64,000 bases of DNA, taken from assembly GCA_001179505.1 (NCBI GenBank), contig CDMY01000144.1, positions 117,451-181,450 on the forward strand. Reading direction: 5' to 3'. The position numbers and the translations under genes were made by a program. Shown piece by piece: positions 1-64,000 of the stretch; positions within the stretch are counted from its first letter, which is position 1; each line of letters starts with the position of its first letter. Below the pieces are notes generated by a model that saw only the letters and a program-made list of their open reading frames with translations, was not told the DNA's origin and searched no databases. This DNA comes from Vitrella brassicaformis CCMP3155 (Eukaryota > Protista > Chromerida).

Positions 1-25
1 GAAAGGCATTTTGGGCTGCTGAGAA

Positions 26-1290
26 CTACTGAGAACCTGAGAACAGATGGAGGTGAGGGAGGAGGCTGGGCCCCTTTGCGCGGGGATGTGCATGGCGCAT
101 GCATGTGGTTCTCAATTGTCTTGCTCTCTCCGTGTGTGCAGGTGGAAGAGGCGTTCTCATGGTGAGCAAGGGGTGGACCCACACTGGCAAACACACACGA
201 TAAGGTGAGTGGCCGCATCCAAGATGAGAGACACACGACAGATTCTCTTCCTCTGCCGTGCACGTACGCATGTGTGTTGTGCAGGTGTTGTTGGTTGGAT
301 GATGAGAATGCATGCAAAGAAGACGTCCTCGTCTGCGGCAAGGCATCCGTCCCTCATGTGCGTACGAACTTTTCGTGATGTGGCGTGTTTGCATGTGTGC
401 AGTGGGGGAGGGGGGTGGGGGGAGGGGTGGAGTTTAGAAGGCAGAAAATGGTGTACAGGGAGGTTCATTTGATGACACTCACTTCGGCTGCGTGTTGTTC
501 CGTTCCTCTTGCTGTCCTACAAGCATGGCCTGCTTGTCCTCCATCTCTCTCTCTCTCTCTCTGCTTGAGTCTGCCTGTCTGTCTGTCTGTCTGGCTGGCT
601 GGTCCCTAGACGTGTGTGTGGTCGTGGCGTTGAAACCGACTCAGCGGCAGTCCTCACAAGGGTCCAACCGCTGTTTCTCAGAAGCACTGGACCCCCTACA
701 CACCACACCCACTGCACACAACACACACATCCACACACCCACCCTCCCTCAGCACAGCACACAGACTGCGTGTCTGACGACTGACTTACTCGGCTGATTG
801 CTTCTTGCTGCCTCTCTCTCCTTTGCTCTGTGTTGGCAGGGGTCAGCCAACGCAGAGAAAAGTCGCAGCTGCTCATTGGCACTTTTTGGCCTTAGCCTGT
901 CCACTACCACTTCAGTGAGCAGCTGTGACGTTTGACTCTCAGTGAGACTCTGTGCCATTTGATGTCCCCCACACTCACTGAGAGCGTGCCCCGTGGTGTG
1001 CGCCGCGCGAACCTTTTGAGGAGTGTCATACTCCTGCCAATGGGTGAGTGTCGGGCTCACCATCATGGCTGCACGGGGCTTAGAACGCCCCCGCGGCCGG
1101 GCGGTCTGCGGTGCGGCCTGTTGCAGTGCTCCGTCACGGCGGGCCGTTTCGAGAGAGCCAGGCACTTAGACAGAGAGACAGACTGACTGACAGACAGTCA
1201 GGAAGCGGCAGGGTGCTGCAAGAAGTGGCAGGACGAGCTCGGCTCATCTCGCCGCTTCCGAAGCATCGCTGTGGGGACACTGACTGTGTG
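26..1290 (-). CDS. Probable multi-exon hypothetical protein, running off the window start
   Basis: Exon-like GC-rich blocks (e.g. ~1165-790 PGSLETARRDG...EQRRERQQEAISR followed by GTAAGT donor; ~540-478 EDKQAMLVGQQEERNNTQP followed by GTGAGT) separated by microsatellite-rich introns. No family motif recognised and the frame is uncertain. Confidence 0.35.
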
Positions 1291-1319
1291 TAAGGAGAGG
1301 GAGGGGTGGGATGGGGTGA

Positions 1320-1357
1320 ATATATCGTAGGGAGGACGATATATCGTAGGGAGGACG
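1320..1357. repeat. Perfect 19-bp tandem duplication ATATATCGTAGGGAGGACG x2
   Basis: Read directly at 1320-1338 and 1339-1357. Confidence 0.95.
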
Positions 1358-1857
1358 TTGAAATGGCGCGGGCGTTTGTCAACCGTTTTGAGTTGAGTGT
1401 GTGCGCGCCAATGTCGGGCGGCAGCCACGGTCAAGGCCCATCCGCAGTCTGAGAAGCAATGGGCCACCACACACACAAACGGGCGGAACAGACAGACAGA
1501 CAGACAGGCAGACACGGGCTTCTCTCTCCCTCTCTCTCTCTCTCTCTCCTGCTTGGTTGACGGTCTTGTCGTTTTCCTGCGTGCGTGGATTGCGTCTCGT
1601 TCTGTCTCACGTCTTCTTGCCAGCTGCTGTGTTGCCTCTGTCTGCCCTTGTTCGTGATGTAGAAGTGTGGATTGGATTGGATTACATGAGCATGGTGGAC
1701 CATGTGGTGTGATGTGTGTATGTTTATGTTGATATGGAAGGAGGGACCTACTTATCTGTGTGATGTCCTTGCGTTTAATGAACGGCTTAGAACACCACAA
1801 TGTTCGCTGCAAGAATGAACCATTGATTGAGTCAGGTCAGTGGGTCGGTCACGTCGG

Positions 1858-4100
1858 TCACACCTCTATCCTCTGTTTATCTGACTGCACTATCTGTGCG
1901 GCAATCCGGGAAAACAGCCCCTGCAGGTCCCTCCGCCGCATCGAGTCTATCGCATCGATGTTGCTCGGACGCTCACCCTGCACACATCCATCCATCCATC
2001 CGTACATCCACTCACAGAAAGAACTGCCCACGTTGTGCACCCACCCGTACCTCTGGTAGGACATCGGCGTTGAGTCGGATGAGCCGCCGCAGCTCGCCGT
2101 CCGTGAGCGCCCCGTCGGGTGAGCTGGGCTCCAGCAGACGTGCAGAGGAGGCTGGGCGATCCCCTGCTCCTCCTCCCCGCCGTCTCCTCTGCGTCACTGG
2201 GTGGTCTTCCTCTGGCGGCATGTCTTCGTCGACTGACACCCAACCGTCGCTCGCTGAGTCGTCCTCGTTGGATGAAGGAGCAGTGTCTTGCTCAGCCGCG
2301 ACAGCTGACCACACCACACCACACAGACGTCCACATATACATTATGACGTTGGGAGCAGTGCGTGTGTGTCGATCGATGACGGCTCACGTTCTTGCGGGA
2401 TGGGAACCGGAGTCTTCTTCTCCTGTGGCTGCGGTGGCTCCTCTTCTGGTTCTTCGTTGCCGTCGTCTGCCTCTGGCTCATACTGACCTATACATGCGTC
2501 GGATATCGCCCGCCACAATAGCGGCCTGCATGCCATGCACAGACAACCACGCAGCCCTGTCTTTGTTCGTACGGCGGGGGTGCATGGTGTGGTGTTGTGC
2601 CCACCCATTCTCCCCCGTCATTGATGAGAACGGAACTGGTTGCCATGAGGGCAGTTGCAGCTCTTCGCGCAGTCTGGCGAGGTTGGCGTCACGCTCAGAG
2701 GCTTTGAGTCTGTCCACCTTGGTCGCCGCTACCAAGTAGGGCACATCCATGCTCCTGCACACACATAAACACAGACACACAGAGATAGACCAGACCAACA
2801 CAAAGATGAAGGTGGGTGAGGACAGGGACACCTATTACCTGAGGTTGGCCAGGACGTCCGCATCGACTTCCTGTGCGGGGAGCCGGGAGTCGACCAGCAA
2901 CAGGAACAGACGAAGCTCCGCGCGTTTACGCAAATACGCCCTGCACAGGCAGGCAGGAGAATGGGAGCACAATGCAGTTCACCGCATCGCATCTATGTGC
3001 TCATCCGTCGCCGTGTAGCTCACAGGAGGAAGCTTCGAATCTTCTTAGTGTCCTCCTTGCTGATGCTCCTCGTGTAGCCATAGCCAGGAAGATCAACCAA
3101 CACCACCAGACCCCTTTTCCTGACCAGTAAACGGTCAAATGCGGCCTCTCTATCTCTCTCTCTCTCTCTCTGCCCATGCCCCCATCCGGCCCTCTCGTGC
3201 GGCTGTGTATTGGGCAGGTTGGCTGTTCGAACTGACCTTCGGTCGCTGAGTCTGAAGAGGTTGATCTGCTGCGTCCTGCCGGGGGTTTTGGATATCCTCA
3301 CCTCCGCCCTCTCAGACGCACGCGACTGCACACCACACGCAACAACACAAACACAGAGCCGGCAGCACATGTGTGCGAGAGCCCACCGCCCCCCTTCCCA
3401 CCCACCTGGAGTGAGTTGAGCATGCTCGACTTGCCCACATTGGACCTGCCCAGGAAGGCCACCTCGGGCAGCCCGGTGGCAGGCAAGTCACGGCTGTCCT
3501 CGTAGCCGCCGATGAACGACACGGCGCCCACGTCCTCCCTCTCGAACGGCCGCACCTCCACAGCAGACGAGCCGCCAGACACCTCCACCGCCTCGATGAA
3601 TTGTAGGCCTTTGGGAACAGCCTTGGCTGAGGGAGATGATGCTTCGGGAGTGTCATGGGGAGAGGTGGATGCGTCTGTGGCTGAGGATTGCTTGCGCTGT
3701 CTTGCGAGGCGACGCTGGCGGCTTTGCTGCAGCCAAAGATCCCATCCAGACACACAGACAGGCAGGCAGATGTGCAAACGTGAGTCCATCCATCAGTGCA
3801 TGTTGGTGTGCGTACCTCCTTGGCTCGTTTTTCTGCCTCCTGCTGCCTGCTCTGCCCCCGGGCAGTCTTCCGCGCCACCTTGGCCTTGTACTTCTTGATC
3901 AGCTTCGACTCGTGACGCTCGGACGCCTTGCTGCGGGCCGGCATCACTGTCAGCCTGTCCACCGGTGTCATTGGCTGACGCATGCCGAAGGGTCTGCCGT
4001 GCACGAGGGTGAAGGCATGGGCGCGATGAATCATGGCGTCGATGAAGCACAGTACGGTCAAGAGAGCGTTCCAAACGCTGTGGAAGCACTTAACTTTCAT
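1858..4100 (-). CDS. engB: EngB/YihA/YsxC ribosome-biogenesis GTPase, probably plastid-targeted, with long acidic C-terminal extension
   Basis: Spliced exons give G1 LPEVAFLGRSNVGKSSMLNSL, G2 ISKTPGRTQQIN, G3 LVDLPGYGY, G4 AATKVD, G5 VPFSSMTGENG. N-terminus MKVKCFHSVWNALLTVLCFIDAMIHRAHAF resembles signal peptide + Phe. Confidence 0.9.
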
Positions 4101-4230
4101 TGGATCTTTGACAGCGCCTCTCCAGACCTTCCTCTGCGGTCCAGGAGGTGGAGGGCTGGGCATCTTCTCTGCCTCACGCTAAGCTCGCAGATCTGCAAGC
4201 TCGCAAAGGAGCGTCAAGGCAGTGGTCCAG
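4101..4230. promoter_or_regulatory. Putative compact bidirectional promoter between engB and the U1A/U2B''-like gene
   Basis: Divergent ATGs at 4100 (-) and 4231 (+), 130 bp apart. Contains CAAGCTCGCAAAG (4196-4208), also found upstream of two other genes. Confidence 0.5.
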
Positions 4231-5948
4231 ATGCTGGCACAAGCACAAGCTCCAACAGCTCCAGCAGCTGATGCTAGCAGCTCCGCCGCTGCCACATCCG
4301 GCACAGCCACGACCGCACCAGCGCCAGCACCGACGCCGGCTCCCAACCCGATGGCGATGATGGCAGGGATGATGCCCATGATGGCGGGCAGGGGTATGGG
4401 GGGCGTCATGCCCTTCATGCCCAACATGATGGCACAGATGATGGGCATACAGGTGCCAGGTGTCGCGCAGACCGCCACACCGGCCGCAGCGCAGCCTGCG
4501 CCTGCGCCAGCTGCTCCCGAGGTGATCTTGCCGCCTCCGAAGGACTACCCGCCCAACCAGACTCTGTACGTGCACAACATCAGCACCAAGATCAAGATTG
4601 ACGGTCAGCAACAGAGGGAGGAGGGAGGGAGGTGGAAGGGTGGCCGGCATGCACCTGTCTGTCTGTCTGTCTGTCTGCAGATCTGAAGAGTAATCTGCAT
4701 GACGTGTTCAAGTCCTACGGCAAGATACGCGAGATCATCGCCATGAAGTCGCTTAGGAGAAGGTCCGTCCGTCCACAGATGCACACATGTACCACACTCT
4801 GTACACACCTTGTGCGGCTGTTCGTGTGTGCCTGGCTGCCGTGATTATTGTTCAGGGGTCAGGCGTGGGTGACATTCAACAGCATCGAGGAGGCCACCAA
4901 GGCCAAGGAGGCTGTCCATGGATTCCCATTCCGCAACAAACCACTGGTAGGTAAGCCGGGTTTGCCTACAACCACACACGCCACAACACACACACATCTC
5001 TTGCCGCCCTGCATGCCCCCCGTGCGTGATCAGCAAATCGAGTTCTCCAAGAGCAAGAGCGACCTGATAGCCAAGGAGGAGGGGACGTTCGTGCCGCGGG
5101 CCAAGAAGCCCCTCCCACCCAAGGAGGTCAAGCCCAAGGCCCAGGCAGGTGCGGGTGAGGTGAAGGTCAACGGTGTGGTTAAGATGGAGAATGGGGTGGT
5201 CGTCAAGAAGGAGCCTGTCGACGAGGACATGGACATGGCCAAGGAGGACAAGGCAAAGGGACCATCGCCTGGAGGTACGGTGGTGTTGGGGAGGGCGATG
5301 GGGCAAGGGTTTGGATACACATACCTGTTGGTTGGTTGGTGGGTTGGTTGGTTCGTTTGACGTGTTCAGGTAAGCGGCCGGCTGACGGGTCGCCCACTGC
5401 GGCTGCTGCTCCGAAAACAAGCAGACCATTCTTCCAGGTACACACTGACAGACAGACAGATGATCAACACACACACGCGACTGAGGCACCATTCGCGTGT
5501 ATGTTGGTTCTTCGTTCCTGCAGCCCACTCCTCAGGTTGCGCCTGTGGCTCCCGCGGCGCCCCAGTTCAACGTGGTGATGCCCAACAACATGCTGTTCGT
5601 CGAGAACTTGCCCGAAGATTGCACAGACACCATGCTCACCGCCATATTCGCACAGTAAGCATGGAAGCAGAGGAGGCAAGGGACAAGGAAAGGTGGGACG
5701 GATGGATGGATGGATGGTACTCTGTCTGTGTGTCAGGTTTGGCGGTTTCCAGGAGGTTCGGCTGATTGCGGGTAGGAGGGTGGCTTTTGTCGACTACGAC
5801 ACCGAAGTGCAGGCCACTTTCGCCATGAACGGTACGCGGCAGCCATCGAGCATGTGTGTGCGTATGTGTGTATTTATGCGTATACACAGGTTTGCAAGGG
5901 AAGGAGCTGAACGGGCTGTCGATGAAGATCAGCTACGCCAGGAGATGA
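4231..5948 (+). CDS. Spliceosomal U1A/U2B''/SNF-family two-RRM protein
   Basis: RRM1 PPNQTLYVHNISTKIK...LHDVFKSYGKIREIIAMKSLRRRGQAWVTF...FPFRNKPLQIEFSKSKSDLIAK. RRM2 PNNMLFVENLPEDCTDTMLTAIFAQFGGFQEVRLIAGRRVAFVDY...MKISYARR. The AMKS loop is closer to U2B'' than U1A. Confidence 0.92.
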
Positions 5949-6183
5949 GTGGAAGTGACGTGGGCAGAGAGAGATGCAGCCATCGTGGCTTATAGTACTA
6001 CTCATTGGTGTGCTTGATGACGCGCTACTTATGCTTTGTCTCACTGCTGGCAGCCATACAGACACCAAAAAAAGTCTCAAATTGAATAAATGGCCATGTC
6101 AGTCCCACAAACATCACTCACCGAGTCCCACCCACCCACCCACACACCCATCCAGGCAGCCAGGCCGCCAGATAGGAAGAAGG

Positions 6184-6226
6184 ACGCTTGGATCGTCGGA
6201 CTCCCCCTTTTTCAAGCTCGCAAAGA
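6184..6226 (+). promoter_or_regulatory. Shared upstream element, copy 1 (ACGCTTGGATCGTC...CCCC..TTTCAAGCTCGCAAAGA)
   Basis: Near-identical bipartite sequence at 10667-10703. Both lie 5' of + strand signal-peptide genes. Confidence 0.45.
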
Positions 6227-6364
6227 AAATCCTCGCCGACATACAATTCGATGACGCAGCATCAGAGGAAGGTGAGAGGAACCACAGAATGACAGAGGGA
6301 GATCTGATTTATCCTCTGTGTTATGATCAATTGGTTATGCTGCGCGTGTTCCGGAGCCTCAGGA

Positions 6365-7566
6365 ATGTCTCCACTTGTTGTCGTGGTCGTTCTCTCGGCC
6401 ATCCTTCGTGGTCACGATCTTCGTGTGCGAGATCCATTCCTTCCCAGCTTCCTGCAGCCTCCGCCGCACAGTGCTGTCATCTCCTTCTCACCCACAGCAA
6501 AGACAGCACTGAGAGGGACACCCCAGACGTCCTCCAACGCCGAAGGGAAAACACCAGAGTACATCGCCTCTCAAGAGCTTGTAGACCTGATCAGAATGGA
6601 ACTCTCCGGTGGGTCGGTCTGTCGGTGTCGGATGCCCACACAACCGCGTCTATGTATGGCTATGTGTGTGCAGGCTAGGAGCCGAGCCGCCCGTACAGGC
6701 TGGCAGCTTGCCGCAATGACAGCGAGTGGCACGCAGCCAATGTCATTCAGTTGTACCAAGTGGGACCCCCCTCACACACACATTCATTCACTCGACACGT
6801 GCATCGGGATCGGTATGTGTCTGTGTGTGCCGACTGTGGGCCTGATGATCCTCAGTCAGAACTTGAAGGAGCTGAGCCTTTGGTGAGGGGACGGAACCGC
6901 CCCGCCCCTAACCGAATCTTACTCAGCAAAGAGGACAGCGAGCGCATTAACGAGGCTTTCCGCGACCCCGATCGTTTCATGGGCCCTCTCGTGTCACTCA
7001 AGGCCAATCTTTTCTCCAAGCTCGTGCATCCTTTACTGACGCGCCTGCAGCTGAGAACACGGCGTCGTGTCCGGACCAAAGGCAATATCACATACAGGCG
7101 TTGCGGGTATGGTTTGCGCGACCCAAACGAGGTCGGATTCTCCACACAGATATCGGAGTGCGATGACGTCATTGTGTCGTGCGGAGGCGAGAAGGTGCTG
7201 TTTATCATCATGACAGGCGGCCCTCTGAACGGCTGGCGGCACGAGCAGGCCCTGCTGAAGCGGCTGGTGGCTGACGGACTAGTTCACGGCTTTGTGACGG
7301 ACGGCTCGACCTGGGTGGTCGTCGACATCGAATATCACGACGAGGAGAAGCGGCTGTATTTCGAGGGCGATAAGCTGTTGTTTCTGTCGGCCGACCCGCA
7401 GCTTGTGATGGACCATATTCTGGATGTGATAGAGAAACAGAGGAGGGGCGATGAGTACTGGAATGTGAACACTGACCCTGGAAAGACCCCATCGGGAGAG
7501 CCTTGTTTGGTTGACACGAGTAATGTCGAGAGACTGTCCAAGCTAATAATGGAGAGTACGACATAG
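6365..7566 (+). CDS. Putative secreted hypothetical protein with C-terminal degenerate PD-(D/E)XK/HsdR-N-like domain
   Basis: Hydrophobic N-terminus MSPLVVVVVLSAILRG, three probable exons, long last exon (ORF 6751-7566) containing CDDVIVSCGGEKVLFII...HEQALLKRL...VHGFVTDGSTWVVV. The domain call is pattern-based only. Confidence 0.55.
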
Positions 7567-8109
7567 TGATTTTCTGTATTGGACTTTTTCTGTATGTGTG
7601 TATGCCGAGTAAGTTTGTGTTTCTCCATGTCACTCACTCCCTGTGTGATCGTTGGATGTATGAGATCATGTGTGTGTGCCGTGTGTCTGTCTGTGTGGGA
7701 TCCGACGCGTACATCCGCTGTGCTGTGTCCGTCTGTCTGTTGTGTGTGGCGTGTGTGTTGATGGCACATCAAGAGATTGCGAGTCTGGTTTTTAAGTTTG
7801 TTGCCTGTGATGGATGGTGATTGATGAATGCCATTTACACACACGACATGCGGTGCAGAGAGGGGAAGGACGGACCGGACCGACGGACGGACGGATACGT
7901 GTGTATGTATCATGCTTGAATAAATACCGTGATTCCATCCACACTTATATCATCCATGTCTCACGTAAAGTCGCGTTTCTCCTCAGATAGGACATCAATC
8001 GTCACATCCATGCCTATCTATGCATACAGACAGCCTAAGTGCTCGACCGTCTACCCTACCTACACGGCCCACGGAGGTTGTGCGTAGGACTCATGTGGAC
8101 ACAGCTCTC

Positions 8110-10611
8110 TTAACCGCAGCTCACCAAAGACGGAAGGCTGCAGTGGCGCAGTAGGAACAGCGCGATGAAGAGCGCCATCTGTGACGTGACCACCACAGCC
8201 GCTGCCAGCAGTGTCGTCAGTTCTGCCACCAAGTTGCATGAGGGCACAGCTCATAGAACGTCACCTTGCCGTATCGCTCATCGTGCAGTGCTCTTAGAAT
8301 GAAGAGAACAATGTAAGGTAGAAAGCCGCAGATTAGCGAGGCAGAGGCAAACAGGAGAGTCACCAGCCTGTATTTCACCACACCGGGCTCCGTCTCGCTC
8401 CTCAAGATCGGCAGATTGTGCAGCCGCACAGAAATCTGCAGACATGACACACACACACGCAGAGACCCATACAGACACGACATTGGAGCCGCTCCCTTTT
8501 GATGTGCCTGTCCACCATGAAAAGGACGACTTCGCAGGCCAACTCGATGGCGACCAGGAGACACAGCCCGCCCAGCCTCTCGAACAGCCGGGGCAGCGAG
8601 GGAGACAGCAGCTGCTCCATCGATATCAACGACAGATTGATGAAAACAAGGAAGAGGCTCTCGGCCTGATTGTAGGCATGAGTTTGGTCCGCCAACGCAC
8701 GAAGGTATCTCGGCTTGACGTCAAAGGCGATGAACTATATGGCACACACATTCACACACAAAGCAGACTCGTGCACATTGTATATCTGGCTCCATGTGTG
8801 GGCTGACATTGGATTGAAGATCGAGTGTCGACGTCATAGACGATAACCTGCTGGCTGACGACCGGGGCATTCGTCGGGCAGCCCTCATGACTCGTTGCTA
8901 GTACTGACTGGGCGACCGGCGCGGTGTCTCGGCTGAGCTCAATCGACTCATGGACTTGCGCGATTCCTCCCAGCTCACTGCTGCCGTGCTGAATGCGTCA
9001 CTGCTTGTTGATTTAGCCGCCACATAGGGACAGTCCGCAGCCTTGGAATCTTTGCATGTCTCAGCCTTTTCTGCCTCCGTGGTTGACCGGGCATCCCGAC
9101 TGATCATTCGGATGATGTTAGCGTGGAGAATGTCAGCATAGGGCACCGCCAGGTCGCCAAGGAGATCGTAGAGGGCGAACAACAAAGACGATATTATCTT
9201 GCTGCTAAGATTCTCCATCTTCGCCTGTTATAAGAAGGGCAGAGACATGAGTTACACACGGCTGTGTCTGCTGATGCATGGTGCGGGCATACATGCCTGG
9301 AGTAGCCGCGGCAGGAGTAGTGACCCGAAGCAGACGTAGAGCATAATAGCGTAGTTGCGCAGCGGCGGGCCGTCGCGCATCTTTCTGATTGTTCCACAGC
9401 CCACGGCCACCAAAGGCCAGATGATCAGCAGACACAAAGACGCCACTCGGGCCCTCTCGGTGTCTGTCGTGGCCGCCTCTGCCTGTTTTACAAAAAGTAG
9501 TCCCCACAACAAGACGGCGACGACCGAGAGCAGCAGGACGAAGAACATTTGCAGCGCATAGAGCCACCTATGTTTGACGCCCTCCATGCTTCCCGCAGCA
9601 CGTCCAAAGAACCAGCCCCACAGCAAAGATCCATAAGAGGTGTTCGATCGCAATGAGGACCCAGGTGTAACGCTGCCAGCCGACTGCGACTAGGCCCATG
9701 TACGAGAAGGAGACCGCCGAGGGCAAGAGGAACACAAGCCACGTCTGTCGAAGTCGTGCCCACATCCTACACAAGTGCATCCCCTCCACGATAAGTAGCA
9801 TCCACATAATAGCTGCCACGACCATCACAGAATTCCGCACGTAGTCCACCGCTATGCCGACTAGCGCACTCTCACTTTCGCAGCTTTTCCAGTATGCAAC
9901 TAGAATGCCGACCCACGGCAGTGCCATCATAATGGAAAAGAAGGCCTGGAAGAAGACCGCTGTGATAGCACGGCGCAGATATTGAGAGAAGGGCTCTGGC
10001 AAAAAGCGAGAGCCAGCCACGACCTCCCTCACGTAAACGGTGTCTCCGTCATTTGTCACAGTGGGTTCGTAAACCAAGTGCGAGGTGAATTCCTTCAAAG
10101 GCCGCCGGGTACCCTGCACATCGGTGCAGCCAAGCAGAGGACTCATAAGGTTTGTACTGTTACCAGATTAGTGCTGTGTGCCCTTGGCCCCTTCATTTGG
10201 CTCACCGGCAGCCTTCTCGAACTCCGTCTTCATGACCAAAATAGCCATCTCCTCAGCCCTCAGTGGCGGCCCCTCTTCAGTGATGTCCGGAAGAGTGGTC
10301 GAATGTGAGCACGTGGGGTGAGTCAGATGCGGCTTCGCCTGTTCCGCGCCTTGATGGTTGAAGTCGTCGCTCTTGCTGAGATGCGGAACTGCGGCCTGCT
10401 CGTCCTCTGTCCTGAGCTCTCCTGGCTGAACCCTCTGGCTGCATGGCGGGGGGGTGCAAATGTCTGGGTTGCTGAAGTGAATGAAGATCTCTGTGTCCCT
10501 TCTGAGAGCAGATCCATAGCTCCCCTCAGCTCTGTCGGATGGTTGTGGCTGCACATGGTCTTCTTGATCATCGCCGGGGCTGATCGCATCGCCGTACGGC
10601 CTGTTGATCAT
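8110..10611 (-). pseudogene. Multipass membrane protein of unknown family, with apparent frameshift and in-frame stop
   Basis: Successive hydrophobic exons (AITAVFFQAFFSIMMALPWVGILVAYW; WLYALQMFFVLLLSVVAVLLWGLLF; KMENLSSKIISSLLFALYDLLGDL; ESLFLVFINLSLISME; LVTLLFASASLICGFLPYIVLFILRAL). Frame switch near 9570-9610 and TAG at 8898-8900 followed by more open frame. Confidence 0.55.
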
Positions 10612-10666
10612 GTGTTCAAGCGGGTCGTGGTGAAATGGTGAAGCAAAGAGGCACTTTGGTGGAAGA

Positions 10667-10703
10667 ACGCTTGGATCGTCCCCCTATTTCAAGCTCGCAA
10701 AGA
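10667..10703 (+). promoter_or_regulatory. Shared upstream element, copy 2, in a divergent intergenic region
   Basis: ACGCTTGGATCGTCCCCCTATTTCAAGCTCGCAAAGA matches 6184-6226. Lies between ATG 10611 (-) and ATG 10942 (+). Confidence 0.45.
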
Positions 10704-10941
10704 GAAGGAGCAATGGTGCGGTTCTTCATCTCACAACGGATCAAATGTTCCCCTCATCGCTTGTGCTCGTTGAAATGGGTTTGTTCTTCATCACCGAGAG
10801 GGCATGAGGCGACAATGGTGGGTCAGCTACAATATCTTCCGGCCGTTTGACCATTGCAAATGAGTGATACGTACACATCTGTGTACATACATACGCTGTG
10901 TTTGACATGGTCAGGCATTGTGAGGCCAAGCCCGTCGATAC

Positions 10942-13816
10942 ATGATGATCCCAGCCACGATGCATCTCATTATCGCTCTCTTGGCCCTTGTGTTGGCGGT
11001 CGGCGGCTTCCACACGGCCTCCCGCCAGCATGCCCGCCAGCAGACGTCTGTGGAGCCCGACAGCCTGCTCTATGGCGTGGACATGGTCAGAGACTTCACC
11101 GAACCTCTCGTGGCGCTGAAGAGCTCCAAGCAGATCTCCATCCTGCCCGCCAACCCGCTGCCGCTCGCCGCAAACCGACGAATCACCAAAGAGGCCATGG
11201 ACGCGATAAGCAGACCGCTCACTGCAGTGTCAACCGACGGATGCCAGGCAGCCGACTCGTGTGTCGACGAGGTGTTTGTCGATTACGACCCGTGCACCGA
11301 CAAATTCCTGCTGAAGCACTCGCGCGGCCCGCTGACCATGGCCTTTGCGGTGTTTGACGACAAGATCAAGCAGGCGGGGTGGAGCCATCTGCGTGTCGAG
11401 ACTGTCGAGGGGCCTGTCAAGGCGTGCGACGGTGCATCCATCCTTCACGCCGCGGACGGCGTCGTGGCCTGGAACATGAAGATGTACGCGGCCGGCGCTG
11501 CCGAGGGCTACCTGACGGCATCGCGCATCAAAGACTTCTACAGCAGCGCCGAAGCCCTCGAGAAGCGGCAGGACAAGGCACACCGCTCACTCGAGAACGT
11601 CCGCACCATGTTTTACTCGAGCATCACTCTCATCCAGCAGCAGGCCGGCTGGCACAAGGACGCCAAGTCTGTCTTTCACACCGACGAGTGCGCGTCCGAC
11701 CCGCCTGTGCGGCACGCGAGCTGGCTGCTCTTTCAAGTGTGGGGCGTGATGGACGGCTACAACGTGCGCATTCCCGATGCGGCGGCGGAGACGAGGCTCA
11801 ATCTGCTGGCGGTGTTCTTCATCAACTCTGACGGCGAGACACCCGAGCTGATGGAGGCCTACGACCCGCAGTACTTGTCCAAGCGACAGGAGACCTCGCC
11901 AAACGCGGGAGCGTCGGCTGTGCAGCTTGCTCAGACGGTGTCGCGCAGACGCCATCAGTCCAAGCAGGAGCTCATTCGATGGCTCAACCGCCTGCACGAC
12001 CACGGGTGAGTGACGAAGGTTGTCTTCTCATCTGTCTCGATGCAAGTGCTGTTTGGTTCGCTCAGGCGTTGCTCAGCCCTGATTCGGTTGGTCGACACTC
12101 AGCACGCGCCCAACCACGACATCATGGTCGGGCATTCGACGTGGGAGAACTTTTCTGAGATGTTTCGCATCTGGAAGGTCTACCACTTCCAGCTCCCTGA
12201 CGCAGCCGCCAAGTGGATCTCCTTCTCATCGTACCCAGGTGAGTGAGTGAGTGAGTGACGGGAAGACGAATGCGCATCGGCATTTGGCTATCCTCTGTGT
12301 GTGTGTGTGTGCAGGTGCGGTGACGAGTACCGATGACTTCTATCTGACAGACGCGAATCTCCTCATCACGGAGACGACTATCACCATTATGAACGCAGCC
12401 GCATATGTAAACGTCCTCGACAGTAAGCAGGCAGAGGCACACCCAGACAGCCTCGTCTGTGTCGTCAATGTTCGTGTGTTGTTTTCCAGAGCCTCACGTG
12501 CCCGACTTCATGCGCATCGCCATTGCAACGCGACTCTCCAAGACGGGCGAGGAGTGGATACGCCACTTCCGCAACACAGGTGACGCATGCCATCCCTCCT
12601 TTGACAGATGAAGACGACACTTACTGGTTGGGTTGCTTTTGTCTCTCTATCAGTGTGTCTGCGTGACAAGTGCGGCGATCCCGGCACGTACAACAGCCAG
12701 TGGATGATCGTCGACTACAACAGATTCAACGAGGTGCGCAACAAGGACAGACCGCTGCCGGAAGGGACCTTCTATGTATATGAACAAGTGCCGGGTAGGT
12801 GCGGCGGCTTTGTCTGTGAGTTCGAATGGATGCCAATTCATGGTTCGCTGCCGTGTGTGCAGGTAGCGAGCAGCAGGCTGATATGAGTCGGATTCTGAAG
12901 AAGTTTGGCTATTTTGCGTCCTACAACAGAGCATGGTGGGCGGCGATGCACGAGGTTCGTCATCCTTTCTTCTATCTGTCGATGTGAATGCCATGTCTCA
13001 GGTTCCCGATGGACTCAGCCAGCCTCGGCGAAGTAGCATCGATCGGGAGCAGTCAAGGCAAGACCGGCTCGGACAAGTACCTCGAGACCGTCTTCAAATG
13101 GAACGAGCAGGCAAAACTAACGAACAAACTACCAATGCGCACAAATGCACGCGCATCCATGTGCCCTCCTTTTGTGTGTGTTCAGTCCCCGACGCGTCGC
13201 GGCCAGGACTTTGCTGGGCTCGCTCCCAAGGTCAAGACGCTGTGGGGCAATCCCAAGGACCCAACGTCCATGAGCGCTGTGATGCAGGTAAAGGCACATC
13301 GATATATATGACTCACATAGTCATTCACCACCATGGCTGCCGTGTCTCGTTGGTTGTTGGTTTGTGTGCAGTGGAATGACGTAGGCAAGGACCCGCGAGT
13401 GCCGCCCGACCAGCAGGAGCAGATCGCCGCCCGCTTCGATCTGTACGACCCAGACAGACTCGACGGGGCCGTCGACAGCAAGGTCACGCACAAACATGCA
13501 AATTGATAACGGGCCTCCTTGCCACATTGGATGAATGGATGGATGGTTCCAGATAGTGAATACGTGTCTGTTCGGCAAGCTGCAGTGCGACGCCATCTCG
13601 GGCCCCGAACACACATGGCACAAAGCATTCGACTGGTCACAGGTAAAGCATGGATCGGCCACTCAGCACACACTGAGACTGCCTATCCTTCTTTTGCTTG
13701 GGCAGGCGTCTGCTGCAGTGGAGTACCCTCATGCGCATCAGCCGCTGCGCTGGGATTTCGACTGGTGGCGCATGTCCCTCGACGGCATGCACCCTTCACC
13801 GAAGACAGAATGCTGA
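10942..13816 (+). CDS. Phospholipase B-like (Ntn-hydrolase, PLBD family), secreted/lysosomal
   Basis: Signal peptide; GWSHLRVET; AAGAAEGYLT; catalytic N-terminal Cys in HG-RCSALIRL; VGHSTWENFSEMFRIWKVY; ISFSSYPG-AVTSTDDFY; ITETT; GTYNSQWMIVDY; YEQVPG; YFASYN; IAARFDL; GAVDSK; AISGP. Confidence 0.93.
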
Positions 13817-14856
13817 TTTTGCTGCGTCTGCGTGTGAGTTGCTGGCGATTGTTGCTGACGCAGAAAGAAAGAAAGAAAGAAAGGAAAGCAAAAGAAAGGA
13901 ACGAAGCGACTCATCCATCCACTGTCTGATGACTTAGATTGACTGAGTTCGTGGTGTGTGTCGCCTGTTGACAGTGCATGAGTGCATGGTGCACCATGCA
14001 TTGCATGACCCATCCAGCCGACGATGCAATGAAGGTTGCGTGTGGGCGGACGTTTGGAAGAGTTGCGTGTCTGTTGATATAAATGAATGCAGTCTTTCAC
14101 TCAGGTATCGTTTCACCGGCAAGGTGGTGTGGCTTGAGAACCACACATACACAGACGTCCAAAACACGTACACACATGGATACGTACATGCATTCCCGAT
14201 CACACATAAGAGGCAGCCCCACTCTGCCCGCCTCGCTCATGTTCATCTGCTGTCTGTGTGTCTGCCTGTGTGTGTGTGGTGGATGTAGCAGACATACTCA
14301 GCCAGGCAGCCAGGCAGCCAGGCAGCCAGGGAGGGAGGGAGGCAGCCAGGCAGGCAGCACCTCTTGTCATCGGTAAGAGGTACATATGTACATGGACGGA
14401 AAGGTGCGTGTATTGCATCCCCTCAGCCAGTACTGACGCATTCGCTACATACATACGACCGACATGAAGAGGCAATGATGGCTGTGTCAGGGTAGCAGGA
14501 TGTCTGTCGAATCCACCTCGTGTACGGATCTGTACAAGTTCATTCGGTGCAACCCACCCCACCCCATCACGAGAGCAACACTAACATGAAGAGAGCCAGC
14601 CAGCCAGCCACACAACAAACTACAGCAGTCCCGCTCTCTCCCTCACACACCAACTCGTCACCCATAGACCAACCACAGGCCTGCAGTGGGCTGACTGGCC
14701 GACTGACTGATACGGATGGATGCGTGTGCGGTGCGGTACCCAGACGCATGAACCTGTATCAGTCAGTCGGCCAGTCAGCCAACCTGTATATCGATATCCC
14801 AGGTTGCCTGACTGGCCATCCCCCTCGCTGGCTGCCCCTCCTCCACGCCGTCTGTG

Positions 14857-15688
14857 CTAATTGGCCGGTGGCCCGCCCGCCGCTGCGCCCATAGGTGGCC
14901 CTCCCGCCGGCTGGATGGTGCTGGCGTGTTTGTTCCGGTTGTTCTTGCCCGGCCTGCACACCCACGCGAGGCCGGTCTCGTGGATCTCCTCGACGTCGTT
15001 GAACAGCGCCAGACTTGCCAGACCATCGGCGTCCTCCTCACTGTGGAACATCTCCCACCGAACAGCCTCGAAAAACTTGACCTGTGGACAGGCACAAGGC
15101 GTCCATGACAACGGGTGTGTGGGTGTGCGTGGGCGGTCTGCTTGCTCACGATGGGCTCCACGAGTTGTTTTTCCTCGTTGGTGCCGCTGGTGTAGATGTC
15201 GTAGAGGAGCTTGTAGGGTCGCTGGATGTGGTGCACCCCGCCCATGAGCTGCTGAAGAGGCAGGGTCAGAAAACTGCAACCACACACAACACACACAGAG
15301 AGGGGGGAGGTGGTGGGTACATGTAGGTGTGTGGATGTGTGGACGGCTGAAGATCCACTCCTCACCTCACACACGGGGACAGGATGTATTTGCCGAGGGC
15401 CACCAGGCCTGACACGGCAATGTCCGGCGTCACGACCAGGGGGCGGCCCGGCCCCCCATTGTGGTGTAGCTTCAACGAAATCACCTGCATACACACAGAT
15501 CCACATCAACACATACACACACAAGGCCCTCCCCCTCACTCCCTCCACAGCTTACGGCGCTCTTCTCGTCGATGTGAACTGTGGTGAGGAGGCGGTAATG
15601 GTGAGTTGCGCTGTCCCCCTTCTTGGCCGCTGCATTACCCTCCTGGACGGGCTCGCAGATGCTGCCATTTAAATGGACGCCACGCACA

Positions 15689-15725
<37 letters not shown>

Positions 15726-18700
15726 GGAACCACAACAAAACCATTGTGTGGGTGCGGTGCATTCCATCCATCCATCCATCCATCCATTCATCCATCCATG
15801 GGTGTGCAAGTGGGTATGGTATAGAAGGCAATCACAATTTGGGATACGTGTCGAACCAGACGTGACCGTCGCCATGTGCCTCCCGCTGCTGCTGCTCTCG
15901 CCGGTCGTAGTCAGCAGGATCACCCAGCGTGGTGCCGGCTATCAGCGGTCCAAATGCAGTAGTAGGCTTGTCCGACTCGCTCGAAAAAAGCCAAAACTGA
16001 CCGATGACAACACACATACACACACACACATGCACGCACACAACGATTTAGGCCTTGTGTGTGTGTGTGTGTTGGTGTAATGTGACGGCACAAAAGACCT
16101 CTGTTCGTGTCCTGTCGCCCGTGAAGAGCTGGAACAGCTTATAGATGCGCTGAAACTCGAGCTCATCATTGTAGGGAGCGCCGTTGTACTCCCCTACGCA
16201 CAGACACACAGACGTACGCACAGTCATACGCACACACAGCAGGCCAGTTGGTGCACACACACGCATCCCATCGGCCCGCTTACGCTTTGGACGTATCCGT
16301 TGCCAGTCGCCGTTGCTGTCCTTTGCCATGAATTTCGTGTTGGCGGTGATGGTCTCGACGGGCAGGTCGGGAATCTCGCTCGCCGTGAGGCCCTGCTGCT
16401 GCCCCGACATCAAACCGAAGCTACTGCTAGACGACCTGATTGATGCAGACCAGCGACAGACACATCACACAGGCAGCCAGTTGGGTGCACTGGACAGGTG
16501 GGCCGCTGGATGGATGGGTGGATGCATCCAGTGTGTTGTTACCCCTGTTGCGTGTGGCTGCTGGTGGATGCGATCGTGTGGAGTGTGGGCTCCGCAGACG
16601 AGTCGAGTGCACCTGCACACACAGCCAGCCAGCTGCACCACACACAAACACACCCTCCCTCCCTCCCTCCCTCCCTCCCCATCCACACGCACACACATAC
16701 CTGTCTCCTCGATGGTGAGTTGGTCGCTGCCCCAGTTACACCGCACGGGACGCTCAGGCGACCTGACAGTAGACGACGAGGGCACCAAAAACCATCAGCA
16801 GCCAATGAGCCCACCCACCCACCCACACGTACATACGAAACGATCGTGGCGTACCTGTCTGTGGTCACCAGTGGTTTGAGAATGGGTATATGATCTACCT
16901 CAAACAGCGTAAACCCCGTGCCCCAAGCCCAGCTGATGCCATATCGGCCAGTCAGCCCCTCGATCGCGTCGCCATTGGTCCTCTCCTCCACCAGCCGCTT
17001 GAAGACAGCTCCAGGTAGTGCCTGGAACCTGAGCTCCATGAGGCCGCGGATCTTGAGCAGTGACCTGACGCACGCAATGCCGAACTCGCCGGCCGCATCA
17101 CTATCAGCCAAATCCTCAGGCACTGCAGGCAAGGACACGCAACGAAGCAATAGCAGGGACAGAATGAGCGGACAAGAAATCTAGCGGCTCACCTTCTACG
17201 CTAACAAACATCTGCTTGATGGTCGGAAGCTCTTGTGCTCGATCGCCCCACGTCAGCCCCTCCTCACCATCGGTCACCACTGTGGCCTCGAAGCGCTCCA
17301 GCCGTCTGTCCCCGCCCAGCGCCTCCAGCATTCCCACCGCATCCGCCTCTGGCGTGCCCCTCCAGAGGCTAACCCGCCGCAGGGCGGGCATCTTCGGCAC
17401 CAGCTTGCGGCCGATCACAAACCCCTTGGGGGGACGCAGCGGAAGACGCGTTTGATTTCCGATCTCCAGCGACGATGCAGCGGGGAGTGCGTCCTCAGGC
17501 AAATGGTCGAGCACCGCCGGGTCGGGCTGCTCTGCCTGCGCATGCTGCAGCGGATTCATGCCACCGAAGTTCATGATGGTCACGCTCTGTGCGATGGGGA
17601 ACGTAACGGACTGTGCGAAGGCGACGGCAGCGGGGCTGGGTGAGTCGAGGGGCGCGGTGAATTGATGGGGGTACAACTTGAAGAATACGTGGGGGCTGCC
17701 GGATGCCAGCTGCTTGAGCCGCTTCTGCGCGAAGGGAGAGGGGTCCGGGTGTGTGGGCACATCGCAAAGGAGACCGACGTCAAAGCTGCGGAGACATGCG
17801 TCCACAGACGTGTCCACAGATGAATCGACAGGGATGTCGGGGCCCATGCACACGCTGCGCGTGAAGGCCTCGATGGCCCGCAGCGTCTCGAAAATGCGGC
17901 TGTCGACGCCGGCGATCTTGAAGTCCAGGCGCTTGATGGATCGGCAGCCGCGCTCGACAAGTACGGCCTGCACACAGACACGCAACTCACAAGCAAGCTC
18001 TCGCCCACTCTCTCCATCTAGATCTTGTCTGGTTCATTGCACACCTGAAGGCGCTCCAGATCCGCATTCCTCCAGCTAGCCATGCTGAGGGTCCCGATGT
18101 CCTCCAGCTGTGACAGCAGCCCCGTCTGGCCCGCCTCTGTCACAGGGATGTCCGCGAGCGAATGAGCCAGGCCGGCAGGAGCGCACTCCACACGCAGCTC
18201 CTTCAGGCACCGCAACGTGCCCACCAGGTCCTTCAGGACACCCCCCCTTCTCGTCGCACTACTATCCTCCCACGGCGGCAAGTAGAGTCCCGACACCCTC
18301 CCGTCTATTTGCACCCTCTCGAGAGACGGCAGCTGCCAGTGGCGCCCGCGGCCGAACTCCCTCAGGCCGTTCTGCCAGGAGGGGCCGCCACAGGGGATGC
18401 CGGCGATGGACGTGAGGGAGTGGAGGGTGGGGGAAGGGTCGAGGGGCGGGGAAAGGCAGCCGCCTGCTGTCCGATCGCCCTCACCTCTCGATACTCGTCA
18501 CTGTCGATGAATCGCGTCGACAAGTCGATTTCGTTGAACTCGATCGACTCCAGCGTGCTGTGTGGTGATTGCCCAGCTGCCGCCGCTGCCGCCCCGGCTG
18601 AGGGCCCCTCACAGTGCCCCTCCACCAAGACGATCACATTGCCGGCCACTTTGTCGATCAAATCCTTGGCGTATGCTTCTCCGGTGACGTAGGGCAGGCC

Positions 18701-19223
18701 GCTGGGCTGCGGAAAGCGAATGACAATGGCTATGAGTTGGGTCAGCCGTCGGCCCCATGCGAAGGCGTCAGCGAACGGCAGGCGGCACCAGAAGAGACGC
18801 TCAGCCCTGCCGTAGGTGTCGATCACCAGCCGTGTGATCTGTGAGGACACGCGACGGCACAGCCCCTGAGGTAGTTGCGCCAGCAGATGGAGGGGCAGGA
18901 AGGAGAAGACGCACCCGATGAGAACAGGCTGCATTGACCGACAGCACACACCACACAACAAACACAAAGCAACGATGGGGGAGGGGAGGGTAGGTGTGCT
19001 CGCCCGCCAGTGGCATTAAGTGCCCGTGCAAGCAACTTACAATTGAGCTGAAACGGTGCGCAAAGGCACGCATGTCTACAGTGTGCGATGCCGTATTCTC
19101 CTGCGGGCCGTCTTGCAGATCCTCCTCTTCCTCCTCGTCAGAAGGCGCCCGGCCAGCGTCCATCGCATCGTCATCCGCCACGTCAGCCATACTCCGCCGC
19201 CTCGTGGGGCCAGCCTCACTCAT
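14857..19223 (-). CDS. Chimeric lineage-specific protein: expanded hypothetical (LRR-like) family N-terminal part spliced in frame to the 3' half of a CBM20-linked family; one frameshift near 18450
   Basis: Exons LFWCRLPFADAFAWGRRLTQL...; TLHSLTSIAGI...RHWQLPSLERV; AVLVERGCRSIKRL...; then donor ACAG/GTACGC (~16855) to acceptor TGTCAG/G gives RSPERPVRCNWGSDQLTIEETG. About eight further in-phase exons end at ...AWVCRPGKNN...GGPPAN* (14857). Confidence 0.6.
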
Positions 19224-19314
19224 CCCGGCTCAATATCTACTGCTCATTCGCTCGTGATGCTCGTGAGCCTGTGTGTGCCGATGTGTTGCGCGTGTTTGGA
19301 AAGCGCCACGCGAC

Positions 19315-22300
19315 ATGGATCTGCCAGTTTTTGCGAGCTGTGAAAGCGTTGCTGCTTTCTCAGCAGCGGCTGTCAGTAGGCTCTTGGCCGATGCTTCTCG
19401 GTTGCTTTTGTGGACACTGATACCTGCATGCCAAGAAAGTAAGCAAACCTCACTCACAAAAACAGAGCCAGGCAAGCAATGCACGGACATCTCCTGTGTG
19501 TGCCGTGCCTCTGTTATGCAGTTCCTTTGACGCGTTGGTTGACCGTGCAACCAGCTCCCAAGGGCTCGAACACGTGGGCACGAATTATCGTACAACATGT
19601 TGGATGTGCTGCATTCATTCGTTCATGGCTTTGTGTTGCTGGCGTTCAGGAGGTTGAGAACGCCGTGCAGCTGCTGGAGGTGCTGCTCTCACAGAACGGC
19701 ACTGTCAGACAATATGCACGCCAGCTGCTGCTGACCAGGGTGAGATCAACCAACATGTTGCTGAGCCTTCTCACGTTTCCTGTCCTCTCTCTATTCCATT
19801 GTTTCTCAGGCCCGGCATGCGTCTGGTGACCCCTCTCTGCGTCCATCCACGCTGCGCCGCCTTCTGCAGGCGCTGCAGGACCACTCAAGCGATGACCCAC
19901 AGATCGGTCAGGGGCGCCACACACACACACACGCACACGCAGCCACGCTCATCTCTCGGGTTGTGGTGGTTTGATGTGGTGGTTCAGACGCCGCCGTTCG
20001 TGAGCTCCAGCGGTCCGCTGCCACATCCACAGCGGACGACTCATCGCACCGCCGGAGGCACTCAACACCCCCAGAACCTCCCGCTGCATCGTCAGGTGGG
20101 CGCACCACACTCGCAGTACTCATGAACGAATGACGGCATTGTTCTGTTGGTGTGTCAACAGACCCCCCAGCCCTCCCCCCTCCCCAGCGAGCCGCAGCAT
20201 TCGAATCGCAGCATGTATCGACGTCCACGTCCAGCCACCGAGGCGGCCCGCCCGGTCGCCTCTCGCACCCCGTCACCGTCGTCAGTGCCCCGCTGCCCAC
20301 ATCCCCACCGCGCAGCTCATCGGCATTCATCGAGTCGCCACGCCCGCCGCCAGAGCGGCTGAGAGGGTCCGGCATGACTGCTGGTGTGGAGGACGGGAGA
20401 GGGGGGGCTGATGCGCTGGGGCCGCTTCCATCGGCGTTCCAGATGCGCTCGTGGAAGGGGCGGGGCGGGTCGCCACGGAAGGCTGGCAAGAAACAAAACG
20501 GGGCTAAGGCTGCGGCGGCAGGTGCGGATGTGCGCGCCAGCAGGGACTCCGCCATGTCGACGCAGGCGCCGTCTGTGGAATATCCGCCACTGCATGGCGA
20601 GGCATCCGGTTCATGTAAGTGAATGAGACGATCAGACATGGACGGGACTGCCATGAAAGGCTGCCTGTGTGCCATTTTAGCGTTCTTGTCCATCTCGATC
20701 GACCGCCAGTCCAAGGGCGCCTTCTCTCCCCTCCCCCCTCCCCTGCCCCCTCCACCCTCATCTCTCTCGCGTCGGCCGCGCTCACCCCGCCGTGCGGACA
20801 GCCCCCCCTCCATGCTGCGCCCCAGCCGGCATGACGCAGTGGTGCGCTCCTCGTCGGCCATCAGCCTGCCGCCCTTCAGCAGGGCCGACGTCATGGTCCC
20901 CTTCGCCCCCATGCACGTGTTCACCACCCCTCAGACAGACAGGCGCTTGTCCATGGCCGGGTCCCGCCGCCCATTCCGGTCGCTGACGCCCGTGCGGGAA
21001 GAAGCTCTGGAGGACTCAGATCCGCGCCATCGGCTAAGGCTGGTCGCCCACTTTTTTCGAGCTTGGGCCGGCAGGGCTGTGGTGGCGAGGAGGGAGCGGC
21101 AGGCACAGCATGTGGAGGAGTTCGTGGATAGAATAGCCCGATGGTGAGAGCCACTGAGATGCTGAAGGCGACATCCGTGTGAAATGGCTTGCCTTACGCG
21201 TGTGTGCGTGTGGTGCAGGGCTGTGCGTCATAGTGGTTTCTTTCGGCGTTTGGCGGCCGTATCAGCGGACCGTGACGGTCTCGCGCGGCTCCTTGCTCGC
21301 ATTGCTGGTGTGGAGAGGCGGCACGTGGGCACCAACACGCTCTACCGGGGTATGAGTAACGCCGTGCTGTCATTCACTGATGATAGGTGCGGCCACGACG
21401 GGCGGAGAGGAGGGATTGGTACACACACGTGTACACAATGTATCGGCTGTTTGATGCAGGATATCGTGGGATCAGTTCATGTCGGGCCACTGGCACCCTC
21501 CAGACTCGCCTGTTCCTCAGTGGTACCGATCGCTCCTCCAGAGCGCTGCCGTCACCACACGGGCAGAGCCGGCACAGGCAGATCGGCATCGCGAGATCCG
21601 CATCTCGAGACGGCTGCGCGGCTTGAGACGTCTCCTCTGTCGGCTCAACTCATCCACGCAGCTGGCGGCGGCCTTCGACCACTGGAGAGCCATCCACAAG
21701 ACACGGCAGGCTGCGAGGGAGTCGATGCGGCAGGCAATGCAGACAGCTGAGGGCCGTCAGACGATCGACTCACTTGAGGGGATCCCTGCTCGTGTGACGG
21801 TCCGGAGGGCCCTGTATGCGTGGAGCCAGACGGCAGCCAGACTGAGGGGTGTGGCCTTGTTGACGGCTCGATGCGATAAACGTGTGCTGTGTGGTGCGTT
21901 GCGAGGGTGGCGGCGGAGGGCATCTGTGGCGCGGAAGGGCCAGAGGGTGGTTCAGAGGAGCAGTGGGCGGATGCTGCGGCGGGTGTTCCAGATCTGGCTG
22001 CGGGAGTACTACAGGTGCGCTGAGTGGAGTGATGGAAGTGTTGTGTGCACAGACGAACATCGCTGTTCATCCATGGAAAGTCTGTTTGTTGTTTGTCTGT
22101 GTGCTTGCTTCAGGCAGCAAACGTCGAATCTGATGCTGTCGCAGCTGCAGTACCGGGGCCAGCTGTCGCGGCTCGAGGCCACCATCCTCCGCCTCAAGGC
22201 ACGATGCACACAGCACGCCCTCAACCGCCTCGCCACCCTCCTAACGCAACGGCCCCTGCTCAAACACGCCGTCCTCCGCCTACACAGCCACGCACAGCAT

Positions 22301-25300
22301 GCTGCTGGGAGAGAATCTGCCATAAGGCGGACACTCAGGCGGATCGTGGTCGGCCGGCGGCATCGCATGGAGGCGACAGCCTTCCGCATATGGTCAGCTC
22401 AGCTGGGCCAGCATCGGCGGGCGGTCATGGATGAGCAGACAAGAGCGGCAGCGGCAGCGAGGATGGCCCGTGTTGCCGTGAAGATGCGCACACGGGCGGC
22501 CCATGCATCAGCCAGGAGGGCACTCCACATCTGGCGAGCAGCCCTCATAGCCCATCGCAAGCAGCACCGGCACATGACAGCCACGCTGCGCGCCGCATTC
22601 ATCGCATGGCGGCAGTCATCTCGGCAGCAGGGACGTGTGAGGCAAGGCCTGCTGTCCCTCTGTCGTGTCACCCGCGCCCACACCCGCCGCTCCCTCCACC
22701 AGTGGCTGTCCGCCTGCGCCCTCGTGGCCATTGAGGGGCCTATCAACGCGAGGCTGTCGGAGATGTCTGTTGCCCGTGAGGCCGTGGAGAGCAGAGCGGC
22801 CAGTCTCGAGGAGCAGCTGGTGCGCACTCGTGACCAGCTGCGTGACATCATCTCAAGGCGGCTGCGACATCTGGTCACCCGCATGGGGAGGGTCTTGGAG
22901 CGCTTCGCCCTTTCTTCGGCATTCGACAGAATAAGAGCGGCCTGTCTTGCCGAGCGGCGTGTCCAAGCTGCGGCATCACGGCTCACACCCGCTCTATCTC
23001 GCCCCGCCCGTCGTGCGATGGCCATTGCACTCGCCTCCCTGGCACTGCACGCGGAGTCCCACATGCATCGGCAGGCTTTGCGCGAGAAAGCGCTTCATCG
23101 GCTGGCCAGACTGATCAGTCGGCGTTGGCTGCAGTGGGGGTGGGAGGGGCTGCAGAGGGTGATGGGTGCGGTCATGTCGCACCAGGCCGCAGCGGCCATG
23201 CGGGCCGACCTGGACAGACGGGCGCAGCGTATAGACCACCTGCAGGCCAGCCTCAGGGACCAGGAGAAACAGTGCGAGGAGCTCCAGGTCGGTTGGGTCG
23301 GTCGGGACATAGACAGACCATACCCATCACTGTTGCTCTTGTCGCCTCAGGCGTCGTTGGAGCGGAAGCGCGCCGAGGAGGCCAGCCGCCGAGCGGAGTT
23401 GGATGAGCTGCAGAGCAACCTGCAGGAGCGGACCACAGCCCTGCATCAGACGCGGCACGAGCTGCAGGACACCACCGACAAGCGGGAGATAGAACGGTCA
23501 GTCCCACACACACGCAAGACGCAGACCAGACACGTCCAAAAGTGTCTGTCGATGGATGTGTGCATCACACCGGTGGCTGTGCTGTCGATTGCATTGCGCT
23601 TTCTCTGTCTGTCAGGTTGGACGCCGAGGATTCGCTCAAGAAGCTTCAGGACACCGTGGCAGAGCTGACAGAGGCGCTGCAGGTCCAGCAGGGGGAGCTC
23701 GAGACCACACAGCGAGCCCTCGAAGACGAACAAGCCGCTAACAGGTGGGTGACATGCAACGCAATGGGTAGACAGACAGACAGTGCAGGCCTTCCTGTGC
23801 TTAATCGTTGCTCTCTGTATGTGTGTATGTGTATGCATCAGGTACCTGATGTCCTCAGCCCAAGACGGCCAGGCCGGTCGTGTGGACCTCTTCCAGCGCC
23901 TCCAGACCCGCCGCCGCCAGGAGGAGCTCAACGAGGACGAGAAGTCGGCCTTCATGGCCCTGAGATACCACGCCTACCTGCGATCCACTCTTCGTCAGAC
24001 CGCAGTGGCCGCGCATCTCAGACACCGCCGTAGGACATTCGCAGGGCTTCGGAGGGCCGCACTGCATGTCCGGCTAAGCAAGATGAGACGGCGGACGGCT
24101 GTGCTCCAGCTGGCCGCCACAGTCCAGCGTGTTCACACTGCCCAGCGGCTGGCGGCCTTCGGACACATCAAGAGCGCCACCCTCAAACGCGGCCGCACGG
24201 ACGCCGCGGCACGAGCGCTGCACGGGGCCATCTCACGACTTTACTTCCGCCACCACTGCCGCCCCGCGCTTCAGGTGCTGCGGCGGCATGCATCTCGCTG
24301 GCTGCTGATGGACGCCCTGTCAGCTACACAGAGGCGTTGTGTGTATCGGCGTGCAATGCGGCGGTGGCGTGAGGGGCTGGCGCGTCGCAAGGCGGCGGTG
24401 AGGGTGCAGGACATCATGCGGCTGGGGGCACTCAGGCAGGGGCTGCAGCGACTGAGACGTTGGTGCGAGGTCAGTCTATAAACAAACAAGGCAGACGGGC
24501 TGGCGAGGCGACAGACAGATTCATGACAAGTGTGTGTTTGGTCTATGTATGTCAGGCGTCGCGTAGCTGGGCTGTGCAGGACGTGTGCTCGCACGAGGCC
24601 ACCCTCTCTCGTGTTGAGTTCCGCACACAGACTCTCCGCGTCGCCCTCACCATGGGAGCACTCATCGTCAGGGGTCTCTTGAGGCGGTCGCTCGCAAGGC
24701 TGCAGACACACGCACACCAGTCCCGCATGCAACAACGGCTCGTCGACGTCACGCACTTCCCACGCGCGACTCGGGCCATGACCAGGCGGTACTTCGGGGC
24801 GTTGCGGCGGGTGGCGAGGCGGCAGAGGGGTGCGGTGCGTTTGGTGGGTCGCTTGAGCCGACTGATTGAGAGGGACGCCTTGTGCGTGTGGCGTGGTGAG
24901 GCGAGGGCTGTGCACATGCGGCAGCAGAGGGCGGAGCGGCTGCACTGGAGCCTGGTGCACATCGTCAGGCGGCGGCTCAAGATCGTCTGGTTCGACTGGT
25001 GCTTCAGACATAAGTATGGGCGAATGTAGGCATGCATGTCTGTGGGGGCGGACGGACACTCACGTGTGTCATTGCTGGCGTCTGTCTGTCTGTCTGTCCA
25101 AATGTGTGTTGGTTGTGTCAGGGTGATGGCGCCTAATCGCAGCACCCGTCTGCTCAACCTCTCCTTCCGCATGCGCGCACGCTACCTGCGGGTGGCTCTC
25201 ATGCTCTGGAGGGCTGACACGAGACGGATGGTCCAGCTGCGGCGCGTCGGGGCCATTCTAGCCAGATGCATCGCAAGTGAGCCAGACATCAGACCGGGCC

Positions 25301-27059
25301 ATCCCGTATTCCCATCTGTTTGTTTTGGGTCGATCATGTCTGTCTGCAGGGCGGGGCCTCCGTGTGTTGCATCAGCACGCCCTGTCGGCCGCCACAGAGG
25401 GCTGGTCCAGGACGGCCCTCGCTCTCGTCCGCCGATGTGACGCCTTCGTCGACATGATCAACCACCAGGCCGACCACCACACGGCACACGAGAGCCGCCT
25501 ACTCCTCCACACCACCCTGCACGAATGGCGCAGGCAGGCAGCCGCCAGTGCAGCGCGAAAACACGAGCGGCGGAAGGCACTTGGCCGCATCGGGTCTGGC
25601 CTGCAGCGGGCGAGGCTGCGGCAGAGTGTCAGGCAGTGGCAGCGGGTGCTGGAGCAGTCGAGGCGGGATGGCGAGCGTAAGGCTGCGCAGAGCATCGTGG
25701 TGCAGAGCGAGAGACAGCGGGGGACGCAGAGCATTGCGGCAGCATCACGCAGCCTCCTGTCGACGCTCCGAGTGGCCACACGCAGACACCTCGCTACCGC
25801 CTTGACGCGCCTGTTTTCACACGTGAGGCACACACGGGATGACAGGCACGCCTGCCACGAAGCAAAGGTCTGAGTGGTGCGTGTATGCAGGCGCATGGTG
25901 AGAGGCTTCGTGCGACCGTGTCGAGTCACCGTGATGCCCTCGCTGCGGCCGAGAAGCGGCACGATGAGAGTCGACAGCAGCAGATGGCGGCCATCGAGGC
26001 CGTGAGGGAGGAGCTCAAGCGCCTGCAGGTGGGTCCTCATGGGCAACGAGTGCAGAAAGGCAGGTGTGTCGACGTGTCAGTCATGCGTGAATGTGCGTAT
26101 TCAGGAGTCTCGTGCCGAGGACCTTGAGGAGGAGGTGGAGAGGCGGCTGCAGGGGGAGATCTCACGCAGCAACGAGCTGGAGGACGCCCTCGAGAAGGCA
26201 CAACAGGCCGTCTCTTATTGGGAGAGCGAACACAAGGTACAGCACCACCTGACACACCTGCAGGCGCGTCCACGTGTATTCCTCCCCCTCCCCCTCTCTG
26301 TTGTGTGTCATGTCAGCGTGAGCTGGACCGCAACGAGGCGGCGCAGACGGAGATCTCCAAGATCGGCAAGTCCGTGGAATCCCTCAGACAGTCACACGCC
26401 AAGGAGCTGGCGGCCGTCCGGCAGGACCTCGACAAAGAGCGGCGCACCAACGAGACCCTAACAAATGAGGCCTCGCAGCAGCGGCAGGCGTGTGGGTCGC
26501 TTCGCACCAGAGCATCCGAGGCTGACGAGGCGAAGCGAGAGAATCAGCGGCTGCGGTCTGAGGTGGAGGGGCTGAGACGGCGGCTGGATGAGGCTAATGA
26601 GGAGAATGCGGCGTTGCAGGAGAGGATGCGGGAGGAGATAGAGCGCGTCAAGCACTTCGAGAGCTCCATCCTTAAGGGACACAAGGACGCGGAAAGCTTC
26701 AAGAAAGCCGCTGAGAAACAGGTGCCTGACTATAAAGCCATACGTGTGGATGGATCGATCCATTTGAATGTGCCTGTCTGTCTGTCTGTCTGCAGGTTGA
26801 GTCCCTGAAGCTGGCTCTCAAGGCGTCCAAGGAGAAGGCCACCCTCTATGCCGAGCAGGTGTCTTCACTGTCCACCCAGCTGTCGGAGTCAGCCGCAGAG
26901 CACCGCAAGAAGGAGCGTGCACTTTTGGAGGAGAAGATCCAGCTGGCCCGCACCAACCTGAGCGCCCAGGCGTCCAGCAGTCTGACCATCGTGCCGTTTG
27001 GTCAGGTGGCGCAGGGCACTGCGAGGGAGAACAAGGGCAAGAAGAAGAGACAGCCGTGA
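19315..27059 (+). CDS. Very large Sfi1-like centrin-binding-repeat / coiled-coil protein (start uncertain)
   Basis: Many Arg/Ala-rich repeats ending in (F/L)xxW(R/K): AFDHWR, ALYAWS, ALRGWR, VFQIWL, AFRIWS, ALHIWR, AFIAWR, SLHQWL, AMRRWR, LMLWR, LHEWRR, VRQWQR. Followed by heptad-rich C-terminal exons ending KKKRQP*. Confidence 0.7.
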
Positions 27060-27423
27060 TTGGTGAGTGCGTGGGTGGGTGGGTGGCGCTGCATATGTGC
27101 GCACTGTATAGCTCTAGAGGGGGCGGGGCGTGTTTGTCGGGTTGCTGGGGCGTGGCGTCGTTCCTGCGTGTTGTGTTGTGTGTGGCGAGGGTAGTTAGCC
27201 AATCAATGGCGTGTCGAGTCCGTGTGTGTCTATGCATTCATGCGAGCATACATGACAGACACGGTGGACAAACAAGCATCACCTTACTCACTGCTGTAAC
27301 ACATTTGTGTATACTAAAGATCTATATAGAGGCGTAACGACTATCATGAAAAAAGCCAATCGAACGACTTCAGCACAGACGCACGCAGTACGTACGTAGC
27401 AGAGGAGAATAGTACATTAGTTG

Positions 27424-29689
27424 TCACTGGCCCCTGTCCCTCCCTCCGCCAAGGAAGCCCCCACCTATTGTAGTAGCGTTGCTTTCCGTGGTCAGCTGCC
27501 TGTTTGATGATGATGATGATGCAACAGGGGGGTTGCAGACTGTGCGTACGGGGCATTGGATGGGCATCTGCAGCTGGCTGCCGTAGAACAGGGCGTTGAA
27601 TTCTATGCGGTAGTCGACGTCAAAATACAGCTGGGTCGTCACGGGGGAGGGATCCGCATCCGTGTCACACTGCAACACCTGCACGCATCAATCACACAGG
27701 CACTCATTGATGTGTGGCTTAATGCTCTGGTGGGTGGGCTCACTAGAGCTGGGGAGTCACCCAAGCCATGTGTTGCCTGCATGAGGAGGCCAACACCACA
27801 GGAAGACAGACATGACAGACAAACAGACAGACTGGCAGACAGCTGCACGAATGTCTCGTGTCCATCTGTGTCTCGCCCTCGCCCACCTTCAGGAAAAGTG
27901 ACCGGTCGTCGTTGATATGCAGGGGGAATTCTTCCGTACGTGGCTCGAGGCACCACGTATCGTTGCACATGTCGATGCCCGGGTCGAAGAAGCCGCAGAT
28001 GAGTGGATCTGGCTCTATATGTAGGAAGGCGCTGTATGGGGCGAAGGGCCGTCTCCGCTCCCCGCCTGCTGAGCCGTAGACGGTCAGATCAGCTGGGCAC
28101 TCCACACTGATGCGCGGCATAGGTCGGGGGTCTGGGTCTGACTGCAGGTCGCTCGGCAGTGGCGGGCTGCGCAGTGGCGGGCTGGGCGTAGAAGACGGCG
28201 GCGACTCGGTGGGCCAGTCGGCTTCACACACACATGCAGGCAGTGAGGTAGCCAGGCAGGTGATGGGTGTGTGATCAGATGGAGTAGGCCGATAGGTCAT
28301 TGATGAATACCTGTTTGGCAGTTGGTGATTAGTGTGCACACGATGTTGCCCGCGTATGGGTCGGTGCTTCCGTTGATGTTTGTCACCTCCGCGGTCAGAT
28401 AGAATCGGAAATTAGTCTCGACGAGGCCCAGCTTGTCAGCTTCACACGTGAGGGTCAAGTAGGACGGGGACACATCATCCGCCTTCATACACAGACAGAG
28501 AAATGCACACACACACACACATGAGCGACGCGGGGGTGGAATGGTTGTCGGACATCACATCACATCACATCACTTGCCTCGGTGAAGCTGAGTCGTCTGT
28601 CCATGCTGTCGACGTAGAAGATGAGCGGCTCCTTGCAGTCCGCGTCGCCGAGAGCGCAGAGCTTGAAGCCAGTGACCTTGACGTCCGTCACCGTCTCATC
28701 GACATGAACCCAGTCGGTGCCCGGGAACATGGGCTGGCTATTTGTGATGCTCTTTCCCGAGAGCAGCAGCGCCACTGTCTCGGGGCACTTGACGCTGAAA
28801 ACTGCACACACACAGCCCCACTCAAGGGAGTGCACTCCCCCTCTCTGGGTGCACGCGTGTGTCTGCCTACGATCATCGGACGGCCGCGATGTGTTGCCTA
28901 CACACATGCAGATACACGCACAGAGAGAAGGATTGGAGTAATTCTGTGAGCGTCGTTCGTCTGACCAACCTGTCTGCAGTTGGTCGCCCTCATCGACATT
29001 CGGATTATCAAGCACTCCAGCGGTGACAACCCTTGCACTGCCCTGCGGCATCATTCTGAAGTCGGCCAATCCCGTGGAGGGATCAACGGCATTGGTCCCG
29101 TGTACTTTCGGCCCGCCCTCGCCGCCATCCCGCTGCACAGTGAAGTTGGGGTACCTGGGCACCACGAACTCGACTGACAGGACTGGGACGTCGCCGCGAT
29201 GCACTTGAGCAGGGACGACCCCTGATTCCCTATTGAGAACGGGAAGGCGATATGAGTAGGTCCCATTGGGGTGGGGCACCACAGTATCCACAACCTCCAT
29301 AGACGTCTCTCGTATGATGTTGACGCTGTAGCTGTTGACAGCCGACTCACTCTCCTCCCACAACCCATTGGAGTTGCTGCACGAAAGAGAACGGAAGGAA
29401 GGAAGACAGCGGTACGAACTTTGAACACTCATGAGGTCTGCGTCTGTACGTGTCGAGAAAGACCGCGCCGACGATCCAAGCCTCTCCCTCTCTCGGAACG
29501 GCTGCAGCAGAGTCTAGTGGGCCGGACTCGAACAGCGGCTGCCCACCTGCAGAAACGGACAGATACAGAGAACCATCATGTTGATGTCCTTCACCTTTCG
29601 TCACCCTCAGTGAGAGTCCCACCGGCTTGTCGTACGTGTAGACAAACAAGAACTACGAGAAGTACTCGAAAGGAGAGGCGAGAGGCCAT
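27424..29689 (-). CDS. Secreted Cys-containing beta-sandwich (Ig/cadherin-like) repeat protein with Pro-rich linker
   Basis: Signal peptide MASRLSFRVLLVVLVCLHVRQAGG; beta-strand-rich exons (YSVNIIRETSMEVVDTVVP; YLTLTCEADKLGLVETNFRFYLTAEVTN; LQCDTDADPSPVTTQLYFDVDYRIEF); PPSSTPSPPLRSPPLP linker. Fold assignment is inference. Confidence 0.6.
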
Positions 29690-29736
29690 CTGCCACGAGT
29701 CGGCTGACCAACGGCACAGTGACTGTTGGTGTATTA

Positions 29737-29777
29737 TTTCAGTTTCGATCCGTCGGTATTGTTTCAGTTTCGATCCG
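29737..29777. repeat. Direct repeat TTTCAGTTTCGATCCG x2 (25-bp period) in the divergent promoter of the rhodopsin gene
   Basis: Read at 29737-29752 and 29762-29777. Confidence 0.85.
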
Positions 29778-29975
29778 CCACTCCCTTTTTTGAACGCCAT
29801 TCGTGCAAGCCCCCTTTCTCTCTGCTTCCCCCTCCTCACTGTTCCAACGAGAAAGGCCTTAGAAAATGGAGAAGAAGCACGAACAGCAGATCTCACAGCA
29901 GACCCCCATTCAGCAAACACAGAGGGCAAAAGGCGACCATTGCAAGAAGCGGGTGACATCTTGCGCAGAGATGAA

Positions 29976-32900
29976 ATGACGGACCCCATCCACACCTCAA
30001 GGCTCTTAAATTATTGGTCCTTTTTGGCTATCGGCGCTGCTCATCTCCTGTACCCCCTACTCATCTGGCTGTTGTGGAAGCTTCCCCTTGAGCAATACAC
30101 CGATTCGGACGTCTTTCCCGCCTACACTTCAACATTGCGCGCTGGAGTCAGTATTTGCTCAATCACAGGTCGGTCAATTGAGCACGAAGGATGTATGTCA
30201 TTGGGTTGTATTGCGTCTGCTCCTCTTATGAAGGTGCCGTGACGCTTCTTGCTGTTGCGTTCTCATCTGTTGCTGTGCTCGGCTTGCCGACAAGAGAGTC
30301 ACATCGTCAGGTCCAGCAGACTCCGGTCATCATCATTGTCGGCCTTATTGCCGCATACGCCTGTCGTCTCTCGGGTCTTGTCCCCGTCTTCCGAGAGCCG
30401 CTGTTTGGCCGGCCGGTTGATCCCACCAAGATCTTCGATTGGCTGTTGGACTGCCCACTCCTCTTTCTCCAGATTGGCGGGTGTCTCTTTGAGCTGCCTT
30501 TCTGGGAGGTGGCTCTTCCTGCATGTCTCACTGCGGCCTACTGTGCACTCGCGATCGGGGTGCAGTTCTCGCCGACTCTTCCCCTGCGCGTTGTTGGCCT
30601 GGCTGTCATTTCCGTCGCGGTAGTGGTTACAAACGTGTTGCAGCACCGATGGAACACCAAAAAACACCAGGCTCTACTCCAGAGGATCTCTCAAATGCGC
30701 AACGACCCCGTGACCAGCCCGTTCAGCGGTCTGCTCGAGGGTTCCATCAGCAAGGGAAGCGCGGAGACACACAGGCGACTGGCAGAGGACTCGACCGATG
30801 ACAGCGTAATGCAGTCGCTGAAGGTATGAAAGCTGCTTGTCTGTGCAGCGGGCTGGTACTAGTAATGGCTGCTTGCAGAATACAGGGGCGTGCAGAAAAG
30901 TGCAGCAGCTGCAGAACGAACTGAAAGAGGAGCACATCATGCGAGACTTTCATATCTTCTTTTGGCAAAGCTCAACCAATTGGACCTTCCTCATCAGCAA
31001 GCTTGTCTTCGGCCTGCCATTCTGTAGGAATGAGAGTGGGAAGTTGAGGGGTTTGTGTGTCCTTGTATGTGTCTGCTGTCAGTGCTGTCTATCTTCAATC
31101 GCCTTCCTCCACACTTGGAAATAGCCATCTACGCCTTCCTCGAGCTCGCCAGCAAGGCGTAAGGGAGCGCTGCTTGTATAGTGTCGATAGCTGTTTGTCA
31201 TGCTGGCAGCCAAGGTCTCGCTTCTCTCCCTTTGTAGGCTGCTTTCCATCTTTTCAATGAGTATCATACTTTTGGAAAAAGAGAGAGACATACACGAAAG
31301 GGTAATTATTCGAAGACACGAAAGAGCGAGGGAGCGGTATGACTTTCCATCCTTTGTACGCAGAAAATAATCCGCCTCCGAGTAATCCCAGGTCTGTCAT
31401 TCAAGGAAAGAGTTCTGGGGGGTGCAACTGAGTTGTTTTGCTTCCTCTCTCTCAGTTGAGCTTAAGAACGATACCCTCCACTGGATCATCCAGGCACTCA
31501 AACGGGCGGACGAATCGAAGAGGAGATTTATGCGCTACATCTTTCATGAGATTCGAGTGCCCATGCACAGCCTCACTGTTTGTATGGAGCTACTAGATGA
31601 GAAGCTCAACCACAAGGAGAAGCTGCTTCAAAACATGATTTGGTCAGCAGGAAATCGCAGGCGTGTCATTACATGGCGAGACTGTATTTTGATTGCTCAC
31701 ATTTGCGCAGGTCGGTTGAGCTGATGCGCGAGACGCTGAATGGTGAGACCAGCAAAAATTCACGGAAGTCACTTGCGACCCTCTGCCTGCTGCTGTATCG
31801 CTGTTTAGATGTGTTGCTCGTCCACCAAATGGAAGAGAGGGGGACGCTTCCCCTCACAAAAAGGTTCTTCCGACTTGATGACTTCCTCGCGCAAACAGTG
31901 GCGCGCTTCCAGGTATCGCACGCGAATGCAGTCAATCCCATAATGAATCGATGGAAGATTATGCTGTGCTCAGGGCGGTGCACGTCGAAAGAACCAGCGG
32001 CTGTCCATTGAAGGGTCTGTACCTGCTGTTCTTGTATATGCAGATGACCGCCGTTTAAGCCAAGCACTCGGTTGGCATATTCCCTGCATGCCTCCCTGCA
32101 AATGGTCTGAAGTGATGGCAGGTTTTCTTGTTAATTGTAGGCAATGGCATATCCAACAGCATCAAAGCCACTCCAACAGATGGCGAGATTATTGTCCGAG
32201 TGTCATCCACCGACTTCCCTCCTGGTGTCAGCAAGGCACGAGTGGAAAGAGATTACCCTGACCTAGCCTTGACGACCTTCACCTTTCAAGTATGAACGAG
32301 GACGAGACATGCAGAAGCTGCGCTGACGCCCCCTTTTCGTCCCGCAGATCACAGACAACGGTGTGGGCCTGTCAAAGGAGCAGCTGGATCGTCTGAATAG
32401 CTTCAACCCCTTCCAGACAGAAATGGACGCGAATGCCACTCTCGAGGAGGACAGCAGCGGCCTTGGCCTTGCCATTACCAACGAGGTGTGTCGGCGGCAT
32501 CATGGATCATGCCATCTTTCGTCGCCCGGGAAAGGCAAAGGCACGACGTTCACCATCGAGACTCCATTGGAGAGTATTTTGGCGAGCGATGTCGAGAGAC
32601 TCTCCGCCCGTCTGCGCAAGTCAATCGAGGACAACACCGCTCAAATGGTAAAACTTAGAGAGAGGACAGATATCAAAGCGGGCCAAAGCTATCAGGCAAG
32701 ACCGTCGACAGATATAAGTCCGGCGTCGAGGCTTCGATTCAGTCTCGTGGATGAAAACGAAGTGAGTCGACAAGGTCTCTCACTGAGAACGAGTGGGCAT
32801 CTTTTGTCCTCCCCTTCTTCCCCCGCTGTGTGTCTATGATCGTTGCAGGATTATGAATTCTTTATTGGCCACGGATCTGCCGCTGCCTCTCCCTGTTTAG

Positions 32901-35900
32901 CCAAGAGAAAAACGGGTCAAGGGACGGGAGCAAGGAACAGATCTCGTCCGCCAGCCAGCAGGCAGTCGGAATCGGGCGAGCAAATAGAGCCAATTTCCAT
33001 TGACAAATCGGCGACGGCTGTAGCGGCCAATTTGCCGCTGCAGAAAGATGCGAAGATCCGCTGTCTATGTGTTGACGACGGTAAACGACGGTTACACACT
33101 TTCAACGAGACTGAAGGACGTTTGCGCTTTTCCACGTTCAGACGAACACTGCCTTGAAGCGACGTGTGAGAAAGAGAGGGCTTGATGCCCATTGATAAAC
33201 GTCACCATGAATGCATGTCTCTGTATTCCTCCCTGACAGGTTTGCTGCTCAATTATGCTGTGCCGAGGATACAATTGACAGAGCCAACAATGGTCGCGAG
33301 GCGGTCGAGCTAGTGAAGCAAAAAGCATATGATGTCGTCTTGATGGACGTGTGCATGCCGATTATGAATGGGACTGGTAAAGAAGCACAAACGAGATACC
33401 CACCCGCATGAACACGTGGCTGAAAATGATGCAGAAGCGACCGAGAAGCTGAGGGCTCTTAGGTTTGCCGGCCGAGTAATCGGGCTTCCGGCTAACGTCA
33501 TCAGCGAGGACCGACAGAAGATGGTGCAGGCAGGTGCGAATGAGGTGATCGCAAAGGGGAGTCTCAGCAAAGAGTTTGTGCGCGAGAGATTCACGACATA
33601 CTTCCCGGATACACTCGCTACATGCCAGCGGGCACGCACAGGAAGCCTACTATCTACTCCAGCTCTACTGCCCACGCACACGGAAGAAGCGCCCCCAGAA
33701 GAAATATCCGCTCTGCCTCGTCTACCTGTGAAGAGGAGCACGAAGACGTCCTCCCAAATGCGACGACATGCATCGATAAAGACCGCCCTGCACCACACGG
33801 ACAGGAGGAGTCACCGAGAGGCACAGAGAGAAGAGGAGCAGACGGTGCTTGTTGTCGACGATGACGAGACATGCCGCCAAGCCACAAGTCTGTTGCTGCA
33901 GTACTGCGGTCGTCGCTACAGGTTGCATGTCATCGAGGCTGCAGACGGCTTGGAGGGGCTGGAGATCGTCAAGAAGTCCCCACAGAAGCCTGATCTTATC
34001 TTTATGGATCTCTTGATGCCTCGAATGGACGGGCTAGAAGCCACCAAGGCCATTAGGGAGTCTGGCCATGCGGGCGCCATTCTTGGCTTGAGCGCCAAGT
34101 GAGCGATAGACGTGCACAGACCTACACACATTGATTGTCTTGTCTATTATCTATGTGTTTGTCCCTTTGCATGCATCAGTTTGTTGGAGGAAGATGTCGA
34201 ACATCTGCTGAACGCTGGTGTTTCGGCCGTCATCGCCAAAGGCCAACGTACACTCACTCACACAACCAACACAGCCGGCTGCATACCCTTTCTTGACCGG
34301 TAATCTGTCTGTCTGTCTACTTCCCATTCAGTTACAAAACAAGTCATGACGGAGCTCCTGGACAAACATTTGAGTACCACCGCCGTACAGCCCTCTCAGC
34401 CGATGTCCAGCGAAAGCACGTCGCCAAGAACCAGCAAGGAGAAGGGCTCGCGTGCCTTGCTGCAAACGCTGCCGGAGACATCGGTTGACGAGGCTGCGTT
34501 GTCATGCACTACGTCGCGCAAGAAGCTTCTTCAGGCAGCCATGGTGTCCACCAACAAGGACGAACGAGGCTTTTCGCCCTCGTGCCCTCACTCCCCGCGA
34601 TCCAATATTGAGCACCTGGCCACGCAAGAAAGGAAGGAGACGGTCTCAAAAGAAGAGGCGGCCGTTTTGAGTGTTCAAGCCGATGCGTCGATCAGCTCCC
34701 AGGAAGCGAGTGACGAAACGTCGATACGCAGCCAGAAAGGAGCGATGCCAGATGAGGAAACCTTGGACGACATTCACCACCAAATGACAGAGACAGACGT
34801 CAATCGCGACGTGTTCTTCGACCTCAAGCCTGTTTTTGTCCAGAAGATCATAGAGAGCGTCCACGCTCACAATCTGCGGAGCATGAGCCACCTATGGTAG
34901 GGTGTTGCGCTACATGCTGTATGTTATTGTGCTGTCCTTCTTGTGCAGGTGCTCGTCCAAACAGGAGATGATTACAAAATGGTGCCGCAAATGTGGTACG
35001 ATGGCCGCCTCTTCAGCGACAGCCAAAGGCTGAACCCTTCAAGGACCTCTCCTGCAGACACCCTCAGTGATGGAGCTGTGTGGACACACCACAGGTTGGA
35101 GTTTCTGAAGCTCTCTTGATCAGCCTTTTTTTCGATTTCTGTTCATTGTGGTCACACAGGTTGTTGGAGAGTCTTTGCGCACGTTTCCGTGTTGTCAAGA
35201 CGCGTGACGTGACGGAGACGATGGAGCACCTTCTGACAAACTTCTTGCCCGATTTGCTGGTCATTCTTTGCACGGTGCAGCCTCGAGGGCTTCCCGTTGG
35301 CTATGAGGCTCTGGCGTATCAGGCTAGGGAATACGACGACACCATCAAGACAGTCACTAAGGTGAGAGTTGGTGCCCGTTGCTCATCCATTCAAGTCTGT
35401 GTGTATGCAGATTCGGAAGTTTCTCCCACTGGACTTCTTCAGTCTTGTCGTCATATCCTCTGTCAGCTTAGCGGACGATGGAGAGCCTGCAACCAACGAG
35501 AGCAGTGGCACTTCTCTTCGTGGGGGCAGCGGCAGGCTGAATCTCGGAAGGATCTTTCAGTGCGGCGTCTCTGCCCACACTGCCATCGGTTCCCTCCCAT
35601 ATGGAGAGCAGGACGACTATGTACGTATCACATAGCAGAACAGACGCGTCTCTCGCATTTATCTGCTTTGTTTGCACTCAGATGGTAGTGTATGAGCAGC
35701 TGATGAGCCTGGTGCATCAGCAGAGGGCTCGCAATCGTCGGCTGGTGGCTGCCAATGCGCAAACCCAGGAGGCGCAAAATCTGCTGGCGAAGATACTGCC
35801 AATGGACATCATTCAGAGAATGCACGACGGAGAGCAGCTCATTGCGGACGCTCATCCAAGTGTCACAATCTTCTTCAGTGACATAGTTGGGTTTACTTCG

Positions 35901-38109
35901 ATTACAAGCCAGGCAAGACGGGCACAGAGCCACTAGATGCGGCACGAGCAAGGCGAGGATAATAACCTACGTGGACCAATGCCATCAGGTCCCAACAGCC
36001 TCGATGGTGTTGTTTCTCAACAAGGTACGAAGCCGTCCTCATTGATCATCTTCCTCTCCTTTGCTGGTTGCCTCTCCCCGCGTTTACACGTGCAGCTCTT
36101 TGGCAAGATGGACTCGCTCTCGGACAAATATGGCTGCTACAAGGTCGAAACGATAGGAGACGCCTACATGTGCGCCAGCGGACACGACGGGAAGGCTGAT
36201 CACGTCATATGCATGCTGAAGTTTGCAATCGCTGTGCAGCAGGAGGCTTCCAAGTGAGCAATCTCTGGCGCGGACCAGTGTACGAGACGAGGTGTCTTTG
36301 GACATGCTTGCTTTGCTGCTGTCGTGTCAGGATGAAACTTCCAAACGGAGAGCCTCTGAGGTTCTCCATTCCGAAGAGGGCTCATTCACACCGCCAAACT
36401 CTTCCAACTTTCGTGTCAGGATGCGAGTGGGGCTTCATACGGGCCCGGCTTTCACGGGTGTCGTCGGGCGCAAGTGTCCTCGCTTCTGTTTCTTTGGCGA
36501 CACCGTGAACACGGCAGCGCGGATGGAGCAGACGGGGATGCCACAAGTGAGAGCCGAAGGTTCATCAAGTGGATGGGGAGAGGTCACTTCTCATCTCGTC
36601 GTGTTATCTTTGTGCAGTGTATCCATATCAGCGCTCGCCTTCGTAACGGTCTAAGAGACATACATGACAAGCGCCCACAGACCGTGAAGGCAGCGCCACC
36701 CGACAAGACGCGTCAGAGAAGAGCGAGCGTCGACAGCGACAATCCTTCAGACGGATCCTTGCAAGTGACGTCGCCGGCAGCCAACAGGTCGTCACCAGGT
36801 GAAGACGCTATGCAGAGTGAGACACTGCACTAATTCAGCGCGGGAGGATCAGAGTCAAGGGGAAACCAGCAATGTGGACATACTTTGTCAATTATAAGGG
36901 CTGTCCGCAGAATCTGGCCGAGATGTGCAGAGAAGCTCGTGATGGAGGGGATCTCCACACGCCAACTTTCTATGGAACGCCGACACCAGAAAAGAGTGAT
37001 CGCGCGGTAAGCGGGATAGTCACACTGATGTACAGAGACATGCAACTAAGGCTCACTGCCTGCCTCACTTGTGTATGCATGGCTATCAATCCTAAGCCCT
37101 CACCCATCCCATCCCTGATCCTTGAGGGCCCGCGGACCAAGTCGATGGCTGAGCCCTGTGTCAACGTGCTTCCACCGGCATCCAGCCCCCCAGTGATCCC
37201 CCAGCCCAGCCCAGCGCCAACAACCGCGGAGGGAAATGCTCCTATTGCACTGGACAAAACAAAGTCCCTCGACATCCCTCAGGACGTCCTTTTGGAGAGG
37301 AGGGCTCAACCCCCCGCTGAGGCGGGGTCCCGAGAAGAGCAAGATGACAAAGACAAGACTCGGGAGACGCTTGATGAGAGGCACGCAGCCGACCTGCCAG
37401 CGGAAGACAAGCCGGAGACCGACAAGGCGCTTGACGGCTTGGCAGCTTCCTTTTCCAGACCACCCCTCTCCAGCGCAGCGTCCTCCTCAGACCAGCTCTC
37501 CCGAGAGCGAACAGGATCGATACTCAACTACAGCGAGCGCGCAGTGCTTCATCAGTCCTTCATATCAGCCTCTACCAGCAGCACTCTCCACCTGGCGCAA
37601 CCTGGGAAGCGACACCCTCCATTTGGCATCTCGCGTCTGCTGCATCTGTTTGGGGGAGACGAGAAGGGTGGCAACAGCGTCTTCTGTGGGCTTGCTGAGG
37701 GGGAGCTTCTACGGGTGTTGAAGGGGCTGTCGGATGAGACACTGTTGAAAGGGGTTGTCCTTCTGGCCAAGGCGCAGCAGCAGGCAGATGCGCTTATGAT
37801 CGAGCAACTCTCGCAAAAGGTGAGCAAGGGCGAACACATGCAAAGAGAAGGAGACATGATTTGCCGCATCTTTGTGTCTCCATGCAGCTCAAGGCAGCTC
37901 ACGACCGCGTCGATGCGCTGGAGGCGAGCGACATTGACCTCCGCCGGACCATCGCCTCGCTTCAGATCCTCACTCAGCTATGCCGCGCTCAGCTGCAGGC
38001 CGCTGCATTAGCTTCGTCGGCGAGTGGTGTCTCCTCTTCTGAGGACCAGGACGAGGCAGCCAAGGGCGGCTTCAATGAGCTGGAGCACCCCACATGGCTC
38101 ACTTTCTGA
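29976..38109 (+). CDS. Histidine kinase rhodopsin-guanylyl cyclase (2c-Cyclop-like enzymerhodopsin): TM0 + 7TM rhodopsin - HisKA - HATPase - REC - REC - pseudo-REC - GC - coiled tail
   Basis: Helix [24 protein letters not shown]; helix [22 protein letters not shown]; H-box [13 protein letters not shown]; N/G1/G2 boxes NSIK, ITDNGVG, SGLGLAI; receivers [14 protein letters not shown] and [14 protein letters not shown]; cyclase [53 protein letters not shown]. Confidence 0.9.
30003..31262 (+). other. Type-1 (microbial) rhodopsin domain with extra N-terminal TM0
   Basis: Spliced exons give 8 hydrophobic segments. Helix C aligns to bacteriorhodopsin RYADWLFTTPLLLLD; helix G aligns to VPLNIETLLFMVLDVSAKVGF. 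Schiff-base Lys codon AAG at 31154-31156. Confidence 0.85.
31457..32575 (+). other. Histidine kinase core (HisKA + HATPase_c)
   Basis: Phospho-His codon CAT at 31545-31547 in FHEIRVP; N box [10 protein letters not shown]; G1 DNGVG; G2 SGLGLAIT; terminal [11 protein letters not shown]. Confidence 0.92.
33050..35360 (+). other. Receiver array: REC1, REC2 and a degenerate third receiver-like segment
   Basis: REC1: CVDD / MDVCMP / IGLPAN / VIAKG. REC2: VVDD / MDLLMP / LGLSAN / VIAKG. Third: [30 protein letters not shown], with no phospho-Asp. Confidence 0.8.
35780..36895 (+). other. Class III nucleotide cyclase with guanylyl-cyclase specificity residues
   Basis: Both metal-binding Asp present (FSDIV, IGDAY); Glu in KVETIG and Cys in RFCFFG (GTP-selecting); catalytic N and R in NTAAR. 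Confidence 0.92.
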
Positions 38110-38779
38110 TACGTACATACGAGTGTAGACGACAGCAAGTGCGTGACTAGACGGACAGTGCATGGTAGAGACAGCACTATTTTTGGATGCAGTCCGCGTC
38201 TCGGCAGCGTGAAGAGCCCGCCAAGTGCAGTGTAGTTCAGTATAGTATCGTGTAGCCGGTGATATGTATTTGGGTCGGGCGTAACGTCGTGGCGTAGCGG
38301 CCCCGTCGCCTCTGTTGATACCGCAGAGATGCATTATCAGTGCATACCCATTGATACAGGTCCGTTTTGTGACCTTTCTGGTGCTCATGGGGGTCTTCGC
38401 GCGAATGTCAAGGTCTGAACTTGCGCTTTTGAGGCGTCAAGCCGCTGGACTTGTACGACTCCCACCCGGGGGGAGATCAGTCCGAGGAATGACAATTCAT
38501 CGTCACAGCATTGTTCACATGAATGAATACAGAAACACGTGTGTCACTCGTGTTAGCTAATATAGCACTCTCTTCATATTGTACCACAGCAGCACGGCTC
38601 GTCTCATGCCCTGACCCATGAGGAATGAGTCGTGTGGACAGCTTATGCGCATGCACTCTGGGAACCATTCCGACCTGACTCATGCACCATCAGGGCGGCG
38701 AGAAACAAGCGACAGCACACTGAATGAGCAAGCGGGCGTACAAGAGGCAAGTCAAGTCAGACCTATACACTCATCTAAG

Positions 38780-40114
38780 TCACTCGCCCGCCCCAAACCC
38801 CACCTCTACAAGTGCCTTCTCCTCTTCGCCCCCATCCACAGCAGCAGCAGCAGCAGCAGCAGCGACGGCACTGTCTTCCGTCTTGTTGCTGCTGCCTCTC
38901 TTGCGGCTCTTCTTCTTCTTGATAGACACACCGCCCGCATAGTTGGATGAAGGGGTAGGGGCGGCACCGCTCCCCGCTGCTGCTGTGCCGCTGCTGGCTG
39001 GCTGCGGCTGGGATGCAGCCGTGCTGTCAGCAGTGGACTGGGAGAGGCCGTAACAGAAAGGGGCGGGGGCGATAGGCGGCATCAGTCTGGTCGAGAAGTT
39101 GGCCCGCAGCCCCTCCAAGAGATAGTCGCGATGGATGGGGTGGCCCCGATGCTGCTCGAATGTGGACAGGGCGTTGTCGAGGGTCATGTTGCATCGCAGG
39201 CACAGGTAAGAGACGACGAAGTAGCCGGTCCGGTTGACCCCATGTGTGCAGTGGATGGCGATGACGCACGGGGAGGGGCTGTTGCTGGCCGTCCAATCCC
39301 GGCGGATGCTGTCGACCATCACACAGAACGCCTCTGTGTCCCCTCGGCTGGGGGTCTCCCTGCCCTTGACGGCCATCTTGTGATGCTTCACACCACTGTC
39401 CTCGAACGTACATGCATCATAATATCTGCACCGCCACACGCAGACACGAAAATGGGGGATGTCCTTATCGCCCTGTGGACATCTTCCTTCTTACCTCTTG
39501 GTGTCGCAGAGGTCGATGATGGCCGAGAGAGGCGCGACAGAGGAAGCCATGTGTTTTATGAGGTCCGCGGGATAGAATCGGTCGTCGTAAGCAGGAATAG
39601 CCTGGTCGAAGGTCTTCTTGAGTGGCACCTTGTGCGGCACCATGAAGGCACCATCACGCCCTTCCCCTTGCATCCGCAGCAGCCTGATGGGTGTGCCCAC
39701 CTTGGTGTACCGCAGCCAGCCAGTTATCATGCTCTCGCCTGCACAGAGGGCATTCAACGCACAGCAAGGCAAGCAGTGGGACACGCGTGACGCTCTGATG
39801 TAAGTGCCGACCCGACACTTGCCTCTATCTCCGTGGGTGTGCGAAGGCCTTCCTCTTCCTCTTCCTCTTCCACCGCGCCCCCTCCCTCCCTCCCAGCCTC
39901 TCCACCCACCCCGTCCCCTGTCGTGTGCGTCACGATGGTCCTGACGCTGATAGGGATCACGCGAGAAGAAGGCCATCCGGTCATACAAATCACCGGAGTG
40001 TGAGCCTGGGTGAGGTGCGTAGGGATCAGGTGGATATTGGGGAGGATAATGCGGAGGATAATGATAAGGTGGTGGCTGCTGATGGCCTTGCCATGGCGCG
40101 CCGTCCTCAGTCAT
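38780..40114 (-). CDS. Stand-alone cysteine-type RNA 5'-triphosphatase (DUSP11/PIR-1-like) with N-terminal Pro/Tyr and RGG region
   Basis: FMVPHKVPL; IIDLCDTKRYY; IAIHCTHGVNRTGYFVVSYL; FEQHRGHPI. RGG box GRGGWRGWEGGRGRGGRGRGRG. No guanylyltransferase domain follows. Confidence 0.85.
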
Positions 40115-40232
40115 CGTTTTCCTCTTCAAGCGACTTAGCTCGCACCGGGATTTAGGATCACATGAAACCGCTCCCTCTGATTTAGGGTCACGGAACGAAT
40201 GCGTTCACATCTGCCCGTGGTTCTCTTGACTA

Positions 40233-43200
40233 ATGGTGAAGCACAAAGGCGGCGGGAGTGCAGCCCGCTACAACGCCACTGCATCCAAGCCGTCGCCTGC
40301 AGATGATGATATTGTGGTTTTCAGCAAAGGCGGCGGGAAGAGTGGCGGCGACAAGAAGGTGACTGAGTGTTCAGCACACCCAGACGCACAGCTGACATGA
40401 AGAAAACATGGCAGATCTTACTGACTGTTTCTGTGTGCTACGCTGCTTCTGCAGGAGCGTGATGTGCCAGCCAAGCCGAAGCCACCATTGCCCGAGAAGC
40501 GCGTCCACGAGAAATGGCCAAAGCAGCTGCTGCACGAGATGTGTCAAAAGACGAAGCGTCCGAACCCACAGGTACACAACCTTCCTTGCTTGACACACCC
40601 GTCTCGCTGCATGCGTGTGTGCGTGTGTGTGTGCGTGTGTGCGTGTGTGTGTGTGTGTGTTCTCTCTGCAGTACCAGATGCGCAAGTCGCCGCCAGGTCA
40701 GTTCTGCATCGAGTGTGTGCTGACCAACCCCAAGGACAGGGAGAAGACTGAGCGATTCCGGCCTGAGGAGGCATACGATGACAAGTTCGATGCTGAGAAC
40801 TGCGCCGCCCTGCTGGCCTTGGTACGCGACGCACGCGCACACAAGTAACCGCCGCGCATCAAGGTGCCTTTGTCTGCTGTGTGTGGGTGTCCCCAACCCA
40901 AACAGCATCACTACAAAAGCGACATCCCTCTCGAGCGGCTTCTGCCCGAGCGCTACCGGCCTCTCTGGCTGCAGCTTATCGGAGCGACTCAGCAAAGCCA
41001 GCCGAGCGGCGGTGGGCCGAGGCAAGAGGGGCAGCCGGCAGACGAGAGCAAGGCCAAGGGGAAGAAGGGTTGGGCCAAGGCAGCCAGTGCCATCGCAACA
41101 GGCAACGGTGCTGCTGCTGCTGCTGGTGCCGGTCCTCCCTCCTCTGCCAGTCAGCCGAGCGATGCAGCGCCTGACCCACCGGCCCGTCCCGCCCTCCCTG
41201 CGCAGCTGACAAGGGCCAACAAGCACGTGTCTGAGTATACGCGTCAGCAGCACGCGGCAAAGCGGGATGCTGAGAGAAAGAGAGGTGCCCGAGATCGAGA
41301 GACCGCCATCTATCACCGGGAGAGTGGTCGAGCAAGGGTACAGATGAGCTCGACCGTGCGGCAGCGTGTGAGGCAGCTGCTACAACAGCTGCTGCCCGGC
41401 CGCGGAGATCTGGTGCAGCCCGTCTTGACGCTGCCAGCCCCTCAAATCCGATCGAGACTCGCCCACGACCCCCGCGCTCTGGCAGCCGTGCGACAGCGGC
41501 TCTCCTCTTTCGGCTTTGATGCCTCCCAAGTAGAGATGGCCATCACATACGTCACGGAAGGGGTGGAGGACTGCGGCGCTCAAGGGCGGAGGGAGCGTCT
41601 CTCGGAGAGGGCGCTGGGTGTGGCTATGGACGCGTGTGTGGACTTTCTGGTGATGAACGTGGCCGAGAGTGCTGTTCCTGCGTCGTTCAATCCCCACGGC
41701 AAGTCGGTAGAGGTGGTCCTGGCCGGCAACGAAGATGTGGAGCTGCGGACATCCGATGAAGACGGCGAAGACGAGAGGGATGGAGGCGAGGATACGGATC
41801 TCGATGTGCCCGCCTTCCTGGCCAGCGTGGCTTCTGCGGCCCTTCCCTCAACCCAGGAGCTGTCGCTCAGCTGCGACTCGTTGCTCATCTCCGTCCTGCC
41901 AGCGGCGAGTGGCGACCAGCCGACCCCTGCAACTGTCCATATGGGGCTGTTCCGCTCTCTCGTCGGTAGCCTAGGTCTTTGGGGGTGGGTCGAGCCGGCA
42001 GTGAAGGAGTGGGAGGACCGTGGCAGACAGAATGACGTCCTTGGCCTGATTTGGAGCATGTACAGAGACGCGGTGCTCGAGGCGGCGTCGCGCATCAGCG
42101 GACACAATCTTGTGGATGTTTATGTGACTCCCGGCCCTGCGTGCCCCCCGCCAGAAGACGAGCCACTGGTGCTCGATTCCATGTATCCTGAGTCTGTCTT
42201 CACGCCGCTCCCCAGCGAATCTGACCCTTCACCCTCCCCCCTCCCTGCCGAAGGCTTCCCGGTCTCCGATGGGTTCCATTGGGTGGTCCGGATTCCCGAC
42301 CTTCACAACAGCTCCCACGTCCTATGGCTTCATCTGTTATCCCCTCCCCACGCACCCTACCCCTCCACCCCTCATCTCGCGTGGGTCAGCAACCGGCGTG
42401 GCCTCTCCCTCGACTCTGTCAGCCACCCTGAGAGCGAGGAGGCTTTACGGGCAACTGGCGAGAATCTGCGGCTGACTGTGGGGATGCTCGCTGACATGGC
42501 CGCACAGCTGGACGGACAGGGGGAGACGGCGTACGGCGAGGGTCACGGCATAGCGATGGCGACGTGGCTGGCTGAGTCGGCACAGGCCGTGGTGCACGAG
42601 GCATTCCCGCAGAGAGGGGAAGCGTATTTGCGAGACACCTGGAGGGCGGGGGTCGGATTCATGTCGACTGACGACGTGGGGACGAGCACCGCGGACGGCG
42701 AGGCAGAGCGGAGATCATGTCATGAGAATGAGCCACCTGCGGCGAACCGTGAGCCGGCGGGCATGGACCAAGGCCAGGCATCGGAATCTCGGGAGCCCCC
42801 ACGAGAGCCGTCAAGCCGTCCAGGAGTGCCACTCAGGAACGAGCTGACAGCGTCGATCAGGGAGCGAGTGACAAAGGGCATGACCACTCAGGTGACCAGG
42901 ACGGCTATGCAGCGTCTCAACACGCGCAAGAGGGCCGCAGAAATAGTCACTCTGCTGGAGGGGCAGCGGGGGGAGGCAGGTCATGGCAGCCGCGTTCTCG
43001 TGCTGCAGGTAATTAATTGAGTATGGTCGCACTCACTGGTGTGCATAGAGAGAGGCATTTCTGTTTGTCGCTCTCGCAGGGTGAAACCGGGTGTGGCAAG
43101 ACGACACAAGTGCCTCGATTGCTTCTGGAGGAGGCCGTCACTCGAGGATCGTCCGATGCCCTCATCCTGTGCACACAGCCGAGACGAATCGCCGCCATCT

Positions 43201-46200
43201 CCGTGGCCGACCGGGTCGCCTTCGAGACGGGTACGTACCTGTGTGGCTGGGGAGGGAGCCAAACAGGTGATGAATAGGTGCTGTCATGGGGGGTATGGGT
43301 GTGTCAGGCTGCGACGTCGGTGATGTGGTCGGGTACCAAGTGCGGCTGCAGAGGCTGGCTGGCGATCAGACGCGGCTTCTCTACTGCACCAATGGCATCC
43401 TACTCAGGTGGATGACCACCGACAGGGCGCTTCGGGGGGTGACACACGTGGTGCTTGACGAAGTGCATGAGCGGTCAGTGGAGATCGATCTGCTCTTGCT
43501 TCTCCTCGCCAAGGCACTCCACCTCAACCCACAAGTAGGCTAGCTAGCTGGCTGATCATGATGACACACACGCACACACAGCCGACTCGACTCGACTTAC
43601 ACCTCACTCTCTAATTCCCTTGGTCTGTCTCCCCGGTCAGCTCAAGGTGTGTGTCATGTCCGCCTCCCTCGCGCCAGATCTCTTCGTCAACTACTTCAAG
43701 CGATGCGGCCACTCCACTGCCTCCCTCATCATCACTGGGCGAAAATTCGAGGTCACCCACCACCACGCTGACGACATCAAAAGGATGCTCTACGGCGAGA
43801 CGGGAGACGACACACCAGAAGGAGCACAGGCGGAGGATCACGCCCACAGAGACGACACATGGGAGGAGCCGCCAGATGCCTGGAGTGAGACGGGGAGTGG
43901 CAGTGGCACTGGCAGCTCGGATGAGTCAGCGAGCGACGAGCAGCCGAACAGGCCACGAGGGAGGGAGAGGCCTGCAGTGCCGAAGCCCACATCGGGCAAG
44001 GGTCCCGCCACCAGTCGAGACCCCAGGCAGGTGTTCGGCAGCCACAACGTGCTCGGCGTCATACGCGACTGCGTGTCGTGGGTTCATGAGCGTCACCCGA
44101 TCGAGGCGGCTGTGCTGATCTTCGTGGCTGGCATACAGGACATCACGGCGGTGTGTCGACACCTGAGGGCGGCGGATGGGGGCTTCCATGTTTTGCCCTG
44201 CCACGGCAGCCTCCCGCCAGAACAAATGAGGCAGGTGCGGTGGGCAGAGAGAACAGCATACATAAGACACACAAATGCAATCAATACGGCGCATGCCATT
44301 CGCCTTGTGTTGTGTGGTGTCCGTCCGTCGGTCCCTTGCTCTCTGCTGTCAGGTCTTTGTGCCCCCTCCCAAAGGTCGTCGAAAGATCGTAGTGGCCACC
44401 AACGTCGCCGAGACCTCCATCACTATCGAAGACGTGCGGGCTGTCATCGACTCGGGACGGCAGAAGCAGATGCAGTGGGACGCCGTCCGGCGGATGGCCT
44501 CGCTCAAGGAGACCTGGGTCTCACAGGCATCTGCCATCCAGAGAGCTGGCCGAGCGGGGCGCGTTGCTGAGGGCGTGTGCTTCAGGCTATACTCGCGGGA
44601 GGATTATCGACAGTTCGATGAGTACGAGGCCCCCGAGCTGCATCGTCTGAGTCTGGAAAACACATGTTTGACTCTCAAGGTGAGTGACAAAGACGCGTGA
44701 CACGACCCACACACGACCAATAATCACTTCTCCCTCTGTGGTGTCATTGTTAGACCATCTTCCCGAAGGTGGGCCTCTCGTCCCTTCTCAGCGAGTGCCT
44801 CGAGCCTCCTAGCGACATCAGCGTCAGCGCAGCCATCGGCTCACTCAAGGCGCTTCGTGCCCTCGAAGATCTCGATGTGGATGAGGGCGGGGCAGCCGAG
44901 AGGCCGCCCAACGAGCGCCTCACGCCTTTGGGAGCAGTGATGGGTCAGCTGCCAATGGACGTCAGACTGGCCAAGATGCTGGCATTCGGCGCATTGTTCG
45001 ACTGCCTGCCGCCACTGCTGACCATCGTTGCACTGATGTCGTGTGAGGACCCCTTCCTGTCGCCCCCCGACCGACGTGAAGACGCCAATCGGAGCAGACA
45101 GGTGGGGGAGTTGAAGGAGATAAGCGCAACATACGTACCGCACCTCACAGATGTGGTATTGTATGCTCTGTGGTTTGATTGCCGTCCGTGCACGGCCGTG
45201 CAGGTCTTCTCCAACAACCAGTGCGACTTCATGACCAAGGTCCGGGCGTACAGCTGCTGGGTCAAGGAGCACCGCAGGGGCCGTCAGGAGGAGGCCAGGT
45301 TCTGCGATGCCTTCTTCATCAGCAGTCAGCGCATCAACACCATCCACGACCTCCGCCGCAACTTCGCCATCCAGATCGCCGCAAGCGGCCTTCTCTCCTC
45401 GCGGCCGCACCACACACGCAGGGCAGCGAGTGGTCATGATGTGGAGGGCGACCCAGAGGAAGACGACCAGTTGGCGGATCTAGGGCTGGAGGAGCCGGAG
45501 CAAGACGTGGACACGGCCACTGGGGGAGCGGGGGAAGAGACGACGAGAGAGCGCATCGCCGCATCGCTGGTCAAGGCATGTGTCGCTGCCGGACTGTATC
45601 CCAATTTCGCGTGGGTAAAGAACCCGCCTCCAAAATATCAGGTGAATGAATTACCCTGCGTGCGTGCGTTTGTGCGTCTTGTGCATCCTGCTCCCACTTG
45701 TCTCGCTGCGCCCATTTGTCTATGCGCGTGTGTGTGTGCACAGGAAGGAACGTCTGGCACCATTCGAAAGGCCCCATCTGCAAAGGAGCTCAAGTTCTAC
45801 TGCCGGCCGGTGGACCTCAATCCCTCATCGAAGGCACCCTCTCCCCCGCCCGAGCTGCCGCTGAATCGCGTGTTCATCCACCCGTCATCTGTCAACTTCC
45901 ACGAGGGCAGCTTCCACACACAGTGGCTGGCCTATCTGGACCTCGTCGAGACCACCAAGCCTTTTGTGAGGACCACCTCTTCCGTGTCTGTCTTCTCCCT
46001 CCTGCTCATGATCGGCGCTCGTCTGCGCATTGGCCCTGCCCGCGAGCCGCCCCCGTTTCTCAAGCAGTCCAAGAGCTACAGGTCCTTCCGCCATCTGTTC
46101 GAGTGCACCCAGCTTCTGGTGGACGAATGGCTGCAGCTGAGATGTCCCGGCGTCATCGGAGTCTATGTGCGGCTGCTCAAGGAGCTGCTGCAGGCCGCCC

Positions 46201-46352
46201 TACAGTCCCACTTCGCACGGATGCTTGGCAGGACGGGTGTGCCGACGAGTGGGTCGGACGGTGCCTGTGTTGCATGCTGCCCTGCTGTGCAGAGGAGGAT
46301 CTTGGATGTGGTGGAGGGTTTGGTGGGGAGTGAGGGACATCGGCTGTTGTAG
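40233..46352 (+). CDS. DEAH/RHA RNA helicase of DHX57/DHX29/DHX36 group (dsRBD-like, UBA-like, RWD-like N-terminus)
   Basis: [13 protein letters not shown]; [15 protein letters not shown]; [12 protein letters not shown]; [16 protein letters not shown]; LDEVHERS; MSASL; [21 protein letters not shown]; QRAGRAGRV; HA2 [21 protein letters not shown]; OB-fold VFIHPSSVN. Confidence 0.92.
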
Positions 46353-46442
46353 GCAGGCAGAGATGTGTCATGGGAGACGAGCAAGGTTGCCGTCCAGTGC
46401 AAATGCATAAATGAAATCGCATCAATTGGTCGCCTGGGGCTC

Positions 46443-46483
46443 AGGGTTTAGGGTATAGGGTATAGGGTGTAGGGTACAAACCC
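46443..46483. repeat. Interstitial degenerate telomere-like heptamer array
   Basis: AGGGTTT AGGGTAT AGGGTAT AGGGTGT AGGGTAC followed by AAACCC, in the 178-bp gap between the helicase stop and the trigger-factor ATG. Confidence 0.75.
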
Positions 46484-46530
46484 GACGACACCGAGATCTC
46501 GTCCCAGACGCCAAGCCGCATAGGAATCTG

Positions 46531-49235
46531 ATGTGGTTCGTTTCCGTCACCGTCGTACTGTCTGTCGAGGCGCTGTCCATCAGCGCTTTCCGACATGCCG
46601 TCCGCAGCCATGTAGGACCACACTGGTGCACTCACGAGGCCAGATCTCCCCTAACACATTCATCCCATGACTTGCTTCGTCCTCTGTGATGTCCGTGTTG
46701 GTGCTCAGGGAAGCTCAGCGTTTCTGCAGACGGCTTTGCCCACTGCTCGCTCCCATGGTGTGCGCCGCAGATTCATGAGTCCATCTGCAAGGCATCAGCG
46801 GTCGGTGATGCAGTCGATGGTCACACCCGTGGCTGAGGCAGAGGGGTTCGGGAGCAGCCCGACGACTCAGAAGAAAGACGTATGCGTCTCAGAGGGGCGG
46901 GGAAGGGCCGTACTCGGTGTCGTGAGTGGGTCACATGCCGGTCGGTTCGGTGTGTGTGGTGTTTGTTGACCGATCAGGAGACGTACATCGCTGACATTCA
47001 GCTGACGGAGGAGAGCGACAGGGTCATCATCGCATCGGTCATACTCAACGGCGACTACACTAAAAGGGTCAGTCGGTACATATGGATGGATGGCGGAAAC
47101 ACAAACAAGACTGGCTGGGTAGATCTGATTTATGCACAGGGCAGGCCGCATTCCTCCTCTGTGGGTGTGTGGGTGTGTGGTGTCCGTCAGTTGTGGGAGG
47201 ACGTGTTGACTGACTTGAAGCGTCAGGCGCCCGAAACCTGGATAAACTCATTCGGCCGAAGAGCGCTCACCAATGAGTTCCTGCTGCAGACTGTCGGCGA
47301 GGTCAGCGCGCTGCACGGCGTCCCAACCACTACACACTCACATCCCCATGTCACCTGTCTCTTCTGTTGTCCAGGACGAGCTGCGTGGCTTGTGTCTGGG
47401 TGTGCTTGAGGGCCGCGTGGCCCAGCAGGTGCAGGCCGAGAAGGGTGTCACGCTGGCCGGCATCCCTCGACTCATCGGAGACCCCATGGCCGCCAAACGG
47501 GCTTTCAAGCCAGGCCAGCCCTTTGCTTGCGACGTGAGCAATCGGGCCAGCCGAACACGCACACCTCAACAAACGTTTCGTTTTGGTGTTGCGCTGTTGT
47601 CACCTTCCTTCTCTCAGCTGGAGCTATCTCGCGCGCCACGTCCAGCGTGGACGACCGCAGCGGCGTACCGAGGTCTGAGGATTGACATCGAGCGGCCGCC
47701 TTTCGACAGGCAGGCCAAGTCTGAGCAGGTGACGCAGCTGCTGCGTGAGAACTTCGCCGAGAAGAGGCGGCTGCCGGTCGACGGCAAGCGGGCCGCCAGG
47801 AAGGGCGACATGGTGGTGGTGTCGATCGAGGGATATGTGCTGCCCCCGGACACTCTGACGTCACGGACACTTGCAGAGCCGCTGCCACGGGAGATGGGCA
47901 TCGATGGCCAGGTCAGTCAGTGTGACTATAGGCCAGGCCACATGTGCCACCTGTGCCCAGATCGTTGTTTGTTTTGGATGTGTGTGTTCTCTTCTCTCTC
48001 CTTCATCAGCGTATGGAGGTGGTGCTGCAGGCGGGTCGCTACGCGGCAGGTCTGGTGGAGGGCATCATCGGCATCTACGAGGGCGAGAGCAAGGAGGTCG
48101 AGCTCAAGTTCACTCACCGAGAGGCGGACTCATTCGAAATGGCACGGATGATCGACAAAGTCGCCATACTCAACGTCACCTGCCACGAGGTACGTCGGGA
48201 GCAGACACACACACACACACACACACACAGAGGCAACCAGGCGGCACACGGCAAGTGTGCTGGCCGTGCCGTCTGGTCAGATTTACGAGGTGCTTTTGCC
48301 CCCTCTGGATGAGAATTTCGCCAAGCGGCTGGGCCTACCTGGTCTGAGGCAGCTGGTGGAACAGGTGCAGATGGCTGCGGCCAGGGAGTACGAGCACACG
48401 ATGCTCGCAAAGAGGAACGCTCTCCTGGTGAGTTTGATGAAATGAAGGAATGGACGGATGGGTGGACGGATGGTGCAAACGAACGAGTCTTGGTTGTCAG
48501 GGCGAGGCATTGCTCAAGGCATCAGACTTCGAGCTGCCAACCGCGCTGGTGGATCAAGAGGTCCGTCCCCCACACACGCACGCCCACATGGATCCACATG
48601 GATGGGTGTGCTAATCTGTGTGTGTGTGGGTGTGTGTCCGTCTCTCTCCATCCATTTGTCAGGTGCGCAAGGTGTTTGAGCAGCAGCTGCTGTCCAAGTA
48701 CCGCACGCCCCAGGAGCTGGAGCGTGCCGAGCAGGAGTTCCCCCTCTTCGACAAGGCTGAAAGGGACGACATCGCCAAGGAGCTCAAGCTCAGGTACATC
48801 CTGGCCGACGTGGTGGACAAGGAGGGAATCACCATCCCCGACGACGAGCTGGACAGGCAGTACCAGCTCTACAAACAGGTGCGTCTGTGCGTCCGTCATG
48901 CACTGAGAGAGGGGGAGGCGTGTTTGTGTCTTTTCATGTGTGTCTCTGTGTGTGTGTGTGTGTGTGAGCAGTATGCCCAGTCCCAAGAGGCCTCTCGTCC
49001 GGATGACTTCAAGACGTCCATGTCTTTGGACGACACCATGCAGAAGCAGAACCTCAAGCTCACCATGCTGCAGAACATGGCCTTTGACGCCGTCGCCAAG
49101 GTCAGCTCAATCGTCGTCACCGACGCGCCACCGCCCAAGAAACACAGCTTCTACAAACCCAACGAGGAGGAGCAGTACCAGCTGCGGAGGGCGGGGGTGG
49201 GCAACCCGTACGCATCAGCTCTGCTAAGCGGCTGA
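46531..49235 (+). CDS. tig: Trigger factor (ribosome-associated chaperone), plastid-targeted
   Basis: Leader MWFVSVTVVLSVEALSISAFRH; FKBP-like RAARKGDMVVVSIEG...GLVEGIIGIYEGESKEVELKF; LPPLDENFAKRLG; DFELPTALVDQE; ELKLRYILADVVDKEGITIPDDELD. Confidence 0.85.
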
Positions 49236-49740
49236 GCCAGTCAGTGAGGGATACAAATCCACATGGCTGGATGGATGGAGGGTTTAAGCAGTAAGAACGT
49301 TCTAAGGCAAATAAGTGCGTGGGCGTAGGAAGGTTTTCTGGTGTGGTGTTCGCTGTGTCGCATATCCGCTATGGCTACCGCCAGACGGTGTGTGGATGGT
49401 TTGCTGCGGGGTTTGAGGGGTGTTTTACATTTCTCGGTGTGACGGCACGCTGTAGATAGAGAGACAGACAGACAGGAGGTATTTACACCAGTGGTGACAG
49501 ACAGACACATTATCGCAGTCAACGACAAGGGCACAGTGTTCACCCACATGGTCGGCAAGACCCCACAGGATGAAAACACCTCTAGCGAGACGCATGCATG
49601 TCTTCGCTTCCCACATCTGTCAGCGAAACCAACCCACCAAGGTTCATTGTCAGACAATGCCTGCCACCAAGAGGACACTGGTCGCTTCGTGAGTCCACAC
49701 ATCAGCCAACACCGACCCCTCGACACTCCCCTCTCTGAGC

Positions 49741-51372
49741 TCATATGATTTTGCCGCCCTTCCTGGCGATGTCCTCCACCCCACCCACGTCGTTGATGAA
49801 CGACCGCAACTCGCTCACCAGCGACGGCGGCCACCGTCGGATCTCGCTCACCCAGTCCAGCTGAGTATACCTGACAGACGCACACACGCACACGCACACG
49901 CACACGCACACGCAGACGATCCAAACCCGCAGATGGACACAGCACTTCGTCTGTATGTCACCTCCTGCATCCTGATTCGATTCTCGTGCACGCGAATTGC
50001 CACTCCTTGAGGGCTCCCGGCAGGTCGTTTTCGCTGTATGCGTGTGCCGCCAGCGCGACATGCATGTCGGTGTAGGCAGGCTGCCGCCGCACGATCTGAC
50101 GCATCACCTTTACGGCATCATCTCGTCTGCCCGTCTCGTAGAGAGCCAGGGCGAAGTTGGCCCTCGCATCCGTCGCGCGAGCATCGTCTCGCCTGTGCGA
50201 CACCAACCACAGACACACCAGGTCAGCTGTCGTTGCCATGAGTGTGGCTGCTGCTTACAGCGAGAGAAAGAGGTCGTCCGCCGCCTTGTAGTCGACGAGG
50301 GCATCGTCATAGTTGCCAAGCCGTGAGAGGGCGTTGGCTCGGAAGACTAGAACAAACGGGTTGATGCCCTCCCCCCTGCCGCCGCCCCATAACGAGATGG
50401 CTTTGCTGTAGTCCTTGACGGCGGCATCCCAATCTGCCAGGCCCTCGTACGTCAGACCCCTCTGCACAAAGGCGTCTGGGTACTCCTGCACACACATGCC
50501 ATAGTAAGGCAATTTGATGGCATGGCCATTCTCTGTGTGTGTTGGCATGTATATGCCGACCTGGTACCGCGCGATGCCCTGGTCGTTCTCGCCATCGGTT
50601 TTCATGAGGTCGATGGCCCTGTTGTAGTCCTCCAGCCCCTCGGCGAACCGCTTGCTGTCCACACGCACGTTCCCCCGCACCTTGTACAGCGTCGCCAGCT
50701 CGTCGCGGCCCCCCTTGCGGCCTCCACGGTACAGACTCTCCCACTTGTCGATGGCGCGCGAAAAGAACCGATCCGCCCTGTCGAAGTCCTGTGCAGACGT
50801 GATAGGCTGTCTGTGTGGTGGATGCGCAAGTGTGGCGTTGATGAAGGCGTACGTACCTACCTTTGCGTCAAAGTACTTGAAGGCTTCTTGTACCGTCTGG
50901 ATGTCTTTCGAAGAGGGCTCAAGCGACGATGCGGACCCTGGACAGACAGATCAGTAACATAACCCGCCAGTGAAGCTTACTACAGACAAACAAACGCACA
51001 TACCTGCCTCTGCAGTGTCCTCTGCTGCTGCATCTGCGGTACGCTGCAACACAGTCACAAAGAGCAGGCAGGCACTGTCGTTGCGTTGGTTGCGTGGTCA
51101 TCTGTCTGTGTGCGCATTCGGTTCGCTGCCGGTACCTCTGCAAGTGGGAAGGCAAGCAGCAGGGCGCCTGCAAATGATGTAAGGCGCTCTCGACGCTTTG
51201 CAGGCCTCTCCAGCAGCGCGGGATCTAGCGCGGCACGGCTGTGCAGCCCTGAAAGAGAGTCCCGATGCCGCTGCTCTGATGTGGTCCGTCTTGGTGACAA
51301 AGGAAGATTTGAGGGGAGATGGAAGCCAGCCACTGCTGTGGCAGACAGAAGAGCAGACAGTGCACTCATCAT
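49741..51372 (-). CDS. TPR-repeat protein, probably plastid-targeted
   Basis: Leader MMSALSALLSATAVAGFHLP; TPRs LYKVRGNVRVDSKRFAEGLEDYNRAIDL, AFVQRGLTYEGLADWDAAVKDYSKAISL, VLVFRANALSRLGNYDDALVDYKAA; C-terminal YTQLDWVSEIRRWPPSLVSELRSFI. Confidence 0.8.
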
Positions 51373-51519
51373 CTTCGACCCATGGGTAGTTGCGAGCTTA
51401 GCTCCGACAGCTGCCACTTGCCATTGCGGAGGCCACCGAAGGTGGCCGGAGCGCCGACGGTGGGTCAGTCAAATGGCCTAGAATTAGAAATGGCCTGCTC
51501 GTGCCGCATCTGGAAGATC

Positions 51520-52870
51520 ATGGATCCATCTTCAGTGCTGCTTCCCCTCTGGGCGTACTTTCTCTGCGCCCTGACTTGTGCTGACGCCGCCGGGTTCATC
51601 CACTCATCGCCATTGCGGCTGCGGCAGCTCACCAGGGCCAATGCGGTATCGACAGCCACCGGGAGGAGCGAGGCGGCGATTGGGTGGGGCAACCCGGATG
51701 GAGTGACGCTGCGGGAGGTGACGGACAACGTGTGGGAGGCCAACCGGCCATTTCTGTGGAACACCATCGACGTGGGATCTCGCATGGTGCTCATCCGGCT
51801 CAAAGGTGCGTCCTCGCCTCAAGAGCAGAGGACACACACTGCATTGGTGTCTGTCGTGCGTGTGTGGGTGTGCGTGGCAGATGGCAGCCTCTGGGCGCAT
51901 TCCCCCGTCAACCTGGGTAAGGTAGTACAAGCGTAGGCCGCAACGCGCCCATAGTGCGAACTGACTGACTCGCCCGTCTATTGTGCTGCATCTGTCAGAC
52001 ATCCCCACCAGGGCGGAGGTGGACGCACTCGGTCCGGTCAAGCACATCGTGTCACCCAATTTCGAGCACCTCAAGTATGGCCCTCTGTGGGGCCAGGCGT
52101 ACCCCGATGCAGTGACGTATGGGTGCCCCGGGTTGATGGCCCGCGAGCCGTGGTGTATGCAGGAAGTGGCCAACGATCCACCTGACAGGTGCGGTGCGTG
52201 AGGAGGCGAGCCGGCATCGTCATTCATTGTGTGTATGGTATGGTGTGTGCAGCTGGCTGGATGAGTTTGAGTGTTGCTTCATCGACTGTGAGCAAAATCC
52301 TTTCACTAGGAAATCCTTCTTCAACGAGGTTGGTGTGGGGATTGCAATGATGTGCACCATGCGTGTCAGCCACACGAGTGCGTATCTCTCTGTCTGCAGG
52401 TGGTGTTTTTCCACAAGCCGAGCAAGACCCTTATCACATCAGAGTACGTGAGCAACGCCGCCACAGCACCCAATCAATCACATATCATCCACTGCTGTGT
52501 CCGTGTGTGTGTGTGTGTGTGCGTGTGTGTCGTTGACGGCAGCTTCTACTGGAATTATCCCTCCACAAGTCCCTCTCGCCCCATCCCCCAATCCACCAGG
52601 CTATGGAAATTCGGAATGGACAGGGTGAGTCGACAGTCTGAGCCACTCTCTCCCACTGCATATGTGTGTCGTGTTTGCGTGTCGTGTTTGCAGGTGTACT
52701 TGCCCTTCTACAAGAGGCTGATGATAACCGACAAGGGCCGGTTCAACGAGCTGGTTGAGCGCGTGTTGGGTTGGCGGGCGGAGCGGATCATCCCCTGCCA
52801 CGGCAGCATTGTGGAGGGGCGGGATGCGTGTGAGGCAGAGATCAGGAGGCAGACTGGACTGACTGACTGA
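51520..52870 (+). CDS. DUF4336-family (metallo-beta-lactamase-like) protein, probably plastid-targeted
   Basis: Leader MDPSSVLLPLWAYFLCALTCADAAGFIH; VGSRMVLIRLKDGSLWAHSPV; LGPVKHIVSPNFEH; FFNEVVFFHKPSKTLI; RIIPCHG. Confidence 0.8.
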
Positions 52871-53382
52871 TGGATGAATGACCCGATGTGGTCATGCACG
52901 TCAAGATCTCTGGGTGGGTGTACGCCTCTTCAACGAATTGACAGCGCGCATGCAGTGGAAAGTCAAACGTGGTGGGTACTTCAAGGGTCCAAATGAGCAA
53001 AAATGCTGTGGGGGGAGGGGTGGGTGGAAAGAGAGCCACACAACAGGGTGGGTGAAGGCACACACAACACGCACACACACACACACACACACAGGCGTGC
53101 TTACCCAAACGCAACATGCACACGCCACGCTGTGTGATTAGAAAATAGGCGGCCATGTCAGTCAGAAAACCCCCAAATCAATCCACCCCACTGCGTCTGT
53201 CTGTCTGTCTGTCTGTCTGTGTACACTAGAAAAGCCCGCCGGGTCTGGATGCTATGTGTCTTGCTAAGTTGGAGAGGGTAGGTGTTGTTGGGTGAGCACA
53301 GGGAGGGCATTAGTTGAGAGGGAGTGGCGTGGCGTGGTTTTGGGAGTTGGGCATTGGGCGGTAGGGTGGGCGGGCTGGTTAG

Positions 53383-55788
53383 TTACTTCTTGCCCTTGCC
53401 CTTGCCCTTGCCCTTGCCTGCAATACATCCACCAAGGAGACATCACGCACAGAGAAGGAGAGAGGCAGATGCGCTTGTGGTGTTTGCATGGCTGGTCTCT
53501 GTCTTTTGTGCCCTCACCCTTTTTGCCCTTGCCCTTCTTGCCCTTGCCCTTCTTGCCTGAATGCAGCACATAATGCCACACAAAGAACAGACATCCATCC
53601 ATCAACTCAGGCAGTATCACCATCCTCCTGTACTGGTCGACAGACTTACCCTTGCCCTTCTTGCCCTTCTTGCCCTTTCCTTTGCCCTTGCCCTTCTTCT
53701 TCTTGCCCTTGCCCTTGCCCTTGCCCTTGCCCTTGCGGCGCTTGCCTGCAGTCACAACCATGCAGCACACCAGACACCCATCCACACACACATCCGAGTA
53801 CGTAAAGCGTGCGCAAAGTCGGGTGCTGGCGTACCTTTTCCTTTGCCCTTGCCCTTCTTGCCCTTCTTCTTCTTCTTGCGGGCGCCGAGCACCTTGGAGA
53901 CTGCCTTGAAGGCGGGCTTGGGCTTGAACTTGGCGTCGTACAGGAACGGATGGTCAGCTGATGGATGGATGGATGGATGGACACACACACCGACACACAT
54001 ACACATATACAAAGACACATTCCGTTGCCCCCAGCCACCCAGGCATCCACCGACCAGGTCGCCAGGTCCACTTGTCGGAGACTCCCCAGGTGATGTAGCC
54101 GGAGCAGTTGGGGGCCTTGAGGCACACGCGAAGCAGTCCAGCGTAGATTTTGGCCTGCACACACACACACACACACACACATATACCGGTGTGGATTAGG
54201 GGATTGTTGGTGTGTGTTTCGCGAACTGACGGACCTGTATTTTGGCCTTTTTGGGAGTCCACTTCGTGCACTTCTTCCATCTACCGCCGACGGCCCGGCC
54301 GCACATGACGTCCACCTCCGTCAACTGGACCTGCATTGCGCCCCACCATGAGAACCCCACAGAAATGCACCCACCAGTCAAGCATGTCTCACCCCCAAGC
54401 CCTCCACCCCACCCCACCCACCCCACCCCACCCACCTCGACGCCCATCTTGCCGAGTCGTTTGAAGTTGGCCGCTACACCCTGCCACACGCAGACACACA
54501 TAGATATCCGAAGGCATGGTTTGGTACGGTATTCATCCACTCACTCGGTAGTCATTGAAGTCCAACGAGAAGTGGCTGACACAAAGAAGGACACCGAGAG
54601 AAAAGGCAGCACCACACATCCATCCATGGCGGGCGTGTCATGTCTCTTCTCCCTGTGTGTGCATGAGTGTGTGTGTGATGGCGAGAGGGGGTGCGCCTTC
54701 TTTCCTCCTCAATCACCTCTGGAACCCAACGCCGTCAATGGGCGCACCACTGACACAACCACAACCACAACCAAACATTCCCGCCCCTCCACACAAACCC
54801 ACACACCCGGTTTTGGACTCACCGAGCTCTGCCCTTTTTGCAGATTTCGGCAATGGCGTCCGCCTTGCCCTTGGACCAGCCGCGAGAGCTCTCGGCGCCG
54901 TAGTCGTTGTAGAAGAGTCGTGCGGGCTGTTTCTTCTTTTTGGCGGCTTTCTTGGCGACGCGGAACAGGACCTCGACGTGGTCGGGGAACTTCTTATACA
55001 GCTTGCTCTTGCGCCAGTTGATCTTCTTACGCGGGTTCTTCTGGATTTGCTGCAGCAAGGGGGAAACAACACACACACACACACACACACACACACGAAT
55101 GGATGGATGGATGGACGGATGGATGGACGGTGTGATGGTGTCGCGGGCCTGCTGACCTCTAGTGCCTCGTTAGCGACGTCCCATGACTGGACGCGTGGCT
55201 GTGCGTATCGCTTGATGGAGGCCTTGGTGTGCGAGATGAAAAAGGCGCGGAACTTCTTGGCGGGCAGCTTCTCCACCCATCGGGGCGTGGCGAGGTACCA
55301 GGCGATGGCGTGGAATCGGAAGAACTGGCCGTTCTTCTTGGCGAGCCGCAGCAGGTCGTCGCACCACTTCCAGTTCATCTTGCCCTTGCGGCTCCGCACC
55401 CTCATCATTTTGCACTCAGACGTTGCCTGCACACCATCCATCCATCCATCGGATCTTTGCCCCCCCCACGTCATTGGTGCCTGCCCATCTCCCCCCACCC
55501 ACGTACCACAATCATGTTGAACTGGGAGGCGAGGATCTTTTTGTATTTGCGGATGTTAGTGTATGCGCTGGCGGCCGCCCCGAAGTAGAGGCGCTTGCTG
55601 TGTGCGGCGGCGCGGAGGGAGCCGCGGGGGCCCTTCTTGACCATCTTCTTGTTGAAGAGCCGCTTGAAGTTGGACCCCCCGCGCTTTTTACCCTTCCCCT
55701 TGCCCTTCTTCTTCTTGGCATCGATGCCCTCGGGCGTCAGCACCAGGAACAGCAGGGCCAGCACCAACAAAAACCGCAGCCACGACAT
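53383..55788 (-). CDS. Secreted glycoside hydrolase family 10 (xylanase-like), extremely Lys-rich, with (GK)n tail
   Basis: Signal peptide MSWLRFLLVLALLFLVLTPEGIDA; FRFHAIAWY; acid/base WDVANE; LFYNDY; IDGVGFQSH; nucleophile VQLTEVDV; TWGVSDKWTW; PFLYDAKFKPKPAF; several short 3' exons of GGCAAG repeats. Confidence 0.9.
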
Positions 55789-56321
55789 CCTGCCTAAAAA
55801 CTCGCCTTCCGTGAGCGCCGTAAACTCAAATGCAAGCTTGGCCCTTTCCGGCGCATGTGTGAATTGGTGTTAAGTGGAGAGGAGTTAACTCCTTCATGAT
55901 TGGACTAGTCAAACCCATGACGCAAGCGAACATGTACATGTACTTAGTGTTTTCATGTCGTACAAACCATGTCTCTCGTCTCAGACACGTGTTGCAGCTG
56001 TGGAACGTGTTGCGCATGCAGGGGCGCCGGCCTCATAAACGCGCACGGGAAGACAAAGACGGGCAAAATATAAAGCACAGGCAGCGATTAAGATCAATGT
56101 GCCCCCGACAACGCCTGTGTCTCGCGTCACACTTCGTGGAGGAGACACAGGTCTTTGTTGATGTCTGCATAAGGCAAGTAGGTCATGGCGGCCTTATCGT
56201 CTGCTCGCACATGGCACAAAGTGAAATTGATCTACGTAATCGTTTCGTTCTTGCCTGGTCCTCTGGGCGAAGAGGCTCCGCCTGTGCCCTTAAGACGTAC
56301 GAGGCGAGGAGAGAGCAAACT

Positions 56322-56421
56322 GAGACACCCCAATATAAAATGTAGGCGGCGATTGAGGCCGCGTGGGCCTCCTGTGGCTGAAACACACACACACACACAG
56401 AGGGAGGGAGACACAATGCAT
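56322..56421. repeat. Direct repeat copy A (~100 bp; acceptor + start of exon PQEAHAASIAAYILYW on the minus strand)
   Basis: Nearly identical to 59478-59577 (CCAATATAAAATGTAGGCGGCGATTGAGGCCGCGTGGGCCTCCTGTGGCTGAAACACAC...GAGACACAATGCAT). Confidence 0.9.
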
Positions 56422-56569
56422 TGAAAGAATGGATCAACCCAGAGAGACCACACAGAGAGGAGGCCATGAATGAGCACAGCTGACAGCCGCTATGCCACCA
56501 CCCTCCCAACTCCCCCACTGATCGATGGGCGGATGCATTCGGTGTGTGCGTACCCCTTCCTGCTGCGTA

Positions 56570-59540
56570 TTACTTACTTGATACAGGGTGTGAGTATGTG
56601 TGTGCCGAGGGCATCCAGACCGGCTTGGAGCAATCTGCGGCGTGACGATCTCGGGGCGGTGGGCTCCCCCCCCACCCTGCCGAGAAACCGTAGTGGACCT
56701 TGAATGAGAACACCTGCATGGACACACACCCCACACCCCACACACAACACAACGGATACACACGCCCTCCCTCCCTCCACTGTGCGTGCCGTGCCCTCCT
56801 TCCCCTCCCTACGTTGCTTACGGCGCTCTTGTCGCCGATGTGCATAGTGATGAGGAGCCGGTAGCCGACGTCGCACTCGTTGATGCTGCCGTCCATAACG
56901 ACAACACAAACACACATCTGTGTGGGCGCGGTGCGGTCCATCCCTCCATCCATCCATTCATCCTTGGGTGAGTGAATGGGTATTTATGGCACTTACAAGT
57001 TGGGATGCACCTCAAACGACACACTGTCGTTGCTATGGGCAGCCTTCTGCTGTAGCTGCTGCTGCTCGTAGACGGCCGGGTCGCGCAGCGTAGAACACGA
57101 TATCAGCCGGCCCGACGACAGCGCGTCCCTGCCATCCGATGGAACCGGCAAACGGAAAAACTGACCAACACTCATTCCACACAACATAAATTGAGCCTTG
57201 TGTGTGTCTCTGTGCTGGAGGGGAGGGGTGTGGGTTTTCGTGCCCATCATTTTGTTGAGGAGCCGACAGCAACACACACACAACGATTTAGGCCTTGTGC
57301 GTGTGTCGCTGTGTGTGTGGGCGCAAAAGGCCTCTGCTCGCGTCTTGTTGCCGGTTGCCGGTGAAGATCTGGAGCAGACGGTGAATGCGCTGGAACTCGA
57401 CCTCATCATTGTAGGGGGCGCCGTTGGACGTGCCTGCACACAGACGTACACACACACACGCACCGCAGCCACCGCAGGTCACTTGGTGCACACACACTCA
57501 TCCCATCCGCCCGCTTACGCTTTGGACAAATCCGTTGCCAGTCGCCGCTGCTGTTCGCCATGATTTTCGTGTTGGCGGTGACATTTTCGACGGGCAGGTC
57601 GGGAATCTCGCTCACCGTTGTCCTTGCCCACCCTGCACAGCCACGCGACGGGTGTCTCGTGGATGTTGTCGACGTCGTTGAACAGCCCCAGGCGCTTCTC
57701 CTCCTCGGCGTTCTTCTCGGCGCTCTTGTTGTCGTCACGGTGGAACATCTCGTACCTGACAGCCTCGAAAAACCTGACCTGTGGACACACAAAGGCATCA
57801 AATGACAGGAGGGGAGGGGGGCGGTGGGGAGGTCTGCTCGCCCGCTCGCTCACGATAGGCTTGACGAGTGCCTTCTCCTCGTTGCTGCCGCTGGTGTAGA
57901 TGTCGTAGAGGAGCTTGTGGGGCTGTTTGTCGTCGGGCAGCAGGTCGACGAACTTCTGTTCCCCGTTGGCGTCCTGTGTCTCGGCCACGAGCTCCTGAAG
58001 CGGCAGGGTCAGAAAACTGCAACCACACACAACACACACACAGAGAGGGGGGAGGTGGTGGGTACATGTAGGTGTATGGATGNNNNNNNNNNNNNNNNNN
58101 NNNNNNNNNNNNNNNNNNNNNNNNNNNNNNNNNNNNNNNNNNNNNNNNNNNNNNNNNNNNNNNNNNNNNNNNNNNNNNNNNNNNNNNNNNNNNNNNNNNN
58201 NNNNNNNNNNNNNNNNNNNNNNNNNNNNNNNNNNNNNNNNNNNNNNNNNNNNNNNNNNNNNNNNNNNNNNNNNNNNNNNNNNNNNNNNNNNNNNNNNNNN
58301 NNNNNNNNNNNNNNNNNNNNNNNNNNNNNNNNNNNNNNNNNNNNNNNNNNNNNNNNNNNNNNNNNNNNNNNNNNNNNNNNNNAAAACCCACACACAACGA
58401 TTTAGGCCTTGTGCGTGTGTCGGTGTGTGTGGGGGCGCAAAAGACCTCTGCTCGCGTCTTGTTGCCGGTGAAGATCTGGAGCAGACGGTAGATGCGCTGG
58501 AACTCGACCTCATCATTGTAGGGGGAGCCGTTGAGCTTGCCTGCACACACACTCACACAGCAGCCACCGCAGATCAGTGCACGCATCCCACCCGGCTGCT
58601 TACGGTCGGGGCGTGTGTGTTGCCATTCGCCATTGCTGTCATTGCACCAGAACTTGGTCTCGTCGCACTCATCGACGCGCAGGTCCGCCAACGTCAGGTG
58701 CGGCACCAACTCAGCGCACGGTAAGCGATGCAGTCTCGCCATGGCCCCCTGCTGCTGCCCAAACGCCATATTGCTGCTACTGCAAGACGACCTGACACCA
58801 CACAGACAGACAGATATGTGGGCGTGCTGATGGTTAGATGGATCGATCAAGTGCGTCCGTACCCCTGTTGCCTGTGGCTGGTGGTGATGCAATCATGTGG
58901 AGTGTGGGGTCCGCAGACGAGTCGAGCGCACCTGCACACACAAATACATCCTCCCTCCCTCCCCGATCCACACACATGCATACCTGTCTCCTCGATGGTG
59001 AGTTGGTCGCTGCCCCAAACGCACCGCACCGTCAGCCGCTTGCCCGCCTGGATGGTCACCGCTCGTAGGACGTCGCGCTTCACCACGTTGCCGTCCCGGT
59101 CGAGGAAGAGGTACTGGAACTAGATGTCCATGAACACGATGATCCACGCCACGCTCCGTCGGTCGCACGTCAGCGGGATGCTCTCCTCAGCCCCGCATGC
59201 GCCGAGGTACTTGTGGTCGCCGCTGAGCGCCAGCCTGTAGTCGCCCGGAATGGAGAACGGCACGTCGCGCACCTCAAACAGCACCACTGCAGGGGCCGCC
59301 ACACCATACTCGCGTTCAACGAGGCGGCAACAACAATGCCTTTCACCTGAGCATCAGAAGCACAGGAGAGGAGGATACAAGACACGCGCTGTCCCCACCC
59401 ATTTTGTGCGAGAGCCATGCACCGGCTCACCGTCCCCGCATGAAGTTGTCCAAGCAGGTGCGTCAGCATCAATAGCAGAGACACTCCAATATAAAATGTA
59501 GGCGGCGATTGAGGCCGCGTGGGCCTCCTGTGGCTGAAAC
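56570..59540 (-). pseudogene. Decayed, internally duplicated CBM20-containing gene, paralogous to 14857-16760
   Basis: CBM20-like exon VVLFEVRDVPFSIPGDYRLALSGDHKYLG...IPLT...W...DI*FQYLFLDRDGNVV...VRCVWGS with in-frame TAG at ~59120. Frameshifts near 58880 and 56630. Exons match 14857-16760 in sequence and intron phase. Second partial copy 56570-57615. Confidence 0.75.
58083..58382. other. Assembly gap (300 N)
   Basis: Run of N bases; both flanks align to the paralogue at ~15300-16100. Confidence 1.
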
Positions 59541-59577
59541 ACACACACACAAACAGAGGGAGGGAGACACAATGCAT
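59478..59577. repeat. Direct repeat copy B of 56322-56421
   Basis: See copy A. Confidence 0.9.
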
Positions 59578-59599
59578 CCCGACGCAGCATGCACCGCAT

Positions 59600-62060
59600 G
59601 GCACTGCGTGTCGTGCATTCCTGGCTGCGTGAAAGTGGGCGGGCTGCCCTCACCGCATACGGGATGGCCTCGTACAACGCCGTCGTCGCTCATCGACGGC
59701 TCGGCCTTGGCGGCGGCGATAAAGCGGCGCAAATGGGGTGCGCTCATGGTGTGGGGGGCAGCGATATCAACAATGACAAGAGGGCTGCAGCAAACACCGC
59801 GGACCTCACTTTTCGCTGCAGCAAACACCGCACGGCTGAGACCCTTTCTCTCTCTCTCTGCGTGTGTGTGTTTTTGTGTGACCACCGCCTCCCTCCTTCC
59901 CAACTCCCTCACCGCTGACGGGCTTCACTCGAGTCCCATGGCCATGCTCAGTTCCTGCGTGAAGGCCATGTGCACGAACTCTGGCATGTAGCAGCCCTGC
60001 CGGAGGGCACCGACGTGGGCGCGCCGCAGCATGGGGGGGACCTCGGCCATCGGCAGGAGGGCGAACTCCTCCAAGGTGAATGTCCCCGCCGGCGGGAGGG
60101 GCACCAGGGGCGGGGGCAGGTTGGCCGCGGCGAAGGCCGGCGGGGGCAGTTGCACATAGGGCCCAGCTGAGGGCAGGATAACACACACAGAGGGAGGAAT
60201 GGATGTGTGGCCGTCTGGCTGTGTGTGTGTTTGTGTGTGTGAGTGCGTACCAGGAGCCTGCAGGCCGTGTAACTCCTTGGCGGCGTGGGACGCCTTCTCG
60301 GCACGGGCGGCTTCCAACTTATCATCATACTCTGAAGCAGCAACGGCAGACACACACACACACTCAACATGCGTGTTGGAGAATGCGCGCATTCATCCCT
60401 CCCGCCCCGTGTGTGTCGACTGACTGGCTGGGTGTGCTTACTGGCGTGGAACCGCCTGGCCTGGACTTTGAGAACGCGGTTGCGGACGCGGATGAACTCG
60501 AGCCACTCGCGGTGGCTGTCGTCCTCCAACTCGAGCTTCTCCGCCTGCCGCGTCTGCACACACAGACCACGGAGAGAGACATTCCAGCAATGCATCGCCA
60601 TGACAGATTGCCTCCTCGCCAATGGCATGCAGCTGTGCAATGACGCACACCCCTCCGTTCCATGCAGACAGAATGCACTGCGGCACGGCACTGCGCGTCA
60701 CGCATTCCTGGCTGTGTGTCGGTGGGGGGGCTGCCTCACCTCAAATGGAATGGCGTCCCACAACGCCGTCACCTCCTCGTCGCTCATCGAGGGGCTGGCC
60801 TTGACGGCTCCTCAGGTGGGGCGCGCTCATCGTCACGCGGCAGCAGCAGCACTGACAGTCGCACCGAACACTGCAACACGGAACAGCCGCCTTCTCTGGC
60901 CATCTCGATCTCCTCATACCCTCTCATGCTGCTGATCTGCTCGCTCACGCGGGTGATCTGCTCGCTGAGTCGATGCACATCCACCCCATCGGCCCCACTC
61001 CCACCCCCATCCCCGGCGTCGGCGGCATCCATGGCGTCGAAGACTGCAGGACCAGCAGCTCCCACATACGCACACAACATGAGTATTGGAGAGTGATCAA
61101 TCGCTTACTGGCGTAACAGCGGTCGAACGCCTCGAACATCTGCTGCAGGACGGACCTGCAAACAGAAAGGACAATGAAAGTGGTGCATGGGCCTTGTTAG
61201 CGGCCAGCCATCTTACCGGATACTGTCGTAGTTGGGCTTGGCTGGCTTCTTGGCGGCTCTCTTGGCGGGCTTCTTGGTGACTTTCTTCTTCATCGGCGCC
61301 TTGCGCACCTGCTCGGCCTTCGCCGCTGCCTTGCCGCGCTTGGGTGGGGGAGACACCGACCGGCCACGTGGCTTCGGCGCAGCAGACACCTCCGGACGAG
61401 CCTTCTTCTTGCCGGCCCGCTCCTCGTTCTCGTCCTCCTCGACTTCCTCAGCCAGAGGCGGCTTCCCGCCTTTCTTCTTGGGAGGAGAGGGGGATCGTGG
61501 CCTGGCCTTCGTCTTAACTGCTGCGAGGGGCCGGGGATGGGGGATGATGGAGGGCGGCCTCCTCCTGGGAAGCCTTCCACTTGCCTGCGCCCTGGCCGAA
61601 CTCCTTGGTGATGTCCCAGTTGTCCTTGTGGTGGTGGGCATACGCCTCAAACATGTCCCGCAGCAGGGACCTGCCAAAAGAAAAGACAATGAGTGGTGGT
61701 GGGTCTTGTTTGAAACCAATCTTTAAGGTACCGGATGTAGCTGTAGTTTGGCTTGGTCTCGTACTTGTAGCTGTTGAGCTTGACCCACAGCTGCCGCTGC
61801 ACACACCAGGGAGAGCAGGAGACGACAAGGGACACAAGAAGAACAATGCACCTTCCTGTCTCACTCACACGCATCTGGGGTGGCATGGCCTTGGTGAGCT
61901 CGTCGAAGTCCTTCAGCAGCTGCTCCTCGGCCAGTGGGCTGGCCGGCTGGTGGCCGCGCGCAGGTTGTGTAAGCGAAGGGCGGGGGCAGCCTGGCTGGTG
62001 TGGACGGCCTCGACTTTGTCTTGATGACCTCCTTCTCCTGAGGACACAAACAGCAAACAA
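59600..62060 (-). pseudogene. Rearranged gene remnants including two CK1-kinase-like C-terminal modules, a Lys/Ala/Pro-rich segment and duplicated family exons
   Basis: LKDFDELTKAMPPQMRQLWVKLNSYKYETKPNYSYIR-SLLRDMFEAY and PAKPNYDSIR-SVLQQMFEAF. Exon PSMSDEEVTALWDAIPFE (~60745-60800) is duplicated as PSMSD..TALYEAIPYA (~59655-59705). Frameshifts and stops are present. Confidence 0.55.
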
Positions 62061-62376
62061 GCACCCGTATGTCGTGTATGTCTTCTTGCGGTGCGGTTGG
62101 CCTACGGCATGTCGACCAACATCATCTCGAGGACGCGGGAACGGCTGAGGCGTCGCGGGGGTGCTACCGCAAGGGCCGCAGCGAGCAGCGCAGCAGCTGC
62201 CTCTCCGAGATTGGGGGCGAGGAAGGGATCCTTCGTGGTCTTTAGAATCTTCAGGCCTCGCGGATTACACTCCAATATAAATGTAGTGATATCTACCTCT
62301 GATGTCTGGGCTTCTTCCGCGTCGGCTCCAGCCATCCCGACGCCAGCTGTCGCGAGCAGCCGCTGCACCTCCCATG

Positions 62377-62558
62377 ACGTCTCTCGATGGCCGCCGAATT
62401 CGGCGGCCGAATATGCGGAAACACGCAGAGAAAAGAGAAGAGACACGATGAAGTGCCTTTTCTGTCTCCCTTTCGCCCTCACCTACGTACGTACCTGGCA
62501 GGCCGCCGGGCGCAGATCGATATGGATTGAGTAGGTCCATCGGGGATGCAAGGTGGAG
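62377..62558. repeat. ~180-bp direct repeat, copy 1, containing a 20-bp perfect palindrome
   Basis: Near-identical to 63824-64000; GGCCGCCGAATTCGGCGGCC at 62389-62408. Confidence 0.92.
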
Positions 62559-62689
62559 ACGGCGGTCGATCTGTACAGTACCACAAAGGCGGACACGAGA
62601 CACGTAGACGGGAGTTGATCAGTCTGTTTGACAGCTCACCTTCGATGCCCACATGGATGGCGGGGGACGGCAATGCGGTTGAAGGAATT

Positions 62690-63660
62690 GTCATGGGCCC
62701 ATCGGATATAAAATGTAGCCAGCGATTTCTGAGGCCAAACAGAAAGAAGCCTGTTGGTTGACATATTGGATGCATGGATGGATGCACTGCTATCTGCTCA
62801 TTCACCCACCCATCGCCTTCTATCCCCACAGCCACCCCGACGAGAGGGGCAGCCGAGACATTAAGGAGGCAATGGGCTCGGCTAAGGGGCGTGGCACCGC
62901 AGGCAGTCCGACACCAGCAGCAGCAGCAGCAATGCAACAAAACACCGGCCACCGAGCTACAGGGGTTTACAGCACCACCTGCACACAGCACAGCACAGCA
63001 CATCAGACAGACAGACAGAGAGGAGACCATGAGCACAGCTGACCCGCTCTCCCTCTCCCTCCCTCTCCCTCTTTCTCTCTGTGACCACCTCATCCCCCCA
63101 AAACACTCACCAGTTATGGATCAGGGCAGCCCGATGGCCTGGCTCATCTTCCACCAGAACCACCCGTCGACCATCGCCTTAAGGTGGCCCTTGCGCAGCC
63201 GCTGGACAGCCCGTGCCGCCAGCAGCGTCGGCCGCACCGCCCAGGGCACCGCGTGCATGGGCGTCTAGGTGAACTTGAACATCTCCACGGGGCCCAGGGG
63301 CGGCACATAAAACGCCGGCAGCACAGGCAGGGCCAGGTTGGGCACACCACACACGGCAGGTGGCGGATGGTAGTTGTTGTGGGGCGGGGCTGAGCAAAGG
63401 AGCGGACCACACAGACAGACAGACAGACAGGGAGAGAGAAGGGGATGCATATGTATGTGTGGGTATGTATTGTCCCCCCTCCCAGCTCCCTCGCTCCCTC
63501 CCTCCCTCCCTCTCTGTCTGTGTGTGTGTGCCTACGGATGGCCTGCGGCCCGGGGAAGGCATAGTGGTCCTGGGCGGCACCCGTAGTGAAGTTGATGGCG
63601 GCGCCGAACTTGGCGGCCTCCTCCTCCAACAGGGCGGCCTCCACGACTGCACATAGCACA
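62690..63660 (-). pseudogene. Further decayed paralogous exons
   Basis: LPVLPAFYVPPLGPVEMFKFT*TPMHAVPWAVR...MSQAIGLP* (two stops) is homologous to LPPPLVPLPPAGTFTLEEFALLPMAEVPPMLR...LSMAMGLE at ~59925-60130. ASEIAGYILY at ~62700-62740 is homologous to AASIAAYILY. Confidence 0.55.
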
Positions 63661-63823
63661 CAAAAAGAGGGGGAGAGATGTAGTGAGCGAGGGAATCCCC
63701 AAAGCTTTGTGTTCGTCCCTCACATGCACAAGTGCGTTGTGGTGGACAGATGGACGTGTCCATTAGACGCGCCGGTTGGTCGTGGGGGTCCATCGTTGTC
63801 CTGCAGCTTGGCCAACTGCCCAT

Positions 63824-64000
63824 ACGTCTCTCGATGGCCGCCGAATTCGGCGGCCAAATATGCGGAAACAGAGAAAAGAGAAGAGACACGATGAAGTGCC
63901 TTTTCTGTCTCCATTTCTCCCTCACCTACGTACGTACCTGGCAGGCCGCCGGGCGCAGATCGATATGGATTGAGTAGGTCCATCGGGGATGCAAGGTGGA
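63824..64000. repeat. ~180-bp direct repeat, copy 2 (truncated by window end), with a 22-bp palindrome
   Basis: TGGCCGCCGAATTCGGCGGCCA at 63835-63856; matches 62377-62558. Confidence 0.92.

What the first reader, a model, noticed from the sequence alone, without database searches (positions are those of the whole stretch)
29976..38109. Single-chain light-to-cGMP pathway: rhodopsin-histidine kinase-receivers-guanylyl cyclase in an alveolate-type genome
Seen: splicing the + strand exons joins an 8-TM rhodopsin (helix [16 protein letters not shown]; helix [10 protein letters not shown] with retinal Lys at 31154-31156, hidden from the ORF track because it sits in a ~75-bp exon) to [12 protein letters not shown] HisKA, a full HATPase, two Asp-bearing receivers and a GC with all catalytic residues. 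Known: this architecture matches the two-component cyclase opsins (2c-Cyclop/HKR) characterised in volvocine green algae, which are ATP-dependent, light-inhibited guanylyl cyclases. Inference: a chromerid-type (apicomplexan-relative) genome encodes such an enzymerhodopsin, which could link light to PKG signalling (e.g. zoospore release or motility) and offer a new optogenetic tool. An automated annotation could easily miss the rhodopsin part.
Basis: partly seen in the sequence, partly recalled or inferred. Interest (0 to 1): 0.93.

Follow-up and report, generated by a model that had tools for sequence, protein, structure and literature searches.

The report
Hidden light sensor on algal cGMP enzyme
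In the alga Vitrella brassicaformis, a close relative of malaria-type parasites, a gene listed publicly as a plain histidine kinase really starts with a light-sensor (rhodopsin) domain that the annotation cut off, making it a candidate light-controlled cGMP-producing enzyme of a kind so far characterised only in green algae.

Summary
The window is Vitrella brassicaformis CCMP3155. One 31-exon gene on the + strand (ATG 29976 to TGA 38109, conceptual 2033 aa) encodes an 8-TM microbial rhodopsin, then HisKA, HATPase, two receivers and a guanylate-type class III cyclase. The Schiff-base Lys is K334 (31154-31156).

One spliced RNA contig joins all rhodopsin exons to the kinase, both receivers and the first cyclase exon through 21 GT..AG junctions.

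The public model (CEL93190.1, "histidine kinase") starts inside the E-F loop and lacks helices 0-E. A 2018 survey most likely described this protein (VbrasHK1) without a rhodopsin.

Corrections:
- Two micro-exons lie between 31158 and 31456.
- The rhodopsin is closest to bestrhodopsin (E 2e-11), not to the one HKR-type protein tested.
- Chromera has an ortholog with a decayed enzyme half.

Caveat: the assembled RNA isoform is not productive. A 24-nt micro-exon (22 nt would be in frame) and one retained intron stop its ORF at 802 aa (rhodopsin plus kinase).

Retinal binding and light control of cGMP are untested. Verdict: a new variant of the two-component cyclase opsin design in an alveolate.

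The parts
29800..29975 (+). 5' UTR, at least 176 nt, with two small upstream ORFs (ATG 29866, 37 codons; ATG 29971, 2 codons)
   Evidence: The X5 RNA contig starts at or before 29800. The uORFs were found. 29976 is the first in-frame ATG.
29976..30168 (+). Exon 1: start codon, extra N-terminal helix TM0 (residues 14-36) and the beginning of helix A
   Evidence: RNA junction 30168|30234. Hydropathy. It aligns with the N-terminus of Chromera Cvel_6411.
30234..30823 (+). Exon 2: rhodopsin helices A-E and most of the ~90-aa E-F loop. Helix C carries K130, D133, W134 and D137 (30428-30451). The public model's start Met (M219) lies at 30695.
   Evidence: Pfam Bac_rhodopsin E 0.016. PDB 7pl9 E 0.004 with the single sequence and 2e-11 with the family profile. 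In the Atlas, 98 of the 100 nearest clusters are Bac_rhodopsin. RNA junctions.
30879..31023 (+). Exon 3: end of the E-F loop and helix F ([25 protein letters not shown])
   Evidence: RNA junctions 30823|30879 and 31023|31083. In frame. Aligns to helix F of Cvel_6411.
31083..31158 (+). Exon 4 (76 nt): first half of helix G, with E330 (31142-31144) and the Schiff-base Lys K334 (31154-31156)
   Evidence: RNA junctions 31023|31083 and 31158|31238. This Lys aligns with the Lys in DVITK of Cvel_6411.
31238..31391 (+). Exons 5 (31238-31301, rest of helix G: [12 protein letters not shown]) and 6 (31364-31391, linker).
   Evidence: RNA junctions 31158|31238, 31301|31364 and 31391|31456. The frame is kept.
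31456..32761 (+). Exons 7-12: histidine kinase. The DHp carries H396 (31545-31547). The ATPase domain has its N, G1, F and G2 boxes (residues 506-597).
   Evidence: Pfam HisKA and HATPase_c. Motif positions. Six RNA junctions.
33053..33604 (+). Receiver 1, spanning the end of exon 13, micro-exon 14, exon 15 and the start of exon 16. It has D769/D770, acceptor D814 (33346-33348) and K864. The switch Thr/Ser position is a Pro.
   Evidence: Pfam Response_reg. Test against a local REC HMM.
33142..33165 (+). Micro-exon 14 with tandem donors GT|GT at 33164 and 33166. The RNA contig holds the 24-nt form, which shifts the frame by +2 and stops the ORF at 802 aa. The 22-nt form (33142-33163) gives a complete receiver 1.
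   Evidence: Junctions and record lengths. Frame analysis. The bin depth of 18.0 fits 105 exonic nt. The 22-nt variant aligns to REC HMM positions 2-110 (73.2 bits), whereas the public model aligns only from position 24 (69.8 bits).
33842..34247 (+). Receiver 2, fully canonical: D965-D967, acceptor D1015 (34007-34009), S1043 and K1065
   Evidence: Pfam Response_reg E 2e-19. Local HMM score 92.5 bits. RNA junctions 34098|34180 and 34247|34332; the second is also seen in a second run, X1.
34993..35057 (+). Intron 19 (65 nt, GT..AG). It is spliced out in the public model but retained in the X5 RNA contig, which shifts the frame.
   Evidence: The record arithmetic (347 nt between pieces) and the bin depths 25.3 and 23.1 fit retention only. 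P0001 removes it.
35682..37006 (+). Exons 23-29: coiled-coil lead-in and class III cyclase domain, with D1487, E1527, D1531, R1572, C1595, N1602 and R1606. Includes a GC..AG intron (35913-35988), a 36-nt exon (35989-36024), a 30-nt exon (36331-36360) and exon 29 (36839-37006: [19 protein letters not shown]), which the public model largely skips.
   Evidence: Pfam Guanylate_cyc E 8e-49. PDB matches to AC5, Chlamydomonas CYG12 (3et6, 1.5e-40), ANP receptor and RhGC. Exon 23 is in the RNA contig. Run X5 holds all sampled words of exon 25. Exon 29 is my inference from the reading frame, the splice sites and the motif; it was not confirmed.
37097..38109 (+). Exons 30-31: C-terminal extension of about 315 aa with no recognised domain. 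Stop codon TGA at 38107-38109.
   Evidence: Mapped from the public model P0001. No Pfam hit.

Best explanation
This is one nuclear gene of Vitrella brassicaformis. Its full reading frame encodes a membrane photoreceptor-enzyme in this order: an 8-helix microbial rhodopsin with cytosolic N- and C-termini (Schiff-base Lys K334), a histidine kinase joined directly behind helix G, two receiver domains, and a homodimer-type guanylyl cyclase.

Proposed mechanism:
1. Retinal isomerisation in the rhodopsin changes the packing of the DHp helices that continue from helix G.
2. This alters autophosphorylation of H396.
3. The phosphoryl group passes to a receiver. D1015 of the canonical second receiver is the likelier acceptor. 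The first receiver (D814) lacks the switch Thr/Ser and may act as a sink or modulator.
4. The phosphorylation state of the receiver sets the activity of the cyclase dimer, which makes cGMP from GTP (specificity pair E1527/C1595).

The sign of the light response is unknown. By analogy with 2c-Cyclop it would be active in the dark and inhibited by light.

Shown: the gene structure; transcript continuity from the rhodopsin to the first cyclase exon; the presence of all domains and catalytic residues; a conserved rhodopsin-to-kinase junction in the sister chromerid.

Inferred: retinal binding, light control, the phosphorelay route, cGMP output, and production of the full-length protein from a productively spliced isoform.
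For: Transcript:
- One spliced contig in run X5 (4736 nt) links exons 1-23 through GT..AG joints. My reconstruction gives 4734 nt plus the ends.
- A second run, X1, holds exon 1-2 sequence and the junction 34247|34332.
- The ORF is open from the ATG through 13 junctions. With canonical sites it runs for 2033 aa without a stop.

Domains:
- Pfam on the public model gives HisKA, HATPase_c, two Response_reg and Guanylate_cyc.
- The catalytic residues were located.

Rhodopsin identity:
- The family profile of helices A-E hits bestrhodopsin 7pl9 at E 2e-11, followed by 44 further entries, nearly all other microbial rhodopsins.
- In the Atlas, 98 of the 100 nearest clusters are Bac_rhodopsin.
- The Chromera ortholog Cvel_6411 passes the Pfam Bac_rhodopsin cutoff at 28 bits.
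- That ortholog aligns with the Vitrella protein from TM0 to the H-box, with Lys on Lys.
- Hydropathy shows eight hydrophobic helices.

Precedent: 2c-Cyclop has the same order of domains and is a light-inhibited, ATP-dependent guanylyl cyclase (PMC6284317).
Against: - The only assembled RNA isoform is non-productive. It carries the 24-nt micro-exon 14 and retains intron 19, so its ORF ends at 802 aa.
- Helices F-G find nothing in the PDB by sequence, either singly or as a profile.
- On my pairwise alignment the usual helix-F residues (W182/Y185/P186/W189 of bacteriorhodopsin) are not clearly kept.
- The conserved Arg of helix C is a Lys (K130).
- The E-F loop is about 90 aa long.
- The Vitrella piece alone is below the Pfam cutoff.
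- The AF2 model of the Chromera domain was unusable (pLDDT 47).
- The Chromera ortholog has lost the H-box His and has no significant REC or cyclase match, so the enzymatic half is dispensable in at least one chromerid.
- The 3' cyclase exons (24-29) have no junction-level RNA support here.
Confidence: 0.62

Rival explanations
1. The N-terminal domain is an opsin-fold membrane anchor or sensor that no longer binds retinal. The protein would then be a two-component guanylyl cyclase regulated by something other than light.
For: Helices F-G have no detectable sequence match to any solved rhodopsin. The Pfam hit is below cutoff. The helix-C Arg is a Lys and helix F is divergent. Unchecked first-reader notes describe another rhodopsin-fold gene in this genome without the Lys.
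Against: The Lys sits four residues after a carboxylate in the middle of the last helix (E330-x-x-x-K334) and aligns with the Chromera Lys. W134 and the D133/D137 carboxylates of helix C are kept, as in bestrhodopsin.
Confidence: 0.2
2. The main product is a truncated rhodopsin-histidine kinase of about 800 aa, as encoded by the assembled RNA isoform. The receiver-cyclase part would then be translated rarely or never, either through regulated unproductive splicing or because the gene is starting to decay.
For: The X5 contig carries the 24-nt exon 14 and retains intron 19. Its ORF from the ATG stops after 802 aa, and the bin depths fit this form only. Contig assembly tends to keep the more abundant variant. 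The Chromera ortholog shows that the downstream enzymes can decay.
Against: Both frame breaks lie at splice sites and not inside exons. Each has a canonical in-frame alternative: a donor 2 nt upstream, and a 65-nt GT..AG intron. Downstream there are about 1230 codons with no stop, and every catalytic residue of receiver 2 and the cyclase is intact.
Confidence: 0.14
3. The rhodopsin and the kinase-cyclase are two neighbouring genes, and the fusion is an artefact of exon joining.
For: The public model starts at M219, inside the E-F loop.
Against: A single spliced contig crosses the whole region. M219 lies within an exon that the contig covers without a break, and helices F-G would be useless without A-E. 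Chromera has the same fusion in one model.
Confidence: 0.02

Closest known systems
Two-component cyclase opsins (Cr2c-Cyclop1 / Vc2c-Cyclop1, formerly COP6) of volvocine green algae (PMC6284317)
   Same: An 8-TM type-1 rhodopsin with the histidine kinase directly behind it, followed by a receiver, a guanylate-type class III cyclase and a long C-terminal tail of unknown function. The phospho-His, phospho-Asp and cyclase residues are all present.
   Different: This protein has two receivers instead of one. About 400 aa separate receiver 2 from the cyclase, whereas in 2c-Cyclop the cyclase follows the receiver directly. The kinase-to-receiver spacer is short (about 150 aa against about 500). The host is an alveolate. 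The rhodopsin shows no detectable similarity to the one HKR-type rhodopsin tested. No activity data exist.
Bestrhodopsin (rhodopsin-rhodopsin-bestrophin channel of Phaeocystis; PDB 7pl9)
   Same: It is the best solved-structure match to helices B-D (E 2e-11, both tandem domains). It shares the helix-C pattern [R/K]-x-x-[E/D]-W-x-x-D and the C-x-L-F-x-x-P-F motif after helix C. Bestrhodopsins absorb near 660 nm and are bistable (PMC10962995, PMC12291454).
   Different: There is no bestrophin domain here; the output is kinase, receivers and cyclase. There is one rhodopsin, not a tandem. Helices F-G are not alignable by sequence. The colour is unknown.
Histidine kinase rhodopsins (HKR1/COP5, Ot-HKR) and an unnamed Rh-HisKA-HATPase-REC protein (P0110)
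   Same: A rhodopsin fused to a hybrid histidine kinase with a receiver.
   Different: P0110 has no cyclase. The chromerid rhodopsin profile does not find P0110 even at E 100, and hhalign gives a probability of 10%. The kinase domain is no closer to P0110 (E 4e-12) than to many bacterial hybrid kinases (best 3e-24).
VbrasHK1 of Kabbara et al. 2018 (PMC6324907) = public model CEL93190.1 / A0A0G4EB57
   Same: Most likely the same gene. [quoted passage not shown] P0001 has exactly these Pfam domains.
   Different: The published and public model lacks the first 218 residues (TM0 to helix E), so it was classed as a kinase without a sensor. It also replaces micro-exon 14 with a GC-type donor and skips most of exon 29. 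I could not check the accession in the paper's supplement.
Chromera velia Cvel_6411 (A0A0G4HD49)
   Same: An ortholog with 33% identity over helices B-D. It aligns from TM0 through helix G (Lys kept) to the H-box region, so the rhodopsin-kinase fusion predates the split of the two chromerids.
   Different: The H-box His is an Asp (ILDEVRVP). Only a weak HATPase_c match remains (E 0.009), with no significant receiver or cyclase match.
Fungal rhodopsin-guanylyl cyclases (BeRhGC/Cyclop, NeoR)
   Same: An 8-TM rhodopsin controlling a guanylyl cyclase.
   Different: In those proteins the rhodopsin couples directly to the cyclase through a coiled coil, with no kinase or receivers. No NeoR entry appeared among the PDB profile hits.

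Membership tests
Microbial (type-1) rhodopsin | Seven-helix core with a Lys in the middle of the last helix, four residues after a carboxylate or polar position | tested here: met
   There are eight hydrophobic helices (TM0 plus A-G). E330-L-A-S-K334 lies in the last helix. This Lys aligns with the Lys of the Chromera ortholog.
Microbial (type-1) rhodopsin | Significant sequence or profile similarity to known rhodopsins | tested here: met
   The family profile A1 against the PDB gives 7pl9 at E 2e-11 and 44 further entries, nearly all microbial rhodopsins. Cvel_6411 passes the Pfam cutoff (28 against 24.6 bits). The Vitrella exon alone is below the cutoff (15.1 bits).
Microbial (type-1) rhodopsin | Conserved retinal-pocket residues (Trp of helix C; the W-x-x-Y-P-x-x-W region of helix F) | tested here: inconclusive
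   The helix-C Trp (W134) is kept. Helix F ([22 protein letters not shown]) cannot be aligned to known rhodopsins by sequence. The AF2 model was too poor to use.
Microbial (type-1) rhodopsin | Covalent retinal binding and a photocycle | not testable with these tools
   This needs expression with all-trans retinal and spectroscopy.
HKR / two-component cyclase opsin (2c-Cyclop) | One polypeptide with the order rhodopsin (8 TM), HisKA, HATPase, receiver, guanylyl cyclase | tested here: met
   The conceptual ORF of 2033 aa has this order, with two receivers. One RNA contig spans from the rhodopsin to the first cyclase exon. Caveat: that isoform is out of frame after residue 779.
HKR / two-component cyclase opsin (2c-Cyclop) | Intact phosphorelay and cyclase residues (H-box His, ATP-lid boxes, receiver Asp, metal Asp pair, E/C specificity pair, Asn/Arg) | tested here: met
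   H396; N, G1, F and G2 boxes at 506-597; D814 and D1015; D1487, D1531, E1527, C1595, N1602 and R1606.
HKR / two-component cyclase opsin (2c-Cyclop) | The rhodopsin domain belongs to the HKR clade (common descent of the fusion) | tested here: not met
   The one HKR-type protein available (P0110) is not found by the chromerid profile, and hhalign gives a probability of 10%. Bestrhodopsin is far closer. Named Cop5/Cop6 sequences could not be fetched, so this test is narrow.
HKR / two-component cyclase opsin (2c-Cyclop) | ATP-dependent, light-inhibited cGMP synthesis | not testable with these tools
   This needs an enzyme assay in the dark and in light.
Bestrhodopsin | Rhodopsin domain(s) fused to a bestrophin channel | tested here: not met
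   No Bestrophin hit appears anywhere in the ORF. Only the rhodopsin module is similar.

The most novel reading that the evidence does not exclude
Chromerids built the rhodopsin, histidine kinase, receiver and guanylyl cyclase design independently of green algae, starting from a bestrhodopsin/NeoR-like rhodopsin with three carboxylates around the Schiff base (D133, D137, E330). The Vitrella protein would then be a red- or far-red-sensitive, possibly bistable, two-component guanylyl cyclase in the closest photosynthetic relatives of Apicomplexa, where cGMP-PKG signalling governs motility and egress. A tandem splice donor would switch output between a rhodopsin-kinase and the full cyclase.
Probability: 0.25. 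Interest if true: 0.85.

Novelty: new variant of a known kind. Interest (0 to 1): 0.66.

Why it matters
- It moves a published "sensor-less" eukaryotic histidine kinase-cyclase (VbrasHK1) into the enzymerhodopsins.
- It extends the two-component cyclase opsin design beyond green algae to an alveolate.
- The rhodopsin module comes from a different branch, nearest to bestrhodopsin. That raises the question of convergent fusion and the possibility of a red-shifted, phosphorelay-gated cGMP tool.
- It gives a concrete candidate for how a free-living relative of apicomplexan parasites could couple light to cGMP signalling.
- It shows that rhodopsin exons hidden in short-intron, micro-exon genes escape both automatic annotation and family-wide surveys. 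No public protein in a library clustered from about 15 billion public proteins covers helices A-E of this gene.

Tried and rejected
- My first hand model joined 31158 to an AG at 31432. It was in frame and gave a plausible helix G, but RNA showed two micro-exons instead.
- I first read three frame clashes as signs of a pseudogene. Two are resolved by short introns or micro-exons already present in the public model (34993-35057; 36331-36360 plus 36361-36419). The third is resolved by a donor 2 nt upstream.
- phmmer of exon 2 against 1.84 billion cluster representatives gave only 3 hits, so the family is tiny.
- The search for homologous proteins with the Chromera rhodopsin region and with the P0110 rhodopsin region each returned only the query. 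I therefore could not assemble an HKR or bestrhodopsin set for a tree.
- The kinase region found mostly bacterial hybrid kinases and was not informative on origin.
- The helix F-G sequence and its profile found nothing in the PDB.
- The AF2 model of Cvel_6411 residues 1-335 with a 4-row alignment reached pLDDT 47. I ran no fold search on it.
- MAFFT misplaced short exon fragments in alignment A3, which I discarded.
- The ENA fragment P0003 (locus L001) shows rhodopsin helices C-D only. No kinase or cyclase lies within 10 kb.
- Exon 29 alone gave no Pfam or PDB hit because it is too short.
- The supplement of PMC6324907 is not held, so the VbrasHK1 accession remains unchecked.

Full report
**What is there**

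The + strand between 29976 and 38109 carries short open frames separated by introns of 49-90 nt. Translated piece by piece, Pfam finds the following:
- HisKA at 31386-31721
- HATPase_c at 32116-32836
- Response_reg twice, within 33211-34099
- Guanylate_cyc in three pieces, within 35541-36651

The piece at 30182-30826 gives only a sub-threshold Bac_rhodopsin match (15.1 bits, E 0.016). Its best solved-structure match is the rhodopsin of bestrhodopsin 7pl9 (E 0.004, helices B-C).

**Identity of the genome and the public model**

A full HMMER scan of exon 2 against 1.84 billion cluster representatives returned three proteins.

P0001 matches at 100% identity, but only over the last 43 residues of the query. 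It is CEL93190.1 / A0A0G4EB57, 'histidine kinase', from Vitrella brassicaformis CCMP3155. This public model is 1773 aa long. It begins at MRNDPV..., which is residue 219 of the real ORF and lies inside the E-F loop. Its Pfam domains are HisKA, HATPase_c, two Response_reg and Guanylate_cyc, with no rhodopsin.

[quoted passage not shown] It calls the topology never before seen in eukaryotes and mentions no rhodopsin (PMC6324907). I could not check the accession because the supplement is not held. A catalogue of algal rhodopsins lists HKRs only from green algae and none from chromerids (PMC10865886). No paper in the library links Vitrella, opsin and guanylyl cyclase for this gene.

**Transcript evidence**

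Run X5 contains a single spliced contig of 4736 nt. It starts at or before 29800 and ends at about 35913. All listed joints are GT..AG.

From the joints and the record coordinates I rebuilt 22 exons, which sum to 4734 nt and so fit the record. The bin depths show exonic coverage only, so the run behaves as RNA. The contig includes:
- exon 1 (29976-30168)
- exon 2 (30234-30823)
- a helix-F exon (30879-31023)
- the 76-nt exon with the Lys (31083-31158)
- the kinase exons from 31456 onward

Reading from ATG 29976, the frame is open through all of these and through the kinase. A second run from another study (X1) holds exon 1-2 sequence and the junction 34247|34332. Run X5 also holds every sampled word of the core cyclase exon 36096-36253. 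Neither is met.

**The caveat: this isoform is not productive**

The contig has the following problems:
- It carries micro-exon 14 as 24 nt (33142-33165). That form cannot be in frame with receiver 1 and stops the ORF at 802 aa, which is the rhodopsin plus a complete kinase.
- A second GT lies 2 nt upstream (33164). The resulting 22-nt exon gives [16 protein letters not shown]... This aligns to a receiver HMM built from 184 receiver domains over positions 2-110 (73.2 bits). The public model replaces the micro-exon with a GC-type donor and aligns only from position 24 (69.8 bits).
- The contig also retains a 65-nt GT..AG intron (34993-35057) that the public model removes. The record arithmetic and the bin depths fit retention only.

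Both breaks sit at splice sites and each has a canonical in-frame alternative. With those alternatives, 31 exons give 2033 codons without a stop. I therefore read the gene as functional with noisy or regulated splicing. The full-length protein is still inferred.

**Is the N-terminus a rhodopsin?**

Evidence that it is:
- Hydropathy gives eight helices: 14-36, 53-85, 93-117, 131-153, 154-177, 176-203, 295-317 and 321-348.
- Helix C reads K130-I-F-D133-W134-L-L-D137-C-P.
- The last helix reads E330-L-A-S-K334 followed by [13 protein letters not shown].
- The second hit of the library scan, Chromera velia Cvel_6411 (1616 aa), passes the Pfam Bac_rhodopsin cutoff (28 bits).
- Cvel_6411 aligns with the Vitrella protein from TM0 through helix G, Lys on Lys, and on to the H-box region ([18 protein letters not shown] against NRFMREILDEVRVPMNSL). 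The rhodopsin-kinase fusion is therefore shared by both chromerids.
- A profile of helices A-E from the four family members hits bestrhodopsin at E 2e-11 (both tandem domains). It then hits xantho-, halo-, bacterio- and sensory rhodopsins, RhoPDE and sodium pumps, 45 entries in all and nearly all of them rhodopsins.
- The language-model atlas places 98 of the 100 nearest clusters in Bac_rhodopsin.

Evidence that leaves retinal binding open:
- Helices F-G match nothing in the PDB, either singly or as a profile.
- The AF2 model of the Chromera domain was too poor to use (pLDDT 47).

The fold and the Lys are well supported. An intact retinal pocket is not.

**Enzyme half**

- Kinase: H-box H396, and the N box (506-512), G1 (558-563), F (574-577) and G2 (592-597) are all present.
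- Receiver 1 has D769/D770, D814 and K864, but a Pro at the switch Thr/Ser position.
- Receiver 2 is canonical, with D965-967, D1015, S1043 and K1065.
- The cyclase aligns at E 1e-41 to 1e-34 with AC5, Chlamydomonas CYG12, the ANP receptor, soluble guanylyl cyclase and fungal RhGC.
- The cyclase keeps the metal-binding D1487 and D1531, the guanine pair E1527/C1595, R1572, N1602 and R1606. These are the residues expected of a homodimeric guanylyl cyclase.
- Exon 29 (36839-37006, [19 protein letters not shown]) looks like the last strands of the domain. The public model skips most of it. This is my inference from the frame, the splice sites and the motif, and it was not confirmed.

**Comparison with known systems**

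2c-Cyclops are 8-TM opsin, kinase, ~500-aa spacer, one receiver, cyclase and a long tail. They are ATP-dependent and inhibited by light through H352 and D1092 (PMC6284317). The Vitrella protein has the same logic, but it has two receivers and a long spacer before the cyclase.

Its rhodopsin does not resemble the one HKR-type protein I could obtain. P0110 (Rh-HisKA-HATPase-REC) is not found by the chromerid profile at E 100, and hhalign gives a probability of 10%. I could not fetch named Cop5/Cop6 or bestrhodopsin sequences for a tree, so independent origin is suggested, not shown.

The helix-C and helix-G carboxylates (D133, D137, E330) appear to correspond to the three counterion carboxylates reported for NeoR (E136, D140, E262; PMC12875766 abstract), though I made no alignment to NeoR. 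I confirmed the residues and the bestrhodopsin kinship, but not any spectral consequence.

The Chromera ortholog has Asp in place of the H-box His and has no significant receiver or cyclase match. Vitrella therefore keeps the catalytically complete version.

**Verdict**

It is open for retinal binding, for the sign of light control, for production of the full-length protein, and for kinship with green-algal HKRs. The scan's notes hold no earlier report of this architecture.

Noticed in passing
window 33142-33167: Tandem splice donors GT|GT lie 2 nt apart at the end of a 22/24-nt micro-exon. The RNA contig uses the downstream donor, which breaks the frame. This might be a splicing switch between a rhodopsin-kinase product and the full cyclase.
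   Followed up: partly
window 34993-35057: A 65-nt GT..AG intron is retained in the only assembled RNA contig, whereas the public gene model removes it.
   Followed up: partly
window 35913-35988: A GC..AG intron (donor CAG|GCAAGA) lies inside the cyclase domain. It is needed to join FTSITSQ to the 36-nt exon [12 protein letters not shown]. The RNA contig ends exactly at this donor.
   Followed up: partly
window 29866-29979: The 5' UTR holds two upstream ORFs. The second (ATG AAA TGA at 29971) overlaps the main start codon at 29976.
   Followed up: no
P0002 (Chromera velia Cvel_6411): The ortholog keeps the rhodopsin and its Lys. Its H-box His is an Asp, and it has lost recognisable receiver and cyclase domains. 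It may be a rhodopsin with a pseudo-kinase tail.
   Followed up: partly
L001:10001-10690 (ENA ERZ25070293, 2-Mb contig): Two protein fragments of 229 and 244 aa (P0003; P0004 from another contig) come from an unidentified eukaryotic assembly. They share the chromerid helix C-D motifs (W-L-I-x-x-P, C-x-L-x-x-P-x-x-E-V). No kinase or cyclase was detected within 10 kb downstream.
   Followed up: partly
window 38780-39439 (- strand): The neighbouring gene fragment encodes a dual-specificity phosphatase catalytic domain (HCTHGVNRTG; Pfam DSPc E 4e-9) followed by an Ala/Ser-rich tail.
   Followed up: partly
same genome, other windows (scan notes): First-reader notes list many further rhodopsin genes in Vitrella: stand-alone 8-TM forms, a PAS-fused form, and one lacking the Lys. 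All are unchecked. If real, Vitrella has a large and mostly unannotated rhodopsin repertoire.
   Followed up: no

What the first reader, a model, noticed from the sequence alone, without database searches (positions are those of the whole stretch)
30428..31156. Retinal pocket has a NeoR/bestrhodopsin-like triple-carboxylate counterion: candidate far-red sensor
Seen: aligning to bacteriorhodopsin numbering gives R82->K, D85->D (30437), T89->D (30449), T90->C, D96->Q, D212->E (31142), K216 conserved. Known: fungal NeoR (near-infrared absorbing) and far-red bestrhodopsins carry extra carboxylates, including Asp at the T89 position and Glu at the D212 position, while typical HKRs do not. Inference: this protein may absorb red/far-red light or be bistable, which would be unusual for a kinase-coupled rhodopsin. 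The R82->K and W182/W189-region changes add uncertainty.
Basis: partly seen in the sequence, partly recalled or inferred. Interest (0 to 1): 0.85.

Follow-up and report, generated by a model that had tools for sequence, protein, structure and literature searches.

The report
Three-acid retinal pocket in Vitrella kinase-rhodopsin
An expressed gene of the alga Vitrella brassicaformis joins a light sensor, related to the red-absorbing "bestrhodopsin" modules and carrying three acidic residues around its retinal attachment site, to a kinase relay and a cGMP-making enzyme. Its colour sensitivity cannot be read from sequence, so far-red sensing is possible but unproven.

Summary
Codons 30428-31156 give K130, D133, D137, C138, Q144, E330 and K334 at bacteriorhodopsin positions R82, D85, T89, T90, D96, D212 and K216. 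A spliced RNA contig confirms every intron. It also shows that the public gene model (Vitrella brassicaformis CEL93190.1) lacks the first 218 residues, that is, TM0-TM5 of an 8-TM rhodopsin. The full protein is about 1,991 aa: rhodopsin, HisKA/HATPase, two receivers and a guanylyl-type cyclase.

The closest solved relative, by a clear margin, is bestrhodopsin 7PL9 (E 0.005 with the single sequence, 3e-6 to 2e-15 with profiles). It shares Asp at 3.49, the TM6 aromatic-Gly motif and the TM7 register.

- The triad here is D/D/E. NeoR has E/D/E and bestrhodopsin has E/D/D.
- In NeoR, Glu-to-Asp at either counterion abolishes pigment. Natural NeoRs with Ser at 3.49 still absorb at 695 nm, and bestrhodopsins varied at the first counterion are green.
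- None of 25 relatives, including the Chromera homologue, has the triad.
The family alignment puts Lys302 at that position.
- Bistability is normal for kinase rhodopsins, not unusual.

I estimate far-red absorption at about 0.3. The scan has noted other bestrhodopsin-like rhodopsins elsewhere in this genome.

The parts
29866..29979 (+). Upstream ORF of 37 codons in the 5' leader, overlapping the main start codon
   Evidence: It lies inside the spliced RNA contig, which begins at 29799.
29976..30168 (+). Exon 1: start codon, TM0 (residues 13-34) and the start of TM1. Missing from the public gene model.
   Evidence: joint 30168|30234, GT..AG. One search shows the annotated protein starts at residue 219.
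30234..30823 (+). Exon 2: TM1-TM5 and the first part of a long cytoplasmic E-F loop
   Evidence: Best PDB hit is 7PL9.
30428..30430 (+). K130, at position R82 / 3.42
   Evidence: Aligned to Arg of 7PL9 and of Chromera.
30437..30439 (+). D133, first counterion position (D85 / 3.45)
30449..30451 (+). D137, at position T89 / 3.49. This is the extra carboxylate.
   Evidence: Aligned gap-free to the Asp of both 7PL9 domains. Unique among 26 family sequences.
30470..30472 (+). Q144, at position D96 / 3.56, so there is no proton donor
30879..31023 (+). Exon 3: end of the E-F loop and most of TM6
   Evidence: Agrees with annotated protein P0001.
30999..31001 (+). K302, which falls on W182 / 6.50 in the gap-free family alignment
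   Evidence: The spacing from G306 to K334 is 28, as in the dinoflagellate relatives.
31008..31013 (+). F305-G306, equivalent to Y185-P186 (6.53-6.54). Matches the Tyr-Gly of bestrhodopsin.
31083..31158 (+). Exon 4: end of TM6, the F-G loop, and TM7 up to the Schiff-base lysine
31118..31120 (+). E322, at position E204 / 7.38. It anchors the TM7 register.
31142..31144 (+). E330, second counterion position (D212 / 7.46)
   Evidence: It lies four residues before K334.
31154..31156 (+). K334, the retinal Schiff-base lysine (K216 / 7.50)
   Evidence: Nearly invariant column in A6.
31238..31300 (+). Exon 5: cytoplasmic half of TM7 and the start of the linker to the kinase
31545..31547 (+). H396, the phospho-acceptor His of the HisKA H-box
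31363..38109 (+). Remaining exons: HisKA, HATPase_c, two receiver domains, a class III cyclase with Glu/Cys (guanylyl-type) specificity residues, and a C-terminal tail
   Evidence: Pfam E 8e-49 cyclase, 3e-36 receivers, 2e-18 HATPase_c, 8e-7 HisKA. Joints.

Best explanation
The interval encodes TM3-TM7 of a real, expressed 8-TM microbial rhodopsin. This rhodopsin is the N-terminal sensor of a single-chain rhodopsin, histidine kinase, 2x receiver and guanylyl cyclase protein of Vitrella brassicaformis, about 1,991 aa long. The architecture is of the 2c-Cyclop/HKR type. The sensor module is not a green-algal-type pocket. It belongs to a small alveolate clade whose closest solved relative is the bestrhodopsin rhodopsin domain. 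In Vitrella it has acquired an unusual Schiff-base environment: Asp at 3.45, Asp at 3.49, Glu at 7.46, Lys instead of Arg at 3.42, and probably Lys at 6.50. Inferred mechanism: retinal on K334 isomerises and proton sharing within the D133/D137/E330 cluster changes. This gives a long-lived, probably photochromic, signalling state. TM7 transmits the change through the about 50-residue linker to the H-box (H396). Phosphotransfer to the receivers then sets cyclase output and so cGMP. Colour cannot be derived from sequence. My estimates: about 0.3 for a maximum at or above 600-620 nm, about 0.55 for a visible (blue to orange) maximum, and about 0.15 for no pigment. Shown here: the residues, the splicing, expression, the domain architecture and the relatedness to bestrhodopsin. 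Inferred: retinal binding, protonation states, bistability and the direction of cyclase regulation.
For: Splicing, and expression of the unannotated N-terminal exons, come: run X6 holds a spliced contig starting at 29799, and run X1, from another study, holds contigs over exon 1 that end at the donor site. One search finds HisKA, HATPase_c, 2x Response_reg and Guanylate_cyc. The H-box His, the N/G1/G2 boxes, the receiver Asp residues and the Glu/Cys cyclase specificity residues are readable. Relatedness to bestrhodopsin rests on 7PL9 being the only rhodopsin PDB hit of exon 2 alone (E 0.005). 7PL9 is also the top hit of the chromerid-only profile (3.4e-6, next rhodopsin 0.07) and of the wider profiles (7e-12 against 5e-4; 2e-15 against 8e-11). 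Shared features are the PVF-x-EP-x-x-GR-x-V B-C loop, Asp at 3.49, aromatic-Gly in TM6 and the TM7 anchors E(K-12), aromatic(K-8), carboxylate(K-4) and K. The Chromera homologue passes the Pfam Bac_rhodopsin threshold (28 bits). Its model has 8 helices plus a B-C hairpin, and all top Foldseek hits are microbial rhodopsins, with Rh-PDE first. From the literature: 2c-Cyclops are ATP-dependent, light-inhibited guanylyl cyclases with 8 TM helices (PMC6284317), and HKR1, NeoR and bestrhodopsin are all bistable or photochromic (PMC8815786, PMC12291454).
Against: TM6-TM7 alone have no significant sequence match to any solved rhodopsin (HMM domain score -3), so K334 as the retinal lysine rests on colinearity and anchors. 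Exon 2 is below the Pfam gathering score (15 against 24.6 bits). The W182 position is probably Lys, and an about 80-residue E-F loop is inserted. No three-dimensional model of the Vitrella domain itself could be made, and both partial or proxy models were of low confidence (pLDDT 54 and 65). The triad is absent from every relative found, so it may be a neutral, lineage-specific change.
Confidence: 0.6

Rival explanations
1. One reading: the three carboxylates form a NeoR/bestrhodopsin-type counterion complex carrying only one shared negative charge. The protonated Schiff base would then absorb in the red or far-red (at or above about 620 nm). The protein would be the first far-red, kinase-coupled rhodopsin controlling cGMP.
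For: Carboxylates sit at 3.45, 3.49 and 7.46. Glu at 7.46 is otherwise a NeoR hallmark (PMC12875766, PMC13739731). Asp at 3.49 is shared with 7PL9. The closest solved relative absorbs at about 660 nm (PMC10962995). Gly at 6.54, shared with bestrhodopsin, is the red-shifting state of the G/P switch (PMC13739731; P-to-T/G effects in PMC8815786). Lys instead of Arg at 3.42 should raise carboxylate pKa values; this point is my own knowledge of BR R82 mutants and is an inference.
Against: Position ci1 is Asp. NeoR E136D and E262D do not bind retinal (PMC7655827), and bestrhodopsins varied at ci1 are green, about 530 nm (PMC10622942). Position ci2 is dispensable for near-infrared absorption in ClNeoR1 and in RgNeoR D140S/A (PMC10622942). 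Sodium pumps carry Asp at 3.49 and Asp at 7.46 yet are green (PMC8815786). Ser at 7.49 is the blue-shifting state of the A/TS switch (PMC13739731). A probable Lys at 6.50 would put a positive charge beside the polyene. No relative conserves the triad.
Confidence: 0.3
2. Ordinary visible-light sensor. D137 is neutralised, either protonated and hydrogen-bonded to D133 or paired with the equally unusual K302 across the retinal. D133/E330 then act as a normal two-carboxylate counterion, giving a blue-to-orange HKR-like pigment, possibly with a UV-absorbing deprotonated partner state.
For: D137 and K302 are both unique to Vitrella among 26 family sequences. They fall on positions (T89 and W182) that flank the Schiff-base end of retinal on the cytoplasmic side (geometry from my own knowledge of BR structures). 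Characterised enzyme rhodopsins absorb blue to green (PMC8815786, PMC12558739). D140 in NeoR is protonated and acts mainly to exclude water (PMC12875766, PMC10622942).
Against: The TM6 register that puts K302 at 6.50 rests on a weak alignment. No coordinates were available to measure a D137-K302 distance. Relatedness to a 660-nm family leaves a red shift open.
Confidence: 0.4
3. Degenerate sensor. The rhodopsin-like domain no longer binds retinal, and the kinase-cyclase is regulated by something else or is constitutive.
For: TM6-TM7 are very divergent. The W182 and Y185-P186 positions are changed. There is a long E-F insertion. The Chromera homologue looks degenerate, with Asp in place of the H-box His and no Pfam kinase, receiver or cyclase hit.
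Against: The ORF is intact and expressed. K334, W134, P139, both counterion positions, E322 and the TM6 aromatic-Gly motif are kept. All catalytic motifs of the kinase, receivers and cyclase are intact. A NeoR-like protein lacking W86, W182 and Y185 still forms a 630-nm pigment (PMC10622942). Vitrella has working rhodopsins, so retinal is available (PMC10147648).
Confidence: 0.13

Closest known systems
Bestrhodopsin rhodopsin domains (Phaeocystis antarctica RRB, PDB 7PL9)
   Same: Best sequence match among all solved structures. Both have an 8-TM layout with TM0. Shared features are the B-C loop motif, W at 3.46, Asp at 3.49, aromatic-Gly at 6.53-6.54, and Glu at K-12, an aromatic at K-8, a carboxylate at K-4 and Lys in TM7.
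   Different: There is no bestrophin channel, and the output is a kinase relay to a cyclase. The primary pair is Asp/Glu instead of Glu/Asp. Position 3.42 is Lys, not Arg. Position 3.51 is Pro, not Cys/Thr. Position 6.50 is Lys, not Trp. Position 7.49 is Ser, not Met. There is a long E-F loop. Identity is only about 25-30% over TM2-TM4.
Neorhodopsin (NeoR, Rhizoclosmatium globosum RGC3)
   Same: Carboxylates at 3.45, 3.49 and 7.46. Glu at 7.46. It is an enzyme rhodopsin that ends in a guanylyl cyclase.
   Different: NeoR has Glu at 3.45, and E136D abolishes its pigment. NeoR is fused directly to the cyclase and works as a heterodimer partner. It is fungal. No specific sequence relationship was detected here.
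2c-Cyclop / histidine kinase rhodopsins of green algae (Cr2c-Cyclop1, Vc2c-Cyclop1, HKR1)
   Same: The domain order is the same: 8-TM rhodopsin, HisKA/HATPase, receiver, guanylyl cyclase (PMC6284317). The inferred phosphorelay logic is also the same.
   Different: This protein has two receivers. Its rhodopsin module has bestrhodopsin-like motifs and a three-carboxylate pocket, whereas HKR2 lacks carboxylates at the counterion positions (PMC8815786). The host is an alveolate. Homology of the rhodopsin module to green-algal HKRs was not tested, because no HKR sequence was on hand.
Chromera velia Cvel_6411 (A0A0G4HD49, P0002)
   Same: It is the only clear homologue of the whole rhodopsin domain (28% identity over 290 columns). 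It has the same TM3, TM6 and TM7 registers and is followed by an H-box-like segment.
   Different: Its pocket is R/D/H/D instead of K/D/D/E. The H-box His is replaced by Asp. Pfam detects no kinase, receiver or cyclase domain.
NDQ sodium-pump rhodopsins (KR2)
   Same: Asp at 3.49 acts next to the Schiff base, with Asp at 7.46.
   Different: KR2 has Asn at 3.45. It is a green-absorbing bacterial ion pump with 7 TM helices. It shows that Asp at 3.49 alone does not give a red shift.

Membership tests
Microbial (type 1) rhodopsin | Lys in the last TM helix, four residues after the TM7 counterion position | tested here: met
   E330-x-x-x-K334 in TM7. The column is nearly invariant in A6.
Microbial (type 1) rhodopsin | TM3 motif: basic residue, x, x, D/E, W, then Pro at 3.51 | tested here: met
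   K130-I-F-D133-W134-L-L-D137-C-P139.
Microbial (type 1) rhodopsin | Significant match to the Pfam Bac_rhodopsin model | tested here: inconclusive
   Exon 2 alone scores 15 bits against a cut-off of 24.6. The Chromera homologue scores 28 bits. Profiles hit more than 100 solved rhodopsins.
Microbial (type 1) rhodopsin | Binds retinal and forms a pigment | not testable with these tools
   Needs expression with retinal.
Histidine kinase rhodopsin / 2c-Cyclop | One chain with 8-TM rhodopsin, HisKA, HATPase_c, receiver and class III cyclase | tested here: met
   Pfam on P0001, plus the RNA-supported N-terminal exons. Eight hydrophobic helices.
Histidine kinase rhodopsin / 2c-Cyclop | Rhodopsin module belongs to the green-algal HKR clade | not tested
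   No HKR sequence could be fetched. No HKR appeared in the exhaustive search.
Histidine kinase rhodopsin / 2c-Cyclop | ATP-dependent, light-regulated guanylyl cyclase activity | not testable with these tools
   The catalytic motifs are intact, but activity needs an assay.
Bestrhodopsin | Rhodopsin domain(s) fused to a bestrophin channel | tested here: not met
   There is no bestrophin domain. The C-terminal part is kinase, receivers and cyclase.
Bestrhodopsin | Rhodopsin module homologous to bestrhodopsin modules | tested here: met
   7PL9 is the top PDB hit by four or more orders of magnitude.
Bestrhodopsin | Counterion set Glu 3.45 / Asp 3.49 / Asp 7.46 | tested here: not met
   The set here is Asp / Asp / Glu.
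Bestrhodopsin | Far-red dark state (about 660 nm) photoswitching to about 540 nm | not testable with these tools
   Spectroscopy is required.
Neorhodopsin | Glu at both 3.45 and 7.46, plus Asp (or Ser) at 3.49 | tested here: not met
   Position 3.45 is Asp. NeoR E136D gives no pigment (PMC7655827).
Neorhodopsin | Rhodopsin fused directly to a guanylyl cyclase, acting in a heterodimer | tested here: not met
   A kinase and two receivers lie between the rhodopsin and the cyclase.

The most novel reading that the evidence does not exclude
This is the first kinase-coupled enzyme rhodopsin with a red or far-red, photochromic chromophore. A bestrhodopsin-type module with an Asp/Asp/Glu cluster, possibly tuned by a unique Asp 3.49-Lys 6.50 pair, would let a chromerid alga set cGMP levels by red against green/UV light, in the manner of a phytochrome. 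It would also offer a red-light-switchable cyclase for optogenetics.
Probability: 0.25. Interest if true: 0.85.

Novelty: new variant of a known kind. Interest (0 to 1): 0.6.

Why it matters
All characterised enzyme rhodopsins except NeoR respond to blue or green light, and the reviews consulted describe no red-sensitive kinase rhodopsin (PMC8815786, PMC12558739). A bestrhodopsin-related module wired to a His-Asp relay and a guanylyl cyclase shows that this sensor type has been combined with more than one kind of output in alveolates. It also offers a natural test of what the counterion triad does, because it swaps Asp and Glu between TM3 and TM7 relative to bestrhodopsin. The public protein record lacks the first six membrane helices. 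The gene is therefore filed only as a histidine kinase and has escaped rhodopsin surveys. Correcting the model is useful even if the pigment turns out to be green.

Tried and rejected
1. A structure of the Vitrella domain itself was not possible.
2. The proxy model of the Chromera domain had pLDDT 54. It gave only the helix count and rhodopsin-family Foldseek hits, with TM-scores of 0.35-0.5.
3. The model of the exon 2 piece had pLDDT 65 and no significant Foldseek hit. No distances could be read from either model.
4. TM6-TM7 alone gave nothing against the PDB, either as a single sequence or as a two-sequence profile.
5. A homologue search with the annotated protein returned only bacterial hybrid kinases.
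6. A search with the full-length Chromera protein as first row returned only that protein.
7. The MAFFT alignment A5 misplaced the TM6-7 piece onto TM3 and was discarded.
8. The ENA locus L001, which holds a dinoflagellate-type relative, could not be extended past TM5 by tblastn.
9. The Rozenberg 2022 bestrhodopsin paper and the Luck 2012 HKR1 paper are not held. HKR1 pocket residues and the identity of the varied ci1 residue in green bestrhodopsins could therefore not be checked.
10. It needs a W-to-K spacing of 44, against 34 in BR and bestrhodopsin and 32 in the family.
Full report
**What is there.** The interval 30428-31156 lies inside a multi-exon gene on the + strand. Reading the three frames and the GT..AG sites gave the exons 29976-30168, 30234-30823, 30879-31023, 31083-31158 and 31238-31300, followed by further exons.

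| Residue | Codons | BR position / generic number |
|---|---|---|
| K130 | 30428-30430 | R82 / 3.42 |
| D133 | 30437-30439 | D85 / 3.45 |
| D137 | 30449-30451 | T89 / 3.49 |
| C138 | 30452-30454 | T90 / 3.50 |
| Q144 | 30470-30472 | D96 / 3.56 |
| E330 | 31142-31144 | D212 / 7.46 |
| K334 | 31154-31156 | K216 / 7.50 |

W134 and P139 fix the TM3 register.

**Gene model and expression.** An exhaustive HMMER search with exon 2 found only three proteins among 1.84 billion representatives.
- The first is the window's own annotated product, Vitrella brassicaformis CCMP3155 CEL93190.1 / A0A0G4EB57. It is 1,773 aa and named only "histidine kinase". It starts at residue 219 of my model, inside exon 2, so it lacks TM0-TM5.
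- Laying public runs on 29300-32800 showed a spliced 4,736-nt contig in run X6. It begins at 29799 and carries every predicted joint: 30168|30234, 30823|30879, 31023|31083, 31158|31238, 31300|31363, 31388|31453 and six more, all GT..AG.
- Run X1, from another study, holds contigs over exon 1, one of which ends at the donor site. No base differences were seen.

The N-terminal exons are therefore transcribed and spliced as modelled. The first in-frame ATG of the transcript is 29976, and the full protein has about 1,991 residues. A 37-codon uORF (29866-29979) overlaps the start codon.

**Architecture.** Pfam on the annotated part finds HisKA, HATPase_c, two receivers and a class III cyclase. Several motifs can be read directly:
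- an intact H-box His (H396);
- the N, G1 and G2 boxes;
- both receiver Asp residues;
- the Glu (in KVETIGD) and Cys (in PRFCFFGD) that mark guanylyl rather than adenylyl cyclases. This last assignment is established knowledge of class III cyclases, applied by eye.

Hydropathy gives eight membrane helices. This is the 2c-Cyclop/HKR layout, whose green-algal members are ATP-dependent, light-inhibited guanylyl cyclases with 8 TM helices (PMC6284317).

**What the rhodopsin is related to.** Bestrhodopsin 7PL9 was the best solved match in every search that included TM1-TM5 of the Vitrella protein:

| Query | Top hit 7PL9 (E) | Next hit (E) |
|---|---|---|
| Exon 2 alone | 0.005 | no other rhodopsin |
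| The two chromerid sequences, TM1-TM5 | 3.4e-6 | next rhodopsin 0.07 |
| Chromerid plus ENA relatives (A1) | 7e-12 | 5e-4 |
| Chromerid plus ten dinoflagellate sequences (A6) | 2e-15 | 8e-11 |

- The Chromera homologue alone hits Rh-PDE weakly and passes the Pfam Bac_rhodopsin threshold.
- The last homologue search brought in 24 relatives, mostly from Symbiodiniaceae and Polarella.
- The printed alignments give the bestrhodopsin motifs: TM3 R-Y-M-E-W-T-I-D-A-C, TM6 W-W-V-L-Y-G-V-L-F, and TM7 E-Q-L-L-W-T-G-M-D-V-V-M-K.
- Against these, Vitrella has [19 protein letters not shown] and [13 protein letters not shown].

Asp at 3.49, aromatic-Gly at 6.53-6.54, Glu at K-12 and an aromatic at K-8 are thus shared. 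The relationship to bestrhodopsin is real and goes beyond the triad. Bestrhodopsins occur in haptophytes and dinoflagellates (PMC10962995), so an alveolate relative is plausible. Earlier notes of this scan report other bestrhodopsin-like rhodopsins elsewhere in this genome. I did not test those.

**The triad.** NeoR has E136/D140/E262, and bestrhodopsin keeps three carboxylates with a Glu/Asp primary pair (PMC12875766). The alignment confirms Asp at 7.46 in both 7PL9 domains. Vitrella has Asp/Asp/Glu, a third combination. Glu at 7.46 and a non-Arg residue at 3.42 are both rare (PMC13739731). In the family table, Vitrella alone among 26 sequences has Lys at 3.42, Asp at 3.49 and Glu at 7.46. 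Chromera has R/D/H/D. The dinoflagellates have F/E/N and N or D.

**Does this predict far-red absorption?** The literature cuts both ways.

For a red shift:
- The far-red state of bestrhodopsin rests on a protonated counterion and turns to 560 nm at high pH (PMC10962995).
- D140T blue-shifts NeoR by 60 nm (PMC7655827).
- Gly or Thr at 6.54 red-shifts several rhodopsins (PMC8815786).

Against a red shift:
- Asp in place of either NeoR Glu prevents retinal binding (PMC7655827).
- ClNeoR1 with Ser at 3.49, and RgNeoR D140S/A, remain near-infrared, so the triad concept "is now challenged" (PMC10622942).
- Bestrhodopsins varied at the first counterion are green and bistable (PMC10622942).
- Sodium pumps with Asp at 3.49 are green.
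- Vitrella has Ser at 7.49, the blue-shifting state of the A/TS switch (PMC13739731).

I therefore put far-red absorption at about 0.3.

**TM6.** In both MAFFT alignments and in an HMM alignment, the Vitrella segment L-V-F-G-L-P-F aligns without gaps to the family's V-Y-G-x-V-Y and to bestrhodopsin's L-Y-G-V-L-F. The distance from the Gly to the Lys is 28 residues in Vitrella and in the dinoflagellates, and 30 in 7PL9. This puts K302 on the W182 position, with F305 and G306 on Y185 and P186. W290 would need a Trp-to-Lys spacing of 44, against 34 in BR and 7PL9. The TM6-7 match is weak on its own (score -3; no PDB hits), so this register is probable rather than certain. A Lys at 6.50 is unexplained. 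Because it and D137 are both unique to Vitrella and flank the same end of retinal, a D137-K302 pair is a testable alternative to a "third counterion". A NeoR-like protein lacking W86, W182 and Y185 still forms a 630-nm pigment (PMC10622942), so loss of W182 need not abolish retinal binding.

**Limits.** The Chromera proxy (pLDDT 54) and the exon 2 piece (pLDDT 65) gave helix counts and family-level hits only. No HKR, NeoR or full bestrhodopsin sequence could be fetched for a tree. The two key papers on HKR1 and bestrhodopsin are not held.

**Verdict.** The thing itself is a new variant of a known kind: a 2c-Cyclop-type enzyme rhodopsin whose sensor is bestrhodopsin-related, carries an Asp/Asp/Glu pocket and is hidden by a truncated gene model. 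Its colour remains an open experimental question.

Noticed in passing
window 29976-30694: The public protein record for this gene (CEL93190.1 / A0A0G4EB57) starts at Met219 and omits 218 residues (TM0-TM5). RNA contigs show these exons are transcribed and spliced.
   Followed up: yes
window 29866-29979: A 37-codon upstream ORF in the 5' leader ends inside the main start codon region, so it may exert translational control.
   Followed up: no
window 30653-30947: A cytoplasmic loop of about 80 residues lies between TM5 and TM6. It is absent from the Chromera, dinoflagellate and bestrhodopsin relatives. It is rich in charged residues and predicted helices, and its function is unknown.
   Followed up: partly
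window 30999-31001: Lys302 falls on the W182 (6.50) retinal-pocket position in the gap-free family alignment. It is unique to Vitrella, as is Asp137, so the two may form an ion pair.
   Followed up: partly
P0002 (Chromera velia Cvel_6411): The only full-domain homologue has Asp where the kinase H-box His should be. It has no Pfam kinase, receiver or cyclase hit at E <= 0.01, so it looks like a degenerate or repurposed copy.
   Followed up: partly
P0126 and P0136 (Symbiodinium sp. CCMP2456; Skav214240): The precomputed Pfam list for P0126 puts a Bac_rhodopsin domain and short-chain dehydrogenase domains (adh_short) on one product; P0136 lists only the dehydrogenase domains, its rhodopsin part being known from the profile match and the family alignment. 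Each is either a real rhodopsin-dehydrogenase fusion or two merged gene models.
   Followed up: no
L001:10001-10690 (ENA ERZ25070293 ctg3046l): This locus holds a dinoflagellate-type relative (P0003) on a 2-Mb contig. The surrounding sequence carries many telomere-like CCCTAAA-type repeats. The exons after TM5 were not found.
   Followed up: partly
window 29300-29720: The upstream neighbour is transcribed from the minus strand. Run X6 has a spliced contig there with CT..AC joints at 29376|29450 and 29541|29618, ending about 80 bases before this gene's transcript begins. The two genes are therefore divergent and share a short intergenic region.
   Followed up: no
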